Shown in pieces: positions 1-64,000 of a DNA stretch of 64,000 nt (within the stretch, counting starts at the first letter, position 1; the number at the start of each line of letters is the position of its first letter). The stretch is from a virus (lineage: Duplodnaviria; Caudoviricetes): the IMG/VR virus record IMGVR_UViG_2799112278_000002, positions 20,718 through 84,717 of that record; one strand, given 5' to 3'. Made by a program: the position numbers and the translations under genes. The notes below the pieces were generated by a model, which saw nothing but the letters and a program-made list of their open reading frames with translations, did not search any database and was not told the DNA's origin.

Positions 1-28
1 GATTATCTGCAGGTATAAGAATAGCCAT
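1..28 (-). CDS. 5' end of next virion (probable ejection/internal) gene, truncated by window edge (MAILIPADN...)
   Basis: ATG at 28 with RBS GAAGGAGG upstream, directly after the stop of 44..628. Confidence 0.55.
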
Positions 29-43
29 GTTTCATCCTCCTTC

Positions 44-628
44 CTACCACTGTGGCTTTTTAAAGCCACCTGATGCCCACCCGCTTAATGCAGAACCTAA
101 TAAACCACTACTCCCCTGCGTAACTGCAGTTTGAGCAGGCTGACTCATACTTTGCCTAAATCCTAACCAATTATCGTACAGGCCACTTCCCAGAGCAGTA
201 TTGCCTTGACCCATGCTATATAGGCTTTGTGCATTTTGTGCCTGCTGATTCAGAACCGACTGCAGATTATCCATTACCCAATTATTAGCATCTGTACCGG
301 CCTGTGCTAATGCATTTTGTGTCATGGAATTTGCCCCAAGATTTCGAAAGGCCATATTATTAGCAATTGATCCGACTTGCTTATTGTAGTTATCCAAGCT
401 TAGGCGCTGCAGATTAGCTGCGACATCACCATTTACTTGCCCATTAGCGGTTTGCGACATTAAGTCCGTCCCTTGATTGATCAAACCGCTTGCTGACCCT
501 AGAAGCCCTGAAGCAACTCCCGTAAGCTGCTCTCGCATAGCTTTCTCATAGTCGGTTTCAGGTTGAATTTGTGCAGCTACGCTTTTAACCTTCGGGCTTG
601 ACCCGAATAGTCCACTTAAGAGTCCCAT
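44..628 (-). CDS. Probable DNA ejection/pilot-type internal virion protein
   Basis: Start reassigned to ATG 628 (RBS AGGAGGG); Gly/Ser/Gln/Asn-rich MGLLSGLFG... composition and position after podoviral tail genes. Confidence 0.55.
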   Translation of the reverse strand: MGLLSGLFGSSPKVKSVAAQIQPETDYEKAMREQLTGVASGLLGSASGLINQGTDLMSQTANGQVNGDVAANLQRLSLDNYNKQVGSIANNMAFRNLGANSMTQNALAQAGTDANNWVMDNLQSVLNQQAQNAQSLYSMGQGNTALGSGLYDNWLGFRQSMSQPAQTAVTQGSSGLLGSALSGWASGGFKKPQW

Positions 629-629
629 G

Positions 630-1298
630 TTATCCCTCCTGTTCAATACTGACTGAAATAGACTCAATGTAGCATGAGTTATGGTCCTTTGACGTGCATT
701 TAGCCCATATACAAAGCCCTACCGTGTGAGGCCCAGCATCTACCGTATAGGCTTTTTCATCGGCTATTAACTCATTGGTATAGGTAACAGTACCTGTTTT
801 ACCGTAAGAAGCATACTCCCTAATCATGTAAGGTGTGTTATCAATATGTAGGCCTATTTTGGTATAAACCTGATCGGCCCACCCACCGCCTGTATCGGTA
901 TGGCCGGTGAGTCTTAGCGTGATAAGTAAGGGTTTGTCTTTGTCCTGCGATACAAAGGGGATACTGCCGAAGTAATAATATTTTCCCGGTACGCTCCCGC
1001 TAAGGTTGTACAGATAGGCATTAGATTCGATATCCTGCGAGGCATCGAATGGTGAGTACTCTGTTTTAGCCTTGTAGATCGTATTGTCTTGCCCCCTAAA
1101 GGTTAACGCCGAAGCAAAATAGCTGTTTAGATTCTTTGTTACTGGCAAATAGACCGGATTACCGGCTACATCTTTTAGTTCAATGAAATTCCCATCCGCA
1201 ATATCGTCAGTAGAGGTATACAGTTTGTGAACAGTAGTCACAGCACCTAACGTATCATCTATCCTACGGGTATAAAGCTTATAATCACTCACTGCCAT
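630..1298 (-). CDS. Hypothetical virion/tail-associated protein
   Basis: Start reassigned to ATG 1298 just after the TGA of the upstream gene; beta-rich C-terminal domain. Confidence 0.55.
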   Translation of the reverse strand: MAVSDYKLYTRRIDDTLGAVTTVHKLYTSTDDIADGNFIELKDVAGNPVYLPVTKNLNSYFASALTFRGQDNTIYKAKTEYSPFDASQDIESNAYLYNLSGSVPGKYYYFGSIPFVSQDKDKPLLITLRLTGHTDTGGGWADQVYTKIGLHIDNTPYMIREYASYGKTGTVTYTNELIADEKAYTVDAGPHTVGLCIWAKCTSKDHNSCYIESISVSIEQEG

Positions 1299-1302
1299 AT
1301 TA

Positions 1303-1611
1303 TCACTTCGCAATCCATATATTGCCGCCAACGTCAGATGTAGGTATGTTCCAGGCTGTTCCCTCGGTATCGTTTGTAAGTCTGATGCTACCATTAAGCA
1401 AGGGAAGATTATTTGCTGTTCCGTCTGCGTGCTTGCCGTCAACAGTATCTACATCACCATGCTGAATTAAAATAGCGACCTGCTGTTCGAAGTTAGACAG
1501 ATCGCCGTAAGCTTTTGCAAATTCGAGTATGAATTTTTCAGCAGCCTGCTTGACTGTATCGCCGTTTGGCCCTGGTCTTGTGTCTACCGGAAATCCAGTA
1601 CCATAGGTCAT
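1303..1611 (-). CDS. Small tail-associated protein
   Basis: RBS GGAGGTGG; GPNGDTVKQAAEKF resembles the GD-x-R-x-AF-x-K-IN fibre-attachment motif. Confidence 0.55.
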   Translation of the reverse strand: MTYGTGFPVDTRPGPNGDTVKQAAEKFILEFAKAYGDLSNFEQQVAILIQHGDVDTVDGKHADGTANNLPLLNGSIRLTNDTEGTAWNIPTSDVGGNIWIAK

Positions 1612-1675
1612 TTAATCTCCACCTCCATTCAATATAAAAGAGAACTAAGAATTACCTTAGTCCTCGATAGTGTAT

Positions 1676-2338
1676 CTATAATCCAGTTACGTCTAGGATT
1701 AAATAATTGTAAAAAGCGTGTTTATACTGGGCTATATAGGCGTGATACGATGTGATTCTTGTATAATAGGAGTTTATTGTTCCTGCACTAAAACTAAACA
1801 CTTGGATATAGACCGTGTCACCTGCATAATGAGGCATAACATAGCTAGTGCAAACTCCAGGCAAAATAGCATAAGTTTTTTCTGGGGGAATGCTATGAGA
1901 AGCAATTCCCCTCCCATTATAATCCTCGCCATAGTGTGTAGTGCTTAAACTATCATATCCAGAGTTTGCCAATACTACATTCATATACCCTTTCCCTGCT
2001 GAAAAAACCGGGACTCCACTTGGATCATACACAGTAAATAGTCCGTTGTCAGTAGAGGGGTATCCGAACACATAGTAGTATATAGTTCCGTTGCCAATAA
2101 ATCTATATTCAGTTGCAGTGGAGGTTGCTATCGGTGTTCCTGCAAGGTAGGCTGAATTATAAGTGTATACGTTTGCCCAACTACCAGGAGCAGCACGTAT
2201 AGCTATTACTTCATCTGGCCCAACTGTAACCGCTCCTCCACTTGTAGTAGTTCCTACGCTAATAAGCTGTAAGTTCTTATAAAGACCATCAATCTGTATA
2301 ATCCCATCGTTATTAAAAACCTGCAATCCGTAATTCAT
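1676..2338 (-). CDS. Tail-tip accessory protein (type found downstream of J-like fibres)
   Basis: N-terminal YGLQVFNNDGIIQIDGLYKNL motif; second of the gene pair after the J-like gene. Confidence 0.6.
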   Translation of the reverse strand: MNYGLQVFNNDGIIQIDGLYKNLQLISVGTTTSGGAVTVGPDEVIAIRAAPGSWANVYTYNSAYLAGTPIATSTATEYRFIGNGTIYYYVFGYPSTDNGLFTVYDPSGVPVFSAGKGYMNVVLANSGYDSLSTTHYGEDYNGRGIASHSIPPEKTYAILPGVCTSYVMPHYAGDTVYIQVFSFSAGTINSYYTRITSYHAYIAQYKHAFYNYLILDVTGL

Positions 2339-2339
2339 A

Positions 2340-2645
2340 TCAGTACACCCCGTAAGTTACGATGTAAGGAACATTATGAGTTGATATTCCTGAAGCATTT
2401 GTTACAGAAAAAGTCCATGATAATGTTTCTCCTTGAAAGCTTACAACACACTGTCTACAGTAATCCCTAACACTGCTACTTGGAATCTGTGTAAAATACC
2501 ACGGATTTCCCATTAAAAGATTGACATCTACTAAGCTGCCAGGAGAAGTACCTGTATTGAACCTTCCAAGTACCCTAGTTATTCTTCCAGTCACATCTAG
2601 AATAACATTCCCGTTTGCATCGAAGCATTGCAATCCCTGTGGCAT
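2340..2645 (-). CDS. Tail-tip accessory protein (MPQGLQC.D family, T1/phi80-like)
   Basis: MPQGLQCFDANGNVILDVTGR N-terminus; overlaps the stop of the J-like gene. Confidence 0.65.
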   Translation of the reverse strand: MPQGLQCFDANGNVILDVTGRITRVLGRFNTGTSPGSLVDVNLLMGNPWYFTQIPSSSVRDYCRQCVVSFQGETLSWTFSVTNASGISTHNVPYIVTYGVY

Positions 2646-4684
2646 CACCACACCCCCATTCTTACCCGTATTACATTATTCTCATCATACACTATGATCA
2701 AATTATCTTTTATCTCTATCCTCGCCCCTGTAGTAGCAGTACGCAGCGTTCCTATAACCCCGCCCGAGAGAGCTCCGAGATTACTGGCTGTAAGCTTCCC
2801 GGTTATATCAAGATTGCCAGAAATGACTGTATTTCCATCAATCTCAATCATCCGGCCTTTTAACTTAACCCCAGCAGGACTTAAATTAATCCGCGAAACA
2901 ATAATCTCACCAGTTAAATCATCGTTGCCTTGCGACACAAGATCTATTTGATCCTTTAAAGCGGTAATTGCTGAGTATGCACAGTTTTCTGGGGATTTTT
3001 CTAATTCTGTAACGATTGCGGATATACTGTTGTTGGTTATTTGAAGATCTGCAGTACTAGCTTTTGAAGCTACTGTTGTTTGAATGCTATCTGCCTTTTG
3101 GTTTACGGCCGATATCTGTCCGGCTTGATTACTAACCGTAGAGGTTAAGCCTTCAATACTTACCCTTAAATTCGCTAAGTTTGGCATCTTATTAGAGGGT
3201 GCCGTCGGCGATTGAGTAACAGCCAAATTTATCTGATCAGGTAATTGGTCAATTCGTGTAGCCTGCTGTGACACCTTGCCATCAGCATCAGCTTTGTTCG
3301 CCACGACTGTTTGATGTATTCCATTGACATCAATTTCAACCGCTGCAAGCCGTGTTGTCAGAGGGTTAATTTGAGTAGTTGCTATGTCATTTTTAGCGGA
3401 TGTGACTGCTGCAGTTATCTGCCCGGGTACTGCATTAATCTGACTGTTCAGTGTGGATACTTTCCCGTCAGCATCCGTTTTGTTTGCCGAAACAGTAGCC
3501 TGTATAGCATCCGTAGTTTGTTTAATTTTCGTAAACGAGATGTAAGGCTGCGTAACATTTGTGAATGGATCAGTATTTAAGTTGGTCACAACAGAAGAAA
3601 TCTGACCAGCCGTCTGCGTAATTTGACTAGCCTGCTGAGATAACTTGCCATCCGTATCGGTTTTATTGGCCGAGACAGTTGAAGCTATACTATCAGCTTG
3701 CTGCTTCAGGCTTGAAATCGCAGTATACTGACTAGCTGCACCGGGAGCCTGGTTGAGTTTACCAACTACAGCCGTAATGCTATCAGCGTTTTGGGTAATA
3801 GAAGAAGATTGCTGCTGAAACTTATTGTCAGCATCTGACTTGTTTGCAGATACGATTGATGCGATACCATCCGTGGTTTGTTTGATCTTAGTGAAAGATA
3901 CGTAGCCAGGCTGATCTTTGTCCAGCTCAGCTACAACAGAAGAAATCTCGCCTGCCGTCTGAGTTAGCTGGCTGGTGAGATTTGTTATTTTACCATCAGC
4001 ATCTGACTTGTTTGCAGATACGATTGTAGATATTGAATCTGCTGTTTGCTTTAAGCTTGAAATCGCAATATATTGGTCTTCTGCTCCCGGGGCTTGATTG
4101 AGTTTGCCGACAACAGAAGAAATGTTATTGGCCGTTTGTGTAATTAATGATCTGTTTTCACCGTCAGCTTGTGCTAATTCATTAACTTTATCATTGAACG
4201 TGGCATGACTAACTTTCGCCTGATCCAGTGCTGCAATTGCTTGATTAACACCCTCTTGCATGTTTGGAAGATCGACATTTTTGACCTCATCAATCTCCCC
4301 TCTCAGAATATCTTCAGCCTCAGCAATCGCATTTCGGATACTAGGGATATCGACGTTTTTGACTTCATCGATCGTACTATTAATACTGGCTTCGACTGCC
4401 GCAATAGTCTCTCGAATTTCAGTATCAATATTGACGGCTAACTCCTGCTGTGATATCAACAATTCAGTGATGTAATCGTTTAAAGCCTTAATTCGCTGCT
4501 CAATAAACTCATTTACCTTTCTTATAGCCTCGTTCATTGCTGCAATTCTCTTTTTTTGCTCATCAGACAATACATTTTCGAATTGTGTTAGTGTTTTCGC
4601 ATTAGCATCCAGAATACGATTCAGTTGTTCAAAGTTCCTCTCCAAACTCTCCGGGGTAACTCGTGTATCTAGTCGCTGAGCCAT
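2645..4684 (-). CDS. Central tail spike/fibre: coiled coil with ~55-aa repeats and lambda-J-like C-terminus
   Basis: Repeats of ISSLKQTADSI..VSANKSDADGK; C-terminus GARIEIKDNLIIVYDENNVIRVRMGVW typical of gpJ-like proteins. Confidence 0.7.
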   Translation of the reverse strand: MAQRLDTRVTPESLERNFEQLNRILDANAKTLTQFENVLSDEQKKRIAAMNEAIRKVNEFIEQRIKALNDYITELLISQQELAVNIDTEIRETIAAVEASINSTIDEVKNVDIPSIRNAIAEAEDILRGEIDEVKNVDLPNMQEGVNQAIAALDQAKVSHATFNDKVNELAQADGENRSLITQTANNISSVVGKLNQAPGAEDQYIAISSLKQTADSISTIVSANKSDADGKITNLTSQLTQTAGEISSVVAELDKDQPGYVSFTKIKQTTDGIASIVSANKSDADNKFQQQSSSITQNADSITAVVGKLNQAPGAASQYTAISSLKQQADSIASTVSANKTDTDGKLSQQASQITQTAGQISSVVTNLNTDPFTNVTQPYISFTKIKQTTDAIQATVSANKTDADGKVSTLNSQINAVPGQITAAVTSAKNDIATTQINPLTTRLAAVEIDVNGIHQTVVANKADADGKVSQQATRIDQLPDQINLAVTQSPTAPSNKMPNLANLRVSIEGLTSTVSNQAGQISAVNQKADSIQTTVASKASTADLQITNNSISAIVTELEKSPENCAYSAITALKDQIDLVSQGNDDLTGEIIVSRINLSPAGVKLKGRMIEIDGNTVISGNLDITGKLTASNLGALSGGVIGTLRTATTGARIEIKDNLIIVYDENNVIRVRMGVW
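3440..4160 (-). repeat. Coding tandem repeats (~5 x ~55 aa) in the spike gene
   Basis: DNA repeat tcagcatctgacttgtttgcagatacgattg near 3829 and 3997; alternating AISSLKQ and SFTKIKQ units. Confidence 0.8.
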
Positions 4685-4685
4685 A

Positions 4686-6131
4686 CTACACCTCCACCAA
4701 TTCTAGTTTTATATTGTTTAGCGAAAAAGCACCTTTGGTGGACGTAATTTTAATAGAAAATTCCTTTATACGATAAGTCTGCCGTTTTGCCTCTGGAGTA
4801 AGTCTTGTGAGTGTCCATAAAGGATACTCGGCATCAGCTAAATATTCGTTACAGTCTGCAACATATGGGCTGTAAGATGCATATCTAATAGGTAATTCCA
4901 AATCACCTATTAGAACCTTTGCATCTACGTCACCCCGGGCATCGATAGAAGCCGCTATTCGCTTAATAAGAAACTCATCTAAGGTGGTGTACAGTTTGCC
5001 TTCCACATCAACTTGAATTAAATTACCGTCTACTTCCGTGTCTGCGTTTTCGTCCATCCGGTAAATGGTATCACCGGCCAAGACGTAAACCGTATTACCA
5101 ACAAGGCAAACATCTGAAATAGGAACGCTAAACTTACGTACCGTAAAAGCCCCCGAAAAATAATGAAAGAGATAGGTTGTCCCCATCTCATCAGCACGAA
5201 TCCATATTTGTTTTTTAGGCTGTACATCCCATAACTTAGCATTTTGGCTGACACCTTGCAACAGGAGTTGGTTGACAGCAGCGCCTACCTCACTTGATCG
5301 AAGGGTCCCGTATTCGCCACTATTAAAGGCAATGGCACTAAATCCATCTTTGCCAACATAGTACAAGCCATTACCGGCGAATATCACACCGTTTTGCCCT
5401 ACTGTATATACTCCGCTAGGTCCATCATAAGCTTGCCAATAATAATCACCCGTGAGCCTGAATGTCTTCCCTGAACGCTTTACAACGACGATATTGCCAA
5501 ATAGCTCTTTGACCGCAACAATACCGCCTCCGTCTTGGTATCCTATTTCTGCATACCATGCGTCCTGTTCATTGTCGGTTTTGAAGTTCCAGTTTTCAAT
5601 GTCACCGGTTCCGCACCAGTTGATGATGTCACTTCCAGTATTACAAATACCTAATCTACCAGACCTAACGTAGCACATATCGGCTATAGGAGAAGCAGTA
5701 GCCTCCTTGAAGTTATTCTCATAGTCGATATATTGTACTCTACTACCAGATACAACAGCTGTATACGAACCGTAGACGGCATAGCTCGGGCGTTTAATAC
5801 TGTTTAGCGAACCAGTTAAGACAGGCACTGTTTTAGGCGTTAGGTTGCCATTTAAGCGATAAAGACTACGACCACAATTAGTTAGAAAATAATTATCTTT
5901 ATAATTGTAAAACAGGGTGTCGGCATTTGCCGGCAGCTTTATTATCGGCACTAAACCGTCCACAACCTTTAGCTTCCCGGAAACATAATCGAGTTCAACG
6001 TTCATAGCCTTTTGTAACATGTTCGGCAAGAACTTATTTGATACTGGCGCAATATCTAATCTCAAACCACCTGAATAATCATCTATCGAAAGGGGTTGCA
6101 CATTAGCATGTTTAGATGAGCGTTTAGGCAC
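4686..6131 (-). CDS. Tail nozzle / DNA stabilization protein (P22 gp10 / T7 gp12-like)
   Basis: 481 aa, N-terminal YSGGL...A.NV motif, beta-propeller-like composition, follows an adaptor gene. Confidence 0.7.
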   Translation of the reverse strand: MPKRSSKHANVQPLSIDDYSGGLRLDIAPVSNKFLPNMLQKAMNVELDYVSGKLKVVDGLVPIIKLPANADTLFYNYKDNYFLTNCGRSLYRLNGNLTPKTVPVLTGSLNSIKRPSYAVYGSYTAVVSGSRVQYIDYENNFKEATASPIADMCYVRSGRLGICNTGSDIINWCGTGDIENWNFKTDNEQDAWYAEIGYQDGGGIVAVKELFGNIVVVKRSGKTFRLTGDYYWQAYDGPSGVYTVGQNGVIFAGNGLYYVGKDGFSAIAFNSGEYGTLRSSEVGAAVNQLLLQGVSQNAKLWDVQPKKQIWIRADEMGTTYLFHYFSGAFTVRKFSVPISDVCLVGNTVYVLAGDTIYRMDENADTEVDGNLIQVDVEGKLYTTLDEFLIKRIAASIDARGDVDAKVLIGDLELPIRYASYSPYVADCNEYLADAEYPLWTLTRLTPEAKRQTYRIKEFSIKITSTKGAFSLNNIKLELVEV

Positions 6132-6861
6132 TACCTATCACCCCGATTGCCTGTAGAGATTGAGCTAATAGTGCCTCATCTTGTGTAATGTCATACTCAT
6201 CACGATTGAGCGCAATGATAGCAGTTTTCTGAATTAGCACGCCATCATATATTGGCTTAAATACAGAATACGTGGGCAGGTAAACATCCACTTCATTTAC
6301 GGTTATATGCGAACGGTTCGCAAAGTATTGAAATTCAAATGCTTCAGAGTCATCTAAGATACGAAAAGTGTTACCATTTCTTTTTATCGGATATAACCCA
6401 CACGCTTTGATAAAGTCATTAGGAATATTCATCCCGTCCGTTATAATAATTTCTTTCATCATTTCCTTATCGCCGTTTTGGATAAGCTGTAAACTCAACC
6501 AGTCTATAGCATTGTTAAGAAATCCTACTAAATCGCTTGTTTCAAATTCAATACCATCTTTATCTGAAATTAATGCTCGTATACGCTTAATAATCTCACC
6601 ATTAGGAGTTGCAGTAGTGTCACCAATAAATGTTTCAGAGGCCTCAATCACATATCGCCAAGGCCCAGTAGCAATTATGCTAATCAAATTAAATGGAGAG
6701 AAATTTCCCTCAAACTGTTCTAGCCCAAGCACTTTAATTATTTGGCCATTCACCGACACAGTTAATTCAGTTGCTCCGTCATTGATAATATTTACACGGG
6801 TGGCATACTGTTGCAGCGCCTTTGTATGATTACCAGTACCGCTATTGCTGCTGATAATCAT
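6124..6861 (-). CDS. Head-tail adaptor protein (P22 gp4 / T7 gp11-like) with N-terminal extension
   Basis: Start ATG 6861 (RBS GGAG, ATGA overlap); IIKRIRALISD...DLVGFLNNAI helix motif. Confidence 0.6.
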   Translation of the reverse strand: MIISSNSGTGNHTKALQQYATRVNIINDGATELTVSVNGQIIKVLGLEQFEGNFSPFNLISIIATGPWRYVIEASETFIGDTTATPNGEIIKRIRALISDKDGIEFETSDLVGFLNNAIDWLSLQLIQNGDKEMMKEIIITDGMNIPNDFIKACGLYPIKRNGNTFRILDDSEAFEFQYFANRSHITVNEVDVYLPTYSVFKPIYDGVLIQKTAIIALNRDEYDITQDEALLAQSLQAIGVIGSA

Positions 6862-7106
6862 AATAAACTCCACAGCGCTACTTTTGCGCAATATAAAACG
6901 CCGCCTGCAATAGTGCAAGCAGCGTCTTTCCATTCGGGCGTGCCAGTTTTGGTTTTATAGTCATACACCTCTTTACCTATGCCAGTTAACATTGCCGCAA
7001 ACAGTCCAATATCCCCCGGAAACAGCGAGGCAATAAAATACCCGCCTAATAAGTGTATAAGCTTATCAGGCGGGATCTTCTTTAGCAACTGTATTAACTT
7101 ATTCAC
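6858..7106 (-). CDS. Small membrane protein (DK..H / KE..D type, VanZ/YfiM-like)
   Basis: Hydrophobic helices with PDKLIHLLGG and GKEVYD...WKD motifs. Confidence 0.55.
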   Translation of the reverse strand: MNKLIQLLKKIPPDKLIHLLGGYFIASLFPGDIGLFAAMLTGIGKEVYDYKTKTGTPEWKDAACTIAGGVLYCAKVALWSLL

Positions 7107-10100
7107 AGACTCAATTCCTCCTTTTGCTGTTGTCTTTCCAGCCTCTCCACTTTAGCCGATAACTCTTGGACAGCTTTAATAAGTGGTGCTATAAACTCTT
7201 CATAGCGCAATCCATAGTTCCCTTGCTCGTCAACCGTAAATATTCCTACGTCCTTGCCGTTTAATGCTTCCTCTACCTCTTGAGCAATAAGGCCAGCATG
7301 TGTTCTTACGCCAGGCAATGGTATTACGACTTCTTTATATACGGGACGTTCTTCAGTAACAGCAGGAATCATTACGTCTTCCGTTACAACCGCAGAAACT
7401 AATCGCTGCTCTACTACGGCTTCTTTCTCTAAGATAGTTTCAGTTACGGCTTCAGTGATTAGATTGCCCTCTTCATCGTATTCTGCCGGAATAATTTCAA
7501 TAGTGCTGTAGATTGCGGGAGATACTTCTACCGTCTCATATATGGCTGGAGAAACTTCCTGTATCTCAGTACGCTCTGGTTCAATTTCTACTGTTTCTAC
7601 TCCGCATTGTTCTGAAGCCACTTCATTCTGCCTTACTTTGTATTTAAACTCTACAGGGCGAAGGGAATTGATGAAGTCTAAGCCTAAATCTAAATCGGTA
7701 ATATCCTTTTTGGCGTTGCGATCTGAGGTATTGATAGTGGCTGAAACAGCGTAAATTTGACTCCATCTAGCACCAGATGTACCCAAAGTGAGGGAATTAT
7801 CTGTATATGGCCTTGCACTACCTGAATCTACAACAAATTTTGATGATACTGCCCCAGATGAGCGTGTAAGAAAAACTAAGGCCCCTGACTCTGCTCCTGC
7901 GGTATAGCCAGTTGTTGTAGCATATATTCCTGCGTATTGTACATCGCTTGCGCTAACATCATTTCCTCCATAGAAAGCAAGGTACCCTAGTGTAGAATTC
8001 GCAGTAAATATAGACGATCTTCGAAAGTTTAACGTAGGATTACCAGATGAATTATTGATAGCAGTAGTATTAATAAACACAGGATTTTCTATTGTAGCAA
8101 GTGTTTTTACCGTAGGAGTAACTATATTAGTAATGCTAGATTCATCAGTTATTACAGATATATTCCATCCTGCTCCGTAAGATGCTACGTTGCTGTTTCC
8201 TATAAACGCTTCTACCACTATTTTGATGTTATCCCATGCCGTGGTAGCCGTGCCAAGTAAAATGCAACATTTACCCGCAACAGAATCGTATCCAAACCTT
8301 ACAGAACTAAAAGGGCAGTTAGGGTGTAGTGTGGCAGCGGTCAATATCCAATTACCTGATCCTTGGGTGTAGCCTGACACGGTCGCATCCCAATGACTAA
8401 CATTTGTTCCAGCAGAACTCCAACCTTCAATACTCAATACCAGAGTAGTAGATAGCCAAGATGTAGGTAACATTATTTTAACTGTTCCTGTAGTGGTACC
8501 AGAAAGATGATAGGCCGTTACATCCCGATACTTATACACTGTTCCGTTTGCCAAAGAATTAGAGGAATTTAATTTGGTATTTATCGCCGCATCAACAATA
8601 TCTTTCGTATAAGCATCCAGAATCCCATAATCAGCTAATGTCTTAGGATGTTGATTAGCTGTAGCTCCTACAAGATCAACAGGATTAATCTTAAAGTAAG
8701 CTATCTTTTGTTCTGTGGAGTCTAAGGCAAAATTACGTTGGCGAGTAGGAACAGGGTTATCAATAGCAAAGGTATCTACAGCATACAGATACTTGTCGAG
8801 TTGTTCATAGGTTACAGTGTAGATTGCGGTAGTATCATAATTAGATTGTGCTGTATAATATTCCAAGGTATCTGACGCGTGTGTATTCCATGTTATATCT
8901 ACTATCCCGTTTTTAAAACACGCGAGGTACAACTTAGGTCTATAGGCTAATAAAGAACCTAATCCAGAGGAATTTATATAATATGCAGAAGAGTATAGTT
9001 TAGGATTAGATTTTTCCCTCCACACTACCCCATTTCTCTGCTCTATCTGCGTTACTCCCTGTGGAATATTTATTACACTACCTGCGCTCATTATTGGCTT
9101 AGTTGGATCGTTATTATAGTAATTTATGTGATACACAGGAGTAGCAAGTTTATAATGCAAAACATACGGTGTATATCCAGAATAACTTGCTGTAGGTAGA
9201 GTAGAAGTTATTCCGGTTCCATCAGTTATCTTCTTCCAGTATTTCGTGCCAGATACATAAGTACCACCATCGGAAGCACACATTTTCCAGCCATAAAAAT
9301 AAGCTTTTATTTCGGCGATAGTAGGGGTAAATGAGCTATTCCATCCAGAATCGATATCATAGACAGAAATGCCTAATTCTATATCAGTGTGGATACGGCT
9401 CATATCTCCTGCATTCCAAGTGTTTCCAAGCTGGGTGGTGTGAGTCAGTGGTTTTCCATCATATTTTACAACAACCTCAGAGTCGGTTATAAATTTTGTT
9501 GAAACATGCATTAACACTCGTTTAGCCCCTGTATAACTAACATCTACTCCGGCTATTGATGATGAGTTCTCAGGTAGCTGTACATTCTTCTTCCACACCT
9601 CTTTATACACAGAAGTATTAGGAGTTAGCCATACGCTTTCTCCATCGGCTATTTGCATAGGTGTATGAGCATATGATTTTACTTGTGGTTCAAAGGCTGT
9701 AGCGGTAGAGCCTAATTCTAACTGGGGATTAGTAAAGGTGAATGTTCCTGATGTCGTAGTATCATTTGTAATAAATACTGAAGCTGATACAAAGTCTGTA
9801 GGTGTTGTAAACGGTAGGCTACTATAGGTATTTACCAATGTAAAATAATTGGAGCTTCCATCTGCTTTTACAGTTTGAACAACAAAACGAGAGTTTCCCC
9901 CTGTTGCGGTTCCACTTAGAACATAATTAGTGTTCGGCTTTAGTGAAACGGGAACACGTGATACTTGGGAAATTGTGGTCGCATTCAAAGTTAAGTTATA
10001 TGCACTATTCACAACGGCGTTAGCATGTAAAGTCCACTCTCCAGAATTAAACGCAGGAATCAAGTTTTTCCCTATCTGGGTAACTAAAACATCCTTCTTA

Positions 10101-11695
10101 AACTGTACTGAATCTACATAGGGATATTTAGCTGCTACTTGATCTGCAGTCATAGAATCAATAGCATTGAACTCTGCTTGAGATATTTCGTATAGCCTTG
10201 CTCCGTCGAAGTAAAAAGTATTGGTGTTTGGTGTAGCTTGTGCAGTATAAAACTGGACCATAGTAGCATCAATAGTTGGATTCAATTTGCGACATATTGT
10301 AGACCAGGAGGAGGATATTTGATGAGCAGCAAATGTAAGTCCCCCGGAATCCGATCCAAATCTTGTGTAGCATACAGTCGCATTAGGGCTTTTCACATTA
10401 GCTAGTAAGACATAATATTTACTAGCTGATATAGCGTAGTTTTTGGCAATCGAAGTATAAGACCCATTTCCAGAGCCAACTAGTTTTTGACTTTTTGTAC
10501 CTATGTATGCGTCAGTATCTAATGCTGTAGTAGACCAATGCGCTGTAGAACCCAAGCCCCACCCATCTGCCATTCCGTTTCCGTCAGTATCTACTTCAAA
10601 ATTCCCATCCTTACCAAGCAAATTGACCAAAGTACGGCCTTTAATCTCTACGCCTAATTCTCCTTGTTCTGCACCAATTTGAGTAGCGGCAAATCCATTA
10701 TAATTCGCTAATTCATCAACTGCATTTTGTACATTTACAGACTTAACAATACTTCCTGGCGCATTGGTAATATTCATTGCGGCATGGGCCGTAGTGCTGT
10801 TTAAGTGGTTATTGGTTACTACGTCAAGTGCAGCTTTAGTGTAGGCATCAGTAATACCATACCCGTCCAGTGTTGTAGGCGTACTGGTTATAGTACTCCA
10901 CGCCTGGTTATGGGCCGCCGGGGTGAAGGAACTCGGCACGTTAGCCAATACTGCCCACGGAAATTTTCCATTTGCATCTAAGCGCAGCACCTTATTAGCA
11001 GCAGCAGATGCAACCACATCCGAAGCATTAAGCTTAGTACCAACAAGATTCAGCATTGTAGACGCGAAATTAGGATCGTCGTTGATAGCATTAGCTAATT
11101 CATTAATGGTGTTCAATGTTTCGGGAGCACTATTCACAAGAGCCGCGACTGCCGCTGCTATATTGGCATCTGTTTGTGGCTTAGTGTAGGCATCGGTTAT
11201 CCCATACCCGGCCAAAGTTGCCGCAAGGCTTGCCTTAGCAGCAAGCAAATTTGTCATCTCAGTTTTTGTGTAAGCGTTCGATATGCCGTACCCTGCCAAT
11301 GTAGTTGGCTTATCCGATACCCCAGTAACAAAACTGTGCGTGCCGGTAGCAATATGTGTTGCTAAGTTAACCTGCACAGCATTCGCTTTGGCCTGAGCTC
11401 CAGTCGGAGTTTCCGCTCCGACCTGAGCAGCCGTCACCATATGCGGATTATCCGTGCGTTCAGTATGATTTGTTAAATTTGCCTGTACAACATTGACTTT
11501 GGCTTGGGCCCCGGACGGGGTTTCTGCACCTACCTGACTTGCAGTAACAGCATGCGGGTTATCCACTCTTGCCGAATGTTCATCTATGTGAGATTTTACA
11601 TTCTCAATTTCATCATTGATTTTTTTGCTACTCCACAAGGAGGTTAAAGTTGTCAAGGCATCGTCAATAAAAGCGGGAAGCTTATTCCAGTTCAT
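7103..11695 (-). CDS. Large tail fibre with carbohydrate-binding-like modules and C-terminal S74 intramolecular chaperone
   Basis: DNPH repeats, four TL.GYGI.DAYTK repeats, TSDRNAK...HAGLIAQEV...LRYEEFIAPLIKAVQEL S74 motifs. Confidence 0.85.
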   Translation of the reverse strand: MNWNKLPAFIDDALTTLTSLWSSKKINDEIENVKSHIDEHSARVDNPHAVTASQVGAETPSGAQAKVNVVQANLTNHTERTDNPHMVTAAQVGAETPTGAQAKANAVQVNLATHIATGTHSFVTGVSDKPTTLAGYGISNAYTKTEMTNLLAAKASLAATLAGYGITDAYTKPQTDANIAAAVAALVNSAPETLNTINELANAINDDPNFASTMLNLVGTKLNASDVVASAAANKVLRLDANGKFPWAVLANVPSSFTPAAHNQAWSTITSTPTTLDGYGITDAYTKAALDVVTNNHLNSTTAHAAMNITNAPGSIVKSVNVQNAVDELANYNGFAATQIGAEQGELGVEIKGRTLVNLLGKDGNFEVDTDGNGMADGWGLGSTAHWSTTALDTDAYIGTKSQKLVGSGNGSYTSIAKNYAISASKYYVLLANVKSPNATVCYTRFGSDSGGLTFAAHQISSSWSTICRKLNPTIDATMVQFYTAQATPNTNTFYFDGARLYEISQAEFNAIDSMTADQVAAKYPYVDSVQFKKDVLVTQIGKNLIPAFNSGEWTLHANAVVNSAYNLTLNATTISQVSRVPVSLKPNTNYVLSGTATGGNSRFVVQTVKADGSSNYFTLVNTYSSLPFTTPTDFVSASVFITNDTTTSGTFTFTNPQLELGSTATAFEPQVKSYAHTPMQIADGESVWLTPNTSVYKEVWKKNVQLPENSSSIAGVDVSYTGAKRVLMHVSTKFITDSEVVVKYDGKPLTHTTQLGNTWNAGDMSRIHTDIELGISVYDIDSGWNSSFTPTIAEIKAYFYGWKMCASDGGTYVSGTKYWKKITDGTGITSTLPTASYSGYTPYVLHYKLATPVYHINYYNNDPTKPIMSAGSVINIPQGVTQIEQRNGVVWREKSNPKLYSSAYYINSSGLGSLLAYRPKLYLACFKNGIVDITWNTHASDTLEYYTAQSNYDTTAIYTVTYEQLDKYLYAVDTFAIDNPVPTRQRNFALDSTEQKIAYFKINPVDLVGATANQHPKTLADYGILDAYTKDIVDAAINTKLNSSNSLANGTVYKYRDVTAYHLSGTTTGTVKIMLPTSWLSTTLVLSIEGWSSAGTNVSHWDATVSGYTQGSGNWILTAATLHPNCPFSSVRFGYDSVAGKCCILLGTATTAWDNIKIVVEAFIGNSNVASYGAGWNISVITDESSITNIVTPTVKTLATIENPVFINTTAINNSSGNPTLNFRRSSIFTANSTLGYLAFYGGNDVSASDVQYAGIYATTTGYTAGAESGALVFLTRSSGAVSSKFVVDSGSARPYTDNSLTLGTSGARWSQIYAVSATINTSDRNAKKDITDLDLGLDFINSLRPVEFKYKVRQNEVASEQCGVETVEIEPERTEIQEVSPAIYETVEVSPAIYSTIEIIPAEYDEEGNLITEAVTETILEKEAVVEQRLVSAVVTEDVMIPAVTEERPVYKEVVIPLPGVRTHAGLIAQEVEEALNGKDVGIFTVDEQGNYGLRYEEFIAPLIKAVQELSAKVERLERQQQKEELSL

Positions 11696-12114
11696 TAACC
11701 AGATTCACCTACCTCTTCATCATCTTCAATTTCATCATTATATCTGAGGTTCCAACAATCTGCCTGCATGATTTTTTCCTTTTTAAACGTGCCGGCCAGG
11801 CTAATCACTTTACTTTTCCAATACGATTTTGCCTCTTCTTTAGTAGCATAATCGCCAGCAGACAACAATATAAGACTATGATCAATGATAAGACTATCAA
11901 AATCATCTGGCCATCCAGTCTCATCTGACTCCTTTAACTTAACAGCATCCGGAATAGGAAAGGTCATCTGTTTATAATAAAGCTTCACCACTTGCCGCAG
12001 TTCGCTAATTGTCTCATTTATTGCATCCATTACTTCATACGCACTATATTTTGCAGCATCCATATCTCTAAGCTTCAATCGTACTTTAATTACTAGTGTT
12101 TTAATTATAGACAT
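11695..12114 (-). CDS. Second head-tail adaptor-like protein
   Basis: Start ATG 12114 (RBS AGGTGG); LVIKVRLKLRD...EVMDAINETI motif; directly after the capsid gene. Confidence 0.6.
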   Translation of the reverse strand: MSIIKTLVIKVRLKLRDMDAAKYSAYEVMDAINETISELRQVVKLYYKQMTFPIPDAVKLKESDETGWPDDFDSLIIDHSLILLSAGDYATKEEAKSYWKSKVISLAGTFKKEKIMQADCWNLRYNDEIEDDEEVGESG

Positions 12115-12172
12115 GTTTTCACCACCTATATAGCAAATAGGCCAGGGCTTTAAACCCTGGCCATTTTCATTA

Positions 12173-13165
12173 CTAGTCAGCTTTGTTACCGGTAAGCACA
12201 TGGATAACTGCAAAGTCTTCAGAATCAAACTTAGATTTTGCAATACCAAAAATAGAGCCAACTTCAAATCCAGTCTTGTTTTTGTAGTCGAATGTTTCTT
12301 CATTCCACTCTTGTTCGCCGCCGACAGCAAAGGCACCGGCCTGAGCACCAAGCAGCATAGCATGTCCTACATTCGCTCCGGAGGCACCAGTCGTAGTTAC
12401 CAGCACGCTCTCATGTGCATAAATAATTACGCCATCATAGATACCCTCAGATCCGGATAGAATGGGGTTGTCTTCGCCGCGGACATTTGCATTTTCTTGC
12501 GCGGCAATCCAAACAGGATCATTACGAAGATCGCGCAGTTGCTCCAATGTAATGAGCATGATATACGCTTTTTTACCATTAACTTTTAATGGCCGAATTT
12601 TAGGAAGTACATGCGTCGTGTTATAAACAACGCGTTTGGATGCTGAACGTTTTGCTTTAGAAATAACAGCTGTGCTGAATTTATCTGCATCAGTAATGGC
12701 ATTCTCAGCCGTTACACTGCCAGCATAAATAGTCCGACGAGCCGAAGGGCTTGCAGCCAATGCAGCAAAAATCATGCTGTCAATCTTTTCGGTATACCAG
12801 TCTTTCAGTGCATCTTTCGCTTCTGCACGTAAATTCTTCGCCGTTCGCTTTTCTTCCATCTTGCCTTTCAGTTTTACTGCATGACGAAGCTGCTTAATCT
12901 GCACAGAGAAGTCATAGTATTGCATAGCTTCTTCATTACCTTCAAGCATATCATCATCTTCTACGCCAGCACCTAAGAGCGGCATGCGCAGGGAAATGGT
13001 GATTTGGTCACCAGCTTCTTTCTTCAATTCTTCCTTAATTTGAATTAAGGAATCAGACGTTTTGCCCATAAAGTTAGCGAAAAAGCTTTCTTTAATTGCT
13101 GCCGTCCAGGTATCTTTTGCCCACGCTTTCTCTCGAAGCGCCGCAGGAATTACAGTTTCAGCCAT
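12173..13165 (-). CDS. Major capsid protein (N4-gp56/DUF4043-like)
   Basis: Start ATG 13165 (RBS GGAGG); ELKKEAGDQITI, GVEDDDMLEGNEEAM, QLRHAV motifs; follows scaffold. Confidence 0.85.
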   Translation of the reverse strand: MAETVIPAALREKAWAKDTWTAAIKESFFANFMGKTSDSLIQIKEELKKEAGDQITISLRMPLLGAGVEDDDMLEGNEEAMQYYDFSVQIKQLRHAVKLKGKMEEKRTAKNLRAEAKDALKDWYTEKIDSMIFAALAASPSARRTIYAGSVTAENAITDADKFSTAVISKAKRSASKRVVYNTTHVLPKIRPLKVNGKKAYIMLITLEQLRDLRNDPVWIAAQENANVRGEDNPILSGSEGIYDGVIIYAHESVLVTTTGASGANVGHAMLLGAQAGAFAVGGEQEWNEETFDYKNKTGFEVGSIFGIAKSKFDSEDFAVIHVLTGNKAD

Positions 13166-13233
13166 ATTAACATCCTCCGTTAAATACAAATTTGGTAATA
13201 AAAAATGCACCACGCGGAGGAATCAAAGATTGG

Positions 13234-14442
13234 TTATCCACCAAGCAGCATATCGCGATACTCGGACGGTATTTTATCCCAATCAGTCTCTTGGAGCATT
13301 CGCTCTAAGTCGGCCACAGACGGACCGGCTTGCAAATTACCACCATTGACTTGATTCACTCTGGGGTGCTTCTCAATTTCATTTAATTTTTGTTCAAGAC
13401 TCATTGCTTGTGGTTGCGCCGGGACCGTAACCGGTGCGGTTGTAGTGGTCGCTGGCGAAGGTGCTGCAGGTGCCGGGGCGGGTGCAGCAGTCGTTTGTTG
13501 AGTCGGTGCAGATTCGGTTGTAGCCGACTCAGTAGCCTTTGCCTTTTGTTCGGCTTCCCACATCAGTTTGGAATTGTTCCAAAGAGTTTGCACAGCCATA
13601 ACATCTGACATCGTACCCGTACCACTGCTTGCCTTTTCAAAGGCTTGTGTAAAGGATTGCTGCAGCGCTGGCGGCATCTTGGCGACTTGATTAACCATGT
13701 AATTCCAAACATCGTTATATTCAGGCTTTGCAGTTTCCCTTGTGGCAAATTCCTGATAGGTATTTACAACTAATTGACGTTCACTTTGCAAACGATTTGC
13801 CTCAGCCATAACATTGCTATGCAACTCGTTAACCAGGATCGATATTTCTGCATTGTCATCTTCATTGCCGTAAATATCAGGTTCTCTGCCGTTTTCTTCT
13901 TTAAATCGTTCTTTTGCAGCTTGGATCAATTGCTTACGATAGTTACTAGATTGTTGCTTTGAATCTTCTGTAACCGGTTGCTGCTGCCCGGGCGTTTGTT
14001 GCCCACTTAAAGGAGTCTGCACCGGCTGTTGTGATGGAAGAACTTGCGGCTGTTGAACTCTCGCAGCTTTTAATTCCTGAAGTTCGGCTTCCAATGCTGC
14101 TAACTTCTTATCGTTTTCCTGGCGCTTACGTCTTTCATCGTGAAGCGCAGCCAATGGGACCATTTTGTCTTTATCATCGCCAGTATCCGTACTCTGCGTG
14201 GTAACGGGAGCAGAGGCCCCGGTGGATTCCGGCGCTTTTACCTCAGGTTGAGTGGTCTGAACATTGGTTTCAGTTAACGTAGTGGCAGCAGGCGCAGCCA
14301 CATTTGACTGTTTGTCTTCAGGTTGTTTGGTTTCCGTTTTTGTTGAAGATTTCAACTCTGCAGCTTCTTGCATAATTTCAAGTGCTATTTCCCTTGAGAT
14401 ACCTTCCAATTCTTCAGGTATTACTACATCATCATTAGGCAT
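13234..14442 (-). CDS. Capsid scaffolding protein
   Basis: Low-complexity acidic N-terminus, VPLAALHDERRKRQE coiled-coil motif, position before the capsid gene. Confidence 0.75.
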   Translation of the reverse strand: MPNDDVVIPEELEGISREIALEIMQEAAELKSSTKTETKQPEDKQSNVAAPAATTLTETNVQTTQPEVKAPESTGASAPVTTQSTDTGDDKDKMVPLAALHDERRKRQENDKKLAALEAELQELKAARVQQPQVLPSQQPVQTPLSGQQTPGQQQPVTEDSKQQSSNYRKQLIQAAKERFKEENGREPDIYGNEDDNAEISILVNELHSNVMAEANRLQSERQLVVNTYQEFATRETAKPEYNDVWNYMVNQVAKMPPALQQSFTQAFEKASSGTGTMSDVMAVQTLWNNSKLMWEAEQKAKATESATTESAPTQQTTAAPAPAPAAPSPATTTTAPVTVPAQPQAMSLEQKLNEIEKHPRVNQVNGGNLQAGPSVADLERMLQETDWDKIPSEYRDMLLGG

Positions 14443-14459
14443 ATTTCAAATCCTCCTTG

Positions 14460-14529
14460 CGCCCATAACGTCGGCGGCACGAAATTCCCGCTTAAAGATA
14501 TTGGCTTAGTCACGGGGTATACTAAGCCA
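14460..14529 (-). promoter_or_regulatory. Hairpins in the scaffold leader
   Basis: 9-bp inverted repeat tggcttagt/actaagcca (14502-14529); CGCC-N9-GGCG stem (14460-14476) next to the RBS. Confidence 0.4.
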
Positions 14530-14577
14530 TGTCGTTGCTGTAACGCCGCTACTATCGCATAATAAAAAGAGACTAAC

Positions 14578-14985
14578 TTATTTGTCAGTCTCTTCAATCG
14601 CCACTTCTTCGTTTGTTTCTGTTTCAACCGCTTCAGCCAGTGAGCAATATCTCACAGCAATAAGGTTAAACTTATCGCACATCTCAATGGTTTTTTCCAC
14701 CTGTCCAAGCAATGGATGATCTACCGCGCTGCCTTTTGCCAGGCGTTCAGTAATGAATGTCAAGGCTGTACCGCAATCGCGGATAGCTTTGAACCGCGAA
14801 GCATCAATATCTGCTAAACATTCGTTTACTTCTTCATTATTTGGCGTTGCTTGCTCCTTCAGTTGATTCTCCAGCTGTATCGGTTCCGGTTGTAGATCCT
14901 GTTTGCCCTCCAGCCTCGGCTTCTCGCTGTTTCCGCGCCGCCGATTCTTTACCGGTGTTTTTTCCTGACCGTTTTGTTTCAACAC
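14578..14985 (-). CDS. Hypothetical protein
   Basis: GTG start with RBS AGGAG; 135 aa. Confidence 0.6.
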   Translation of the reverse strand: MLKQNGQEKTPVKNRRRGNSEKPRLEGKQDLQPEPIQLENQLKEQATPNNEEVNECLADIDASRFKAIRDCGTALTFITERLAKGSAVDHPLLGQVEKTIEMCDKFNLIAVRYCSLAEAVETETNEEVAIEETDK

Positions 14986-15346
14986 TATTCACTCCTTCTT
15001 CACCACTTAACGTAATACTACCGGGACCCATTCCCCCAGTAGGCAGTCCAAAAGGTTCAATCGCCACCATTTGGCGAGGTTCGGCATCTTTATCAATATG
15101 AACGAAGGGCACAAAACATAGTGCCTGTGACAAGGCATAGCTGCCGTCAAAATTACGCTGTTGCGTCTCCGTCTGAACGAGACAACCTCCCGGAAGATTC
15201 ATAACTTTAGTCGTTTTCATAAACCCTTGCTCATCGCTAGATGCTTTTGCCAGCAATGTAAACGGATTTGCAGCACCGTATAGTTGCAAATCTCGAATCA
15301 CTGAACCGGCTTGATTGACCGTAGATGAGTTAAGCACTCTGTCCAA
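14837..15346 (-). CDS. Conserved phage hypothetical protein
   Basis: TTG start with RBS AGGAG; LLAKASS..QGFMKTTK...GCLVQ..TQQRN.DGSY motif seen in phage proteins. Confidence 0.65.
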   Translation of the reverse strand: MDRVLNSSTVNQAGSVIRDLQLYGAANPFTLLAKASSDEQGFMKTTKVMNLPGGCLVQTETQQRNFDGSYALSQALCFVPFVHIDKDAEPRQMVAIEPFGLPTGGMGPGSITLSGEEGVNSVETKRSGKNTGKESAARKQREAEAGGQTGSTTGTDTAGESTEGASNAK

Positions 15347-15363
15347 TTCGAATCACTCCTGCA

Positions 15364-15389
15364 ATAAAAATAACGGCTATTCGCCGTCA
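15364..15389 (-). terminator. Intrinsic terminator after portal
   Basis: GACGGC-GAATA-GCCGTT followed by ATTTTTATT. Confidence 0.6.
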
Positions 15390-15393
15390 ATAC

Positions 15394-17622
15394 TTACATA
15401 CCTATTTGGGCCGCGCTTAGCATTTCCCTGACGGCCGGCTGAGTCATGGTTTGTGGGTTGGGACGCTGCTGCACCTGTTGCGGCACCTGCGGTTGGCTTC
15501 CACCGGCAGCACTACTTACCTGCACGGCAGCATCATGGAACATCTGGATGACTTGCTCAGGGGGTATTCCTTGAATCATTTGCCCGACCTGAGCCTGTAT
15601 TTCTGGCGGCATCTGTCCAAATAACATTTTAATCGCCCCATACAATTCTTGCGGCCCCATCTGGCTTATGGCCATTATCACTTGAGGCGGCAACTGCTGA
15701 AGAACAGGAACAAACGGATTCTGTTGCTGTATAGGTAATTCAATGCCGATCCTAGCAAGCATTTGAGCCTGCGCTTCCGGAGGAATGTCCTTTATGTTGA
15801 TATTCCCAGTTAGCTTAATTGGAGTTTGTTGGCCAGCCTCTTGTTGAGCTTGCTGCCTTTCCATCCAGCGCTTCTTAATTTCTTCCCGATTCGGAATATC
15901 GGACATATCAATCAGCATGTCAAATACCATATCACCAGGTATACCAAGCTTAGATATAGCATCAACAAGCGCCCAGAATTGGCTTTGGCGCTGTGTAGCA
16001 GTGCTTGGCGTATCAGACACAACAATATCAAACTCGCCTACACTCAGGTCATTGAGCGTCTTATGTATGACACCCAATATAGGATCTTCTACTTGGACCC
16101 TTTGATTGATCGTAATGAAATCCTGTTCGCCATTATCCCCCACGATTCTAAACGTTTTCTCATCCGTATAGTACTGTTGCACTAACCCCTTCTTGCCACG
16201 CTTGCCCCACATAATGAACAGTATCTGCTGTTTTGCACGGCGAAGATTATCAAAGAGCGCTCCAATATGAGTAACAGCCTGTCTCTGCCGGAGCTCGATC
16301 GCCTTGCCGCTTGCCGATTGCGAGATATCAGTACCAAGCATTCCTTCATTAATGCCCGATATATCCCGTATATCCTGCACAGCTTCCTGCTCAGCTTGAA
16401 ACAGCCCCACCGGTGGATTCGGAGGATTAATACGCTGCAGCTTAGTCATCATCCCCGGCTTCGTTTCGATCATGACACCAGGCATAGAGCCGAATTTGCG
16501 GACGTTCGATTTTTGTTTAGCATCGAAAACGCCCTCTTCATGAATCCAGCCACTATTAGCCTGAGTACCGAGTATATGTAGGGATTGACTACGGCGCTTA
16601 TTTACTTCTCGCTGTGGGTCCTTAATATCACGAACAACACCGGCCGGAATATCACCCTCACCAAGATAATAAGCAATAAAGGGAACATACGGAAACATGC
16701 CATGCTCATAAGGAGATTCCTTTTCTTCAAGAACATGCTCACCTATAAACACGGTGCAATAAGTCTTTGTAATCGGCAAGCTCACCGGCCGTTTTACCTG
16801 ACCGGAAACAAAATGATCAACCGTGATCTCTTCCTTTTTGAGCAAACTTTCTTTCCCATCGATCACGACTAAGTAGTATTGCTGAGATTCAGTACGCCGC
16901 CCCCAGCGTTCAACCAGCCTCAGTTTATGCGTGTTCTTTTGGTACCATAACGGTTCCAAGCCCACTAATGTAATATCTTCAGCCCGGTCATACTCATTCG
17001 TCGTAAAGTCAATGATATCGGCATGCTGCGGGTATACAGCTTTGAGCTCGTCTTTGTCTGCCCATTTACACCGGAAAAGAAATTTAGCGTCGGAATAATC
17101 CGGCGCCACAGATTCAGGATCTGGATATATATCCATAGGGGAAACACGCTTTATCTTGATATCACCATCAAGCGAAGCATAATCCCAGTCATAACATACC
17201 TCGAACCAGCCACGCCCGCAAATCGAACCATCAAGGAATACGGCCGACTCAACACTGGCATAATCGCACTGGTCCATAATGTACTTGGTGACACCCTTGC
17301 GCACTGAACATAGATCAATGTCATTCTTAGTTCTCGGCAAAAACTCCGGTTCAAACCGGTTCAGCCTTTGATAACCAGAAAGCAAATTGATGAGCGGCTT
17401 TATCCGGTTAATCGTCAGCGTCGGCCTGCCTTGTTCATTAAGGATTTGCCGATCTCGATCATCCCACTGTTTGCCGCAGAAAAACTCAATGTCTTCTCTG
17501 GCCTCAACTCGCCAGTCTCTATCCTTATCGACACTCGCTCTAAATTCGTCGCGGTATCGCATAAATTCCGGGCTATGGTCACTTTCTACTGTATCTTCCA
17601 TAGGAACAGCAAACAAACTCAA
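15394..17622 (-). CDS. Portal protein (P22-like)
   Basis: DRDWRVEAREDIEFFCGKQW...GRPTLTINRIKP motif; 742 aa with Gln/Pro-rich tail; RBS GGAGGTGG. Confidence 0.9.
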   Translation of the reverse strand: MSLFAVPMEDTVESDHSPEFMRYRDEFRASVDKDRDWRVEAREDIEFFCGKQWDDRDRQILNEQGRPTLTINRIKPLINLLSGYQRLNRFEPEFLPRTKNDIDLCSVRKGVTKYIMDQCDYASVESAVFLDGSICGRGWFEVCYDWDYASLDGDIKIKRVSPMDIYPDPESVAPDYSDAKFLFRCKWADKDELKAVYPQHADIIDFTTNEYDRAEDITLVGLEPLWYQKNTHKLRLVERWGRRTESQQYYLVVIDGKESLLKKEEITVDHFVSGQVKRPVSLPITKTYCTVFIGEHVLEEKESPYEHGMFPYVPFIAYYLGEGDIPAGVVRDIKDPQREVNKRRSQSLHILGTQANSGWIHEEGVFDAKQKSNVRKFGSMPGVMIETKPGMMTKLQRINPPNPPVGLFQAEQEAVQDIRDISGINEGMLGTDISQSASGKAIELRQRQAVTHIGALFDNLRRAKQQILFIMWGKRGKKGLVQQYYTDEKTFRIVGDNGEQDFITINQRVQVEDPILGVIHKTLNDLSVGEFDIVVSDTPSTATQRQSQFWALVDAISKLGIPGDMVFDMLIDMSDIPNREEIKKRWMERQQAQQEAGQQTPIKLTGNINIKDIPPEAQAQMLARIGIELPIQQQNPFVPVLQQLPPQVIMAISQMGPQELYGAIKMLFGQMPPEIQAQVGQMIQGIPPEQVIQMFHDAAVQVSSAAGGSQPQVPQQVQQRPNPQTMTQPAVREMLSAAQIGM

Positions 17623-18020
17623 CCACCTCCACCTTTACGATTATTGGACCGCAAATACTCCTGAACCAGTTCAGGATTTACAATGCTATGCTTACTGACC
17701 TCCTGCACTTCGTTATCAGAAGCCGCAGGATCGTACTTGCTTTGTATGAAAAGGTCAAGAAGTGTTTTGTACTTATAGGTGGGATGGTCCGGCAGTTTCC
17801 ATGGTGATGTGAAATGCACCAAGCCATCAGATTGAACGGATGTTTGTGCAGCAGGATCTCCAGCCTGTTGCGCTTTATAGAATCCACGGTAATCGTAATG
17901 ATGGTCTGGGCTATCAGGGTTAGGATCAAGTTGAAAGCCAGTCTTTATCGCAATACCATTGATAGTATCACCGTACCATTTCCTAAAAGCCTGTTCTTCT
18001 TCCGGATTTAACGTTACCAC
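17619..18020 (-). CDS. Hypothetical phage protein (DPNPD..HHYDYRG motif)
   Basis: Open frame overlapping the portal start; start probably GTG 18020. Confidence 0.6.
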   Translation of the reverse strand: MVTLNPEEEQAFRKWYGDTINGIAIKTGFQLDPNPDSPDHHYDYRGFYKAQQAGDPAAQTSVQSDGLVHFTSPWKLPDHPTYKYKTLLDLFIQSKYDPAASDNEVQEVSKHSIVNPELVQEYLRSNNRKGGGG

Positions 18021-18037
18021 CCAGACCACCACCCACA

Positions 18038-18068
18038 AAATAAAATAAACGGCCTATTAGCCGTTTTT
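18038..18068 (-). terminator. Intrinsic terminator after spoVS
   Basis: AAACGGC-TAATAG-GCCGTTT followed by ATTTTATTTT. Confidence 0.6.
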
Positions 18069-18317
18069 AACCGTAAAGCGAATTGCAGACCTTTCTTCGC
18101 CGTCAATTTCCGTGTTAGCAAAACCCGGGATACACACCAAGTCAACTCCTTGCGGCGCTAAAAAACCTCGCGCAATGGCAATTGCTTTGACCGCCTGGTT
18201 TACTGCACCAGCACCGATTCCTTGCACCACTGCCTTTCCTTGCCCACGCACTGCACCAGCAATTGCACCAGCTACTTTACCAGGTACTGAATTAGACGAT
18301 ACTTTAATCAATTCCAT
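18057..18317 (-). CDS. spoVS: Stage V sporulation protein S homolog
   Basis: 86 aa; LIKVSSNSVPGKVAGAIAG...GAGAVNQAVKAIAIARGF...IPGF...IDGEERSAI is the SpoVS signature. Confidence 0.92.
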   Translation of the reverse strand: MELIKVSSNSVPGKVAGAIAGAVRGQGKAVVQGIGAGAVNQAVKAIAIARGFLAPQGVDLVCIPGFANTEIDGEERSAIRFTVKNG

Positions 18318-18373
18318 GTTTGTTTCACTCCTTAATTTGCGTTTAAAATATAAACCATCTTTGACGGTCTATT

Positions 18374-18595
18374 TCATGAAAGAAAACCTATTTTGTTTAA
18401 CAGCTTAGGCTCCAGTACACAAACAACATTTACATTTTTCATTTCAAAGCCGGTTTTGCCCTCACAATCCCTAAGCTCAATGAGGCCATCAATTTTATTA
18501 ATAAACTTGTCATATACCGCTTTAGCCTCTTCATCTTTTACATTGGTAAAATACAGTACATGTCCGCTTATTAAATTAACCTCTAAATCTTTCAT
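18374..18595 (-). CDS. Hypothetical protein
   Basis: 73-aa ORF in operon order. Confidence 0.6.
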   Translation of the reverse strand: MKDLEVNLISGHVLYFTNVKDEEAKAVYDKFINKIDGLIELRDCEGKTGFEMKNVNVVCVLEPKLLNKIGFLS

Positions 18596-18976
18596 TTACC
18601 GACTAGCCGGATGCTGGCACTGCAAATGATAACCTTCTAACTTCCAAATTTGACTGGCAGCATCTTCCCTTGCATATGTCTTGCCAATCGCCATATCGAA
18701 GTTGGCCGGATCAACACAACTGCCGGTACCGACGATTTCAAAACCATTCTTAAGGGTTAACAAGCACACGACTGTTTTCTTCCCCATTTTGATATACTCT
18801 TCAGATACAATGGCCTTGTCGATATCTTCCTGAGTTAAACTTACTTTGCTTGCATTTAAACTTACGGCAGCGGCTGGACCATTTGGCCACGTATGACCGC
18901 AGCTGCCGCAGATATTATTTCCATTAGGCCTTCTTTCGGTAGATACCCTAACACCCTGGCACTTTGGACATTTCAT
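18596..18976 (-). CDS. Zn-ribbon fused to N4 Gp49/Sf6 gp66-family domain (Acb4-like candidate sponge)
   Basis: CPKC...CGSC N-terminus; TVVCLLTLKNGFEIVG.GSCVDPANFD..IGK.YA..A...IWKLEGY motif. Confidence 0.8.
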   Translation of the reverse strand: MKCPKCQGVRVSTERRPNGNNICGSCGHTWPNGPAAAVSLNASKVSLTQEDIDKAIVSEEYIKMGKKTVVCLLTLKNGFEIVGTGSCVDPANFDMAIGKTYAREDAASQIWKLEGYHLQCQHPASR

Positions 18977-18990
18977 AGTAATTCCTCCTG

Positions 18991-19500
18991 TCACTTTAAA
19001 AACAACCGCAAATGTTTTTCTACATCCTCAGACGAAAACATAATTCCCTCATCAGAAGTTGGTACTTGCAATTGCTTCTCCATCCGATTAATAATTTTTT
19101 CATCCAGCCGTGAAATGGCTCGATTCCTTTCGCGGCAAACGTCTCCCGTCGTATCAACATTATAAATAACCAGAGTCTTACCAAACTCCCAGGCTATGTG
19201 CCGCCACATCTTACGCCGTTCAACAGTAGTATTAGTTGCATCAATAATGACTGTGTATCCTTGTTTTAGTAGTGTTCTGGCCATGATCTGGGCTGTAGCC
19301 CACACAAACGGTTCAGCTAAATCAATAAACTGATTACCATGCATAGCTAACCTGATCGTGTCTGGACAAACAACCGCAACTTTGGCCGTAAAGCGTGAGC
19401 ATTTTTCGACTAGTGTACTTTTCCCGCTTAACGGTAATCCCACTGTGATAATTAAGTCACCATGATGCAAAGGGTTTCGTGTGTTTCCATCATTTTGCAT
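18991..19500 (-). CDS. P-loop kinase, polynucleotide-kinase-like (AAA_33)
   Basis: GLPLSGKST, PDTIR, IIDATNTTVERR, C.ERN motifs. Confidence 0.8.
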   Translation of the reverse strand: MQNDGNTRNPLHHGDLIITVGLPLSGKSTLVEKCSRFTAKVAVVCPDTIRLAMHGNQFIDLAEPFVWATAQIMARTLLKQGYTVIIDATNTTVERRKMWRHIAWEFGKTLVIYNVDTTGDVCRERNRAISRLDEKIINRMEKQLQVPTSDEGIMFSSEDVEKHLRLFLK

Positions 19501-19520
19501 ATTCATCACCCTTTATTGCG

Positions 19521-19904
19521 TTATACCTTATTCATTCCCTCTACTCCGCGATTCTCACGGCCAATTGTACGTTTGCGCAACCACAACAAAGCCTCTTCCA
19601 GTTTAGTAATGGCTACTGCGTTATCCCGGCAGGCAAACGGCCCCTTCTGGTAATGTTCCAGTCGGCAGATGATCATTGCAATCAAATCCTCATGGTTGAC
19701 ACCATTAACTCCACGTTCTTTAATAGGACCTTCTTGGAAGTGAATCTCCGCTAACGGAGTACCTGAACCATCCTTATTGCTTGCAATTACAGTAAAACAA
19801 TGGGGTGCTCCAAACTGCATCAATTCCGTAGGTTCGTGATAAACCTCAGTGTATTTGCTCGTAAGCAGGTCATGTTGCAGTTTAACATGCTTTTCTTCAG
19901 ACAT
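19521..19904 (-). CDS. tad1: Tad1-family nucleotide-signal sponge (anti-Thoeris/anti-CBASS)
   Basis: HFQEGPIKERGVNGV..EDLI.....RL..YQKGPFACRDNAVAITKLEEALLWL..R...RE.RGVEG matches Tad1 consensus. Confidence 0.85.
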   Translation of the reverse strand: MSEEKHVKLQHDLLTSKYTEVYHEPTELMQFGAPHCFTVIASNKDGSGTPLAEIHFQEGPIKERGVNGVNHEDLIAMIICRLEHYQKGPFACRDNAVAITKLEEALLWLRKRTIGRENRGVEGMNKV

Positions 19905-19956
19905 TCATTTTCGCTCCTTTGTTGAAATATAATAACCGCCCTAATATTGGAGCGGC

Positions 19957-20112
19957 TTAATGTTGTTTAACCCTTTGAGGACAATTTGCTACCTTAGGGC
20001 TCCTATTCACTTTGCACACATGATTATTATCCGGCCATCTTTCTAAGCCGGAATTAGGAGCATACCTTGCACATTGCTCCCTAGTACAACATAACTCCCG
20101 ACGTTTACCCAT
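19957..20112 (-). CDS. Small Cys-rich hypothetical protein (51 aa)
   Basis: ATG 20112 overlapping the upstream stop; MGKRRELCCTREQC... Confidence 0.45.
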   Translation of the reverse strand: MGKRRELCCTREQCARYAPNSGLERWPDNNHVCKVNRSPKVANCPQRVKQH

Positions 20113-20245
20113 CTGCAGCTTGCTCACTTGCCTTACGCTCAGCAGCTTTCTTTGCGCACACCGGGCCAAGCCCTTCTTCTTTCGACTTTTGTGTCTTCAG
20201 CTTCCGGCTGCACATGCCGCAACGCTCATGTAGGATCGGATTCAA
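20105..20245 (-). CDS. Small Zn-finger protein (DUF6011-like), not in ORF track
   Basis: Hand-translated: MNPILHERCGMCSRKLKTQKSKEEGLGPVCAKK...; TTG start with RBS. Confidence 0.6.
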   Translation of the reverse strand: MNPILHERCGMCSRKLKTQKSKEEGLGPVCAKKAAERKASEQAADG

Positions 20246-20723
20246 CTTTCTTCACCTTCTCTTTTTGCGTTATATACCGAACGCCACCCTTAGGTACGCT
20301 TGTCTGGTAGCCATTATCGCCTTTTAAAACATAGCAATCAGAATAATCTTCAACACTTTTGCAATCAAAATCAGTTACATTGTTATCATGCCAGCAGACC
20401 CGAACTGTTAAAATTGGCCTATCGCCAACTTCCCGATATGTTTTTGCATAGATACCAGGCTTAATAGCATAACGTTCACCTTCTACTCCGGTAATGATAT
20501 GGTCATCTGGACTAATAAAAATAGGCCCCTCACGCGTTGCAATATACGGACGAAAACATTTACATCCCCCGCACCCCTGGTTTTCCTGCCGAGAACACCC
20601 ACTAAGATCAACACCAAACTCACTATAACAACCTTCTTCTGGCTTAAAACCATCCTCCATCCCCAGTTGATAAAGTTCTGCATCCACTTCAACCGGAATT
20701 TTGAAAACCTTTGGCACGAACAA
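20226..20723 (-). CDS. Conserved phage protein (KPV.V.A...T.EG...D.II.GV.GE.Y..KP..Y.KTY family) plus C-terminal domain
   Basis: KIPVEVDA, YIATREGPIFISPDDHIITGVEGERYAIKPGIYAKTY motifs. Confidence 0.7.
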   Translation of the reverse strand: MFVPKVFKIPVEVDAELYQLGMEDGFKPEEGCYSEFGVDLSGCSRQENQGCGGCKCFRPYIATREGPIFISPDDHIITGVEGERYAIKPGIYAKTYREVGDRPILTVRVCWHDNNVTDFDCKSVEDYSDCYVLKGDNGYQTSVPKGGVRYITQKEKVKKVESDPT

Positions 20724-20800
20724 CCACTTCCTTTTGCATATTTATACTAATGAATTTTTACTACGTCGGGAATTTTGATACTTTTATGCACCAAAATGAA

Positions 20801-22198
20801 TTAAACCGCCATCCAGCTGCGCGATTCTGATTCACCGCGGTATTTATCGCGTTTCTCTTTTTCCTTCGGTTTATCCGGAGTCCACGGCCGGGATGTACAT
20901 GCATACATCGTTTCATCAAAGGCATGATCCTCACCATTGGTATCAACCTTTTCAGGATTATGCTTATCATGTGTCAGCATTGGAAATGTCCTGATTGTAT
21001 GGAAGCAGGTTTCAAAGAAAGTAATCCCCGGTATCTGCTTACCCTCTTTATCGGTGTAACCGGTTAGACGGATTTTTACCTGCTCAGCGCCAGCTTCACG
21101 ACCTTTAGTAGAGGGAATAAAAAGAGTCTTGCTCTTTTCAGACAAGACGTTGTTAATTTCCTCTGCGACTGTCGGACCCTCTGTGCCGGTTTTATTCCAA
21201 CAAGCACTATCCAATACTGCATAGGACATAGGCAAATCTTCTTTTTCAGCTTGAGCAATCTTTAATGCAACCTGTTTAGCCGTTTCTTTGGTACCTACAT
21301 TGGCCTTGCCTCCATACCCATATAGCTCACGGTATTTCCACAAGCGACTGTCATAATCAACCGCATACCATCCAACAGAATAAGGATGATAGCTGCCCCA
21401 GTCCATCGCTCGGAATCTTGTCCACTCTCGCGGAATGGCAAAAGGCTTACAAACATGCAGGGAACTTGACCACATATCGTAAAAGCGGCCGCCGGTGATT
21501 CCCCATTCGCCTTCACCATATACCTTGTAGCCTTCTGGATCTTGCAGCTTCCTAAGCTCCATACGCCGGTAATACGCTTCATCAATAAACCGGTTATCCT
21601 TATAAGTGCTGTGATGAGTGAATATATCAGGACTGGTTATATCAAAGTATTTGGCTTTAATCCAATGCGAAGCGCTGACTGGGTTAAAGCTAAACGTCAT
21701 CTGGTAATATAGGTTCGGGTTAAGCAAAATGCCGCGCAGCCGATCATCTAAAATATCAACATCGGACTCATCGAGCTCCGTTGCTTCTTCTACCCATATG
21801 AAAACTAATTTGCCAAATTCAAAGCTTACTGACTTAATTTTTTCACGCTGGCTATCATCTTTCATACCACGAAAAATGATCTTATTACCTGTCCGATTAC
21901 AGACAATTTCCATTGGACTTTGCCGAACGGTCCACAATACAGATGCAAGTTTGCCACAAATCCTGTTGATTGCAGCTTTTAACTCAGCATAGGTACTGTC
22001 CCGGTGTGATTCATCGATCTTCCTGACTACCAGTAAATTCGCACCAGCGTTCTTTGGGTCCATGAGCTTCAGTATATAATCCTGCGCTATATTTACCGAC
22101 TTACCGCTACCGGCGCTGCCTTTAGCGCATCGATACCGGCACCGCGTTCTGTTAAATTCCCGAAATATAGGATTAAACTGAACGACAGTTTCAGCCAT
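20801..22198 (-). CDS. terL: Terminase large subunit (PBSX-like)
   Basis: GSAGSGKS Walker A, WVEEATE Walker B, FNP motif, C-terminal DHAFDE nuclease motif. Confidence 0.93.
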   Translation of the reverse strand: MAETVVQFNPIFREFNRTRCRYRCAKGSAGSGKSVNIAQDYILKLMDPKNAGANLLVVRKIDESHRDSTYAELKAAINRICGKLASVLWTVRQSPMEIVCNRTGNKIIFRGMKDDSQREKIKSVSFEFGKLVFIWVEEATELDESDVDILDDRLRGILLNPNLYYQMTFSFNPVSASHWIKAKYFDITSPDIFTHHSTYKDNRFIDEAYYRRMELRKLQDPEGYKVYGEGEWGITGGRFYDMWSSSLHVCKPFAIPREWTRFRAMDWGSYHPYSVGWYAVDYDSRLWKYRELYGYGGKANVGTKETAKQVALKIAQAEKEDLPMSYAVLDSACWNKTGTEGPTVAEEINNVLSEKSKTLFIPSTKGREAGAEQVKIRLTGYTDKEGKQIPGITFFETCFHTIRTFPMLTHDKHNPEKVDTNGEDHAFDETMYACTSRPWTPDKPKEKEKRDKYRGESESRSWMAV

Positions 22199-22706
22199 CG
22201 TCCCCACCATCGCCGTAATCAATTACGATTCTAAGCTCAGTATCAATAGGGCCACCGCCCTCACCAGTATGTTCGACCTTCTTCTGCTCCTTGTACATGC
22301 CTTTCATTTCAAAAAACAGCTTAATAGCCGAAACATCGCCCATCTTCGCCTTACGAATAAGCGCTTTCCAAACCTCTGCCGTCTCGGCATCCGTATACTG
22401 ATTAATAAGGCTGTTGAGATAAGCAACAAAGTTCGGATCTTGCATCCAAACCCACAAAGTTTTATAGGTAATCCCGGCATCCTTCGCTTTTTGCTCTTTG
22501 GTCCCGCGATTTTCAGGATTAACAAGTAATCGAGCAATCGCTATTTGCTTCGCGTGAGGAACCCATTCATTACTTTTCATTACGTCAACCGGAGTATCCG
22601 CAGCAACCTTATCTGCCGGTTTCTTTCGGGTATTTCTTGTGTTCCCCGGCTTCTTCCGCTTAGCCTTGCTTACCTTTTCTTGACCTTCTACCTTTTGCTT
22701 TGTCAT
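22191..22706 (-). CDS. terS: Terminase small subunit (HTH, phBC6A51-like)
   Basis: HTH AKDAGITYKTLWVW..DP.F, GDVSAIKLFFEMKG, KVEHTGEGGGPI; overlaps the terL start. Confidence 0.75.
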   Translation of the reverse strand: MTKQKVEGQEKVSKAKRKKPGNTRNTRKKPADKVAADTPVDVMKSNEWVPHAKQIAIARLLVNPENRGTKEQKAKDAGITYKTLWVWMQDPNFVAYLNSLINQYTDAETAEVWKALIRKAKMGDVSAIKLFFEMKGMYKEQKKVEHTGEGGGPIDTELRIVIDYGDGGDDG

Positions 22707-23325
22707 CATCATCACCTGCCAATATGTTCGGAATATCAGCATCAGGCGCTGACCAATGTATTCCATATGTTTCAATAATTGCACGGAAGTCTTCGACATC
22801 ATGCGGTACCAGCTTGCCGGACATCGGTATATGCTTGAGCTCATGCCACATCAATAAGGCCATCTGTGCCTCACTCATATAATCTACATGCGGCTCGTAC
22901 ACCGTAATTATGTACTGATAATCCATAAATGCCCTGAAAGGCGGCTTTACCTTACGACAGTCAGCATGAACCATCTTGCCTGTTGCCCTGTCCGTTTTAG
23001 GCTCGTAACTGAGTACATAAGCAATGTTCTCGCGGCCTATATACTCATCTATAAACCACAAATCCGGCATCTTCGAGATAACCTTGCTGGCTAATTCCCG
23101 CAGCGCCGGAGATATTTCACAGTCATAACACTGTATATCTTCAGTGTCATAGTCTTTTATGATAATAGTCTCAATGTCACAGGGAGTATCATCTTCATAC
23201 ACCAAGTTAAGCTCGAGCTTTATGTCGAAGCGCTTTTTTCCTGCTGCTTCCATTTGGGCCTTGTTGCGTCTTTTTAAGATTACTCCCTTTACCGGTACAA
23301 TTACATGGTCCCCTTTATCGAACAT
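22660..23325 (-). CDS. Putative phage metallopeptidase
   Basis: LMWHELKHI (HExxH) plus PHDVEDF. Confidence 0.75.
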   Translation of the reverse strand: MFDKGDHVIVPVKGVILKRRNKAQMEAAGKKRFDIKLELNLVYEDDTPCDIETIIIKDYDTEDIQCYDCEISPALRELASKVISKMPDLWFIDEYIGRENIAYVLSYEPKTDRATGKMVHADCRKVKPPFRAFMDYQYIITVYEPHVDYMSEAQMALLMWHELKHIPMSGKLVPHDVEDFRAIIETYGIHWSAPDADIPNILAGDDDDKAKGRRSRKGKQG

Positions 23326-23337
23326 AAGCGCTCATCC

Positions 23338-23637
23338 TTATGCTTTATCGTCTGCCTCATAACGGGCCACACCCTGTAGCGAATACCCCGCACAATCTGC
23401 CCAAGGATTCTCGCCGAATGCCCTAATGTCCCCTTTGGCTATCCTGCTGAACTTATCTAAGATGCGCACTATGATTAGAGCATCTTTGAATTGGTCTAAG
23501 CTTATCCCGTTCGGGTACAGAATGCACAGTATACCCTCTACCGTCGTTATGGCCTCACCGTAGGCTTTATCCTTTTGATCTACCAGTTGGCCGATTCGAT
23601 TCCCGACGACTTGAAATCTCCCTTGCACTTGCTCCAT
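23338..23637 (-). CDS. All-alpha nucleotide-modification-associated / DUF1599-like protein
   Basis: K..AYG, RILDKFSRI, NPW.D.AGY motifs. Confidence 0.6.
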   Translation of the reverse strand: MEQVQGRFQVVGNRIGQLVDQKDKAYGEAITTVEGILCILYPNGISLDQFKDALIIVRILDKFSRIAKGDIRAFGENPWADCAGYSLQGVARYEADDKA

Positions 23638-23746
23638 TAGGCTCTTTCCTCCTATCTTTACACGGCATATGATGCTGCCGGCCACATTCATGATAATCAG
23701 AAGAGTAATACGGGCAAGTCTTGTCGTAACATGTGCGTTCGCTCAT
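23567..23746 (-). CDS. Small Cys/His-rich ORF (59 aa), not in track
   Basis: Hand-translated MSERTCYDKTCPYYSSDYHECGRQHHMPC...; RBS GGGGGA. Confidence 0.4.
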   Translation of the reverse strand: MSERTCYDKTCPYYSSDYHECGRQHHMPCKDRRKEPNGASAREISSRRESNRPTGRSKG

Positions 23747-23778
23747 TTCTTTTTCCCCCGATAAATAATAATGCCGCC

Positions 23779-23895
23779 CTATTCGGACGGCACATACTCA
23801 AAATGCTTGAATATCATTGGGCTTATGATCCTTTGCTTTTTAACAGGATCTTTGATCTTATCAGTTTTTTCTTGCTGCTTAGACGCTACGTTCAT
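23779..23895 (-). CDS. 38-aa peptide after the tRNAs, not in track
   Basis: RBS GGAGG; MNVASKQQEKTDKIKDPVKKQRIISPMIFKHFEYVPSE; followed by hairpin TGCCGTCC-GAATA-GGGCGGCA. Confidence 0.5.
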   Translation of the reverse strand: MNVASKQQEKTDKIKDPVKKQRIISPMIFKHFEYVPSE

Positions 23896-23916
23896 TTTAA
23901 CCTCCGTTAAATGTTT

Positions 23917-23990
23917 TGGTGGAGCGACTAGGAGTCGAACCTAGGACTGTCGGGTTACGGCCGAGCGTGATACCATTTCACCATCACTCC
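23917..23990 (-). tRNA. Atypical tRNA with GUA (Tyr) anticodon, short variable loop, encoded CCA
   Basis: Acceptor GGAGTGA/TCGCTCC-A-CCA, D arm GTGA/TCAC, anticodon loop CCGTAAC, T arm CTAGG-TTCGACT-CCTAG. Confidence 0.8.
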
Positions 23991-23993
23991 ATT

Positions 23994-24070
23994 TGGCAGG
24001 GATAACTGGACTCGAACCAGTGCATAAGCGGTTAACAGCCGCTTGCCTTACCTTGCTTGGCTATATCCCT
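23994..24070 (-). tRNA. tRNA-Asn(GUU), encoded CCA
   Basis: Acceptor AGGGATA/TATCCCT-G-CCA, anticodon arm AGCGG-CTGTTAA-CCGCT, T arm ACTGG-TTCGAGT-CCAGT. Confidence 0.92.
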
Positions 24071-24078
24071 ACATTCTT

Positions 24079-24245
24079 AACCCCCAAGGGGTTCGCCGGA
24101 ATGAGCGGTACCGGCATGTACACTCTCTCATTGTCCGGCGCTTTATTTGCAGCATATGCCGCGACTTTCTTATCCGCTGCTTCTACATCTTCCCCCCAGA
24201 CCTAAACCTGAGGCTTCAAAGCAATGCAGATATACACGGCATATG
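24079..24245 (-). ncRNA. Candidate structured RNA upstream of the tRNAs
   Basis: Three consecutive stems: 24153-24245 (CATATGCCG/CGGCATATG plus inner stems), 24094-24140, 24079-24093. Confidence 0.4.
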
Positions 24246-24258
24246 GGGCGCTTACTGT

Positions 24259-24507
24259 TTATTGGTCTGGATTTATCTTTGCTTCCAACCAGGCCATAAG
24301 ATCATTTACAGCAACTTGTTCCAGGCTCCCCGGTATCTTCTTGGTATTCAGTTGCACCATGGCCCCGAGGTTGTACACCGGAACATCAAGGACATATCTG
24401 TCACCGCGTTCTCTATGCGCCTCATTAGCTAAAAAGATAATGCCGATTAGTTTATCATCTTCTTTGACAAGATACAGACCATCCTGCACTTTTGAACACC
24501 TTATCAT
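24259..24507 (-). CDS. Hypothetical protein
   Basis: 82-aa ORF coupled to the ACP gene. Confidence 0.6.
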   Translation of the reverse strand: MIRCSKVQDGLYLVKEDDKLIGIIFLANEAHRERGDRYVLDVPVYNLGAMVQLNTKKIPGSLEQVAVNDLMAWLEAKINPDQ

Positions 24508-24728
24508 TTTGAGGTTTGCCGCTTATCGATATATTCAACAACCTGGCCAACTGTTTTAAGTTTTTCGGCCTCTTCATCCGGCACTACTTCCAACTCCATG
24601 AAGAGCCCCGCCAGATCCAGTGAATCGGCACCAAGATCCTCAATAAGTTTAGCGTCCATAGTCACATCTACTTCATCCACACAAAGGCAATCGACTATAA
24701 CTTCTCTTACCTTTTCAAACGTATTCAT
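24504..24728 (-). CDS. acpP: Acyl carrier protein homolog with ~5-aa deletion
   Basis: DLGADSLD phosphopantetheine motif; PDEEAEKLKTVGQVVEYI C-terminus. Confidence 0.85.
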   Translation of the reverse strand: MNTFEKVREVIVDCLCVDEVDVTMDAKLIEDLGADSLDLAGLFMELEVVPDEEAEKLKTVGQVVEYIDKRQTSK

Positions 24729-24871
24729 ATATATCATCCTTTCGGCAACTTACATCGGTGCCAGCCATCCCCTACTGGCACCATATATAAAAAAGGAGGA
24801 GGTACCTTTCACGAAGGCTGCTCAATCCCCGCGAAAGCGAAATAAGCTATCGGCTATACTCTCACAAACCC

Positions 24872-24913
24872 AGTATATCTTAGTTACATAGGGGTTTTGG
24901 GGTACCCTAAAAC
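24872..24913 (-). promoter_or_regulatory. Putative activator-dependent late promoter
   Basis: 20-bp palindrome GTTTTGGGGTACCCTAAAAC (24894-24913, 1 mismatch) upstream of a -10 TATACT (24872-24877) with no good -35. Confidence 0.5.
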
Positions 24914-24917
24914 ATTT

Positions 24918-25247
24918 TTATTGAAATCTTCCACCTGGAACATAATCAGCTTCCTTTTTATCACAGAACCGCTTCTTGAAATCCGGGAAGTGTTTCTCAA
25001 CTACCCTCCACACTGCTTCCTCATCTGTCGCATCAATTACCGCACAAATTGCACAATCATCACGGCCGGAATCGTCGTTTCGATCACTGTATCCGCTTAT
25101 CCAGAATTTAAAAGGAGGCTTAGTGCAACCTTCATCAGCATAATTACCAGAGTACCAGCTGGCCCAAAACCTTTGCATATGCTGTTCCTCCATCAGTATT
25201 TTATTGGCCTCATCGTTTCTTGATGCCACCTTGCCGTTTTTAGACAT
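24918..25247 (-). CDS. Hypothetical protein
   Basis: 109-aa ORF. Confidence 0.6.
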   Translation of the reverse strand: MSKNGKVASRNDEANKILMEEQHMQRFWASWYSGNYADEGCTKPPFKFWISGYSDRNDDSGRDDCAICAVIDATDEEAVWRVVEKHFPDFKKRFCDKKEADYVPGGRFQ

Positions 25248-25420
25248 TCATGTCGGTACGCAGCATGATTAGCTGCTTCTCTTATTTCAACGGGAGTAAG
25301 TTGATTCGATTCAATCAGTCCCACCAGAACATCTACTACACTACGGAACATCTGATCATTGGCATACCGGTATTCAGGAGTTAAATTAATGTCCTCACCG
25401 CATCTTGAACACTTCGGCAT
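25193..25420 (-). CDS. Hypothetical protein (CxxC N-terminus)
   Basis: TAATG coupling with the upstream gene. Confidence 0.55.
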   Translation of the reverse strand: MPKCSRCGEDINLTPEYRYANDQMFRSVVDVLVGLIESNQLTPVEIREAANHAAYRHECLKTARWHQETMRPIKY

Positions 25421-25929
25421 TACAGGCACCCCCTACGTTGCGCAACTCTAACCGTGATATTAATGACATCCTTCCACCAGCTTTTGACCGTCTTCTCAGC
25501 TGGCAAATGATAATAACCATATTGCTTCTCGATCAAGTTGCAATATTGCTTTGCCGTCTCAGCAACCCATCCCGGCCGCCCCTGTTTTGCATCATAATAG
25601 GTTATTTCAGCCTGACGCCGAGCTTCCAGAAATATAAGCTTTTTAGGTGAGAGCACCTTATATACATCTTCAATCGTCATGATCCAAATGTTTTGCTGAC
25701 TTAATTCAACCAGGCCAATTGCCTTATCCTCGGCTGGACGGCCAACATCTGAACCTTTTGGCATACCGGTGTACAATGTTGCAGCCACTTCGCTTGCATA
25801 TTCACCATTCGTGTTGTACATCTTTGCCATGCTTTCAAAATAAGCTTTGCGCTTATCAGGGAAATTAAGCAACCATTCAGCAGCCTGCTTATCTTGTTCA
25901 TTCATTTCATCCCATGTTAACGGTTTCAT
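25420..25929 (-). CDS. RinA/ArpU-like late transcriptional activator
   Basis: GMPKGSDVGRPAEDKAI...IEDVYKVL motif; last large regulator before the late operon. Confidence 0.7.
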   Translation of the reverse strand: MKPLTWDEMNEQDKQAAEWLLNFPDKRKAYFESMAKMYNTNGEYASEVAATLYTGMPKGSDVGRPAEDKAIGLVELSQQNIWIMTIEDVYKVLSPKKLIFLEARRQAEITYYDAKQGRPGWVAETAKQYCNLIEKQYGYYHLPAEKTVKSWWKDVINITVRVAQRRGCL

Positions 25930-26120
25930 TTGGCCTCTGCCTTATTCTGGGCTTTCTTTTTAATGTACTTATCTTTTAGCCTCTTAAATGCGTATACCGG
26001 CAAAGCACATATTACGATTAAAAATGCAATAATTAACATAATCAGAAAAAAAGCAGTGCCAACCCAAACAGGAGAACTTATTGCTAGTCCAACAATAGTA
26101 ACTGCCGTCGGCCATTCCAC
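25926..26120 (-). CDS. Small membrane protein
   Basis: Long hydrophobic stretch with basic tail. Confidence 0.55.
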   Translation of the reverse strand: MEWPTAVTIVGLAISSPVWVGTAFFLIMLIIAFLIVICALPVYAFKRLKDKYIKKKAQNKAEAK

Positions 26121-26122
26121 AA

Positions 26123-26278
26123 TTATCTAACTCCTTTCTCCTTTGGTTTCCATCCAGGACGTTCTATATTGGAACCACACTTTAAGCAAGAAGGTACTCT
26201 TGGCATTACTTCGCCCAGCACCGGCACTTTCCAATACTTACAGGTACCACATACTCTTAAAATTTGATTATCCAGCAC
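26123..26278 (-). CDS. Small Zn-binding ORF (51 aa), not in track
   Basis: GTG start, RBS GGGGA; CGTC...CLKC. Confidence 0.45.
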   Translation of the reverse strand: MLDNQILRVCGTCKYWKVPVLGEVMPRVPSCLKCGSNIERPGWKPKEKGVR

Positions 26279-26290
26279 GTCGAAATCCCC

Positions 26291-26734
26291 TTAATTTGAA
26301 TCTTTCCAATCCCCGTAAAGCATACGCCCTTTGAATTTCAAAGTGTTTTCCACGGCTTCAAGGTCTGCTCGGAGATTTTTAAGTTTCTCATATGTTCCGG
26401 CAGCAGCAGCCTCATCCCGGCGCTTTTGTCGCATTGCCGCTTCCGCTTCCATATCCAGCTGCTTAGCAGTAAAAGACTTTTTTGTTTCAATATAATCTAA
26501 GTGCCTTTTAGTCCATTCACTGGCAGTATCAGATTTGCGATCTCCTTCTGCCATTTTACTTATTTCCAGTGCTTCACCAGCCAACTCGCCAACTCTAACC
26601 TTCACAGCTGAAATATATTGCAGTTTCTTTAATATAAATTCTTTCGATGTAATTGTTTGATTCTCAAGCGCTGCTATTGCCGCATAGACTCCACGGAGCG
26701 CCATAACTGACTTTTGCACTTCTTCTAGTGTCAT
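26291..26734 (-). CDS. Helical hypothetical protein
   Basis: 147-aa coiled-coil ORF. Confidence 0.6.
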   Translation of the reverse strand: MTLEEVQKSVMALRGVYAAIAALENQTITSKEFILKKLQYISAVKVRVGELAGEALEISKMAEGDRKSDTASEWTKRHLDYIETKKSFTAKQLDMEAEAAMRQKRRDEAAAAGTYEKLKNLRADLEAVENTLKFKGRMLYGDWKDSN

Positions 26735-26746
26735 ACTTTGCCCTCG

Positions 26747-27316
26747 CTATAACTTGTATAAAAACAACTCTTCCCCTATCGGTAACGGACAATCATCTTT
26801 CCATTGCAGTTTCCGCACAACATCCCATGCCGAAAAATCAATATTCGAAAAGTCATATCGTTCATATAACCGGCCATCAATCGCAAGCCGCAGCTGCCTA
26901 TCAGAGAATATTTGCAAGAACTTAGATAGCTGCTTTAATTCGTTTATTTCCTTATCCCCGGCTTCGTTGTGAACCGTGAAATGCAAACCATTTAATAGCG
27001 CCTTAAACCCTCCAGTTGAGCGCCTTAGCAGTTCAACATACACCTCGCGCAACGTATGATTATACAATGCAGAGTACATATAAATCAGCCCAGAATAATT
27101 CATCCCGCGCAGAGTTTGGCAAAATTCAATTACCTTTTCAGGTATAAGCATTGGCTCCCCGCCTGATATAATCACTTCATCGTACTGCAGCAGCTGATCA
27201 ATGCTTGATAGCGCCGCTATATTATTTAGAGTCAAATTATCATTGCAGCATCCCTCACAGGAACGCGGACAGTCCAATGTTACTAATACCCTTGCTTTCA
27301 TAGAAACAATCCTCAC
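26747..27316 (-). CDS. Short radical SAM protein
   Basis: CPRSCEGC (CxxxCxxC) and ISGGEP motifs. Confidence 0.85.
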   Translation of the reverse strand: MRIVSMKARVLVTLDCPRSCEGCCNDNLTLNNIAALSSIDQLLQYDEVIISGGEPMLIPEKVIEFCQTLRGMNYSGLIYMYSALYNHTLREVYVELLRRSTGGFKALLNGLHFTVHNEAGDKEINELKQLSKFLQIFSDRQLRLAIDGRLYERYDFSNIDFSAWDVVRKLQWKDDCPLPIGEELFLYKL

Positions 27317-27714
27317 TTCGTATCCGGATACCGTTTATAAAGATAATCCAAACAAAACTGCCGTAGCTCTTGGCTATCAGGCCCATTATGCCGCCGGTAG
27401 TGGCACGGGTTCACCGGCGCATCCTGGCATAGCATTACCATGTCTTCTTTCCGGTCCTTACCACCCCGGCCCTTTGGCTTCTCATGGTGTGGTATCGTAC
27501 CTTGCGGAATCGGCCGGCCACAATAAATGCAGCGCTTTTTATCCCTCTTCCAAATGAATTCATAGAGTTCTATTAACTCATCACCATATAAGCGCCCCGG
27601 TTTCTTCTTTTTACTTTTGGCTTTAATCCTTCCCCGGGACTTTAACGAAGCTCGACTGCTCAGCCTGGTTTTAGCTTGCAGCGAGCTTCGCCTTTTCAAT
27701 GGAGTTTGCTTCAT
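27313..27714 (-). CDS. HNH endonuclease
   Basis: CIYCG...HHEK...LC..CHYRRH. Confidence 0.8.
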   Translation of the reverse strand: MKQTPLKRRSSLQAKTRLSSRASLKSRGRIKAKSKKKKPGRLYGDELIELYEFIWKRDKKRCIYCGRPIPQGTIPHHEKPKGRGGKDRKEDMVMLCQDAPVNPCHYRRHNGPDSQELRQFCLDYLYKRYPDTK

Positions 27715-27805
27715 TTACTCCACTTGCCGCAGCGGTTACACTGCGAGAACCGGTAAGGCGGGTATTTATTCCCTAATATCAGGCAGATTATTTTACGTAC
27801 CAAGA

Positions 27806-28123
27806 TCATACTAACTTCAAGTTGCCAAGCTGGCTTTCAATAATTGAACATACTTCTTCGAGTCGGATATTGCTTGCCTCAACGTCGTTTATTAACTCTC
27901 GCAAATTTTCTTCAAGCGTATTACATTGCGTAGTATCGCAATTCGCCGCCTGACACTTTATAGGTTCAGGCCTGGCGACAGAATCCATCAAATCACGTGA
28001 TAATTGCCGATTTCTAATAACACGATCTCTGAGTTGATTAAGAAACGATTCCACCGTAGCCACCTTCGTGCTTATTGGGCCTGAATTACCTATGCCGCAA
28101 GCACCTAGTATTTCATTTCTCAC
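27806..28123 (-). CDS. Hypothetical coiled-coil protein
   Basis: GTG start, RBS GGGGGAG. Confidence 0.6.
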   Translation of the reverse strand: MRNEILGACGIGNSGPISTKVATVESFLNQLRDRVIRNRQLSRDLMDSVARPEPIKCQAANCDTTQCNTLEENLRELINDVEASNIRLEEVCSIIESQLGNLKLV

Positions 28124-28178
28124 TTTATCTCCCCCTTATTTTTGCGTTGAACCTATTATAAAACAAGTCCATTTCCTA

Positions 28179-28195
28179 TTTCGGAAATTCCGAAA
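28179..28195. promoter_or_regulatory. Distal repressor operator
   Basis: TTTCGG-AAATT-CCGAAA, same form as the operators at 61835-61947; -10 TATAAT on - strand at 28155-28160. Confidence 0.7.
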
Positions 28196-28220
28196 CAATA
28201 TTTTTAAAAAATGATAATAT

Positions 28221-28252
28221 AAAAAAAGCCGCCCAACCTTGTGTTAGGCGAC
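28221..28252 (-). terminator. Intrinsic terminator ending the micro-ORF operon
   Basis: GTCGCCTAAC-ACAAG-GTTGGGCGGC-TTTTTTT. Confidence 0.8.
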
Positions 28253-28272
28253 TGCTGCATATTCTCATATTT

Positions 28273-28464
28273 TTAATAGTTATCAATAAAATCCATTGCC
28301 TCCTGTAACGAACCAGCATCCCATTCAGATGATCTTAGGTTAGCGGGATAATCCAATTCCTCCGGGGTATAGCAGCGGAAAATTATGTGTTCAACACCGT
28401 CGCCGCTGCGCTCAATATCCTGTTTGATTGCCCAGCCTTTATATTTCCGTGTTATCTTACGCAC
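28273..28464 (-). CDS. Small hypothetical protein (63 aa, acidic C-terminus)
   Basis: GTG start, RBS AAGGAGG. Confidence 0.7.
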   Translation of the reverse strand: MRKITRKYKGWAIKQDIERSGDGVEHIIFRCYTPEELDYPANLRSSEWDAGSLQEAMDFIDNY

Positions 28465-28500
28465 TTATTATTCCTCCTTGTGGCGGGGCTGTTAGCCCTG

Positions 28501-28581
28501 TCACTCTGCGTTATATTTACGCCACTCTTCGCGGCATTGCAGGAAAACGCGTAACGACATCCATTTATATCCCTTTTTCAT
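28501..28581 (-). CDS. 26-aa peptide ending YNAE, not in track
   Basis: RBS AAGGAGG; MKKGYKWMSLRVFLQCREEWRKYNAE. Confidence 0.55.
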   Translation of the reverse strand: MKKGYKWMSLRVFLQCREEWRKYNAE

Positions 28582-28633
28582 ATTCATCCTCCTTAGTTGA
28601 CCCCGCTTGCCGCATTACCGGCCCCGGAGGCCG

Positions 28634-28927
28634 TCACTCTGCGTTATAGGTGTAGCCTAATACTGATTTTGAGTAAATGGCCTTATCGGTTTTGGCTAAA
28701 GTGCGACTGCCTGCAAAAACTGCATATTCATAATTTCCTTCTGACCATTTGTAAACCAATGACTGGTTATAATCTATTGTCCTACTGCGATAACGCTCCA
28801 TTCCTGACTTACGAATAAGACCTAACAGCCAGTTTAATTGTTTGTCCGAAAGTTTCATTCTTGCAGTACCGTAACAATCCGGCTTGCGTTGGCCGGTAAA
28901 CATATTAGCCAATTCGGTGTGTGTCAT
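28634..28927 (-). CDS. Small hypothetical protein ending YNAE
   Basis: RBS AAAGGA; ends GCAGAGTGA+hairpin. Confidence 0.7.
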   Translation of the reverse strand: MTHTELANMFTGQRKPDCYGTARMKLSDKQLNWLLGLIRKSGMERYRSRTIDYNQSLVYKWSEGNYEYAVFAGSRTLAKTDKAIYSKSVLGYTYNAE

Positions 28928-28998
28928 CGCTATCATTCCTTTCGTCTGGCTGTGGTTGTGACCGTCTGCCTGCCAGCATTAGGCCGGGATAACCCGGC

Positions 28999-29151
28999 TC
29001 ACTCTGCTTTAATCTTGTTCAGCCTTTCGGCTGCTCGTTCCGCGTCATCGCGGGTGTGGTGCCTGCTTTCCGTGTTGTAATTTACGTCAACGACTACCCA
29101 TCTATATCCGCAATGATACAAGCTTGGGTTAGCAACTGCTCTGTATACCAT
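28999..29151 (-). CDS. 50-aa protein ending KAE, not in track
   Basis: RBS GGAGG; MVYRAVANPSLYHCGYRWVVVDVNYNTESRHHTRDDAERAAERLNKIKAE. Confidence 0.65.
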   Translation of the reverse strand: MVYRAVANPSLYHCGYRWVVVDVNYNTESRHHTRDDAERAAERLNKIKAE

Positions 29152-29183
29152 CGTTACCGCCTCCGTTTATTTATCTTGATTTA

Positions 29184-29213
29184 ATTATAAACTAAGATAT
29201 TTATAAATGTCAA
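29184..29213 (-). promoter_or_regulatory. Consensus sigma-A promoter of the micro-ORF operon
   Basis: TTGACA-18-TATAAT; ATTTATAAAT palindromes at 29199-29208 and 29238-29247. Confidence 0.75.
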
Positions 29214-29282
29214 TAATTCTTATAAATATTTTTATTGATTTATAAATTAAGATATTGTAGTATGATAGTTGGAGGGGATATG

Positions 29283-29534
29283 ATGCCAAGATCGCCAAGA
29301 GTGCCAAAAGAAGAAGCCTTGCAAATTGAATTTGAATTTAAAAAGCATATAAATGCTGCCGGAAGCAATGTTACCGACACTGTACGCCGCTTAAATGAAG
29401 AATACGGCACCACAGAAACTCCGCAGGCCGTAACTCAACAGCTAAAGAATGGTACAATGCCAGTATGGAAGCAAAATCGCATTGCTAAGGTACTGGGTTT
29501 TAAGATCAAATGGGAACGGGAGGAAGAAAGATGA
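29283..29534 (+). CDS. Small HTH-like regulator
   Basis: RBS GGAGG; VTDTVRRLNEEYG..ETPQAVTQQLKNGT...IAKVLGF helix pattern. Confidence 0.6.
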   Translation: MPRSPRVPKEEALQIEFEFKKHINAAGSNVTDTVRRLNEEYGTTETPQAVTQQLKNGTMPVWKQNRIAKVLGFKIKWEREEER

Positions 29535-29677
29535 GCCTAAATAACGAAATAAAAAAACTACCCCGAAGTCAGGGGCAGATAGATGAAATGATGATAATTG
29601 AACTCATTGGCATAGAAAAATACGATGCTTTGCTTAAAATGGGTTTTGTGATAGTAAGAAAAGAACCCCAGCAATAG
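29531..29677 (+). CDS. 48-aa ORF coupled to the HTH gene, not in track
   Basis: ATGA overlap; MSLNNEIKKLPRSQGQIDEMM... Confidence 0.4.
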   Translation: MSLNNEIKKLPRSQGQIDEMMIIELIGIEKYDALLKMGFVIVRKEPQQ

Positions 29678-29689
29678 CCGGGGTAATGT

Positions 29690-29718
29690 CGCTCATCCTT
29701 CGGGGTGGGCGTTTTTTT
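29690..29718 (+). terminator. Intrinsic terminator
   Basis: CGCTCATCC-TTCG-GGGTGGGCG-TTTTTTT. Confidence 0.8.
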
Positions 29719-29733
29719 GTATTTTATTACCAC

Positions 29734-29784
29734 TTTACAAAGGAGAACATTTGTTCTAAAATGACAATGCTAAAACATATGTTC
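29734..29784 (+). promoter_or_regulatory. SOS promoter with two Gram-positive LexA boxes
   Basis: TTTACA-17-TAAAAT; GAACATTTGTTC at 29745-29756 in the spacer; AAACATATGTTC at 29773-29784. Confidence 0.8.
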
Positions 29785-29800
29785 TATTGAGGTGGTAAGT

Positions 29801-30034
29801 GTGACAGATAAAAAATTCGTGGACGTAACAGCGAAGCATAGCCGGGACGGTAAAGTAAAGCTACTGTCAATAACGTGGGAAGATGGGAAGGAATACAGTG
29901 TTGATCGGGTGCTGGATGTGAGAATGGCTGCTGCTCTTAAAGCTGGGGGCCAGGGCATGCGATATACTTGCCGAATTCATGGTCGAGAAGTCTACTTGTT
30001 CTTCGATGAAGGTCGCTTTTTTATTGAAAGTTGA
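29801..30034 (+). CDS. Conserved small partner of UmuC-like polymerases
   Basis: WEDG..Y.VDRV...AA.LKAGGQGMRYTC.I.G motif; directly upstream of the Y-family polymerase. Confidence 0.7.
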   Translation: MTDKKFVDVTAKHSRDGKVKLLSITWEDGKEYSVDRVLDVRMAAALKAGGQGMRYTCRIHGREVYLFFDEGRFFIES

Positions 30035-30093
30035 AGGTCACATTATAGATGTGGCCTTTTTATTCTATGTTTGCTCGAGGGGGTAATCGCAAT

Positions 30094-31332
30094 ATGAGCC
30101 GTACCATTCTCCATATCGATCTAAATAACTTTTACGCCTCCGTCGAATGCCTGTATAACCCAGAAATCCGTGATAAGCCAGTAATCGTATGCGGCGATGC
30201 AGAAGCCAGGCACGGCATTGTCCTTGCCAAAAACGGACCGGCAAAAGCCATGGGAGTTAAAACCGGCGATGTAATTTGGCAGGCCAAACTCAAATGCCCA
30301 GGCTTAATTGCGGTACCGGCAGACTTCCGCAAGTACCTGCGTTTTTCTCGCCTGGCCAAGTCAATATACGCTGACTATACAGACCGCATCGAAGCATTTG
30401 GCATTGATGAGTGTTGGCTGGATATAACAGGTACGGAGCAGATTTTCGGGGATGGTGAAGCTGTGGCAAATAAAATACGACACCGCTTCAAAGAAGAATT
30501 GGGCCTCACGGCTTCAGTCGGTGTCTCCTGGAGCAAGATTTTTTCTAAGCTCGGCAGCGATATGAAAAAACCGGATGCAACTACTGTCATTACTCCGGAG
30601 AACTTTCGTGAAAAAGTATGGCCTCTGCCGGTGGGCGATTTATTATATGTCGGCCGATCCACACGAAAGAAGCTCCAGAACCGTGCGATATTAACCATTG
30701 GCGATTTAGCGAATCGAGACATACATAGCCTACGCCTGCTGCTGGGCGTATGGGGCGAAACACTTTGGCATTTTGCGAACGGACTTGATACGGCGCCAGT
30801 GAAATTTCTTGGCGAAAAAAGCATTGTTAAATCTGTTGGCAACAGCACCACTGCTGTGCGAGATCTACAGAATAATGAAGATGTCAAAATGCTTGTTTTC
30901 GTCTTAGCTGAAAGCGTTGCGGCTCGCCTCCGGGAGCATGGACTAAAATGTACAACTGTATCGATCAGCGTCCGAGACAAAGAACTCAATACGTTTGACC
31001 GTCAGGGTAAGTTATCTATGCCGACGTTTCTTTCTGGGGACATTGCCCAAAAAGCGCTCGATTTGTTTGCTGCAAACTACCGATGGGATAAATCGATCCG
31101 GAGCATTGGTGTTCGGGGAGCCGACCTGGTAACGGCTGACGGCCATATTCAGTTAGACCTATTTAGCAAGGATCAAAGACAAATGGAAAGGTTGGAAGCC
31201 ACGATCGATACAATCCGCAGACGCTTTGGACAATACAGTCTGCAGCGCTGTACAATGCTGTTCGACAAGCGCCTAACTGGCTTTAATCCCCGTGAGGAAC
31301 ATGTTATTCATCCTGTTTCATACTTTAAATAA
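30094..31332 (+). CDS. Y-family DNA polymerase (UmuC/DinB/ImpB-like)
   Basis: HIDLNNFYASVE, IDECWLD, SKLGSDMKKP, QLDLF clamp motif. Confidence 0.92.
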   Translation: MSRTILHIDLNNFYASVECLYNPEIRDKPVIVCGDAEARHGIVLAKNGPAKAMGVKTGDVIWQAKLKCPGLIAVPADFRKYLRFSRLAKSIYADYTDRIEAFGIDECWLDITGTEQIFGDGEAVANKIRHRFKEELGLTASVGVSWSKIFSKLGSDMKKPDATTVITPENFREKVWPLPVGDLLYVGRSTRKKLQNRAILTIGDLANRDIHSLRLLLGVWGETLWHFANGLDTAPVKFLGEKSIVKSVGNSTTAVRDLQNNEDVKMLVFVLAESVAARLREHGLKCTTVSISVRDKELNTFDRQGKLSMPTFLSGDIAQKALDLFAANYRWDKSIRSIGVRGADLVTADGHIQLDLFSKDQRQMERLEATIDTIRRRFGQYSLQRCTMLFDKRLTGFNPREEHVIHPVSYFK

Positions 31333-31333
31333 A

Positions 31334-31357
31334 AAATAGCTGCCTTAGCAGCTATTT
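31334..31357. terminator. Bidirectional terminator
   Basis: AAATAGCTGC-CTTA-GCAGCTATTT between convergent genes. Confidence 0.8.
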
Positions 31358-31360
31358 CTT

Positions 31361-31546
31361 TTATACCCATTTCCTACTTATGCCAAGCTTTCGCACCAAA
31401 GTTCGAATACGCCTATCTGAATAGCCCAATATTTCAGCTGCTATTTCAACACTTCCGTACTTATTTAATGCATCAACAAGTATCCCTCGTATCGGCTGGC
31501 CGTACTCTTTTTCAAGAGCTCTTGCTTTGCTCAAATTCTTCACCAC
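31361..31546 (-). CDS. Small HTH-like protein
   Basis: AAEILGYSDRRIRTLVRKLGI. Confidence 0.55.
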   Translation of the reverse strand: MVKNLSKARALEKEYGQPIRGILVDALNKYGSVEIAAEILGYSDRRIRTLVRKLGISRKWV

Positions 31547-31865
31547 CTAATACGTCCTTTGCCAATTTAGCGAAATAAGTCCAATGGTTGCAATCGCACG
31601 GTCCAGGGCAACCACAACTTTCGGTTTCTGCAATTTTAACCAATACATTGCGCAATCGAAAGCATTCATCAACGAGTGCTATATTATCCTGACCAATTTG
31701 ATTGAATGTATCTACTCCTGTTTTTAATTGATGTTGAATTAGTAGCGTTAGAACTTCAGCACGTATATCACCCTCTACCCGTACAAAGCCCCTAGGACTA
31801 TCTAGCCCCACCTTTTTAACAAGTAAGTTGCGTTGCCCGATTGCGTTTAACTCACGCTGTTTCAT
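31512..31865 (-). CDS. Hypothetical protein
   Basis: RBS GAGGGGG. Confidence 0.55.
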   Translation of the reverse strand: MKQRELNAIGQRNLLVKKVGLDSPRGFVRVEGDIRAEVLTLLIQHQLKTGVDTFNQIGQDNIALVDECFRLRNVLVKIAETESCGCPGPCDCNHWTYFAKLAKDVLGGEEFEQSKSS

Positions 31866-31875
31866 AAAATCCCCC

Positions 31876-32139
31876 TCAGCCACCTGGTGCCGACTTTTTC
31901 ATATCAATATTACCCTTGCATATCGGGCATGCCGGATACCAGTCTGCCATGCTTGTTTGTAATCCACAGTCTGTATTCCAACTAACGTCCACCCAGTACC
32001 CTTTATGTCCATTGGCGCATAACCACATACCGTCCGTTGTCCTTCTTCGATCTAACGGGTCCTTCCCTTGTAAAACATCATACATAGCCTCGTCAATTAG
32101 CTTTTGCAATCCACGTGCTAATTCCTCTTTGCCCTTCAT
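31876..32139 (-). CDS. Hypothetical Zn-ribbon protein
   Basis: CANGH...CPIC. Confidence 0.55.
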   Translation of the reverse strand: MKGKEELARGLQKLIDEAMYDVLQGKDPLDRRRTTDGMWLCANGHKGYWVDVSWNTDCGLQTSMADWYPACPICKGNIDMKKSAPGG

Positions 32140-32140
32140 G

Positions 32141-32803
32141 CTATATTGTCCGATTAATGCTGCCGGCACTATTAAACCCTTCAGGATATCGCTGCTTCAA
32201 CTTAGCGATATTGGTATCACATATGTCCTGCATATTAAGATTGTAGCGCTTACAAAACAGTTTCATCCAAGATAGAACGTTGCCAATGAGTTTTCCTAAC
32301 TTTGCCTGATCCAATTCATGGCCGTGATACACAACCTTTTTTAGATATTCCGTAACATCACCAGAGGCTTTACTCAACCTTCCGATACACACATACAATA
32401 AAGCCGGTGCAGCTTCTTCAGCCGCCTCTACAACTACCTGATAACTAATCCCTGCCGTCGTACAGAGTGTTGCGCAATACCAATTCACATCACCGGCCTC
32501 CTTGATCATTGCCTCATGGTTTCCACCAGCAATTTCAAAGTTGACAACTGCATCAATAAACTCTGCCGTTTCTCCCGCTATTCCCATCCCAAAGTTCCCC
32601 AACCTTTGCATGGCACCTTGCCCATTATTAGCAGTTCGTTCAGCAAGTCGCTGATATTCTTCGAAATAGGGAAAGCCCTCATGCCAATTCCCATTTTGGA
32701 AAACAAAAGTCTTTTCGCACATACAAGATGTCTTTTGCCCTTCTACCGGTATTGAAAGTTCTAACCAGGTTATCCCGCAATTCGGGCATTGCTTTTTAGC
32801 CAT
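32141..32803 (-). CDS. Zn-ribbon plus tandem MazG-like NTP pyrophosphohydrolase
   Basis: EYQRLAERT, GIAGETAE, KEAGDVNWY, EYLKKVVYHGHELD, NIAKLKQRYPEGF. Confidence 0.85.
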   Translation of the reverse strand: MAKKQCPNCGITWLELSIPVEGQKTSCMCEKTFVFQNGNWHEGFPYFEEYQRLAERTANNGQGAMQRLGNFGMGIAGETAEFIDAVVNFEIAGGNHEAMIKEAGDVNWYCATLCTTAGISYQVVVEAAEEAAPALLYVCIGRLSKASGDVTEYLKKVVYHGHELDQAKLGKLIGNVLSWMKLFCKRYNLNMQDICDTNIAKLKQRYPEGFNSAGSINRTI

Positions 32804-32807
32804 ATTA

Positions 32808-33041
32808 CTAACCCCTTTCTTCTTTTAATTCATCCAGTAGCTTTGCACACTCCGAATAACTCATATTGTCAACGTTATAGTTTTCCAGGTCATAACCCAA
32901 TTGCTGAATTAAGTCTTTCGCAAATTCAATCATGGCCGGAGTCGGCTTGTCCTTTATAAGATGATTACTTTTTACCAGCTTACAGTTTTTAAGATGCGGG
33001 GCCGTCATTAGCGATCCGCAGTAAGGGCAACGTTCAGCCAT
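32808..33041 (-). CDS. Hypothetical protein
   Basis: CPYCG N-terminus; PTPAMIEFA..L...LG motif. Confidence 0.55.
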   Translation of the reverse strand: MAERCPYCGSLMTAPHLKNCKLVKSNHLIKDKPTPAMIEFAKDLIQQLGYDLENYNVDNMSYSECAKLLDELKEERG

Positions 33042-33042
33042 A

Positions 33043-33348
33043 TTAACCACGCTCCATTTTAGAATCCGCAATATAATACCCCTGCTTATTTTTGGGCAAC
33101 AATTTAAACCGATAATACATTTCAAACTGGTAATGATCTTCGTATTGCTCAGCTATAATTATTTTACTAGGCTCATTGGCAATTGCGTCCCACATAGACA
33201 TGGATATCAATTGTTCCCCATATTTTTCAATTAACTTAACCATTAATGCTTGGAGAATTCTATGCTTTTCTTTGTATATTTCCGCTTCCTCTTGCGGACC
33301 AATGCCAATAGGTATCTGATTAAGTAAGTTAAGATTGATTTGATCCAC
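33043..33348 (-). CDS. Hypothetical protein
   Basis: 101-aa ORF in operon. Confidence 0.55.
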   Translation of the reverse strand: MDQINLNLLNQIPIGIGPQEEAEIYKEKHRILQALMVKLIEKYGEQLISMSMWDAIANEPSKIIIAEQYEDHYQFEMYYRFKLLPKNKQGYYIADSKMERG

Positions 33349-33361
33349 TTACATTCCCCCT

Positions 33362-33628
33362 TCAATAGTCAATAAATCTAACACTCTTGAATCGTGTAGT
33401 GGCAAATTTCCTCAACTCAAAATATGGTTCGTAGTGGTTATCGGGAGAGTGAGTAAAGATAATAGGCGTGTCTGTCGATATTCCCTTAAGTTTTTCGATA
33501 CTACATACCATCTTAAAGCATTCTGGATTGAGTTTATTAAACCTAAGAAATTCACAGCAATTGTGTAGACTAGTGGAAACAATTACTGCTATAAGAGGCA
33601 GTTTCCGTTTCTCCAATTTATCCATCAA
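33362..33628 (-). CDS. Hypothetical protein
   Basis: 88-aa ORF in operon. Confidence 0.5.
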   Translation of the reverse strand: MMDKLEKRKLPLIAVIVSTSLHNCCEFLRFNKLNPECFKMVCSIEKLKGISTDTPIIFTHSPDNHYEPYFELRKFATTRFKSVRFIDY

Positions 33629-35391
33629 ACTACCCTCTTTTTCCCTGGTTTCATAGCCTTAATCTTATCAATTACTTTCTTCATGTGATCGGTTGCTACA
33701 TTCTGGGCTACCGCTCGATCATCGTTGGTTTCAGCTTTATCGCCCATCAATCCCACAAATTGGCTGACCTTTAACCCTAGCGATTCTTGAATGTTTTCGT
33801 CTGACCCCTCTTCGCACACAAGGTAATACACCAACACAGAGTTTTCCTGTCCGATACGGTGAGCTCTATCTTCACACTGAGCATGTACAGCCGGTGACCA
33901 ATCAAGCTCCCCGAAAACTACGCACGTCGCAGACTGTAACCCATTCAGTCCAGCTGCAGTTCTGAGCGATATGCAAGCCAAGCTTGTTGAACCATCCATA
34001 AATGTTTCAATCGCCTTATCCTTTTCCTGTCCAGTCTCTTTACCGGTTATTTTTACCGGCTTGTACTCTTTAAGCTCCTTCATGTAAATGTCGAATACCG
34101 CATGATGGTACCCAAACAGCAGCACCTTCTCACCAGCATCTAAAAGCATTTTTACAAAAGCACATACATGTCCAGCTTTTGATATGCCGGTAGCCATACG
34201 TGTATCATTTACAATCTCCCGACCTAAACGGCCGCGCTCCAAATAATCCTCAATTGCATCATAACCTTTTGCCTTTTCAATAGCCTTTTGAATTAAATCC
34301 CCAAATACTCCCTGGTCCAAATCGATTGGCTGTATTACCCTTCGTTTAGGTAGAAGTTCATCTTTGAGCACTTCCTTAGTTCTACGTAATAACAAACCTT
34401 CTCGCTTTAAGTGCTCACCTAACAATTCCGGATCAACAACCACATCAGAACCGTAGCCATAGCACCAGGTACGTGAAAAGCTCTCCCAATCTGACAAGCA
34501 GTGGAAATCAATAATGTTCATGACATTCCACATTTCTCCACCCCGGCCATGAATTGGCGTACCGCTTAGCCCTATAACATTCTCAGCGCTGCAAGCCACT
34601 AACGATGCTGCACTATACTTTTCTGTTAGCCGATGACGCAGTTCCTGGATTTCATCAAATACGACTGATTTAAAGCCAACTTGAGGCAAGTAATTTTTCC
34701 ACCCGCGCAGTAAAAGATAATGGATTATATAAATCTTAGCGTCAGGAAGAGGATATGGCTTCAACCCTTTAATTACATGAATATACGAAGGTATTTTCCC
34801 GTTCTTAAATAACTCTGTATTATCCCCTACTGACACCGGTAAGTCTAAGAATTTATCCGACTCATGAATCCAGCCTTTTATCATGTGGGGAACTACCACA
34901 ATTAAAGCTGGCCATCCCTCTGCTGCAGCTAAAAAAGCAAGCGCCTGAGGCGTTTTACCTAACCCCATGTCATCAGCTAACAGTGTACGCCGATTATGCA
35001 ACAGAAACGCAGTTCCCTCTTGCTGAAATTCTCGCAGCACACCGGTAAACGTCGGTGGCGGTACTATCTTATTCGGCCGTGCATTTATTTCTTGTCGCTT
35101 TAAAACATGAGCTACAGTTTCTTGATGTGTCTTATTCCACTGTTCCTGGTCCTTTATCCTAAGCGGATACCGTAGCATTAGCCAATTGAGATCGCCATTT
35201 GTACGCTTATTAAGCATAAAACGTGCTTTGGTTCTATTCAATGATTTGCACCCAGGGAAAAGCCGCTGTGCCATTTCAATTACACAAGGTTCACCCTCTA
35301 TTACCCAATCCTTTTTACCTTCATCCCATGATAAAGTGCCATAATAATAATCTGCTTCACCAGGAGCGGAAAGATATGCAGGAACATTCAT
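33625..35391 (-). CDS. SNF2-family helicase/translocase
   Basis: LADDMGLGKT, FDEIQEL, LSGTPI, ELDWSP...QCEDRAHRIGQ. Confidence 0.9.
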   Translation of the reverse strand: MNVPAYLSAPGEADYYYGTLSWDEGKKDWVIEGEPCVIEMAQRLFPGCKSLNRTKARFMLNKRTNGDLNWLMLRYPLRIKDQEQWNKTHQETVAHVLKRQEINARPNKIVPPPTFTGVLREFQQEGTAFLLHNRRTLLADDMGLGKTPQALAFLAAAEGWPALIVVVPHMIKGWIHESDKFLDLPVSVGDNTELFKNGKIPSYIHVIKGLKPYPLPDAKIYIIHYLLLRGWKNYLPQVGFKSVVFDEIQELRHRLTEKYSAASLVACSAENVIGLSGTPIHGRGGEMWNVMNIIDFHCLSDWESFSRTWCYGYGSDVVVDPELLGEHLKREGLLLRRTKEVLKDELLPKRRVIQPIDLDQGVFGDLIQKAIEKAKGYDAIEDYLERGRLGREIVNDTRMATGISKAGHVCAFVKMLLDAGEKVLLFGYHHAVFDIYMKELKEYKPVKITGKETGQEKDKAIETFMDGSTSLACISLRTAAGLNGLQSATCVVFGELDWSPAVHAQCEDRAHRIGQENSVLVYYLVCEEGSDENIQESLGLKVSQFVGLMGDKAETNDDRAVAQNVATDHMKKVIDKIKAMKPGKKRVV

Positions 35392-35798
35392 AATGCAATC
35401 CCCCACAACTTATTGAGCCCTATAGATCGACATGGCTTACCGTTAATCTCCGAAGGTAAATAAGCAATATTTCTTTCAATAACCAAAATAATTGCCTCAA
35501 TTTGCTCATGCATCGCATATCGTTCAAGTTGCTTCAGAATACTTGTGCTGTTCGGCTTACCCTTCTTTACTTCTATTCCAATACCGCCATTACAGAGAAA
35601 ATCAATTCTGTTTCGCGGCCCCAAGCGATATTCTTTTTTGCATGTCAATCCTTGTTCTTTGAGCGCAACATTAATCATGTCTTGAAGCTGATACTCTTCT
35701 ATAATCTTAGGTATTCTTATTCGCGTAACGGCAGCAATTACTTCTTCTAAACGCTGCTCGACAGGAACTATTCCAGTAATACTTATCCCTCCCATCAA
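35388..35798 (-). CDS. PD-(D/E)xK-like nuclease-fold protein
   Basis: KEYRLGPRNRIDFL...IGIEVK...QLERYA. Confidence 0.6.
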   Translation of the reverse strand: MMGGISITGIVPVEQRLEEVIAAVTRIRIPKIIEEYQLQDMINVALKEQGLTCKKEYRLGPRNRIDFLCNGGIGIEVKKGKPNSTSILKQLERYAMHEQIEAIILVIERNIAYLPSEINGKPCRSIGLNKLWGIAL

Positions 35799-35820
35799 AA
35801 CCCAGTATTACTATTTGCCT

Positions 35821-36675
35821 TTAAGCATGTAACCTCCGCTTGTTCATTTCCCTTAACAAGTCTTTATCACTCAACTTGCTTAGATTTTCTATTTTTTGAA
35901 GATACGCTTTAGGCTTTCTGTCCTTAACCTTACGGCGTATTTTAAAATCTTCCTCAGTTGGGTCAAATAATTCAAAATCAGCCTCATTGGTGTACTTAAA
36001 CTTGTTTATGATTACCCACCACATGTTGTTGATATTGTGATAGACAATTCCGCGCATCAATCTACCACGATATCTAAAATATTTAACCTGCCCATTACAA
36101 ATTGTTTTTCCATCCCTATCAGTGTTGTTATAACTGCCTTCACACGTGGTACCGTGTAAATCTTTTAAATCGAAGTTCATATCCTTTTGGGGACGATGAC
36201 AATTATCAACTAAATGTTTTTTTACCTTATCTTCAGCAAATTTATATTTTTCATCAGATCTACTGTTGGCCCCCAAAGATTCCAAAAACATTGCTATTTT
36301 ATTAGTTTCGTTAATCCATGAAAGCCTGATTAAATAAGGGCACTTTTCATATTTATCAAAATCGTAACGGCCACCATTTTTATTTTCTGTAACAATTTCC
36401 TGATAGAATTGAAATTTAAACCCCCGGGGGTACCTATCCACGGCAAATCTTAATTCCCCCTTACTACCTACCCAATAGTCTTTTCTTATGCATTTTGCAA
36501 CATCCTTATCATAGCGAATATCAAACCCTCGATCTTTCATGTAATTGAGCAATCTATGCAGAATTACATAGTGACTATATTTATTACGGCTTGCCCAGTC
36601 ATGCTTTTCATCAGTATCATTTACGAAACTAAAAGACATGCGTTCACGGCAGCAATTATAGAAAAAACCCTTCAT
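35821..36675 (-). CDS. Conserved phage hypothetical protein
   Basis: ~284-aa ORF, RBS GGAGGGG. Confidence 0.6.
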   Translation of the reverse strand: MKGFFYNCCRERMSFSFVNDTDEKHDWASRNKYSHYVILHRLLNYMKDRGFDIRYDKDVAKCIRKDYWVGSKGELRFAVDRYPRGFKFQFYQEIVTENKNGGRYDFDKYEKCPYLIRLSWINETNKIAMFLESLGANSRSDEKYKFAEDKVKKHLVDNCHRPQKDMNFDLKDLHGTTCEGSYNNTDRDGKTICNGQVKYFRYRGRLMRGIVYHNINNMWWVIINKFKYTNEADFELFDPTEEDFKIRRKVKDRKPKAYLQKIENLSKLSDKDLLREMNKRRLHA

Positions 36676-37151
36676 ACCCCTTTCCCCTCCCAAACAACAA
36701 TTTCAGTGCGGCACCACTCCCAAGTACCAGGATCTACACGCCAATCCAAATCCACTTCTTTACTGTTATCATCTTTAAGCACACCAGCCTTAACCAGCCC
36801 ATCCATGATCCACTTAGGAGCCATATTATCTTTATCTCGGTCACGGTCAATATTGTAATAAAAGTTTATCCTCACAATGGGCTTGTGAAATACCCGCTTC
36901 ACTTTTCTTTTCCCGGACAGCAGCGCTCCTATCAACTCTTCCCATTGTTTCTTAGTCTCAGCTTTTTTCATGTAGTGCCACTTATCCCAATCATTTAAAC
37001 TTGGAGGCACATCATAGATAATAATGGTCAGTTTGCCAGGTTCATTTTTGACTTCAGAGTCTGGCCGCCTGCTCTTTTTCTTAGCGCGGCCATTTTTTTT
37101 ATTTACAATTAAGCCGAGTTTCCTCGCTTCTGCCGGTGATAATCGAAGCAC
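36672..37151 (-). CDS. RusA-like Holliday junction resolvase
   Basis: PPSLN, RDKDN..K.IMDGL..AG...DDN motifs. Confidence 0.75.
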   Translation of the reverse strand: MLRLSPAEARKLGLIVNKKNGRAKKKSRRPDSEVKNEPGKLTIIIYDVPPSLNDWDKWHYMKKAETKKQWEELIGALLSGKRKVKRVFHKPIVRINFYYNIDRDRDKDNMAPKWIMDGLVKAGVLKDDNSKEVDLDWRVDPGTWEWCRTEIVVWEGKGV

Positions 37152-37170
37152 TATTGAATCACCCCGCTAA

Positions 37171-37857
37171 TTACGAAATAAGCCTGCTTTCCAAAAAATA
37201 TCTTTTTAGTTTTTCATTTACTTGTTGGGACACTTTCTCATATACCCGCCAGCTACGTCCTAATCGCTTAATAATCGTTGCTTGCGTCGCACTCTCAATG
37301 TAAAGCCCAGTGAACACTATTCGTTCATGACCATCAAGAAGTTCAAAGATTTCGCGATACATTACTGGTGATTCAAAGTCTTCATACGACTTAACGCAGT
37401 CTCCTAAAGTAACAGGCTCCCCATCGCCGCTGTCGTAAACAACTTCATTCAAAGAAGATGTATAGCGCAGCCGTGAATACTCAAAAGCCCTTTTAACCTT
37501 TTTAACTGATACTTTCATTTTCTTAGCTATTTCCGTAACCTCTAATTTATCTAAGCCCTTTTTGCATATAGCTTTGTAAAGCTCTTTTGAAGGCCTTGCA
37601 AAAGTAATTAAGTCTGTTGAATTTCTCACAAAATGCTTAATTTCACCACATATTGTTAAGCTTGCATATGTACTAAACTTAAACCCTTTCGATGCATCAA
37701 AACCTTTTGCAGCTTTAACCAGGCCAACATTCCCTACCGCAACTAATTCGTCAAATTCAAAATGATTAAGCTGTGTAAAGAAATTCTTTGTGACGATGTA
37801 AACTGGCAACTTAATGTTGTCAGTAACAAGACGTTCCACCGTTATAGCATCATTCAC
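37171..37857 (-). CDS. Sigma-70 family factor, SigF/SigG/SigB-like
   Basis: DELVAVGNVGLVKAAKGFDASKGFKFSTYA...I.GEI..FVR region 2; SSLNEVV...G..VTL.D. Confidence 0.85.
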   Translation of the reverse strand: MNDAITVERLVTDNIKLPVYIVTKNFFTQLNHFEFDELVAVGNVGLVKAAKGFDASKGFKFSTYASLTICGEIKHFVRNSTDLITFARPSKELYKAICKKGLDKLEVTEIAKKMKVSVKKVKRAFEYSRLRYTSSLNEVVYDSGDGEPVTLGDCVKSYEDFESPVMYREIFELLDGHERIVFTGLYIESATQATIIKRLGRSWRVYEKVSQQVNEKLKRYFLESRLIS

Positions 37858-37894
37858 TTATAGCACCCCTATCATTGATATTATAGCCAACTAT

Positions 37895-37912
37895 ATTGCT
37901 AATTTTAGCAAT
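37895..37912. promoter_or_regulatory. Palindrome upstream of the sigma gene
   Basis: ATTGCTAA-TT-TTAGCAAT near a - strand -10 TATAAT (37880-37885). Confidence 0.5.
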
Positions 37913-37963
37913 CACAAGGGGATGGCAGTGCCACAAAAAACCATCCCCCGCAGCAATTACAAA

Positions 37964-38233
37964 TTATTCACCGGCGTAAACCTTATCCATCATTGTTAAT
38001 GCTTCTTCGCCTTTGGATGATAGTTTAATCTTTTTACCAGCGTAATCTCGCTGCAAGTATCCCCGGCGAAACAACTTATTGGTTAGGTAGTATTTGTACT
38101 TCTCTCCAATTTCACATAACATCTTTTCAGCCATATCGTACAGTTCATGGCTTCTTCCCGGTCCGTAAAAAATCAAAATAGCTTTTTCAACCACTGCTTG
38201 CGCATGCTGCTTTGTTACGTTTTTATCTTCCAC
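37964..38233 (-). CDS. Hypothetical protein (winged-helix-like)
   Basis: 89 aa, ..LFRRGYL...I.LS.KG. Confidence 0.5.
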   Translation of the reverse strand: MEDKNVTKQHAQAVVEKAILIFYGPGRSHELYDMAEKMLCEIGEKYKYYLTNKLFRRGYLQRDYAGKKIKLSSKGEEALTMMDKVYAGE

Positions 38234-38244
38234 TGATTATCCTC

Positions 38245-38655
38245 CTAAAACGGAATTTCTTCATCGATTACGTCACGTCCGAATTGCCCAAAATCAACTG
38301 GCTTGCTGGAGCTCGAAGAGCTATTACTATTAGATGACTCCATGCTTTGAGCGACAAAATTGGCGACTATCTCAGTTACCCGTCGCTTTTGTCCATCCGT
38401 AGTTTCATACGAACGAACCTGCAGACGGCCTTCCACAAATACCCGGTGTCCTTTCGCCAGGTTATTGCCGCACATCTCAGCTAAGTTTCCCCATGCCACA
38501 ATAGGGATAAAGTCCGTTGATTCCCGTTGTTCTTGCCCAGGCGCTCCAAAACTGCGAGAAACAGCTATGGTAAACGAACATACCGCCTTTCCTGTTTTGG
38601 TATATCGCACTTCTGGATCTTGTGCCAAGCGGCCAATGAGTTTAACTGAATTCAT
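38245..38655 (-). CDS. ssb: Single-stranded DNA-binding protein
   Basis: MNSVKLIGRLAQDPEVRYT...EGRLQVRSY; acidic DEEIPF tail. Confidence 0.95.
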   Translation of the reverse strand: MNSVKLIGRLAQDPEVRYTKTGKAVCSFTIAVSRSFGAPGQEQRESTDFIPIVAWGNLAEMCGNNLAKGHRVFVEGRLQVRSYETTDGQKRRVTEIVANFVAQSMESSNSNSSSSSSKPVDFGQFGRDVIDEEIPF

Positions 38656-39157
38656 TCTGTTCCCCCTTAAAATAATCTTCAGCTAACCTTTTTGCTTCAG
38701 TCAGCTTTTTAAACTCTTCTACGCTACCACCAACATCCGGATGCGCAGTTTTTATAAGCTCTTTATATTGATTCTTGCATTCTTCAAGTGTCGGAATTTG
38801 CGCAAAGCCCAATGTCTTGAAAAAATCCGGAATTACAATAGCGGCCGGCAGCATTTTAAATCCTTGTGATAATTGTCCAAAATCATATATCCCGCGCTCA
38901 CTTAATCTTGCGAGAGCTTCTAATGCGAGTACTACCTGAGCAAACGCATCACTGCCAAAACTGATCTTTTGCCCCTTTTCTACAGCCTTAGCCACAGTAT
39001 GTTCAAAACGGTATTTCTCGCCCATGTAGGTTACGTCTACATATCCACCATGCCGGTCATAGTTCCAGTCATACTCCGTTACTTTAAACCGCTCCATAAC
39101 ACGCTTCAGCTTTTTTTCATAAGCGGCAGCAGCGCCGTATTGCTTACCGGCCATCAT
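38642..39157 (-). CDS. J-domain protein
   Basis: C-terminal YKELIKTAHPDVGG (HPD). Confidence 0.8.
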   Translation of the reverse strand: MMAGKQYGAAAAYEKKLKRVMERFKVTEYDWNYDRHGGYVDVTYMGEKYRFEHTVAKAVEKGQKISFGSDAFAQVVLALEALARLSERGIYDFGQLSQGFKMLPAAIVIPDFFKTLGFAQIPTLEECKNQYKELIKTAHPDVGGSVEEFKKLTEAKRLAEDYFKGEQNEFS

Positions 39158-39573
39158 TCTCCCCCTTCCTCAAAATCTGGTTTATAAGCTTTACAATACT
39201 TATGACCGGAGCAGCTGTTATCTCCACAAGTCCACGTTTCACCATGACTATCTCTCAGCCATTTTGCACACCGGTCCAAATCAGCCTGAAATATTTTCCC
39301 TAAAACTATATAGCGTTCCTGGCTCTCAATATTATTTGCTGCACTTTGGATTTTGTCAGGAATATTATTTCTAGCCTTAAAATCATTAATGTTTTCGGTT
39401 ATCTCTTCAAAAAGCTTTTCTTCGTCCTCATTCTCATGTGGTTTATCGCGCAAAGCGTGTTTTACAATATAGGCCTTTTTGAGTGTTAAGCGGAAATAAA
39501 TCTTTTTATTACTCATAATCTTCCTCATACCACTTAGGCAAACATTTCTTGCAGACGTAGTTATTCGTTGCAA
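39154..39573 (-). CDS. Hypothetical protein
   Basis: ORF in operon; true start probably internal (MSNKK). Confidence 0.5.
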   Translation of the reverse strand: MQRITTSARNVCLSGMRKIMSNKKIYFRLTLKKAYIVKHALRDKPHENEDEEKLFEEITENINDFKARNNIPDKIQSAANNIESQERYIVLGKIFQADLDRCAKWLRDSHGETWTCGDNSCSGHKYCKAYKPDFEEGGE

Positions 39574-39757
39574 CCTTCTTTAGCGTAACGCCGCGGGCAT
39601 TGCACGTTGCACAACGGACAACGCCAGGTTGATTAGGCTTAGATGCTTCTTTAATTGCTGGAGCAAGCATCGCTGCCGTAAATTGTAATGAATCCAGAGT
39701 AGAATATGGGCCGCAAAAACTACTTGCAAGCGCTAATATAGGATTAATCATTACCAA
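39509..39757 (-). CDS. Hypothetical Zn-finger protein
   Basis: CATC...CKKC. Confidence 0.5.
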   Translation of the reverse strand: MVMINPILALASSFCGPYSTLDSLQFTAAMLAPAIKEASKPNQPGVVRCATCNARGVTLKKVATNNYVCKKCLPKWYEEDYE

Positions 39758-40253
39758 CCCTCCATTTTTCTACTGGCCATTCCCATAGCCTCTGCATGCC
39801 CTTGGCTGGAGCCGGATCTATCCGGCGGACGTTTGCTAGTATCCATGCGTAACGGCCACGGGTATAGTCCCCAAATTTCAGTTCATGGCCGAAGATTACA
39901 CGCCCATCTAACAGCCTCACCTTCTCTGTAATAACACCGGATACAAGACCCATATAACGATCTACGACTTGCAGGCAATCAACTAAATCAGCTATCGCTA
40001 TAACTGCGCCGACTGGCAAAAGCTGCGTTCTGCCGTATCCGTTCATTGCTAATTCTTCTTTTGTCATGCTAGGCCATAGTGCAGAGTGGAATGGATCGCG
40101 GTACGTAATTTCACGCCTTGCTAGTGACCAGTTCGCTCCTGCATGAATTGCAATCGGCCCCCGATATTTTGTAGACCAGCTTCTTGTCTCTATCCCCTTC
40201 ACTTTACGTGCAATGAGACTTGCCCACGGCTGCAGGATTGTTATAGCTTTCAT
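39744..40253 (-). CDS. ASCH-domain protein
   Basis: MKAITILQPWASLI...K.IETRSWSTKYRGPIAIHA. Confidence 0.9.
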   Translation of the reverse strand: MKAITILQPWASLIARKVKGIETRSWSTKYRGPIAIHAGANWSLARREITYRDPFHSALWPSMTKEELAMNGYGRTQLLPVGAVIAIADLVDCLQVVDRYMGLVSGVITEKVRLLDGRVIFGHELKFGDYTRGRYAWILANVRRIDPAPAKGMQRLWEWPVEKWRVGND

Positions 40254-40420
40254 TTCTCCAACCCCTTCGATTTAATATAATCCCTGCAGTCATCACAGAT
40301 CCGCAACTCGTTTCCGTTGAACTTATTTTTTATAACCTGTTTTGCTGGATGCTCACCGCACGTTTCACATTTATATTCGCACGCTTTATCCGAAGGACAC
40401 TGTATTACTATGGTTGGCAT
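40250..40420 (-). CDS. Small Zn-finger protein
   Basis: CETC...CDDC; start reassigned to 40420. Confidence 0.5.
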   Translation of the reverse strand: MPTIVIQCPSDKACEYKCETCGEHPAKQVIKNKFNGNELRICDDCRDYIKSKGLEK

Positions 40421-40421
40421 G

Positions 40422-40574
40422 TTAGTCACGCCCCCCGCTTTCAGCGTCCGGTCCCTCTCCATAATCTTTAGCGCACCTCTTGGAGTTCGGTACCATATAC
40501 ATGCACCCACTGCCGGATACCGAGCAATCCCATCTACCGCTATCAGGATCATAGCTGGCACATTTACAACTCAT
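40422..40574 (-). CDS. 50-aa Cys-rich ORF, not in track
   Basis: MSCKCASYDPDSGRWDCSVSGSGCMYMVPNSKRCA...; RBS GGAGG. Confidence 0.5.
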   Translation of the reverse strand: MSCKCASYDPDSGRWDCSVSGSGCMYMVPNSKRCAKDYGEGPDAESGGRD

Positions 40575-40580
40575 TTCTGC

Positions 40581-40766
40581 TCACCCCTCCTTCTTCGAAT
40601 TAAGGTAGTCGCCCTTTGCCTCGAAGTAAATATATCTACTACTCTGCTTAGCCGGTGTTGTAATGCCGTATTTATTCAACAAGCCTTTATACAAAGGATA
40701 TTGAGACTTTAGCACTTTAAACCTTGTAAATGTTTCACCAGCGACCTCGAAGATGCTCAACTCCAT
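40581..40766 (-). CDS. Hypothetical protein
   Basis: 61-aa ORF with RBS. Confidence 0.5.
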   Translation of the reverse strand: MELSIFEVAGETFTRFKVLKSQYPLYKGLLNKYGITTPAKQSSRYIYFEAKGDYLNSKKEG

Positions 40767-40769
40767 TTC

Positions 40770-41090
40770 TTATCTCCCCTCCTGCTCTGGTAGTGCCGGT
40801 AATGGCATATGATGAGTTACACCCGGCACTACATGTTCAAAGTCTTTTGTTAGATATTGCTGCTGATAATAAACTCCTTCCATCACGCCATACTTATAGG
40901 CCAACAGTAACCTTGCTTGTTTCGGCTCTTCCGTTACCGGTATCCAGTCCCTTTGCTGGCCTAACTTGGCTAGGCGCAATATTTCTCCGTTCGCTTCTGG
41001 CTCTTTTGTGTAATAATCTCCATTGTCCCATTCGTGATATTTGCAGAGTGCTAAGTCTCCCCGCTCTATCTGGCTTATTAGGTCGTTCAT
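40770..41090 (-). CDS. DUF551-like protein
   Basis: WIPVTEE...VTHHMPLPALP. Confidence 0.6.
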   Translation of the reverse strand: MNDLISQIERGDLALCKYHEWDNGDYYTKEPEANGEILRLAKLGQQRDWIPVTEEPKQARLLLAYKYGVMEGVYYQQQYLTKDFEHVVPGVTHHMPLPALPEQEGR

Positions 41091-41102
41091 ATTTGACCCT
41101 CC

Positions 41103-42863
41103 CTATCCTCTCGCATAGCGTTTAGTAACCTTTTCTTGTGGTACGCACAATTCCGGTAAATTGGCTCTTATAAGGGCTTCGGAGAACTGAGGCGGGACCG
41201 CATTTCCGCACCTGGCTACCTGGTCAGCTTTAGAATATTTCTTGCCGTCACAATCCCGGTCAATAATATAGTCTTCAGGGAATCCCTGGGCATTGAACAA
41301 TTCACGCGGTTCTAACATTCGCATGCCAATATCGACTATTTGGTAATTCTCGCCGTGTATGGTGACAAGGCCAAATTTGTCTTTTGTGGTTACTGTGTGC
41401 ATCGGTTCATCTACCGCTTGCCCTTCGCCAGTTCCGTAATATTTCATGAGGAAGGCCCTGACCTCTCCAAAGTGCAACCCGCCGGCTGTTATGGTTTGAA
41501 TTGGTTCCGTTACCTTCTGCCCTATATTTGTGCCTTTCATTTTAACTAAATGGCTTGTGACCAGGGCATTATGATCTACTGTTGTTACTGTAGGTATTGG
41601 CTTATCCATTCCTGAGCCAGGGCCAGTGTAATTGCCGCCGTAATGCTTTGCTAGAAAACTAGCTACCAGGGCGTACCTGGGCGACGCATCAACCACCATA
41701 AGCGGCCTTCCAAGGCTTTGCCCCCGCGTTTCTTTGTCCGATTGTTCGCCGTGGTACTGTATAAGTGTAGGTGTTACAAGAAACTGCTGATTTCCCGTTG
41801 TGATAGTTCTTGTCGGTGTGTCGACGCCACTACCTGGATGGCCCGTTGTATTAACCATAAGAGTTGGTGTAATCAGTAAGTGTTCTGCCTTTGTTACGAT
41901 GGTTGTTAACGGCTCCTCGATGCTGTATTGCATCCTATCAGCGCCAAACCCAGTCTGTCCGATTCTCGCAATGTAGGGGGTAACTATTCCCCATCCATTT
42001 TTTGCGGTTACAGTTTGCAGCGGCTCGTCTATTCTCTGCCCCCGGAAGTCAAGGCCATGATGATTGACTTTGATCACAAAAGGTTCGGGATTTTCTATTA
42101 CGAATTTTTGTATCCCCCTGGCTATCCGCTTCATTGTGTTTTCAGCCAGCGGCTTCTTCCGCTCAAATATCGATGGGCAAGGCAACGACCAGTCTATGCA
42201 CTCTGCCGCCGTCCTCCAAGGCTTCAGTTTGCCGGAAATGACCGCCTCGCTCTTTGGGTCGCCGTGTGTTGGTTTGGGCCAGCTAATCGGCATATTATCG
42301 CGTCTGGCAACTAGAAAGAAGCGTTTGCGAATAGTTGGTGATCCAAAGTCACAGGCTCTAAGTTCTTTCCAGTCTACATGGTAGCCATGCCGTTTTAAGG
42401 CATTAACGAAAGCTTTGAACGTATGGCCTTTTTTATCCGGGTCGGGCATTCCATTTTTCAGCAACGGCCCCCATGTTTTGAACTCTTCCACATTTTCCAG
42501 CATAATTACCCTTGGTTTCACCACTGCCGCCCACCGAACAGCAACCCACGCCAAACCGCGAATATTTTTTTCTACCGGCTTCCCGCCCTTGGCTTTGCTG
42601 AAGTGTTTACAATCTGGGCTAAACCAGCACAATCCAACTGGCCTGCCCCCTGTTACCGTTAAGGGGTTAATATCCCAAACCGATTCAAGGTAATGTTCTG
42701 TACCTGGGTGATTGGCCTTGTGCATCCTTATTGCGGCTATGCTATGGTTTATAGCAACGTCAACCTCTCTGCCTGTAGCCTGCTTTGCTCCCTGGGAATC
42801 TCCGCCGCCGCCGCAAAAGTTACTAACTAGGATTTCTCTAAACAAGTCCTCTAAGGGCTTCAA
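41103..42863 (-). CDS. C5-cytosine DNA methyltransferase
   Basis: NFCGGGG (motif I), SPDCKHFS (IV), MLENV (VI), TIRKRFF (VIII), CGNAVPP (X). Confidence 0.9.
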   Translation of the reverse strand: MKPLEDLFREILVSNFCGGGGDSQGAKQATGREVDVAINHSIAAIRMHKANHPGTEHYLESVWDINPLTVTGGRPVGLCWFSPDCKHFSKAKGGKPVEKNIRGLAWVAVRWAAVVKPRVIMLENVEEFKTWGPLLKNGMPDPDKKGHTFKAFVNALKRHGYHVDWKELRACDFGSPTIRKRFFLVARRDNMPISWPKPTHGDPKSEAVISGKLKPWRTAAECIDWSLPCPSIFERKKPLAENTMKRIARGIQKFVIENPEPFVIKVNHHGLDFRGQRIDEPLQTVTAKNGWGIVTPYIARIGQTGFGADRMQYSIEEPLTTIVTKAEHLLITPTLMVNTTGHPGSGVDTPTRTITTGNQQFLVTPTLIQYHGEQSDKETRGQSLGRPLMVVDASPRYALVASFLAKHYGGNYTGPGSGMDKPIPTVTTVDHNALVTSHLVKMKGTNIGQKVTEPIQTITAGGLHFGEVRAFLMKYYGTGEGQAVDEPMHTVTTKDKFGLVTIHGENYQIVDIGMRMLEPRELFNAQGFPEDYIIDRDCDGKKYSKADQVARCGNAVPPQFSEALIRANLPELCVPQEKVTKRYARG

Positions 42864-42951
42864 CCTCTTCCCCTCCCACTATGTTACATACCGTATCTAT
42901 ATATTTGTTTTGTTACATGTATTGGTGTGTTAATGGCCTAATGACGGGCTA

Positions 42952-43734
42952 TTACTCATAAATTACGGTTTGGTTTGGGTCTATTTTTTCGCCTCTCCCA
43001 TCGTCATACACCCACCAATTATACATATCTACTCCCGACTTCCATTCTTCCGGCATTTTGTGTCCAAGTGGTTTTTTTCTGTCAAATGCCATTTCACACA
43101 TTTTTAGATAATTACGAGCGTATGCAGGCCATCTTTCTGCTTCTTTGATCCTGTTAGCTACAGAAGTTAATGGACACATCACGCAGCCGATCCGGGTAAA
43201 TCCTTCGTCGTAAAGCGAGCAATACGGTAGGTTGTTTTGTTTTATATATTGCCAAACCTCTTGTTCAGTCCAGTCGATAATTAAGTTTAGCAGTCGTTTA
43301 CTGTTATCACGGTAACATTGTTCAACCATTTTGCGTTTGCCGCGCCTTGCCGACTCTTCCCACCTTACACCCGTTACCACTAAGCGACCTTTACCGCCAC
43401 TTTCCTTGTGGTCACAGCACCAACGCATTCGCCTGTTTGCAGGACCCCTTTTTGACATTACTAACCACTGACTAACTTTGGGATAATCTTTTATTACATC
43501 ATGGTAATGCTGATTAATAAATCTCACTAACTCAGGTGGGTCAAAACCACCAATACGATAATGAGCCTCATATTTAACTCCTGCTTTTTTAGCTAAGTCA
43601 AGAATCACCATTGAATCTTTTCCACCGCTAAACGCTATCCAGTATCCTTCCTCTGGTTCGAATTGCTTCAGGCGGTCTACGGCTACCTGAACCTTATCTA
43701 CTACGCCATACCATAGCGTGTTTTCTAGTAGCAT
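42952..43734 (-). CDS. PAPS-reductase-family protein
   Basis: AFSGGKDS PP-loop, RWCC, GVRWEES.RR, RIGCVMCP. Confidence 0.88.
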   Translation of the reverse strand: MLLENTLWYGVVDKVQVAVDRLKQFEPEEGYWIAFSGGKDSMVILDLAKKAGVKYEAHYRIGGFDPPELVRFINQHYHDVIKDYPKVSQWLVMSKRGPANRRMRWCCDHKESGGKGRLVVTGVRWEESARRGKRKMVEQCYRDNSKRLLNLIIDWTEQEVWQYIKQNNLPYCSLYDEGFTRIGCVMCPLTSVANRIKEAERWPAYARNYLKMCEMAFDRKKPLGHKMPEEWKSGVDMYNWWVYDDGRGEKIDPNQTVIYE

Positions 43735-44147
43735 TACCTCTCCCCCAATAGCTCTTGGTTATCCCATATATTGCCGACAAGAGTAATTGATGTTGTGTCT
43801 GTAAACCCACTAAGCGCCGTAAATTCCCGCCTGTGGCCCCACTCTACACCGATCTTGCAATTTTTAACCTGCAGTATTTCAGTAGCTTCCGCGATTACCT
43901 TCCCGGACCAATGGCACTTAATCGCAATGTGCAAGAGGTCGCCATGATATAGTTTTGTATCGTCAAGTACATGTAGCACCTGTCCTACTGTTTCGGGATC
44001 AACTGCTTCGCCAAAAACCTGGCAAAACCCATCTGAGTAGGAAGTGTATCTTTCGGCAATAAATGCGTCTGTATCTCCGTCTTGCAATAAATCGCCATAT
44101 ATCCACTCATTGTTGTCAAACCTCTTACCCCTATATAAACCTTGCAT
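43734..44147 (-). CDS. YopX-family protein
   Basis: YRGKR...WIYGDL...VDPETVGQ...GNIWDNQELL. Confidence 0.85.
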   Translation of the reverse strand: MQGLYRGKRFDNNEWIYGDLLQDGDTDAFIAERYTSYSDGFCQVFGEAVDPETVGQVLHVLDDTKLYHGDLLHIAIKCHWSGKVIAEATEILQVKNCKIGVEWGHRREFTALSGFTDTTSITLVGNIWDNQELLGER

Positions 44148-44710
44148 TATTGCTTACCCTCCCCTAGTACGGCCTGTAGGTCTTTTACCTTGTCAAGCAC
44201 CTGTGTTTCATAATCGCCATAATGAGCAAACTCTTCTGCCGGGGTGCTATAAACCGCAACTAAACTACGCGCTGCCTCTTCCATCTTCCGCAGTCTTTGC
44301 GTTTGGTCATTACCTTTGTTATCAGCATCCCATCCTACCAGGTCAATAGATTCCCTTAATGCTTCATATGCCGCTTCACTTGGCGCATCGCCCCTAGCAA
44401 GTTCGTCCATTATTGCGCAAGCATCGTCTGCGACTTGTTCCAGCTTCTTTACCCTGCTATACTCGGCTCCGGCTGTATTGGATAGGGCTTGGTCGATAAT
44501 CCCGTCATACATGTATACTTCACAAGCTTTAAGTCCCAAATGTGCTTCTTGTAAAGCTTCGCGCATAGCGGCTATAGTGGCCTGCTCTGCTGCTAGCTTG
44601 TCGCATAATCGATCATATGCACCAATAATACCAACACGGCAATTTATGCACTCTATACAACAATTTAATCCGTGCATGTTTATTATCCAAAGATGCTCAC
44701 ACTCGCTCAT
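44147..44710 (-). CDS. Hypothetical protein
   Basis: 187-aa ORF. Confidence 0.55.
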   Translation of the reverse strand: MSECEHLWIINMHGLNCCIECINCRVGIIGAYDRLCDKLAAEQATIAAMREALQEAHLGLKACEVYMYDGIIDQALSNTAGAEYSRVKKLEQVADDACAIMDELARGDAPSEAAYEALRESIDLVGWDADNKGNDQTQRLRKMEEAARSLVAVYSTPAEEFAHYGDYETQVLDKVKDLQAVLGEGKQ

Positions 44711-44727
44711 CTTTCAAACCTCCTTTA

Positions 44728-44997
44728 TCACATGTATCCATCCCAAATCTGTAATTTACCAAGCTCAAACTCAACTTTTCTCATAGCCCATGAAGCAAAG
44801 CTCAGCATTTGGGCTTCATATTCTTGTCCGACTCGCTGCCGACTTCCACGATTATGATGCATCTGAATAACTTGGTATACCACGATATCATCTTTACGCC
44901 GGTCCCCGGGGCCGGGGCAATAAATATCAGTTACAATTACCAGCTTTCTATTGCAACCTCGATATATGCCCCCGACCTTTATTTCCGACCTCTTCAT
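44728..44997 (-). CDS. Hypothetical protein (SH3-like)
   Basis: MKRSEIKVGGIY...SFASWA motif. Confidence 0.55.
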   Translation of the reverse strand: MKRSEIKVGGIYRGCNRKLVIVTDIYCPGPGDRRKDDIVVYQVIQMHHNRGSRQRVGQEYEAQMLSFASWAMRKVEFELGKLQIWDGYM

Positions 44998-45599
44998 ATA
45001 GCTACTTTATGCTTTAAAGACGCTGCCTTTTTTCGAATACGCCACCAAGCATTGTCCTCTGTCTTTTGCCTTAGGTTTAAAGCTGAGCAAATATCCCGTG
45101 GCTGTATTCCCTGGTATCGCAAATCAAGCACTTTACGTTCAAGCGGAGATAGCGACAGTTTCAAATCATGGTAAAAACTTTCAAAGTCCAAATTATGGGC
45201 AACACTTTCAAAAACATTTACATTTGGATCTTTAATAATTTCCATCCATGTAGTTTGCTTCACCGTATCCCCATCAATGGCCGAATCCAAGCGTAAAGCA
45301 CCACTCATTATTTTATTTTTTTGGAAATTTAGCCCCCGTAGATATGAGTTGATTCCAGCCTTTAATGCCATGAATAAGTAGTTTATCGGCTTCATACTTC
45401 GACTAGAATCATATCTCTTTATTGCTGCAGCAACTCGAATGATTCCGGATTGCCTTGCGTCTTCCCACTCATAGGGCGGCAGCCCCATAAAAACAACTGT
45501 ATCCATGCCAAGCTGATAAAACAGTGATAGGATTTCTTCTAGTTTTTCTACGTTACCATCCTTCGCAGCTATGATCGATTCTTTCGATACGACGCTCAC
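44994..45599 (-). CDS. SigH (Spo0H)-like sigma factor
   Basis: AAKDGN....E.I, EDARQSG, RYDSSR, KNKIMSGALRLD, LSPLERKVL, KTEDNA..RIRKK. Confidence 0.75.
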   Translation of the reverse strand: MSVVSKESIIAAKDGNVEKLEEILSLFYQLGMDTVVFMGLPPYEWEDARQSGIIRVAAAIKRYDSSRSMKPINYLFMALKAGINSYLRGLNFQKNKIMSGALRLDSAIDGDTVKQTTWMEIIKDPNVNVFESVAHNLDFESFYHDLKLSLSPLERKVLDLRYQGIQPRDICSALNLRQKTEDNAWWRIRKKAASLKHKVAI

Positions 45600-45934
45600 T
45601 TCTCTTCACCCGCTTCTTCTTCGTCAAACAAACTGACAATTACAGCAGTACCGGCTATCTTGTCACCTGCATTTTTTCTGTTGGAAAACGGGATATTTAG
45701 AAATTCACTTAATTTTTCAACTGCAGCCTCTAATAAATTTCTGTGAAAAACAGGCTTGTACTCATGATTAATTAAATTTTCAGCAGCAAATCCTAACAAT
45801 ACAGAGTACATGCGAACGTCTCTTAATTTGCTTTCAAGTTTTGCTATTCGCTTTTCCGATTGCATATCTGTAATCATCGAACCTAAGAAGGCTCCTACCA
45901 ACAACGAAACCAAAATTTCAATAGCGAATTGCAT
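45596..45934 (-). CDS. Hypothetical protein with N-terminal TM
   Basis: 112-aa ORF. Confidence 0.5.
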   Translation of the reverse strand: MQFAIEILVSLLVGAFLGSMITDMQSEKRIAKLESKLRDVRMYSVLLGFAAENLINHEYKPVFHRNLLEAAVEKLSEFLNIPFSNRKNAGDKIAGTAVIVSLFDEEEAGEEK

Positions 45935-46084
45935 ATTACTTACCTCTCTTTCCTTGTTGATATTTCCCGCATACCGCTATGCAGCCAAGCCCGAGGTCTA
46001 GCAATTGCGGCTCCCTTACGCAGCCATTTAGATTAAACGAACAATCACATTTATCTCCCATAATGCATATAGTTTTCAATTTCA

Positions 46085-46927
46085 TCATCCCCCAGTTTGT
46101 AGTCTTCTGTCCGGACCTTCTAATCTCCAGATGTTTTGATGACTACCACACTTACCCACCATTCTTGATCTTATAGCTGGACCGTGGTTATCACCAAAAC
46201 GATCTTCCATTACACGAAGGTTGGTTATGTCGTGATTGCTTGTAAAAATTGTTGTCTTGTTACTGATAACCCGTTTATCAATAATGTCATATAGTTTCAT
46301 GGGCCACCATTCAGTCTTGCAACCTTGTTTCCCAAAATCTTGAATAATTAAAACTTGAATGGCCTTATACTTTCCCATCAGAGCGTATTCAGTTTCGCCT
46401 GTTTTATCACCAAACGTATCCTGTATTTGAGAAGCCATATCAATCTCTCTACTTACCAAAACAGGTATGCCTTCGTCGATTAGCATATTAGCAATAGCAT
46501 TTGCAGTGTAACTTTTCCCTGTACCATTACCAGTCGGATTTATACTTTGGATATCCTTGGGACTGTAAATATAAATCCATTGTTTTCGATCCCATTCATG
46601 TTGCAGATATTGATACAATCGCCTGGTATACTTGTCCACCATTGCACTGCTAAAAGTCTGCCGAATATCTACTCCTTCCAGACCACTTTTAGCGAGTAAC
46701 GATTCTCTCATTCGAGCAGCCTTACACTCGTTTGTTATATAACGGGTCAATACACCTTTATCAGTTACATCCCGATTATCACAAATACTACAATCTCGAT
46801 TTGGCCAAGGACACACTTCAATCGTCTTCACCTGCACAACGGACACCGAATGGGAGGAAATTTTGGTTACTTGTTTTGCTCTTTCCTGCCACTCGCCCAG
46901 GATTGTGATGTTGCTGATTTTTTCCAC
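46085..46927 (-). CDS. DnaC/IstB-like helicase loader ATPase
   Basis: GNGTGKS Walker A, LIIQDFG, TIFTSN, IRSRM. Confidence 0.85.
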   Translation of the reverse strand: MEKISNITILGEWQERAKQVTKISSHSVSVVQVKTIEVCPWPNRDCSICDNRDVTDKGVLTRYITNECKAARMRESLLAKSGLEGVDIRQTFSSAMVDKYTRRLYQYLQHEWDRKQWIYIYSPKDIQSINPTGNGTGKSYTANAIANMLIDEGIPVLVSREIDMASQIQDTFGDKTGETEYALMGKYKAIQVLIIQDFGKQGCKTEWWPMKLYDIIDKRVISNKTTIFTSNHDITNLRVMEDRFGDNHGPAIRSRMVGKCGSHQNIWRLEGPDRRLQTGG

Positions 46928-47783
46928 AATTCTCCACCTCCCTTGCGGCTATTACTAACTTATTAATCTGACTGATAAAAGCCCCTATTGAGTAACCGCT
47001 ATCCCTAATAAATTTATCTTCACTATTAAAAAAAGTTGTTAGCAACGATCTTGTCTTTTCTTCTCCGTAAGTATTTATCACCTTTTTGAGCAAGGCGCCA
47101 TCTTTACCACCATTAATAAAGGGCTTCTCTTCAAACTTCTCAAAAAATAAATCATGATAATGATCCATCACAGTATGTTTCTTTATTCTTTTACTTTCTT
47201 TATTACTTTCTTGTATGTGTTCACTAGGTGAACCGGTTAGTGAACTGGTAGGTGAACCGGTAGATGAACAGCCGACATACGTTGAACTGGCATCACTCAC
47301 AGACTCTTCAAGGCTTTGCAAGTTTTTTTCTGCATGTAGCGGTTCATTTAATGAACTGGTTACTAAACTGGTAGGCGGTTCATTAAATGAACTGGTTAAC
47401 TGGTCGTTTATTCCTACCGGTTCACTAAATGAACTGGTATCTTTTAGTTGATAAGCCCCATAATTTTTCACTTTCACTTTCATACCAACCCCTTCCGTAA
47501 CAATGCGCCTAATATATCCTCCATGCTCTAGCAAATTTAGCATTTTTGCCACAGTAGCCTTACTGAGAACATTTCCATCTCCCTCTGCGCAATCAGTTTG
47601 AATGTCTGAATAACTAACCCAACATTCGCCAATCCCTAATTTCCATTTTGTATCTGGAAATCGGTTTGCTTTTAACAATAAATAAATGAATATCTTAAAA
47701 GCAATATGCGGTAAGGAGAAATGACCGTTGTGTAAGAGCTTGCGGTATAGCAGTATGTAGGTATCATCATATCCACAAGCCAT
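46818..47783 (-). CDS. Replication initiator
   Basis: N-terminal winged-helix-like region, internal SS(L/F)NEP repeats, upstream of the loader. Confidence 0.8.
   Translation of the reverse strand: MACGYDDTYILLYRKLLHNGHFSLPHIAFKIFIYLLLKANRFPDTKWKLGIGECWVSYSDIQTDCAEGDGNVLSKATVAKMLNLLEHGGYIRRIVTEGVGMKVKVKNYGAYQLKDTSSFSEPVGINDQLTSSFNEPPTSLVTSSLNEPLHAEKNLQSLEESVSDASSTYVGCSSTGSPTSSLTGSPSEHIQESNKESKRIKKHTVMDHYHDLFFEKFEEKPFINGGKDGALLKKVINTYGEEKTRSLLTTFFNSEDKFIRDSGYSIGAFISQINKLVIAAREVENCGKNQQHHNPGRVAGKSKTSNQNFLPFGVRCAGEDD
47170..47440. other. Putative replication origin (iterons plus AT-rich tract)
   Basis: GGTTCA(T/C)T(T/A)AATGAACTGGT at 47341, 47377, 47419; GTGAAC(C/T)GGT at 47228, 47240, 47252 (12-bp period); T-rich tract ~47177-47215. 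Confidence 0.75.
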
Positions 47784-47794
47784 AGTCCCCCTCC

Positions 47795-48043
47795 TTAACC
47801 GCTTGTTCTACTTCGTTGCCGTCGTTCTAAAAAAGCGTACTTCATTGCATAGTGTTTATGATACAATCGCTCAAAAGTCGCCTGATCTACCAGGTGATTA
47901 TTTTGACCAGCAATATCCCGTATTGCTTGCCACAACACTTGTTCTTTTTCAGCTTTGTCAGCAACATTACAAGCAGGACTCCGCAATGAGGTAATGATAT
48001 TTTTTATCTCTGCAACTAAAAATGCATCATCGACAATTACCAT
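47795..48043 (-). CDS. Hypothetical protein
   Basis: 82-aa ORF. Confidence 0.5.
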   Translation of the reverse strand: MVIVDDAFLVAEIKNIITSLRSPACNVADKAEKEQVLWQAIRDIAGQNNHLVDQATFERLYHKHYAMKYAFLERRQRSRTSG

Positions 48044-50542
48044 TTAGCTCACCTCAATAAAATCAAATAGTGTCGGTTCTTCTCTTTCTGCCTCTGCGAC
48101 TTTTAAATAGCCTAACCCATCCCTAAAATAATCCGAATTGAGTTCGCACGCTCGCCCATAACGGCCTTTTTTTATGGCCACCAAAGGGACTGTCATTAAC
48201 CCACCAAAGGGATCGTAGGCAACCTCACCAGGATTGCTATAGCGGTTTATAATCCGCTCCACAATATCAATCTGCAATGGGCATACGTGCATCTGTTGTC
48301 GTTTTCTACTTTGAGAAGTATTAAGAGTCTTCATTCGGTTAATATCATCCCAGACTTCATCAGTCCATGATCCAGGGGCAACTACCATAAAGGATGCAGG
48401 TAGCTTGCCGTTTTCATCTAAACGCTTGGCCAACTCAACATGCTGCTCATAATTGTAAGCATATTCTTTCGAATATTTCCGGTAGACAGCTTGTAAATTT
48501 TCAACCGGGATAGAGGCAAGCTCATCTTTACTCAAAAGACGATTACCACTGGATCGCCAAAACGCATGCGCATCTATCTGCCACTGAGCCCGGGTATACT
48601 CTCCCTTTGTTTTAGCCACCGGCACATCTGCATACGCCTTACCTGTATCAGTTGGCAGCTTCCGAAATAATAAGATATATTCAGGGCAACCAACACCCAT
48701 TTTAGTTCCGTCCTTGCATTGTTCTGTCCAGCCCAAACGATAGGTTTGATTATTCTCCCTAACTACGTCTGTAACCACTGTAATCATGCCAAAATAGTGA
48801 AAACCGTGCTTCATATAGTGATCGATACATAAAGCGTGAAATGGTTCAATTGTGGGCATTCCGGTGCCAGTAGCGTTACCGAACAACACTCGATCTTTTA
48901 CATGGCAGGCAAATACTCTACCTGGCCGCAGCACTCTTAATAAATTGGGAGAAAGGTAATCCATTTGTTCAAAGAATTTTTCCGTACTTTGATTATGACC
49001 AAAATCATTGTAACTAGGCGTATACTCGTAATGATTGCTAAACGGAATCGAAGTAACAATCAGATCGATACTATCTGATTCCATTTGTGCCGTCTCTAAA
49101 ATGCAATCATTGTTTGCTATCGTAAAGTGTTTTCCACTTACCTCCACACGCTCAACTCCTATTGTCCTTGCCATTTTTTCTGCCATTGAGGTACTTGAAA
49201 GGCCGTGCTTCTTGATTATCTCAACCATTTTTTCAAGCATATGATCATGCTGCTTCCATTTCTCCATGAGCGCCTTTAATATTTGTTGCTCACTTTCGGT
49301 GCAAATGATATCAATAATCACTTCGTTAACTTGCAAGTACCTGTAAATACGGTGTATAGCTTGAATGAAATCATTAAACTCATAATCAATGCCCAAGAAG
49401 ACTGCTCTGTGGCAGAACTTTTGGAAGTTACAGCCTTGACCGCTTATCTCTTTTTTTGTCGCTAAATACTGAGTACGACCTTCAGAAAAATCAATTACGT
49501 GCTGCTCACGGAGCTCATACTCTTGGCTACCGTATATCTCCACTACCTCAGGTAGCGCTTTTTTTATTGCATGCCGCTCTGCTTCCAGATCATGCCACAA
49601 GATAAAGTGATCATCCGGACTTGCCTTGATTATTTCGATCATCTTTTCAACTCTGGAATCAATACTATCCCGTTTTTCTTTTGCCGCATCAGCCAGAGAT
49701 ATTGCAGCATCCCGAATTAGTTTCACTTGCCCGTCCCGGTCCACACCAGCCGTTGAGTTATCTACCTGTACCATGTGGTAGTTAATTTTCAGTTGAGGCA
49801 ATGTATATCCGGTATCATCAAACCCTAAGTCAGAAGGATGAGTGATAAATAACGCCCAGCTGCTCATCCAAAGCCAAAATTCATTTTCCTTATGAGGATA
49901 TAATGTTAGGTTATTGGCCTTTGTAGAATCCCTCTGGAAGAAACGAGTAAGAGCTTGTCCGGTATCCATAATCTCCAAATAACCGGCATAATGAATCAGT
50001 TCCTTATACTTATTTGGTGAAGGCGTTGCCGTGCTCACCAGCTTATAAGGCACTCCCCTGAACTTATCTAAGAAGGTTTGATATGTTTTACTACCATAAC
50101 TCCTTAGACATGAAGCTTCATCAAGGCTTGCCGCGGTAAAATACAGAGGGTCTATATCGCCATCCCGTACCCGCTCATAATTAGTGATGATAATATCCGT
50201 CTTAGCTGCCTCAGCCTCTGCCATTGTACGGCAGTATGCAGGCTTTTCCATTCCCAACAACTCAACTGCGTCCCGGGTAAATTCTTGCTTCACACCAAGC
50301 GGCAGTACAATTAATGCCTTACCGCCTTCCCGCGCAATGACAAGCCTAGACCATTCCAATTCCTGCACAGTCTTACCTAATCCAAATGCCTCAAATAGAG
50401 CTCTTCTACCACCTTTAACAGCCCACTTCACAGCTGCCCTTTGATGAGGCTTCAAAGCAGGATGTATATCGTTTTCATTAACCATAAAACCGGTATCTTC
50501 AGCGAGAATAATTTTATTAGCTAAAAAATCGTTATAGTCCAA
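48044..50542 (-). CDS. SNF2-like helicase fused to N4/N6 amino-methyltransferase
   Basis: EAFGLGKT, LDEAS, STATP helicase motifs; VTSIPF and DPFGGLMT methyltransferase motifs. Confidence 0.85.
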   Translation of the reverse strand: MDYNDFLANKIILAEDTGFMVNENDIHPALKPHQRAAVKWAVKGGRRALFEAFGLGKTVQELEWSRLVIAREGGKALIVLPLGVKQEFTRDAVELLGMEKPAYCRTMAEAEAAKTDIIITNYERVRDGDIDPLYFTAASLDEASCLRSYGSKTYQTFLDKFRGVPYKLVSTATPSPNKYKELIHYAGYLEIMDTGQALTRFFQRDSTKANNLTLYPHKENEFWLWMSSWALFITHPSDLGFDDTGYTLPQLKINYHMVQVDNSTAGVDRDGQVKLIRDAAISLADAAKEKRDSIDSRVEKMIEIIKASPDDHFILWHDLEAERHAIKKALPEVVEIYGSQEYELREQHVIDFSEGRTQYLATKKEISGQGCNFQKFCHRAVFLGIDYEFNDFIQAIHRIYRYLQVNEVIIDIICTESEQQILKALMEKWKQHDHMLEKMVEIIKKHGLSSTSMAEKMARTIGVERVEVSGKHFTIANNDCILETAQMESDSIDLIVTSIPFSNHYEYTPSYNDFGHNQSTEKFFEQMDYLSPNLLRVLRPGRVFACHVKDRVLFGNATGTGMPTIEPFHALCIDHYMKHGFHYFGMITVVTDVVRENNQTYRLGWTEQCKDGTKMGVGCPEYILLFRKLPTDTGKAYADVPVAKTKGEYTRAQWQIDAHAFWRSSGNRLLSKDELASIPVENLQAVYRKYSKEYAYNYEQHVELAKRLDENGKLPASFMVVAPGSWTDEVWDDINRMKTLNTSQSRKRQQMHVCPLQIDIVERIINRYSNPGEVAYDPFGGLMTVPLVAIKKGRYGRACELNSDYFRDGLGYLKVAEAEREEPTLFDFIEVS

Positions 50543-50553
50543 TCTCCATCCTC

Positions 50554-50856
50554 CTATGGTAAGGATTTTTCTCCACTTAACAAGTAACTTAATGCCTCTT
50601 TTTGATAGGATCTTAAACGAATCTCTGACTTACTTTTGGAACTCTTCCTCCCGCAGCCAGGCCGCTTACCACCATGCCCACTGCCACCATTGCATGTATA
50701 ACCCATGATTTTTAAGCGATCCTCGATAGTAGATGTTGCACAACCGATCTTTTGTCCAATTGCTTTCGCGGTTAAGCCATCTTTTTGTAGCTTATGAATC
50801 ATTTCCAACTCTTCTTTTGCCAAAGTCATAAGATCACTCCTTAAATTCGCCTTCAT
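50554..50856 (-). CDS. HTH protein
   Basis: GLTAKAIGQKIGCATSTI; HGGKRPGCGRK. Confidence 0.55.
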   Translation of the reverse strand: MKANLRSDLMTLAKEELEMIHKLQKDGLTAKAIGQKIGCATSTIEDRLKIMGYTCNGGSGHGGKRPGCGRKSSKSKSEIRLRSYQKEALSYLLSGEKSLP

Positions 50857-51073
50857 GGAGCAAATATTCTATTTGGCGTTTCTGTATCGTTCCCGGATGC
50901 GTCCGATCCTCAATTAGTTGTCTGAGCCGAACAATTTCCTGTTTTAGTTGTTTCCTATCATCCTGCAACTTCTCAATATCTATGGTGTTGTAACATATCA
51001 GAGATCCAAAGAATAATGCAATCAAAAGCGCAGCAAGGCTTGCTAAAAATTCACTTTGCCGTTTAGTCAGCAT
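50834..51073 (-). CDS. Small TM/coiled-coil protein
   Basis: N-terminal hydrophobic helix. Confidence 0.5.
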   Translation of the reverse strand: MLTKRQSEFLASLAALLIALFFGSLICYNTIDIEKLQDDRKQLKQEIVRLRQLIEDRTHPGTIQKRQIEYLLHEGEFKE

Positions 51074-51944
51074 AACTTATGTCCCCCGGATATTCATCAT
51101 GTATAACTCCATCTAGTGACCTGCCGGCAGCTTTTTTACCTACACGGTAGACAGGGCAAGCACAATTGGCTTCCGCTTCAACATCAGCGCGAGGGAACCG
51201 ACGAATATTGTTAATCCAATCCTCATCATATCCAGCGGTAGGTTTATTGACAGCTTGTGGCGGCACCCACTCACCCCACTGTTTAAACAGGAACGGCACT
51301 CCTGATTCTCGGCACTGATCACGTAATCCACGTACCCAATCAGGATGAATCGGCCGCGCGCCGGGGCCGCTCTCGCCTCCGCAAATAACCCAGTCAAGAC
51401 CTACTTTTTTCCAGTACTTACAAAGCGGCCATTTTAAATATCTACTCACATTAATTGGCCCCAGTATAGGCTCCACACTTATAAATCTTTTAGCTGCCGG
51501 AATCTCCAAGAGCAACGGAATCCGTTCTTCAGCAGTTTGTTGATTCTCCGTTGTGACACCAAGCCAAACATTCATCAATGGCTGTTTATCACGGTAATAA
51601 GCATCGAAAAATTCCTTCATCCGCTCCGGACGCTTAGTAAGTACTATAAAGATGTGTTGAGGCGCTTTTGTAATCGTCACAAAAACTTCTCTTATAAAGT
51701 CAAACGACACAAGGCCATGAAATAAATCTGACATGCTGCAAACAAATATCTTATTCGGTTTCTTCCAGTTAAGAGGCTGATTTAATCGACTGTCGTGAAT
51801 CATTATCTCGCTAAAATTACGATCAGGGTAAAACCTATTAGTCACACGCTCAGCATAGCAATTTAAACATCCTTCACTGACTTTCGTGCATCCAGTAACG
51901 GTATTCCATGTCTTATCAGCCCACTCGATTTTTGTCTTAGACAC
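51063..51944 (-). CDS. Gp37/Gp68 (DUF5131) family protein
   Basis: TKIEWADKTWN.VTGCTKVSEGC.NCYA, FVCSMSDLFH, LTKRP, WVICGGESG. Confidence 0.9.
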   Translation of the reverse strand: MSKTKIEWADKTWNTVTGCTKVSEGCLNCYAERVTNRFYPDRNFSEIMIHDSRLNQPLNWKKPNKIFVCSMSDLFHGLVSFDFIREVFVTITKAPQHIFIVLTKRPERMKEFFDAYYRDKQPLMNVWLGVTTENQQTAEERIPLLLEIPAAKRFISVEPILGPINVSRYLKWPLCKYWKKVGLDWVICGGESGPGARPIHPDWVRGLRDQCRESGVPFLFKQWGEWVPPQAVNKPTAGYDEDWINNIRRFPRADVEAEANCACPVYRVGKKAAGRSLDGVIHDEYPGDISYAD

Positions 51945-51955
51945 ATTCTCACTTC

Positions 51956-52282
51956 CTAATCAACTTTATAAAACACACTTGCATCCCAGCCATTGCCTTT
52001 TAAACTTTTTTCCATTGCCGTAACTGTCCTGGTTCGTCCATTTCCCTGTCCACCGGTAGGACCCGAAACAAAGTAACAAGGTCCCAACCAGTCACTTTTA
52101 CCCCGGCAATGTAGTCCAGCCGCCTTGATAGCTTTTAGGACAAGCTTTTCTCTTCCCTTTGGTACGCGCAGCACCAATGTATCCAGATTACAAGAACCGC
52201 CATCGTCTCCTGGCATTGCATCTATTGCCGCTAACCTGGCTTTGTCCAAATCCCTTTGAAGCTTTTTATAATCAACCGCCAT
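51956..52282 (-). CDS. Hypothetical protein
   Basis: DDGGSCNLD motif; start reassigned to 52282. Confidence 0.55.
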   Translation of the reverse strand: MAVDYKKLQRDLDKARLAAIDAMPGDDGGSCNLDTLVLRVPKGREKLVLKAIKAAGLHCRGKSDWLGPCYFVSGPTGGQGNGRTRTVTAMEKSLKGNGWDASVFYKVD

Positions 52283-52283
52283 T

Positions 52284-52547
52284 CTAATCCACCACCTTAA
52301 CCAGATTGATTGACGGTGCATAGTAGTCATAAGAACCGCTTTTACGCCTTACTGAAACTAAAACGCGATCAAATGCCATATTGACGTACTGAAATTTCAT
52401 ACGGCAGCGCGGAGCACCAGGAGGAATATATTTACTGGCATCATCCAGTTTGGGGATGATTGCTATTACATCCCCTTCTTTTGTTTTTGCATATCCTCCA
52501 GCCTGGCTTGTCCATCTTACATAATCACCTACGCGAATTATCTGCAT
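52284..52547 (-). CDS. Hypothetical protein (SH3-like)
   Basis: VGDYVRWTSQAGG..K.K.G.V motif. Confidence 0.55.
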   Translation of the reverse strand: MQIIRVGDYVRWTSQAGGYAKTKEGDVIAIIPKLDDASKYIPPGAPRCRMKFQYVNMAFDRVLVSVRRKSGSYDYYAPSINLVKVVD

Positions 52548-52550
52548 CGT

Positions 52551-52907
52551 TTATTCCTCCACTTTTATCCAATAGTTGATTTCAAGGTTATCGCCCGGAT
52601 AAATAAAGTAATAGGGAGCTCTATTTTTAAACACCGTTTCGTAATTTCTTTCAATGATTCCGTGATAAAACTCACGTATGTCCCGCTTGCCATATGTGTT
52701 CTTGGCTATGTACCGGTCAGCAATACTCCAAAGGGTATCTCCCTTTTCCACTGTATAAACTTCAGTTACCTGAATTGCTTTGGCAGAATTGCCGCAGGAT
52801 AGGGGCGAGACGGCAACAAGGATAAGTAATGCCAACCAAAGCCAATTGGCCGACTTACGGGAAGCTGGCGTGATTCTACGGCACATTTTAATCGGCAACC
52901 CACTCAT
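52551..52907 (-). CDS. TM + LysM protein (YneA-like)
   Basis: Hydrophobic helix, YTVEKGDTLWSIA, IYPGD.L.I. Confidence 0.8.
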   Translation of the reverse strand: MSGLPIKMCRRITPASRKSANWLWLALLILVAVSPLSCGNSAKAIQVTEVYTVEKGDTLWSIADRYIAKNTYGKRDIREFYHGIIERNYETVFKNRAPYYFIYPGDNLEINYWIKVEE

Positions 52908-53128
52908 GCTTTTACCGCCCTTTGCATTTCTTTCATCAAAAACGGCCACTTCCACCAACGTACATTGTTGCAAGTATGCGGCTTCGCAGTATCAATAACT
53001 GCCTCTTTTGCGGCTAACTCACCCATTGCATTGCCACGGTATTTACAAAACTTTGAGCAGCCAAGGCAACCAGGGATAGGAAACAGTTTAGCTACTTTTC
53101 TTTTCATATTTTTCACTCTCCAATGCAT
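52904..53128 (-). CDS. Cys-rich hypothetical protein
   Basis: CLGCSKFC motif. Confidence 0.45.
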   Translation of the reverse strand: MHWRVKNMKRKVAKLFPIPGCLGCSKFCKYRGNAMGELAAKEAVIDTAKPHTCNNVRWWKWPFLMKEMQRAVKA

Positions 53129-53195
53129 ATTATGAATAACAGCTGCGTAAACTACATATCAGGAGAAGTCTACGCATTTTTTAAAATTTTGCTCA

Positions 53196-54308
53196 TCAAA
53201 AGCTAGTTCTAACCGGAGTGATAATATGCATAAAATCATTTTTATTTTTGGAAGCAATACAAGCAGGTGATGTTGGAGTATTAAAAGACAGTGTTATCAT
53301 GTCTTCGTTTATAATTTTTAGTGCATCTTGAAGATAAACGACATTAAACGAAATCCCTTGCAATGTTGGCCCTGCCTCATATCCCACAGGTATCGTTTCC
53401 GTTACCTGGCCGATATCCGGATGTTTACCTGATAACTTCAGGTTTTCCTGACCAAACTCAATATTTATAATGCTGTAGTCGTAGCCCTTAACTATGCCGG
53501 TAATCCTCGTTACTGCTTGCAACAGTTGGATGCGGGATACTTCAATAGCAGTAGAAAAATTTTGAGGTATTATCTTTTGCCAATCGGGGTACTTACCGCA
53601 ATTTACGGTATGCAAAATGATTTTCTTATCACCAATTACAGCAATAGACTCATTCCATCTCAAATGTACAAATGATTCATCCTCAATAAATGTAGAAACG
53701 TGTTTTAATAGACTTTTGGGTATAACCACTCGCCCTTGACATTGCGGCTTTATAACCGGATTTATAGTTTTACGCGCAAGACGATGAGTATTTGTAGCTA
53801 CCGCAGTCGCAGATTCTCCGTCAAATTCAAACAATACCCCTAGAAATATAGGCCGTGAATTATCTGTAGCTGCAGCGTAGTCTACATTTTTTAGCAAACA
53901 TTTAAGCTCTTTACCGGTCAAAACAGCAAGGTTTTCGTCCGGTATTTTATGTTGCTTATACTCTGCACCGTCATTTGTATAAAGACTATACTGTATTAAT
54001 CCGGAATTAATTTGCAGCTGCTTATTGTCTAAAGACAGTGCTAAGGACCCTTCCGGCAATGATCTTGCAGCAGTTTGAAGTGTTGAGCCTTGAATAAATA
54101 CATTCCCTCCAAATTCAACATAGCTATGATTATTGTCAATTACATAGAAAATCGCATCTTGAAAGTTAGTAGCACTAAGCTCAACTGCATTTTTTTCATA
54201 AGATGTTGTAATACGCACTCCTGCATGTTGTGGAGACTTTTTACTAATGACCTTACTTATTGCTTTAAGGCCCGTTAAGAAATTTTCCTGACTTACTAAA
54301 AACTTCAT
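53196..54308 (-). CDS. dnaN: DNA polymerase III beta sliding clamp homolog
   Basis: ATN, SRPIFLGV, VATNTHRLA, G.YPDW, ISFN..YL.DAL, IITPVR. Confidence 0.9.
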   Translation of the reverse strand: MKFLVSQENFLTGLKAISKVISKKSPQHAGVRITTSYEKNAVELSATNFQDAIFYVIDNNHSYVEFGGNVFIQGSTLQTAARSLPEGSLALSLDNKQLQINSGLIQYSLYTNDGAEYKQHKIPDENLAVLTGKELKCLLKNVDYAAATDNSRPIFLGVLFEFDGESATAVATNTHRLARKTINPVIKPQCQGRVVIPKSLLKHVSTFIEDESFVHLRWNESIAVIGDKKIILHTVNCGKYPDWQKIIPQNFSTAIEVSRIQLLQAVTRITGIVKGYDYSIINIEFGQENLKLSGKHPDIGQVTETIPVGYEAGPTLQGISFNVVYLQDALKIINEDMITLSFNTPTSPACIASKNKNDFMHIITPVRTSF

Positions 54309-54422
54309 TTCTTCTCCCCCATTCATTGCTATTTTATTCTACTTTATTGTCATTTTTGGCAATATCATTAATAGAAAATACCGTCGTCTTAATAATATTT
54401 GCGCAACAGCGAGTTAAAGCGA

Positions 54423-55166
54423 TTATCCGTATGTTACCTCAGGTTCCTTATCTGGAGTAACATCCTCACATTCGCTGTCAGTATCAAGAATTATCTTTGT
54501 TTGCGCTTGATCCAATCGCATAAGCAGTATTTCAAAGTCGTTCACACGCCGCAACGATTTAATATCTTTTATATAATCGTAAGACATTGACCATTCATTT
54601 TCCTTGTCTCTATTGTAGTGATGCAATCTAATTGCAAAATTCATTTCGTTATCATGCTCACACTCAAAAGTCAATGTTGCATACTGAAAAGGACTCCATT
54701 CTCTTTCGTCATCATAACTTACAGCTAATGTGACTTCTACAGATTCGTAAGATACACTGTCTTCACATATAACATCCAAGCCTTGCGTTGCTACTCCCTT
54801 TGCTACATACTTGCACCAAGCCTCAAATATCTCAGATGCTTTAATTGAATCTCTATCTATCGGCAACATTAGTTCTTTAAAGTTTTGCAACACAGTTTTA
54901 TTGTCAGCTGATACCTCTTTTAGCACATCTACTAAAACTCCATCCAGCTTAACAATATACCTGCCGTAATCATATTTCTCCAAGTAGGGAACCATTACGG
55001 ATGTGATTTGTTTTTCAATAACTTTCGTTACGACCCCACATCTACCAAACAAGCTATCTAAAGCGTTAATTATACCTTTTTGCAATTGCTCTTCGACCAT
55101 CTTCTCGACAGTGCCATCCTCTAACTTCTTTGCAATTACATCCTTAATGCTGCTTTCTAATGTCAT
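54423..55166 (-). CDS. Conserved phage hypothetical protein
   Basis: 247-aa ORF. Confidence 0.6.
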   Translation of the reverse strand: MTLESSIKDVIAKKLEDGTVEKMVEEQLQKGIINALDSLFGRCGVVTKVIEKQITSVMVPYLEKYDYGRYIVKLDGVLVDVLKEVSADNKTVLQNFKELMLPIDRDSIKASEIFEAWCKYVAKGVATQGLDVICEDSVSYESVEVTLAVSYDDEREWSPFQYATLTFECEHDNEMNFAIRLHHYNRDKENEWSMSYDYIKDIKSLRRVNDFEILLMRLDQAQTKIILDTDSECEDVTPDKEPEVTYG

Positions 55167-55186
55167 TTTTATCTACCGCCCCTTCT

Positions 55187-56983
55187 CTAATCTAATCCAA
55201 ATTCATCTAAAAATTGACTAGGCGACGCATTTACCATGTTTCCGCTCCAATCGGACACAGCATCAGCATACGTTAAATGAAGCCTGTTTTTCGCTCTTGT
55301 AGCAGCCACATAAGCAAGCCGACGTTCCTCTTCGATCTCACCGCGTTTTGACGGAAATACGCCCTGGTTCATTCCCACAAGGTAAACTGTGTCAAATTCA
55401 AGCCCTTTGCTGCCGTGTATGGTCATTAAATTTATGGCATCTTTTTTCTCAGTTAATTTTTCTTGGATATCCCTGAAGCGCAAATGCTTCAGAAACGCTT
55501 TCACGGAATAATCCTCATTAACTCGTTGCTTAGATGCTTGCCAGCGTTCAATTACAGGGATAGCTCGATCTACTTCACTTTGCGAGCCAACTATCACATT
55601 GCGAATAGCATTAACATGGGCAAGCGGCGAATCTTCGACCTTACTTATCGCCTCATTTATCGGGAGACTTGCACTTTCAAAAAATACTTGCCCAACAGAA
55701 AATTTTAGGCTTGCTTGACAAAGCGATACTTCCATGTTTAAAGCATATAGTTCGATTTCTGCCATTTTGATACTGTTAATAGCAAAGTTTTTAAATACCC
55801 GTTTAAAAGCCATATCATCAGCGTTGTTTTGCATGAAATACATCCAGTCTATGATTCGCTTAACCATGGGAGCCTTATAAGGATCTTCTTGCCCTCCTAC
55901 TCGCAGACACGGCAATCCCCGCCGTTCCAACTCCCATTTGATACTATCCAGTTTTGCATTTGTTCTGGCCAGTACCGCAATTTCTTTATATGGCATGTCC
56001 TGAGACATAGCCGCTATAGAATCTGCAACTGCAGCATTTTCCTTATAAGCATCTTCATACCGATCCAAACTAACAGCGCAGCCGAACTTGTGAGCAATCA
56101 GTTTTTTGTCAACTCGTTTGACATTGAACCTGATTAATCGATTAGCAACGTCCACAATCTGTTCAGTCGATCGATAATTGTCCTCCAGTTTGATAACTTC
56201 GCAACCGGGATTGTTCTTTTCGAAGTTCACTATAAAATCAACTTTTGCCCCCCGCCACTCATAAATACTCTGGTCCGCGTCACCTACTATAAACAAGTTA
56301 CGCGCTCTAAGCAGATCCACCATATACGCCTGCTCTTTGTCAGTATCTTGAAACTCATCAACAAAAACATGCGAATACTGATTTTGATAATGGGCAAGTA
56401 TTGTCGGATGTAATTCCCACAACCGAATAACTAAATCCACCAGCCGGTTTAAATCCACTGCATTATTCTGCTTGCACCGGTATCCGTATTCTTCAAGTAC
56501 TCTACATTCTTCCGGATACGCTCGACGTTCTTCCCGCACATCACCACATTTTTTATGACGCTCTACAACCTTGCTTAAAGTTGTGCGGTTCCCCAAGTCA
56601 GCAATAATCTTTTTAAATAGCTCATTCCGGTCCTCTTGATCATAAATGGAAAAGTTTTCTTCAATGCCTAATAAATGACCATGCTCTTTTAGTACTGACA
56701 CCGCAAAAGCATCAAACGTATTAGAGAACAACTCCTTTGCCGCATCCTCACCAATCAGTTTTATGACACGTTCCTTCATTTCCAGGCCAGCAAGTCGGGT
56801 AAAAGTTAAACAAAGTATGTTGGATGTTTTGATTCCATGATTTAAAACCAGATTGGCGACTCTCTTCGTTAGCACTGTTGTCTTGCCACTACCGGCACCT
56901 GCTATACAGAGAATGACAGGAGCGGTAGTAATTACCGCTCTTTCTTGTTGTTCATTAAGGCCATTAAGCAATTCTGGCATCAT
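55187..56983 (-). CDS. UvrD/PcrA/Rep-family helicase
   Basis: AGAGSGKT, VDEFQDT, VGD.DQSIY.WRGA, NYRS, TIHGSKGLEF, EERRLAYVA.TRAK. Confidence 0.92.
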   Translation of the reverse strand: MMPELLNGLNEQQERAVITTAPVILCIAGAGSGKTTVLTKRVANLVLNHGIKTSNILCLTFTRLAGLEMKERVIKLIGEDAAKELFSNTFDAFAVSVLKEHGHLLGIEENFSIYDQEDRNELFKKIIADLGNRTTLSKVVERHKKCGDVREERRAYPEECRVLEEYGYRCKQNNAVDLNRLVDLVIRLWELHPTILAHYQNQYSHVFVDEFQDTDKEQAYMVDLLRARNLFIVGDADQSIYEWRGAKVDFIVNFEKNNPGCEVIKLEDNYRSTEQIVDVANRLIRFNVKRVDKKLIAHKFGCAVSLDRYEDAYKENAAVADSIAAMSQDMPYKEIAVLARTNAKLDSIKWELERRGLPCLRVGGQEDPYKAPMVKRIIDWMYFMQNNADDMAFKRVFKNFAINSIKMAEIELYALNMEVSLCQASLKFSVGQVFFESASLPINEAISKVEDSPLAHVNAIRNVIVGSQSEVDRAIPVIERWQASKQRVNEDYSVKAFLKHLRFRDIQEKLTEKKDAINLMTIHGSKGLEFDTVYLVGMNQGVFPSKRGEIEEERRLAYVAATRAKNRLHLTYADAVSDWSGNMVNASPSQFLDEFGLD

Positions 56984-59126
56984 TACCATCCTCCGCGCCA
57001 CTGAGATTCCATACCGTCCAGTTATCAGCTGTAAAATCAAATTCAATCGCGCCAGCCAGTATGATATTATCCAGCTTACCTCTTACTTCAGCTAAACCGT
57101 TTAGGAGCAGTTGAAAGTTCTTTTTGTCTAAGTGGTTTAGGTTATCCATTACCAACAGTCGCAGTTTAGGTTTCGCACGGTCAATAATTGTGACCATCAT
57201 AGCCGCTAAGAAAACCGTTTGTTGCCCTGTAGAAAGAGCGTCAAAGTTAACATAGTGGCCTTTCGCATTAATCCATCCAAATTGAAATATCTCTTTACCG
57301 GTATCACTCTCTGTTTGGAAAAACGGTTCATAATCGAATCCCATTAACGCCAGGTTTGCACCAATATCCTCTTTGATAGGCTGCAAAATTTCCTTTACAA
57401 GTTCCCCTTGTACGCCTTTTGCCCCCAAGGTATCCGCAATAAGTTTTGAGCAAGTAGCATTATATTCAGCCTTACGGTTATTAATCATGGACTGTTGCAC
57501 CATAATAAGAGCCTGCCTTGCTTTCTCTTTTTGATCAACAACTGCTTTTAAGCTGGTTATTGCAGTTCGGCTATTCTCAGCACGTTCTTTAAGGGGGCCT
57601 ATATCTATCACTACTTCATCCGGCTCCGCTTGCAGTCTGTTCAATTCTTCCCGATACACCTTAAGTTTGCTGTCACGGTCTGCATTTTTCTGGACATACC
57701 CATTCCGTTCATTAGTCAATTCAGTAATCGACTTGTTAATGGAGGCATTGCGCTGGTTAATTTCCTGCGCTTCTTTAGCCAGTTGCGCCTGCCTGTTTTG
57801 CTGGTCTGTCTCCTGCTCATCGAGAATTTTAATCTGGCCTTCTATGCCAGCCACTTCTTTTTCTAGTTCAGCAACTTTAGCATCTGCCGCAACCTTATTC
57901 CGTTTAACGCCATCCACCAGTGCAGGGTCCGAAAAGTCTTTCGGGCATTTAACCATGTGATGAGCTACGCACCTGCCGGAGAGCTCACCAACCTTCCTGA
58001 GAGCATCTTCTAAAGTTGCTACAGTAGTTTTGATTGTGCTAATTGTACTCTTTACGCCTCGGGCTTTATCTTCAAGTTCTTTTCGGCTCACTCGTATATC
58101 AGAAATCTTAGTTTTGATGGTTGCTAACTCATTGTCATTGTTAGGTGGATCTACCAATTGGCCTTGATGTTCAGAAATTTTGGTATCAAGCGCAATAAGG
58201 TCATGCACTGGTAATTCTTCCAGTTTCGCTATTTCTAAATTCAACATGGCAAGACGTGCGTTTTTTTTATCGGCCGCTTTCTGTTTTTCCTCACCAGCTG
58301 TAAGTTGCTTTTCAATATCAATCAGGCTATTCTGCAATAGCTCAAGTTCTTGCTTTTTGGCTACAATACCCCGCTCAGTTTCTTCGAGATCATTCTTTAA
58401 CTCACTGATTTGGCGAACCGCTCCCTGAGCATCTTTTTGCTTACTGGACCAGAACTTTTTTTCCGTTTCCAGCCAGCCAAGCATGGATTGTAGTCCTTCA
58501 CTTACTCCAAATCCGATTGGATACTCTGCAATTGCTTTTGTGATGAGTTCTTGCATCACGCTAAACTGCTCGGGATTATTGATCTGCAATTCATCTGTTA
58601 GCAGTTTCTTAGAAAGGTAATCTTCAATCCGGTCACGGTTCCATGAGTCGGATGTGATTGGACTAAGGCCGTAAATAAAATCCCGTCGTTTTGCATCGGA
58701 CATTGATAAAAACTCACTAAAGTCCATCATCACTGGGAAATTCCCAATCTCTGTCCCAATCCGGATACTTTTATCTGTATCAGTCCGTTCACCGGCGCTC
58801 GGTGAAACAGAAATGCTTTCTTTAATCGTTACAGTAGTCTCACCATTTTTAGCATTACGCTTTTCGCTTCTTGTTAGAGTTCGCACATGGCTAAAAGATT
58901 CTGTCCGAAGCCCAACACTCATATTGTCGCCGGTGGACATTTTAAAAGTATCCGTAGCTGTCTTCTTTTGCCCAGGAACATAACCAAGCATGGCATAACC
59001 AAGCGCCTGAATTCGAGTAGTTTTACCGGCTCCATTACGGCCAGTAAAGATATCCATACCAGTTAGCTCCTGCACAGCTGTTTGCCCTTTCATATTTTTA
59101 AACTCAATGGCAGTTAATTTACTCAT
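56964..59126 (-). CDS. SMC/Rad50/SbcC-like coiled-coil ATPase
   Basis: GRNGAGKT, long coiled coil with C...H...C hook-like centre, LSTGQQ signature, MDNL Walker B. Confidence 0.85.
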   Translation of the reverse strand: MSKLTAIEFKNMKGQTAVQELTGMDIFTGRNGAGKTTRIQALGYAMLGYVPGQKKTATDTFKMSTGDNMSVGLRTESFSHVRTLTRSEKRNAKNGETTVTIKESISVSPSAGERTDTDKSIRIGTEIGNFPVMMDFSEFLSMSDAKRRDFIYGLSPITSDSWNRDRIEDYLSKKLLTDELQINNPEQFSVMQELITKAIAEYPIGFGVSEGLQSMLGWLETEKKFWSSKQKDAQGAVRQISELKNDLEETERGIVAKKQELELLQNSLIDIEKQLTAGEEKQKAADKKNARLAMLNLEIAKLEELPVHDLIALDTKISEHQGQLVDPPNNDNELATIKTKISDIRVSRKELEDKARGVKSTISTIKTTVATLEDALRKVGELSGRCVAHHMVKCPKDFSDPALVDGVKRNKVAADAKVAELEKEVAGIEGQIKILDEQETDQQNRQAQLAKEAQEINQRNASINKSITELTNERNGYVQKNADRDSKLKVYREELNRLQAEPDEVVIDIGPLKERAENSRTAITSLKAVVDQKEKARQALIMVQQSMINNRKAEYNATCSKLIADTLGAKGVQGELVKEILQPIKEDIGANLALMGFDYEPFFQTESDTGKEIFQFGWINAKGHYVNFDALSTGQQTVFLAAMMVTIIDRAKPKLRLLVMDNLNHLDKKNFQLLLNGLAEVRGKLDNIILAGAIEFDFTADNWTVWNLSGAEDGNDARIA

Positions 59127-59872
59127 ACTGCTTCGCCTCCAAATATTGCTTCAACTGTAGGTTTGGAATTATCCATTTTGCCATTCAATTCTGCTAAGCA
59201 AGCTTTTGCTGCAGATCGGACAACTTCGTTCTTCGCATTATTTGCTAACCAGCGCAACTGATCAATATCTAAATCCGATAGTTTAGTCATGGTACCTTTA
59301 TTCGATATGGCCACGTCACCGGCTGTTGTTGGTGCAGAACTTGCTTTATTCGTTAATATGGGAGTTGCTGCCGCTGTTACCGCAAGTGCTGAATTATGGA
59401 CAGGCTTTTTATCATAGGAAAACCCTTCCGGCAGCGCCCATAACGGTAAGCGTGGAGTTGATTTTAACTTAAATGAGTTTTTCCCATACGGCTCAATTGG
59501 AACCCATTCGTTTTCCAATTCATACAAGTATCGTCCAATCCCCCACTGCACGGCAGCACGTTTCATAGAATCGCTTAAACCGCCTTTAGTAGCCTCTGTT
59601 GCACTGTCATTTGCTCCATCCCATTTTGTAATCCATTCTCCGTTATGCAAAATGGATATACCACAAAGTTGGCTATTGGCTTTCCACTCACGATACTCAT
59701 TTTTCCATCCGAAGGGGCCAAAAACTTCGTCTAATCTAGTCTGAATTGCGCGGTTTGTAACATACGCCAATGCAATTCCTTTTAATTTATCGGCCGTTGT
59801 AGCACCTACACGCCACTCCACTTCACTTGGAAGAAAAGGCTCTTGCAGTTTCTTTTTTATATCATCTTGCAT
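59123..59872 (-). CDS. Rad52/Rad22-family (Sak-like) ssDNA annealing protein
   Basis: YVTNRAIQTRLDEVFG..GW, KGGLSDSMKRAAVQWGIGRYLY. Confidence 0.9.
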   Translation of the reverse strand: MQDDIKKKLQEPFLPSEVEWRVGATTADKLKGIALAYVTNRAIQTRLDEVFGPFGWKNEYREWKANSQLCGISILHNGEWITKWDGANDSATEATKGGLSDSMKRAAVQWGIGRYLYELENEWVPIEPYGKNSFKLKSTPRLPLWALPEGFSYDKKPVHNSALAVTAAATPILTNKASSAPTTAGDVAISNKGTMTKLSDLDIDQLRWLANNAKNEVVRSAAKACLAELNGKMDNSKPTVEAIFGGEAV

Positions 59873-60408
59873 TGTTGCCCCGCCTCCACTTCTGTGGTAA
59901 CATAGGTACTAACATTATTTTGATATGCTGTATTGCTAACCGCTTCTGCGCCAACAGGAGCGGCTTTTTCTTTTGGTATAAGCGAATTAATATACTTTCT
60001 TACTATTTTATGCTGATCTTCAAGCGTAAGGCCGTGTTTCAACTGTTCACGATCAATTAGAGTGAACCAATTAGCACCTCCAAGCCTTTGCGTTGCCTTA
60101 AAAGGATGTTTTCCTGCAGAAAAATCAACTATATCAAAATCGGTGCCAATTATTCGTGCAAACATCCCGTTTGTTAAGTGAATTTCAATTTCTTTCTTAT
60201 GGTTAATGCCTATGGACATCGCTTTAGTTTCTTCAAAAACCTCTTTCATCGCAGTTACCATACTTTCAACTCGTTCGAATAAAGCCATATTTATATCCTC
60301 CTTTATTTCATCTTTGCACGGGTTACAAACCTCAACATATTTGCTATGATCAACTATATTTCTTCCGGTTACGTCGTCAAAGCAAACGCCGCAACAATCG
60401 CAAAACAT
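59857..60408 (-). CDS. Hypothetical protein
   Basis: 183-aa ORF, CDCC...C.PC N-terminus. Confidence 0.55.
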   Translation of the reverse strand: MFCDCCGVCFDDVTGRNIVDHSKYVEVCNPCKDEIKEDINMALFERVESMVTAMKEVFEETKAMSIGINHKKEIEIHLTNGMFARIIGTDFDIVDFSAGKHPFKATQRLGGANWFTLIDREQLKHGLTLEDQHKIVRKYINSLIPKEKAAPVGAEAVSNTAYQNNVSTYVTTEVEAGQQCKMI

Positions 60409-60411
60409 AAC

Positions 60412-60615
60412 TTACACCTTCCCTTCAATGTGATTGTTAGGCTCTCCCAAATATTCACGAAGCTCTGCCAATTGTTTTTTAATAAGCAAAGAATCAGCTG
60501 GATTCCATGAGCCTTCTGCTGCTGTAATGTTTCCATCAGTAAGGTTACGGCATAATTGAAGGGCCATCGCGCGTAACCTTATGAGCTCATCGAGCAGATC
60601 GCCATATTCAGACGT
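60412..60615 (-). CDS. 67-codon ORF with ACG start or read-through, not in track
   Basis: AGGAGG 8 nt before ACG; open to TAA at 60412; in frame with the antirepressor TAG. Confidence 0.45.
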   Translation of the reverse strand, partial: TSEYGDLLDELIRLRAMALQLCRNLTDGNITAAEGSWNPADSLLIKKQLAELREYLGEPNNHIEGKV

Positions 60616-60627
60616 TTTAATCCCCTC

Positions 60628-61440
60628 CTAAGCCACATATTTAATCAACATTTCTTTTACGATACCGGTATATATTTCTTTCAGCCGCTTATCTGACTCT
60701 ATAACATCCATTTTGGTAATAGAGTTTATTTTTGTCTTTGTGGCGCCAGTATCTTCAAGGCGCTGTCTCATATTACGAATCCGCGTATTTAGATCACAAG
60801 CTGCTCTTTCTTCAAGCAACATATAACTTTCTGAACGAATGGCCTGATAATTCTTATCTGCACTGCATTTCGCGATTCTATTTACCATAGTATTAATTGA
60901 ATCACGCCAGTTATCATCACGCTGAATGATAGTCTCTTTAACGACTTCTAACCGCTGCTCAATATAGCCGGTCCGTTCGATAGCCTCAGTAGCTTTTGAG
61001 TTAGCTTCTACCAAATCAAGTTGCAATTTAGCTGTGTTATCAAGAATTAACTTAAACATTTGTAATTCTGGTGATAGCTTGGAATAATCAATGAGCAATT
61101 GAGCTTGTTTCGTTCTAAAGTACGATTCTTCCAAAATATCATACTGTTGCCAAGCTTTATCGGTGTCGAGAATTTTACAGTGGCGATTAGCGCCGCGCTC
61201 AGTCCAAAGGTACAGCTGCGATGTAAATTTAAAGGGCTGGTCAATATCGTTGACTACCCTTTTGAATTCTTGCAACTCCTCGCTTTGTAGAAAAAAATAA
61301 TCTCTACCTTCAACAAAACGATCTTTGTTATTAGAGAAATTATTTTTGATGTTATTGCTGTCAGTCTCATAAACTTGTGCTAATTGCTGAGTTGTCAATA
61401 CTCGTTGCCCACGGTGCTCTAAAATCGACAAATTACTCAT
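60628..61440 (-). CDS. Antirepressor, ORF6N domain
   Basis: GQRVLTTQQLAQVYET...F..N..RF.EG..YF.L; LWTERGA..H.K.L.TD.AW. Confidence 0.85.
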   Translation of the reverse strand: MSNLSILEHRGQRVLTTQQLAQVYETDSNNIKNNFSNNKDRFVEGRDYFFLQSEELQEFKRVVNDIDQPFKFTSQLYLWTERGANRHCKILDTDKAWQQYDILEESYFRTKQAQLLIDYSKLSPELQMFKLILDNTAKLQLDLVEANSKATEAIERTGYIEQRLEVVKETIIQRDDNWRDSINTMVNRIAKCSADKNYQAIRSESYMLLEERAACDLNTRIRNMRQRLEDTGATKTKINSITKMDVIESDKRLKEIYTGIVKEMLIKYVA

Positions 61441-61452
61441 ACACCCTCCACC

Positions 61453-61653
61453 CTAAACCGATCTACCGCTATTAGCGATCCATCTTTCTAATTTATCCCG
61501 ATACACTCGATACTTTTTGGGACCGAGTTTTACAAGCGGAAACCCTTCTGAATGAATAATTTCATATACAATAGTACGAGAAACATTAAGCCTTTCAGCT
61601 ACTTCTTTTATTTTCATCAATGGCTCGGTTTTCTTTTCAGTCGTACAAATCAT
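61453..61653 (-). CDS. Excisionase-like HTH
   Basis: LMKIKEVAERLNVSR..VY.......FP.VKLG...RV. Confidence 0.8.
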   Translation of the reverse strand: MICTTEKKTEPLMKIKEVAERLNVSRTIVYEIIHSEGFPLVKLGPKKYRVYRDKLERWIANSGRSV

Positions 61654-61819
61654 CTATACTCACCCCCAATGCCTTAGCAATTCTTTCCAACTGATCTTTA
61701 TGACTTGGCAAGGTTTTCCTTGTTTCCAAATCGGCTAACGATGATCGCGGCACACCAGCTTCATTTGCAAGTCGTTGCTGACTCCAACCTTTTTCAACTC
61801 GGAGTCTTTTTATTTTCAT
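61637..61819 (-). CDS. Cro-like XRE regulator
   Basis: IKRLR..KGWSQ..LA..AGV.RS.L..LE...P. Confidence 0.85.
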   Translation of the reverse strand: MKIKRLRVEKGWSQQRLANEAGVPRSSLADLETRKTLPSHKDQLERIAKALGVSIDDLYD

Positions 61820-61834
61820 TACTACATCTTTCCT

Positions 61835-62000
61835 TTCCGGTTATTCCGAAAAAGACTTGCTGCGACGTTTTAATTCTATCGGATATTCCGATACAAGTCA
61901 ATACTATTTTGCACATTTTACTACAAAATATTTCGGTATTTCCGAAAAGGTTTATAAATAAAAAAATCGAATAATACCAAAGTTTACAGGTATTATTCGA
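61835..62000. promoter_or_regulatory. Lysis/lysogeny switch: operators and cro promoter
   Basis: TTCCGG-N5-CCGAAA 61835, TATCGG-N5-CCGATA 61877, TTTCGG-N5-CCGAAA 61931; inverted pair TCGAATAATACC 61967/61989; - strand TTGACT-17-TAGAAT (61873-61901). Confidence 0.8.
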
Positions 62001-62042
62001 CATGAAAATCGCATATAATATGGAATCGAAAGGAGAATTATC

Positions 62043-62414
62043 GTGCATTTTATCGGCTCAAAACTTAGAAGTTTACGAGAGGGCAAAAATTTACGTATTG
62101 AAGATTTATCGGAAATTACAGGTATTAGCGTTTCCACTCTTTCCGATATTGAGACGGGAGAAACAAAAAACCCACGAAAAGCCACTGTCAAACTCATATG
62201 TGATGCACTTAAAGTACCTGAAACTTATTTTTACCTTGAAGATTCACGCCTACCCACAGACTTAATTCCAGAAATGCCGGAAGAAACACGTAACTTCATA
62301 ATGAATGGACGAAATGTACCATTTCTTGTTCTTACAGAAAAAGCAGCTAAAAACGGCCTAACACCAGAACAATTCGACAAACTCTTAGAGCTATGGTTGG
62401 AAATAAAAAAGTAG
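62043..62414 (+). CDS. CI-like XRE repressor without S24 peptidase domain
   Basis: KLRSLREGK.L.IEDLSE.TGIS.STLS.IE.G..KNP; 123 aa; divergent from cro. Confidence 0.85.
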   Translation: MHFIGSKLRSLREGKNLRIEDLSEITGISVSTLSDIETGETKNPRKATVKLICDALKVPETYFYLEDSRLPTDLIPEMPEETRNFIMNGRNVPFLVLTEKAAKNGLTPEQFDKLLELWLEIKK

Positions 62415-62438
62415 CCTTCCGGAATTTGGTGGCTACTT
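62409..62438. terminator. Bidirectional terminator
   Basis: AAGTAGCC...GGCTACTT flanked by A and T tracts. Confidence 0.65.
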
Positions 62439-62446
62439 ATTTTTAT

Positions 62447-62575
62447 TTACCTCGTTATCGAAAATTCCTTTAGAAATTCCTGTAAATAGTTAGGATCAAC
62501 TATGTAACTTCCATCCTCCTTCCTGAGCCATTTAGCAGCTTCAAAAAGATCTTTGATAATGTAGTTTGGCTCCAT
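62447..62575 (-). CDS. 42-aa ORF under a LexA box (candidate antirepressor), not in track
   Basis: RBS GGTGGGAG; MEPNYIIKDLFEAAKWLRKEDGSYIVDPNYLQEFLKEFSITR. Confidence 0.55.
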   Translation of the reverse strand: MEPNYIIKDLFEAAKWLRKEDGSYIVDPNYLQEFLKEFSITR

Positions 62576-62653
62576 GTTCCACGCTCCCACCTTGATCGTC
62601 ATACCATTATTCGCCATATATGACTACAATTCCTGTTAAAAAGATAAAAAAAT

Positions 62654-62667
62654 AGAACATATGTTCG
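62654..62667. promoter_or_regulatory. Gram-positive LexA box
   Basis: AGAACATATGTTCG; degenerate GAACATTATTTC at 62681-62692. Confidence 0.8.
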
Positions 62668-62803
62668 ACATTGTAAGTCATGAACATTATTTCTTCTCGT
62701 CAAATTTGAAATATTCCTGCAGAATTAAGTAATAATTTTCCAACAAATTCTTACAAAATACACTCTTTTTTTTAAACGAACAATTAATAGATGGAGAGGT
62801 ACC

Positions 62804-64000
62804 ATGGAAACTGAAAACACCGATAAAGTAAAAAAGAAAAAGAAAAAGAAAACTAAACGAGGTAATGGCGAAGGTACAATTTATGAATATAAAAACGGTT
62901 ATGCTGCTCAAATAACCGTAGGTAGAAACGACGAAGGTAAGTTGATCCGTAAAACAGTCTACGGAAAAACACGCGAAATTGTTAAAGACAAATTACTTCA
63001 ATTGCAAATCCAAAATCACCAGGCAGCATTAGTCAAGAGCAGTACCGATACTATGGAGACAGCTATTAATGCTTTCTTGCAGAAAAAGAAGTTATCTGTT
63101 TCAGCCGGTACTTGGCACAAGTATGAAATAAATGCCAGAGTACATGTCATCTCCTACTTTAAGGACGACAAAATAAATGAAGTTACGAAGCCCGATGTTC
63201 AAAAATTTATTGGCATAAAAGCCCAAACATTGGCCCCTGCAACAGTAAAAATACTGCACCTTATCCTCCAGCAAGTTTTCAATGATGCAATTGATAACGA
63301 CTTAATAGTAAAAAACCCTGCTGATAGAATTGAACTTCCAACTATAGAAATGCGTGAACTTGATCCTCTAACAGAAGCTGAAATGACTAAAATCTTGGAA
63401 GTGTGCTTCGGAACAAGATTATATCCAGTCGTTTTAACTGAATATGGTACTGGGCTCAGGCGATCAGAGATCTTAGCCCTAAAATGGGAGGATTTTGATT
63501 TCGCTAATAAAACCGTAAGTATTAAACGCAGTTACGTTAGAGTAAAGTCCAAGGCTACAATTCAGAACAAGACTAAGAGTAAATCATCCAAAGCGGTGAT
63601 TGCAGTTCCGGATTTTGTTATTGACTATCTCCAAAATCTTGAAAGAACAAGTGAATATGTCTTTGCACAAAAAGATAAAAAGCCTCTTAATCCCAATAAT
63701 TTCAGGAGAGACTTTAAAATTAAAGTGGACAAACTATATAATTCCGGTGAATTAAGCGTAGAAAACCTCAGGTTCCATGATTTGCGCCATAACTATGCAA
63801 GTCAACTTGTAGCTTTAAATGTTCATCAGCGGCTAATACAGGCCCAAATGAGGCATGCTGACCCACGGACTACATCCAGATATCAGCATACCACCCTAGA
63901 AGGCCAACAAGGGGTAGCTAATACACTTAATACTGCAATTACTGCAGTAATTCCGGGTTGCAGTACGGTTGCAGTAAATGACAAAAAAAACGAGGCTTAA
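62804..64000 (+). CDS. int: Tyrosine integrase
   Basis: RGNGEGTIY arm, GLRRSEILAL, RFHDLRH, MRH.....T.RY.H. Confidence 0.93.
   Translation: METENTDKVKKKKKKKTKRGNGEGTIYEYKNGYAAQITVGRNDEGKLIRKTVYGKTREIVKDKLLQLQIQNHQAALVKSSTDTMETAINAFLQKKKLSVSAGTWHKYEINARVHVISYFKDDKINEVTKPDVQKFIGIKAQTLAPATVKILHLILQQVFNDAIDNDLIVKNPADRIELPTIEMRELDPLTEAEMTKILEVCFGTRLYPVVLTEYGTGLRRSEILALKWEDFDFANKTVSIKRSYVRVKSKATIQNKTKSKSSKAVIAVPDFVIDYLQNLERTSEYVFAQKDKKPLNPNNFRRDFKIKVDKLYNSGELSVENLRFHDLRHNYASQLVALNVHQRLIQAQMRHADPRTTSRYQHTTLEGQQGVANTLNTAITAVIPGCSTVAVNDKKNEA

Follow-up and report, generated by a model that had tools for sequence, protein, structure and literature searches.

We propose that the terL–portal and portal–scaffold junctions of an ~80-kb prophage are probably a gene-acquisition hot spot, with a cargo dominated by anti-signalling counter-defence. 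The analysed DNA (hereafter the window) is a 64,000-nucleotide stretch of this prophage (IMGVR_UViG_2799112278_000002:20718-84717), and all genes of the locus are encoded on its minus strand. The host is a spore-forming bacterium of the Negativicutes type. Within 6 kb, on both sides of the portal gene, the locus encodes members of three sponge families, Tad1, Acb4 and Lockin. It combines at least two clustered anti-defence genes with variability among related phages, the two properties by which we recognise an anti-defence island. The proposal draws directly on sequence-based family assignments, conserved ligand-contact residues, the pattern of gene presence and absence among relatives, and gene fusions. 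An earlier sequence-only reading had suggested a multi-sponge counter-defence island between terL and the portal gene. Our analysis supports this in a stronger form than claimed, with the Gp49/66 domain assigned to Acb4 and a third predicted sponge, Lockin, located beyond the portal.

Gene content of the locus

The gap between terL and the portal gene measures 3,178 bp and contains nine genes on the minus strand, in agreement with the ~3.1 kb and nine genes counted earlier. It comprises eight clear open reading frames (ORFs) and a 51-aa, Cys-rich ORF (19957-20112). The count of nine is right because the latter is kept in two relatives, in which its changes lie mostly at third codon positions. 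The features of the locus, in the direction of transcription, are:

20801..22222, minus strand: large terminase subunit (terL), 473 aa, marking the upstream edge of the island (Pfam Terminase_3, 1.1e-45)
20226..20723, minus strand: g1, 165 aa, PGDYG-like domain (residues 1-104, with a Cys-rich insert) and a lineage-specific C-terminal ~60 aa (phrog_419 to the N-terminal part, 1e-11)
20105..20245, minus strand: g2, DUF6011 small protein, 46 aa (PF19474, 1.8e-11, 43.8 bits against a cut-off of 26.6)
19957..20112, minus strand: g2b, 51-aa Cys-rich protein, kept in L004 and L006
19934..19957, minus strand: terminator-like hairpin between g2b and the Tad1 gene, stem-loop on the coding strand
19521..19904, minus strand: g3, predicted Tad1-family sponge, 127 aa (PDB 8KBB, CmTad1, E 9.1e-38)
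18991..19509, minus strand: g4, stand-alone PNK-like P-loop kinase, 172 aa (AAA_33, 7.9e-20, 72 bits)
18596..18994, minus strand: g5, N-terminal CxxC...CxxC zinc ribbon and PF13876 (Acb4) domain, 132 aa (Phage_gp49_66, 3e-25)
18374..18595, minus strand: g6, 73-aa protein, absent from the sister phage (indel)
18057..18317, minus strand: g7, phage SpoVS, 86 aa (PF04232, 4e-35)
18047..18066, minus strand: intrinsic-terminator-like hairpin and T-run directly after SpoVS, stem-loop on the coding strand
17619..18038, minus strand: g8, 139-aa orphan, likely 133 aa from a GTG at 18020, overlapping the portal start by 4 nt
15394..17622, minus strand: portal protein, P22-type, 742 aa (P22_portal, 5.4e-141)
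15371..15389, minus strand: terminator-like hairpin between the portal and Lockin genes, stem-loop on the coding strand
14837..15346, minus strand: predicted Lockin-family sponge, 169 aa, with the domain at residues 6-91 and a ~75-aa low-complexity C-terminal tail (PDB 9P8L, E 3.3e-24)

All four domain calls of the sequence-only reading (Tad1, Gp49/66, PNK-like kinase and SpoVS) were confirmed. Its five unknown small proteins correspond to the PGDYG-like protein of 165 aa, the DUF6011 protein of 46 aa and the proteins of 51, 73 and 139 aa. TerL orthologues are present in all related loci, and the G+C content of the island is not distinct from that of its flanks.

Three sponge families around the portal gene

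The g3 protein is homologous to characterised Tad1 proteins over its full length. A phmmer search of the PDB aligned its residues 5-126 with 8KBB (E 9.1e-38) and also matched CbTad1 (E 4e-14); phrog_2428 was matched at 8e-45, and the Pfam hairpin model alone scored 21 bits, under its 27-bit cut-off. Counted from the alignment, identity with CmTad1 is ~55% over 122 residues. Compared with the Tad1 structures (CmTad1, 8KBB-8KBD; CbTad1, 7UAV and 8KBE-H), the cyclic-trinucleotide residues R88 and T95 of CmTad1 are identical in g3. In the gcADPR/CDN pocket, N92, R109 and R113 of CbTad1 are identical and F82 is replaced by Y, and most of the hexamer interface is conserved, with E99, W103 and K106 retained alongside the conservative exchanges Q98E and M102L. 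Judged by these residues, g3 is a true Tad1. It differs from the characterised members in being a new sequence, and its gene lies within the late packaging operon of a prophage from a Negativicutes-type host. The Tad1 hexamers studied so far bind 1''-2'/1''-3' gcADPR and the CBASS trinucleotides cA3 and cAAG.

The g5 protein, which likely starts at the ATG at 18976, scores 89 bits against PF13876 (Phage_gp49_66; cut-off 27) over residues 53-125, and its N-terminus matches Zn_Ribbon_TF (9e-6). PF13876 has been equated with Acb4 (Chang et al., bioRxiv 10.1101/2024.12.30.630793), and this match places the Gp49/66 domain of g5 in the Acb4 sponge family. Studied Acb4 tetramers bind cGAMP-type dinucleotides, and all 8 of the 8 homologues assayed bound 3'3'-cGAMP (bioRxiv 10.1101/2024.12.30.630793). 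The similarity of g5 to Acb4 of Bacillus phage SPO1 (PDB 9E4W) is modest (E 1.4e-5). In an ungapped alignment, six of the ten SPO1 ligand-contact residues are identical (K36, F48, E49, F62, I66 and K81), including the guanine-reading triad K36/F48/E49 and K81. The remaining four, in the backbone and adenine-pocket contacts, are altered (V56C, Y57V, N63D and T70Y), and the ligand of g5 may therefore not be 3'3'-cGAMP. Unlike SPO1 Acb4, g5 also carries an N-terminal four-cysteine zinc ribbon; the word ‘zinc’ is absent from the Acb4 paper.

Directly after the portal gene, outside the interval covered by the sequence-only reading, lies a gene that we assign by homology to the Lockin sponge family. 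Residues 6-91 of its product align with residues 8-93 of the chain in 9P8L, and identity with LockinA (PDB 9P8L; Tal et al., bioRxiv 10.1101/2025.07.12.664507) is ~55% over the whole ~90-residue domain. All six 3'cADPR contact positions of LockinA are kept: five are identical (K35, K45, T47, K48, Q59) and the sixth, S46, is exchanged for T, corresponding to K34, K44, T45, T46, K47 and Q58 in the window's protein. The orthologue in the sister phage (locus L003) has a precomputed match to Lockin (PF26760), and our local copy of Pfam returned no match for the window's protein. In contrast to LockinA, the protein has a ~75-residue low-complexity C-terminal tail, and its gene adjoins that of the portal. 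Studied Lockin hexamers bind 3'cADPR or His-ADPR.

Ligand binding and oligomeric state of the three sponges are predicted from their sequences. In the mechanism that we propose, the Tad1, Acb4-like and Lockin-like proteins would each sequester an immune second messenger stoichiometrically, and with the messenger sequestered, the effectors of Thoeris (ThsA) and CBASS would never be activated. In the host's order, 9 of 40 genomes encode ThsB-type TIR domains and 3 of 40 encode CD-NTases (SMODS); therefore, targets for the sponges exist in the host range. The lysogen genome itself contains no SMODS, TIR_2 or ThsB_TIR gene.

Other cargo

The remaining cargo would ride along with the sponges: a host-derived SpoVS with a putative role in host or sporulation control, the PNK-like kinase and the five small proteins. 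SpoVS (g7) matches PF04232 over nearly its full length (residues 2-83 of 86; 119.9 bits, cut-off 24). It is the sole cargo gene common to all four close relatives (L004, L005, L006 and L032), and the host's own spoVS, on another contig, shares 73% DNA identity with it. The label ‘host control’ given to the locus earlier fits this gene.

The g4 protein consists of a 172-aa P-loop kinase domain, with no phosphatase domain. It matches the polynucleotide kinase family phrog_505 (1e-18) and, weakly, the structures of the Pnkp kinase domain, PSTK and Pnkp1. Scores against the equivalogs TIGR04075 (36 bits, cut-off 750) and TIGR01663 (23 bits, cut-off 503) are far under their cut-offs. We therefore describe g4 as resembling the kinase domain of PNK and reject its identification as Pnkp or T4 Pnk. 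Its role is possibly RNA-end repair.

Any function that we ascribe to the five small proteins is putative. The DUF6011 protein (g2) has an orthologue in the sister phage. The 51-aa protein (g2b) returned no match in family searches; by the concentration of its substitutions at third codon positions in L004 and L006, it is a real gene. The 73-aa protein (g6) had no match in Pfam, PHROG, PADLOC or NCBIfam and, in the Atlas, hit only unnamed Bacillota clusters with scores <0.9. For g8, no family, structure or phage-database match was obtained, and the sole orthologue found is that of the sister phage. SpoVS, the kinase and several of the small genes are without a demonstrated link to defence, and the term ‘island’ may therefore overstate the functional coherence of the locus.

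The junctions vary among related phages

The sequence-only reading had considered terL and portal to be usually adjacent. This is borne out by 17 related loci, whose gap ranges from 12 bp to 2.8 kb, against 3,178 bp here. Four of these loci have a gap of 12 bp, six one of 187-364 bp and five one of 423-956 bp, and the remaining two reach 2.07-2.78 kb. The interval is variable, the opposite of the invariance that this reading had named as evidence against itself. The sister phage (G401/L004), complete at 81.7 kb with terminal repeats, has the same three sponges and is distinguished from the window by clean single-gene indels of the kinase, the 73-aa gene, a DUF3307 gene and a SprT-like gene. 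The kinase is a clean 538-bp insertion, with positions 18997-19534 lacking a counterpart in the sister phage. In G402/L005, another close relative, which is 98% complete and has an 81% identical portal, SpoVS stands alone at the junction, and all three sponges are missing from the genome.

Further relatives have filled the site differently. One (G004/L027) carries a single Tad2-domain fusion gene at the terL–portal junction (PF11195, 5.5e-24), and in another (G052/L032) a PGDYG-like–Tad1 fusion follows the portal gene. These two represent independent anti-defence use of the same junction. In other relatives the same site is occupied by an HNH endonuclease, an acetyltransferase pair or a Prp-like peptidase, or is empty.

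A comparable anti-signalling hot spot, a variable locus of adjacent non-essential genes directed against nucleotide-signalling immunity, has been described in Migulavirinae/N4-like phages (Fedorova et al., bioRxiv 10.64898/2026.06.04.730250), and anti-defence islands more broadly share these traits. The locus described here differs in belonging to another phage lineage and host phylum, in its position between packaging and head genes instead of in the early/replication region, and in its three stand-alone sponges of different families accompanied by non-defence genes. Anti-signalling hot spots and the Tad1, Acb4 and Lockin families have already been published; the PGDYG-like protein is the new lead.

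Expression timing and alternative roles

The position of the locus poses the question whether the sponges are deliberately made late, with their abundance peaking as TIR or CBASS sensors are set off by terminase, portal and capsid proteins. We regard this proposal of the sequence-only reading as rather unlikely. The cargo genes are indeed embedded in the packaging/head operon, sharing its strand and showing short gaps and overlaps, and no convincing sigma-70-like promoter was found within the island. In addition, 3'cADPR was measured in lysates 105 min after infection with SBSphiJ (Tal et al.). Against deliberate timing, terminator-like hairpins precede Tad1 and Lockin, Tad1 occurs in the early or middle regions of other phages, and the HNH endonuclease, Prp-like peptidase and acetyltransferase at the same site suggest an insertion-permissive site and not a choice of timing. 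The internal hairpins noted earlier are partly confirmed: two lie within the gap (19957-19934 and 18066-18047), and a third (15389-15371) is found after the portal. The first is retained in the relative L006 through a different complementary stem, and at the position of the second the sister phage has the DUF3307 membrane-protein gene inserted just downstream of SpoVS. The region contains 14 terminator-like hairpins, compared with 9.0 +/- 2.4 in shuffled sequences. We infer that the late operon and the cargo are transcribed together, by readthrough of leaky terminators.

In a Bacillus siphovirus (MY192), the early/middle region encodes a Tad1 homologue, and the late-operon position seen here is therefore unusual. 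Sponge genes are usually early or middle, and a late position raises the question whether enough protein is made in time.

Alternatively, sponges made late could be packaged in the capsid and injected with the DNA into the next host; delivered in this way, they would therefore be present from the first minute of infection. A precedent is reported for phiKZ gp184, a minor protein of the inner capsid surface (PMC11297242) whose C-terminus, once liberated, is said to be injected (bioRxiv 10.1101/2025.11.23.690004). The C-terminal half of g3 is matched by gp184 (PDB 8Y6V chain I; E 3.9e-10), and both have a Tad1-type C-terminal domain. The embedding of the sponge genes among head genes, the extra ~75-aa tail of the Lockin homologue, a head-module gene of one relative in which an N-terminal domain is fused to Tad1, and the annotation label ‘structural protein’ on Tad1 homologues of several Bacillus myophages point in the same direction. 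However, gp184, whose gene is virion-associated, has a capsid-anchoring N-terminal part and undergoes head-protease cleavage, whereas g3 is a bare 127 aa. The Acb4-like protein likewise has no extra anchoring domain, and the interval from portal to capsid showed no gene for a head protease. We consider this scenario improbable.

That the genes encode head-assembly or portal accessory proteins, with a likeness to sponges in shared fold only, is very improbable. Their position between terL, portal and scaffold, with g8 overlapping the portal start codon, would fit such a role, but relatives with 76-82% identical head-gene DNA have none of them except SpoVS, and it is ligand-contact residues, not folds alone, that are conserved. 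Prophages often bear defence morons at variable sites, and one relative has a toxin-antitoxin-like acetyltransferase pair at this junction, but we give almost no credence to the island being prophage-encoded defence or superinfection exclusion instead of counter-defence, as three of its genes come from families with experimentally demonstrated inhibition of defence and its ten proteins matched no PADLOC defence model beyond a chance-level AbiEi hit on SpoVS (E 0.005).

A PGDYG-like domain fused elsewhere to sponges

The g1 protein likely starts at the GTG at 20717 (163 aa). Its score against PGDYG (PF14083) is 16.3 bits, under the cut-off of 27. All 14 of 14 close homologues match PF14083 weakly (best 5e-5), and Foldseek comparison with BFVD retrieved ‘PGDYG protein’ entries with a probability of 1.00 (AF2 model, pLDDT 87.6). 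It is a distant relative of PGDYG, best called PGDYG-like.

A profile search with this domain found 20,281 representative relatives. The domain is mostly stand-alone, and fusions are a small minority of this very large family. Fusions to Tad1 occur in L032, in P0099 and possibly in one more viral ORF with an Acb2/Tad1-hairpin match, and fusions to Tad2 in 3 of 80 viral loci. Weaker than these are the cases for Acb4, found via the phrog_419 profile, and for Sequestin, where an ESM Atlas cluster with 332 members was matched by structure. Sponge genes border the domain in the window, and 3 of a sample of 132 neighbouring ORFs are likewise sponge genes. It is also joined to the non-sponge partners DUF551 and QueE.

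Sequestin (PF21825) was reportedly found through its fusions to Tad2 and Acb4. Both are small phage-specific domains, mostly stand-alone and repeatedly joined to unrelated sponge families. The PGDYG-like domain differs in its fold, which is mostly beta and has no solved relative, and in its noted non-sponge fusion partners.

Taken together, we propose that the recurrent domain fusions functionally link the PGDYG-like protein to sponges. The earlier suggestion that the unknown genes are inhibitor candidates is thus upheld for this protein only. Tentatively, the family may be anti-signalling, either by soaking up a nucleotide immune signal as a new sponge or by serving sponges as an obligate helper, a possibility that we rate below even. 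The widespread PGDYG-like protein is a candidate new immune inhibitor that lends itself to testing.

Three sponge families flank the portal gene

The window is part of contig C1 from a bacterial genome of 4.6 Mb and consists almost entirely of phage genome on the minus strand. Besides terS, terL and the portal, scaffold, capsid and tail genes, the phage part carries replication genes and two orphan DNA methyltransferase genes. The sequence-only reading had placed nine genes with internal hairpins between terL and portal, among them a Tad1-family protein, a Gp49/66 domain, a PNK-like kinase and SpoVS. This anatomy was borne out, for the hairpins in part, with the four named proteins found as g3, g5, g4 and g7, respectively. 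The gap measures 3,178 bp and its nine genes include a 51-aa ORF (g2b), which is kept in two relatives with mostly synonymous, third-position changes and is therefore a real gene.

Genes of the terL-portal interval and its flanks, numbered in transcription order
20801-22222, terL, upstream edge of the interval
1st, g1, 165 aa, PGDYG-like
2nd, g2, 46 aa, DUF6011
3rd, g2b, 51 aa, Cys-rich
4th, g3, 127 aa, Tad1
5th, g4, 172 aa, AAA_33 kinase
6th, g5, 132 aa, zinc ribbon and Phage_gp49_66
7th, g6, 73 aa
8th, g7, 86 aa, SpoVS
9th, g8, 139 aa
15394-17622, P22-type portal, downstream edge of the interval
14837-15346, Lockin gene (9P8L match), directly after the portal and outside the span marked by the sequence-only reading

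Terminator-like hairpins lie on the coding strand after g2b, after SpoVS and after the portal; the first is retained in the related locus L006 through a different complementary stem. The G+C content of the interval is not distinctive. A DNA-level search of INPHARED revealed no close phage, with terL alone matched (~67%). Over the whole window, Rfam found only two tRNAs, tRNA-Tyr(GTA) and tRNA-Asn(GTT), just upstream of the terS/terL operon (23917-24070, minus strand; also called by ARAGORN). Elsewhere, a Y-family (ImpB/UmuC-type) DNA polymerase gene (30049-31332, plus strand) runs opposite to almost every large phage ORF. The two orphan methyltransferases, an N6/N4 methylase joined to an SNF2-related domain (48044-50542, minus strand) and a C5 cytosine methylase (41103-42863, minus strand), probably have anti-restriction roles in the same phage.

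g3 aligns over its full length with CmTad1 (8KBB; E 9e-38) and also matches CbTad1 (4e-14). In alignments numbered after Li et al. (bioRxiv 10.1101/2023.11.15.567273), g3 shares R88 and T95, the residues for cyclic trinucleotides, and its hexamer-interface residues are identical or conservative. In the gcADPR/CDN pocket, N92, R109 and R113 are identical and F82 is replaced by Y.

In g5, a zinc ribbon (CxxC...CxxC) precedes PF13876 (89 bits). This is the Acb4 sponge family, in which 3'3'-cGAMP was bound by 8 of 8 homologues tested (Chang et al., bioRxiv 10.1101/2024.12.30.630793). The protein matches the SPO1 Acb4 structure 9E4W (E 1.4e-5) and retains six of ten ligand contacts, the guanine-reading K36, F48 and E49 among them. 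The Acb4 paper of Chang et al. makes no mention of a fusion to a zinc ribbon.

The post-portal protein matches the Lockin structure 9P8L (E 3e-24), retains each of the six positions at which LockinA contacts 3'cADPR and carries an additional low-complexity tail of ~75 aa. Lockins sequester 3'cADPR or His-ADPR, and none has so far been found among fully sequenced isolate phages (Tal et al., bioRxiv 10.1101/2025.07.12.664507). Together, g3, g5 and the Lockin gene thus place three sponge families inside 6 kb. Judged by their sequences, Tad1 and Lockin would both aim at Thoeris signals.

The portal-flanking junctions are an accessory-gene hot spot

A sister phage, represented by one Logan contig and one 81.7-kb IMG/VR genome with terminal repeats, has a portal 85% identical to that of the window and DNA about 80% identical. 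It carries the same island and Lockin, and the differences are clean single-gene indels. The kinase g4 and g6 are missing, a DUF3307 membrane-protein gene is present just downstream of SpoVS, at the site of the window's terminator-like hairpin, and a SprT-like gene follows the portal, where the window has none. In another relative (G402, 98% complete) the gap holds SpoVS only, and Tad1, Acb4 and Lockin are absent throughout the genome; in L006 it holds only the Cys-rich gene and SpoVS.

Further related prophages were collected by a portal search within the same class, and the regions were fetched. Among these loci, four have a terL-portal gap of 12 bp, four have a single Prp-like peptidase gene there, and one has an HNH endonuclease. 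At a single locus (L034:5971-6801, minus strand) the gap consists of a 71-aa ORF and a 203-aa acetyltransferase (phrog_1758), a layout reminiscent of toxin-antitoxin pairs. In the G004 prophage the gap is filled by one gene, whose 189-aa product has a Tad2 domain (PF11195, 5.5e-24). This protein (L027:6217-6786, minus strand) has an additional N-terminal domain of ~90 aa that matches the N-terminal part of phrog_9467, and the C-terminal part of phrog_9467 is matched by the window's Acb4 domain; by sequence, the N-terminal domain may be another one common to sponge fusions. The G052 prophage has SpoVS and five unknown genes before the portal. After it, between portal and scaffold, come a SprT-like 141-aa gene and a PhoH-like ATPase (L032:2768-3925, minus strand), and beside them a 223-aa fusion of a PGDYG-like and a Tad1 domain, the latter 79% identical to the window's.

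In line with the sequence-only reading, which had proposed an anti-defence island here, the interval is not invariant among relatives, as gap content differs from locus to locus. These differences in cargo therefore mark the portal-flanking junctions as a genuine accessory-gene hot spot, which anti-signalling sponges, by the sequence comparisons, have reached repeatedly and independently.

A PGDYG-like domain linked to sponges

The N-terminal 104 residues of g1 follow the conserved pattern KKPV.I.A...GMEDG...P.I.TLEG...PGDYIITGV.GERYPCKP.IF..TYE. When 1.84 billion representatives were searched with a profile, 20,281 matched (E <= 1e-3), mostly stand-alone proteins of 60-125 aa. PDB sequences gave no match to g1 alone or to the profile of its homologues, and the searched literature does not mention PGDYG or PF14083. 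A first AF2 model of full-length g1 (14 sequences) was of low confidence (pLDDT 64) and Foldseek found nothing with it. The N-domain alone, modelled from a 93-sequence alignment, was confident (pLDDT 87.6). This model matched nothing in the PDB by Foldseek (best E about 1) or among 48,161 chains by VIA-align (best Z 2.9), and no known fold is assignable from either. Similar models exist for many uncharacterised viral proteins, several labelled 'PGDYG protein'.

Fusions to Tad1 were found in L032 and in the representative P0099. Among the top representatives of the profile, 36 were longer; Pfam recognised no sponge domain in any of these, and the fusion in P0099, one of the 36, came to light by local phmmer alone. 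A search of a word-indexed database for longer relatives of g1 with a fusion gave none. One of 14 long viral ORFs with the PGDYG-like domain also matched the Acb2/Tad1 hairpin, and 3 of 80 viral loci encode PGDYG-like-Tad2 fusions. An indirect link to Acb4 is suggested by the phrog_419 profile (300 positions), which g1 matches at 41-128 and g5 at 218-270. As phrog_419 resembles a Tad2-Acb4 fusion, g1 was also considered as a Tad2; this was rejected, since it has no PF11195 match and a different motif set. A possible link to Sequestin comes from a structural match of the g1 model (TM 0.62 over 83 residues) to an ESM Atlas cluster whose 332 members all have PF21825. The 132 ORFs neighbouring PGDYG-like genes include two Sequestins and one Tad2.

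The domain is fused to DUF551 and QueE as well, and fused proteins are a small minority of the family. Two very long representatives, P0016 (3,743 aa) and P0019 (1,612 aa), contain 30 and 15 stretches, respectively, matching the C-terminal half of the domain; this half may be an independent small beta module. The proposal that the interval's unknown genes are candidates for new inhibitors thus finds partial backing, for g1, through its sponge fusions. These are a lead towards a new anti-signalling domain rather than a demonstration, and of the same type as the lead behind the discovery of Sequestin.

Kinase, SpoVS and orphan genes

g4 is a stand-alone P-loop kinase without a phosphatase domain. 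Its nearest kinase domains are those of bacterial Pnkp, Pnkp1 and PSTK, and it scores far under equivalog cut-offs. The kinase and the phage tRNAs could be tied to tRNA-targeting defences. g7 is a full-length SpoVS whose sequence is consistent with host origin; the host's own spoVS, on contig C10 (L002:1380-1670), shares 73% DNA identity with the phage copy over 146 bases. g8 has a homologue in the sister phage and none beyond, with no match in phage databases or the Atlas and PDB matches at chance level only. For g6, the Atlas gave only unnamed clusters with scores < 0.9.

Mechanism and timing

Family membership and residue conservation support a mechanism in which the homo-oligomeric sponges would sequester Thoeris and CBASS second messengers stoichiometrically. 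Of 40 genomes from the host's order, nine encode ThsB-type TIR domains and three CD-NTases; the lysogen genome itself contains neither.

The position of the sponge genes in a late operon is unusual, as the Tad1 homologue of Bacillus phage MY192 lies in an early/middle region. Late placement raises the question whether sponges might be carried inside virions and delivered with them, for which phiKZ gp184 would be a precedent. Its C-terminal domain is of Tad1 type and matches g3 (E 3.9e-10), and the protein is located on the inner capsid surface (PMC11297242) and has been described as injected (bioRxiv 10.1101/2025.11.23.690004). Tad1 homologues in the Bacillus myophages Bcp1, BCP8-2, BC-T25, McCartney, QCM8 and MarvelLand carry 'structural protein' as an annotation label. 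That the island is instead a prophage-encoded defence is counted against by PADLOC, whose defence-system models matched none of the ten proteins (nine from the interval and Lockin).

Implications

Anti-defence islands have been described before, as has the 'anti-signalling hot spot' of N4-like phages (bioRxiv 10.64898/2026.06.04.730250), and the families Tad1, Acb4 and Lockin have been characterised. The island, a real and well-supported finding, is therefore an addition to a known category. What sets it apart is the stacking of three sponge families about the portal, inside the packaging and head module, together with the zinc-ribbon-Acb4 architecture and the Lockin with a tail. In addition, the PGDYG-like fusion pattern leads to a concrete hypothesis on what a very large phage family may do.

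To our knowledge, scarcely any phages of spore-forming Negativicutes have been studied. Three unrelated sponge families round one structural gene suggest that TIR and CBASS signalling strongly shapes these phages. For comparisons between relatives, the terL-portal junction offers a natural 'slot': inhibitors can be sought among its varying contents, which include a Tad2 fusion, a Tad1 fusion, SpoVS, an HNH endonuclease and an acetyltransferase pair. The PGDYG-like family, with tens of thousands of members, now becomes directly testable as a candidate anti-signalling domain.

Follow-up and report, generated by a model that had tools for sequence, protein, structure and literature searches.

Probable relics of type-P5 twister ribozymes at the cistron junctions of a small accessory operon in a Sporomusales-type prophage

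A promoter-to-terminator operon of four small ORFs

The window analysed here, a 64-kb stretch of DNA, carries portal, terminase, tail fibre and integrase genes that place it in a prophage context. A single minus-strand unit runs from a consensus promoter through four small ORFs (50, 97, 26 and 63 aa) to a terminator (Table 1). The initial annotation, made from the sequence alone, had described this layout and had noted GCAGAGTGA, with a GC hairpin directly after it, at the ends of the first three ORFs; we find both as described. The ATATCTTARTTTATAA repeats lie between the divergent promoters, and we infer that they are operators. Performing a Pfam search, we found no match for the divergent putative regulator; at the equivalent position, the related locus L018 carries an unrelated HTH_26 gene. 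Except for two weak 9/12 matches, there was no promoter-like site in the three repeated junction elements, hereafter units 1 to 3.

Table 1. Features of the small-ORF operon and its surroundings (positions within the window)
Feature	Position	Strand	Remarks
Intrinsic terminator	28227..28253	-	11-bp stem + T-run; -20.3 kcal/mol, z = -5.4
ORF4, 63 aa, GTG start	28273..28464	-	Conserved last gene of the operon
Unit 3, predicted twister 5′ half	28484..28510	-	P2 5′ strand, L1, P1 hairpin CAGGGCUAAC..; no RF02684 match
ORF3, 26 aa	28501..28581	-	..NAE-UGA end inside unit 3
Unit 2, predicted truncated twister, subtype B	28598..28643	-	RF02684 29.9 bits, local end
ORF2, 97 aa	28634..28927	-	..NAE-UGA end inside unit 2
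Unit 1, twister-P5-like, subtype A	28941..29008	-	RF02684 29.6 bits
ORF1, 50 aa	28999..29151	-	..KAE-UGA end inside unit 1
Direct and inverted repeats (ATATCTTARTTTATAA), operator-like	29172..29254	.	Repeat D2, inverted repeat I1; between two divergent promoters
Sigma-70-type promoter of the small-ORF operon	29184..29213	-	TTGACA-18-TATAAT, 12/12 consensus positions
Divergent putative regulator, 84 aa	29280..29534	+	42% identity to its divergent counterpart in the contig C11 locus

Searching Pfam, PHROGs and PADLOC, we obtained no match for ORFs 1 to 4 apart from a marginal hit of ORF1 to phrog_11443 (PHROGs; E 0.0085), and among 5.8 billion proteins ORF1 found no homologue but itself. ORF2 is conserved as a protein, with a 95% identical paralogue on contig C11 of the same genome and homologues P0002 (85%) and P0003 (73%). 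It would be 100 aa long if an upstream ATG were used (28936..28634), and the homologues start at the second ATG (28927). The same 5.8 billion proteins held only two ORF2 homologues outside its own genome, and none was found in the genome-contig and viral-contig collections or in 400 genomes of the class. The ORF2 model (pLDDT 57.8) was too poor for a structure search. ORF3, 28 aa when read from its upstream ATG (28587..28501), has no homologue in any of the loci compared; it could be a genuine micro-ORF, or recombination may have produced it as a by-product. ORF4 has homologues in four other loci (75-86% identity) and gave a confident fold (pLDDT 82.7). Foldseek comparison of this fold with PDB and BFVD returned nothing at E <= 0.001, and the best rows, at E about 0.1, were uncharacterised small phage proteins. 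The anti-defence (Acr-like) role that the initial annotation had suggested for such ORFs is not supported by these comparisons.

The motif GCAGAGTGA occurs exactly three times in the 64 kb, always in this operon (0.31 copies expected), and a count of three was reached in none of 100 shuffles. A GC hairpin directly follows every copy. In units 1 and 2, the hairpin is followed by TAATGC.GGCA.GC..GGTCA and then by a Shine-Dalgarno site; units 2 and 3 have in common a 16-nt exact direct repeat, TATAACGCAGAGTGAC. The 9-mer is present 21 times in the 4.6-Mb genome, and its copies are clustered and accompanied by hairpins only at this operon.

Assignment of the junction units to twister ribozymes

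Judged by its sequence, the GCAGAGTGA-plus-hairpin unit corresponds to a predicted twister ribozyme of type P5 (Rfam RF02684), of which it forms the 5′ part. The three units are very probably type-P5 twister copies at the cistron junctions of a small accessory operon in a Sporomusales-type (Negativicutes) prophage, and we extend this confidence to the explanation as a whole, that is, to twister identity, the relic state of the copies and recombination between units. Parsing the motif, we assign GCA to the 5′ strand of P2, GAGUG to L1 with its T1 pseudoknot strand, and the GC hairpin to P1. Then come UAA, with the scissile U|A inside it, UGC(N) as the closing strand of P2, a dinucleotide that makes up T2, and GGUCACAA as the loop of P4. 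Twisters were reportedly described as a class by Roth et al. in 2014 and are reviewed in PMC5408937; to our knowledge, the biological role of bacterial twisters is unproven.

An Rfam scan, proposed in the initial annotation, led to RF02684, and the RNA element suggested there is borne out as a predicted member of the twister self-cleaving family. All three window copies lie under the gathering cut-off of 37.6 bits (Table 1). Units 1 and 2 are independent matches at equivalent positions of the model, with E values of about 3e-4 each in 700 nt (3.7e-4 for unit 1) and of 0.03 each in 64 kb. Their orthologues in relatives score 34-53 bits, most of them over the cut-off. The intact copies among these have every twister element, with compensatory changes in P1, P4, T1 and T2. 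Comparing 11 units, we found at least 7 different helices at P1; T1 paired as GUG:CAC, GUG:UAC, GUG:CAU or UGG:CCA, T2 as GC:GC or GG:CC, and P4 as CGG/CCG, GGG/CCC-type or CCUGG/CCAGG.

Other candidates were rejected. PyrR205 (18 bits) and rliA (22 bits, over the terminator) fell far under their own cut-offs, and units 1 to 3 have no T-run 3′ of their hairpins, as terminators or attenuators would. A pattern match at C10:60658, apparently inside a coding sequence, and a 19.5-bit match at C10:21710 were dismissed as chance. A hammerhead pattern scan of the window stayed at chance level, with one site, in a coding region. Two related loci, L017 and L010, contain a hammerhead-like motif, which is absent from the window.

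Twister activity needs P1, P2, P4, T1 and T2 together with the L4-P4/L1-T1 core (PMC5408937). All three copies in the window are incomplete. Unit 1 belongs to subtype A, which has GG:CC at T2 and a P4 loop with one extra A. It has a P1 of GCCGGG/CCCGGC, a 4-bp P2 of AGCA/UGCU, GAGUG as L1 and a predicted cleavage site at U28981|A28980; T1 (GUG:CAC) and T2 (GG:CC) are both possible, and the covariant T2 is found in the intact orthologues as well. Four nucleotides (CGAU) of the P4 3′ strand are missing, which reduces CCG to C-A-G and leaves the P4 stem around L4 incomplete. The deletion is seen by comparison with eight intact subtype-A copies (L018, G042 and six others). Unit 2 retains P1 (CGGCC/GGCCG), P2 (CGCA/UGCG), L1, a predicted site at U28617|A28616 and the 5′ strand of T2. 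The ORF3 ribosome-binding site takes the place of its P4 loop and 3′ strand; P4 and both pseudoknot partners are lost. Unit 3 is without the UAA cleavage site, the P2 3′ strand, P4 and the L4 partners. Units 2 and 3 probably cannot cleave, and unit 1 is, in our judgement, probably crippled.

Intact orthologues of unit 1 lie at L018:1385-1446 (34.3 bits) and G042 L010:1501-1560 (42.3 bits). Unit 2 is intact at C11:134377-134430 (43.6 bits), after the ORF2 paralogue, and at L016:2071-2124 (53.1 bits). At such intact copies, the RNA would cut itself about 20 nt 3′ of the stop codon. The upstream message would then end in the P1 hairpin with a cyclic phosphate, and the downstream message would start with a 5′-OH, the P4 hairpin and a ribosome-binding site. 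Intact twisters would in this way convert a polycistronic transcript into gene-sized mRNAs. Since units 2 and 3 are predicted to be unable to cleave and unit 1 is probably crippled, one transcript is most likely for the present operon, whose relic hairpins would be passive stabilisers at most.

Stop-codon overlap and exchange of ORFs

In this lineage L1 reads GAGUGA, and the first 9-10 nt of the ribozyme also encode the Ala-Glu-stop of the upstream ORF. The identical 3′ ends of unrelated genes arise because these nucleotides are their last two codons and stop, not from shared gene ancestry. At least 10 unrelated ORFs have ..AE* or ..AECQG* ends in twister units. Ten other twister-P5 copies were sampled from the class, and in 9 of them the stop codon lies 3-16 nt upstream of the unit. 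Searching the literature, we found no paper on twisters overlapping stop codons and none on twister-mediated recombination.

The initial annotation had taken the shared ends as a sign of cassette-like assembly and had asked whether ORFs swap between repeats. They do: unrelated ORFs are flanked by the same units in related prophages. The swapping part of the claim stands, while the ends themselves reflect the ribozyme overlap. Between conserved flanks, the window and the syntenic locus L018 have in common only a 109-nt island around unit 1 (82% identity). The block common to the window and contig C11 (29005..28598) runs from inside unit 1 to inside unit 2. Between loci, the edges of homology fall within units, at varied positions: after GGGGTCA in window unit 2, after GGTCACA in L016, inside P2/L1 in unit 1 of contig C11, and beyond the P1 loop in window unit 3 and in G042. 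In the gene listings of the window and of the related loci read, no integrase stands beside the array, and the single integrase detected in the window, of phage type, lies about 34 kb from it. The varied breakpoints and this absence argue for general recombination at conserved sequence, a reading that the pattern fits, rather than for site-specific capture. We infer recombination at the units from the breakpoint positions in about 15 loci. With nothing else conserved between the variable genes, the units would let general recombination swap the ORFs, and truncated copies would be scars of such events.

Taken further, the twister unit might be a portable gene junction and the main exchange route for small accessory ORFs in this lineage of Negativicutes prophages, a broader reading that we hold tentatively and rate as less likely than not. 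The unit would give any ORF fused upstream its last two codons and stop, and the ribosome-binding site of the next ORF would follow the unit within about 10-25 nt. Dispersed copies would recombine, leaving half-ribozymes as exchange scars. If so, twisters would owe their upkeep and spread as much to a role at the DNA level as to RNA cleavage.

The relic state can be questioned in two ways. It is possible, though rather unlikely, that unit 1 is active despite its deletion, in which case a single cut at U28981|A28980 would place ORF1 and ORFs 2-4 on separate RNAs. It has kept P1, the full 4-bp P2, UAA, L1, the T1 partner CAC and the T2 partner CC, so that cleavage site and both pseudoknot partners are still there, along with an outer GGC/GCC helix and the G-C pair that closes the loop. 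However, the altered P4 strand is CCG or UCG in all eight intact subtype-A copies, and a key role in the active structure is ascribed to P4-L4 (PMC5408937). Unit 1 does not outscore a clearly truncated copy at L016:1739-1793 (30.9 bits), and its sister on contig C11, which has the same 4-nt deletion, has also lost UAAUGC, which suggests decay. Less likely still, the units may be twister-derived and co-opted for a job other than cleavage, as protein-binding sites or as processing or stabilising hairpins that couple termination of one ORF to initiation of the next one; the 5′ halves would then persist through selection and not as recent scars. Relics of one kind, CGCAGAGUGA plus a P1 hairpin with a ribosome-binding site directly 3′, are indeed found in window unit 3, at G042 L010:2594-2640 and at L018 1945-1975. 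Over 25 nt, unit 3 and the 5′ half of an intact twister at L014:2314-2367 (46.7 bits) are 96% identical, and the adjacent ORF4 is 71% identical. Yet the relics are short, vary in extent and in hairpin sequence, and have no gene for a conserved protein partner near them, and the stretches are too short to tell recent recombination from selection.

Two further readings set the twister aside, and both fare worse. The initial annotation had envisaged a dedicated recombination or capture site, which we consider very unlikely. On such a model, the units would be integron attC-like sites, or single-stranded DNA hairpin sites, at which a dedicated recombinase stacks cassettes; in its favour, unrelated ORFs are bounded by a repeated imperfect hairpin-containing unit, and the cargo varies among relatives. 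But a twister accounts for the whole unit, including the covariation in RNA helices and pseudoknots. The breakpoints are spread over many positions instead of one crossover point, no integrase is listed beside the array, either in the window or in the related loci read, and all units stand in the sense orientation of the transcript. Most improbable of all is a recoding signal (bacterial SECIS, readthrough or frameshifting) that would extend the small ORFs, as a stable hairpin directly 3′ of UGA and a weak DnaX frameshift element match over unit 1 (17.3 bits, E 0.3) might suggest. That match reaches half of its cut-off, and the hairpin and its flanks fit the twister model far better. Moreover, the readthrough extensions are short and have no counterpart in homologues; the ORF2 homologue of L014 has UGC for UGA and stops 3 codons later, and that of L015 ends before the unit. 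We thus retain twister relics and recombination between them as the best explanation.

Relation to known systems

Since the Rfam cut-off misses the window copies, degraded or lineage-specific twisters are under-annotated. In this lineage, the ribozyme core also serves many unrelated ORFs as coding sequence and stop codon. Together, this locus and related ones offer a compact natural series in which twisters are intact, lack 4 nt, are halved or are chimeric, and in which the cargo is swapped. The series could be used to test how bacterial twisters affect gene expression and whether they serve as recombination junctions in phage accessory regions.

The units agree with type-P5 twisters (RF02684, clan CL00120) in having the P2 strand, L1 GAG(N)G, the P1 hairpin, UAA, the second P2 strand, the T2 dinucleotide and P4 in the same order. 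They also agree in their P4 loop of U-NNN-AA-NN, in the covariation of T1 and T2, and in lying directly between the end of one ORF and the ribosome-binding site of the following one. They differ in that the window copies are incomplete and score under the cut-off, and in that L1 of this lineage overlaps the upstream stop. With integron attC sites they share a repeated imperfect hairpin unit 3′ of each promoterless ORF and variable cargo. However, no adjacent integron integrase is listed for the window and the loci read, the crossover point is not constant, and the positions conserved in the unit correspond to a catalytic RNA core instead of R/L boxes.

PeSLs are promoter-early stem-loop motifs that drive modular shuffling in T4-type phages (PMC2839356, PMC4122927). 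Like the units, they are conserved intergenic motifs of about 50-70 nt that flank small variable ORFs in a hyperplastic region, and the motif provides homology for the insertion, deletion or replacement of ORFs, as the twister units would by their sequence. PeSLs are DNA/RNA signals and not ribozymes, and do not overlap coding ends; the units lack their combination of early promoter and terminator stem-loop, so the likeness is functional only. Another parallel is offered by prophage operons in which several hammerhead ribozymes flank variable genes (Perreault et al. 2011, PMC3088659), and for which cleavage of native polycistronic prophage RNAs was shown in vitro (PMC3088659). There, too, short and variable genes, mostly without annotation, are separated by several small self-cleaving ribozymes. 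The class here is twister instead, and most window copies are relics rather than active-looking. What appears to be a new cassette system is a known one: ribozyme-punctuated prophage operons have been described since 2011.

Architecture of the operon and its prophage setting

The window is a prophage, with genes for tail fibre, portal, large terminase, helicases, methyltransferases and integrase. The small-ORF operon described in the initial annotation proved accurate: its promoter, four ORFs, terminator and hairpin units are all present on the minus strand. On one side it is bordered by the HNH and radical SAM genes of the packaging side, and on the other by the gene for a Y-family polymerase. 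The second ATG of ORF2 is the start position in its homologues. Three copies of the motif GCAGAGTGA are present in the 64-kb window (0.31 expected), one at the end of each of ORFs 1-3, and none of 100 shuffles of the window contained three or more copies. A GC hairpin lies directly 3′ of every copy (units 1-3, closing ORF1, ORF2 and ORF3); in two of the three, TAATGC.GGCA.GC..GGTCA follows the hairpin ahead of the next ribosome-binding site.

Alongside the operon are a regulator-like gene of 84 aa, which is divergently oriented, and repeats that resemble operators. The ATATCTTARTTTATAA repeats bracket the back-to-back promoters of the operon and this gene, and look like operators for the 84-aa protein. 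Farther on, two SOS (Cheo)-box-like sites overlap a promoter-like site. They precede the 80-aa ORF and the polymerase gene, and suggest a putative LexA-controlled mutagenic polymerase module within the prophage. Two adjoining tRNA genes also lie inside the prophage, close to the packaging genes.

Features of the window and of related loci
Feature	Position	Strand	Remark
Operon promoter, TTGACA-18-TATAAT	29213..29184	minus	perfect sigma-70-type match
ORF1, 50 aa	29151..28999	minus	good Shine-Dalgarno site
Unit 1, RF02684 match	29008..28950	minus	29.6 bits
ORF2, 97 aa from second ATG	28927..28634	minus	good Shine-Dalgarno site
Unit 2, RF02684 match	28643..28604	minus	29.9 bits
ORF3, 26 aa	28581..28501	minus	good Shine-Dalgarno site
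ORF4, 63 aa, GTG start	28464..28273	minus	good Shine-Dalgarno site
Intrinsic terminator, strong	28253..28227	minus	after ORF4
ATATCTTARTTTATAA repeats	29172-29254		direct and inverted
SOS-like site GAACATTTGTTC	29745-29756	plus
SOS-like site AAACATATGTTC	29773-29784	plus
Promoter-like site	within 29734-29785	plus	overlapped by SOS-like sites
80-aa ORF	29792-30034	plus	downstream of SOS-like sites
Y-family (ImpB/UmuC-type) DNA polymerase gene	30049-31332	plus	downstream of SOS-like sites
tRNA gene pair	23920-24070	minus	56.7 and 64.8 bits (Rfam tRNA)
Integrase	62804 onward
Second operon copy (L009)	C11:133300-135700
Twister, same genome	C11:134377-134430		43.6 bits
Twister	L014:2314-2367		46.7 bits
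Twister	L016:2071-2124		53.1 bits
Truncated twister	L016:1739-1793		30.9 bits
Twister, genome G042	L010:1501-1560		42.3 bits
Twister	L018/L019:1385-1446		34.3 bits, near cut-off
Twister 3′ fragment	L021:1430-1540
Chimeric unit	L022, ~3885-3950	minus
Hammerhead-like junction	L017:2697-2765
Hammerhead-like junction	L010:2797-2862

The motif as a type-P5 twister

An Rfam scan of the region, as the initial annotation had suggested, matched units 1 and 2 independently to the type-P5 twister self-cleaving ribozyme (RF02684), both under the curated cut-off of 37.6 bits; E per match was ~3e-4 in the 700-nt search and ~0.03 over the whole window. A twister is recognised by three essential stems (P1, P2, P4), two pseudoknots (T1, T2), conserved nucleotides in L1 and L4, and a U-A site (reviewed in PMC5408937). 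The RF02684 consensus runs cGCAGAGgG, P1 hairpin, UAAUGCgGCAaga, cCGGUCcCAAGCCCGg. Against it, GCA of the motif is one P2 strand, GAGUG is internal loop L1 bearing the T1 strand, the GC hairpin is P1, the scissile U-A step falls within UAA, UGCN closes P2, the next two bases are T2, and GGUCACAA starts the P4 loop. Thus, every element listed in the initial annotation is accounted for.

The window covers C1:152809-216808 of genome G000. A canonical twister-P5 is found on C11, another contig of the same genome, directly 3′ of an ORF2 paralogue 95% identical to ORF2. Copies from metagenomic contigs and related genomes (L014, L016, G042, L018/L019) lie 3′ of ORF2/ORF4 homologues or at the equivalent operon position. 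Parsing 11 units into elements, we find at least seven different P1 helices; GUG:CAC, GUG:UAC, GUG:CAU and UGG:CCA in T1; in T2, GC:GC or GG:CC according to subtype; and CGG/CCG, GGGG/CC-A-CCGC-type and CCUGG/CCAGG in P4. The variation is the covariation expected from a real twister fold.

The C11 locus is a second copy of the window's operon architecture: a divergent regulator of 84 aa with 42% identity to its counterpart in the window, promoter, 112-aa ORF, ORF2 paralogue, intact twister, 61-aa ORF and terminator. Its twister is the sole above-threshold one of the genome.

Exact search with the 3′ half of subtype A (the form of unit 1) retrieved nine further copies, six on IMG/VR viral contigs and three in records labelled Pelosinus fermentans, Propionispora sp. 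and an 'Eubacteriales' MAG. From these labels and one ORF4 homologue annotated from an Anaerosporomusa subterranea MAG, the host is apparently a Negativicutes bacterium of the Sporomusales type.

Since L1 is GAGUGA in this lineage, the nine bases that open the ribozyme also spell Ala-Glu-stop. Ten or more mutually unrelated ORFs end in ..AE-stop within twister units, or in ..AECQG-stop where UGC replaces UGA: ORFs 1-3 of the window, three in G042, two in L018 and one apiece in L016, L025, L026 and L027/G036. In a class-wide sample, 11 of 151 genomes carry twister-P5, and of 10 further copies, 9 have the stop codon of the preceding ORF 3-16 nt ahead of the unit, not inside it. Twisters abutting an ORF end are therefore the general rule, and overlap with that end is particular to this lineage.

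Decay and exchange of the units

None of the three window copies is intact. Unit 1 retains P1, full P2, UAA, L1 and both pseudoknot partners. Eight intact subtype-A copies read ..ACGGUCACAACCACCGAUAGCCAG.. against ..ACGGUCACAACCAC----AGCCAG.. in unit 1, so CGAU is missing from the latter and the P4 3′ strand has gone with it; unit 1 scores no better than the obviously truncated L016 copy. Unit 2 is the C11/L016 twister with the ORF3 ribosome-binding site in place of everything past GGGGUCA; it has neither P4 loop nor P4 3′ strand, and neither pseudoknot partner remains. Unit 3 keeps only CGCAGAGUGA and the P1 hairpin; over these 25 nt it matches, at 96% identity, the 5′ half of the L014 twister, an intact copy located between ORF2 and ORF4 homologues. 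Units 2 and 3 have the 16-nt exact repeat TATAACGCAGAGTGAC in common, its two copies 133 nt apart. The intervening segment, with the remainder of unit 2 and ORF3, looks like an insertion via recombination between two different twisters. Structure-function rules from the literature predict no cleavage by unit 2 or unit 3, and unit 1 is probably, not certainly, crippled.

The initial annotation predicted that cargo swaps between repeats, and the different ORFs around units in relatives bear this out. L018/L019 is syntenic with the operon region: divergent regulator, promoter, small ORFs, ORF4, terminator, 106-aa ORF, 133-aa ORF and a Fer4_12 (radical SAM-type) gene, the last two equal in size and order to the HNH and radical SAM genes of the window. 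Five different small ORFs occupy the interval between the flanks, where the sole homology to the window is a 109-nt island around unit 1 (82% identity). Contig C11 and the window have block 29005..28598 in common (95.6% identity), which begins within unit 1 and stops within unit 2; the ORFs outside differ. Different ORFs also follow further units, 5′-half and 3′-half relics included, in L014, L017 and G042.

Of the proposed 'capture site or RNA/ssDNA element', the RNA element stands with the RF02684 matches, while a dedicated capture site does not fit. Exchange breakpoints fall at many different positions inside units, and neither in the window nor in the related loci covered does a recombinase gene adjoin the array. 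The swapping is consistent with general or illegitimate recombination, for which the units offer the only conserved sequence.

The L022 locus (Propionispora sp.) carries a chimera of a 'GAAUCCCCGGCCUAGCCGGGG' hairpin joined directly to a subtype-A 3′ half, so halves of different units recombine; this hairpin ends other ORFs in ..ESPA-stop in L017 and G042. In L021 (record labelled Pelosinus fermentans MAG), a subtype-A 3′ fragment alone is flanked on each side by a ~29-nt direct repeat (TTTCAATACATCTAATGTGTTTGTTACTC) and may be an insertion or duplication scar.

Cargo, predicted processing and known systems

ORFs 1-4 gave no Pfam, PHROG or PADLOC family match. ORF2 and ORF4 are conserved at the protein level; ORF4 is confidently predicted to fold as a three-stranded sheet followed by a C-terminal helix, and its model gave no significant structural match. 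On these results, the anti-defence role proposed earlier stays a candidate.

Multiple hammerheads flank variable genes in prophages (Perreault et al. 2011, PMC3088659). By analogy, an intact twister would cut ~20 nt past the stop codon, leaving the P1 hairpin at the end of the upstream mRNA and a 5′-OH, the P4 hairpin and the ribosome-binding site at the start of the downstream one. The window operon is most likely a single transcript with relic hairpins.

Directly 3′ of the last small ORF, L017 and L010 (in G042) carry a hammerhead-like three-way junction (stem I, CUGAUGA, stem II, GAAA, stem III, then UA before the cleavage point), with compensatory changes between the two in stems II and III. 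Rfam cmscan at E <= 0.5 did not list them, and the window has no equivalent.

The twister class and its siting between small phage-operon genes are known already. Specific here are the decayed, sub-threshold copies, a ribozyme core that doubles as a coding end and stop shared between ORFs, and clear evidence for exchange breakpoints inside twister units. The PeSL motifs of T4-type phages (PMC2839356, PMC4122927) likewise involve recombination at a conserved motif.
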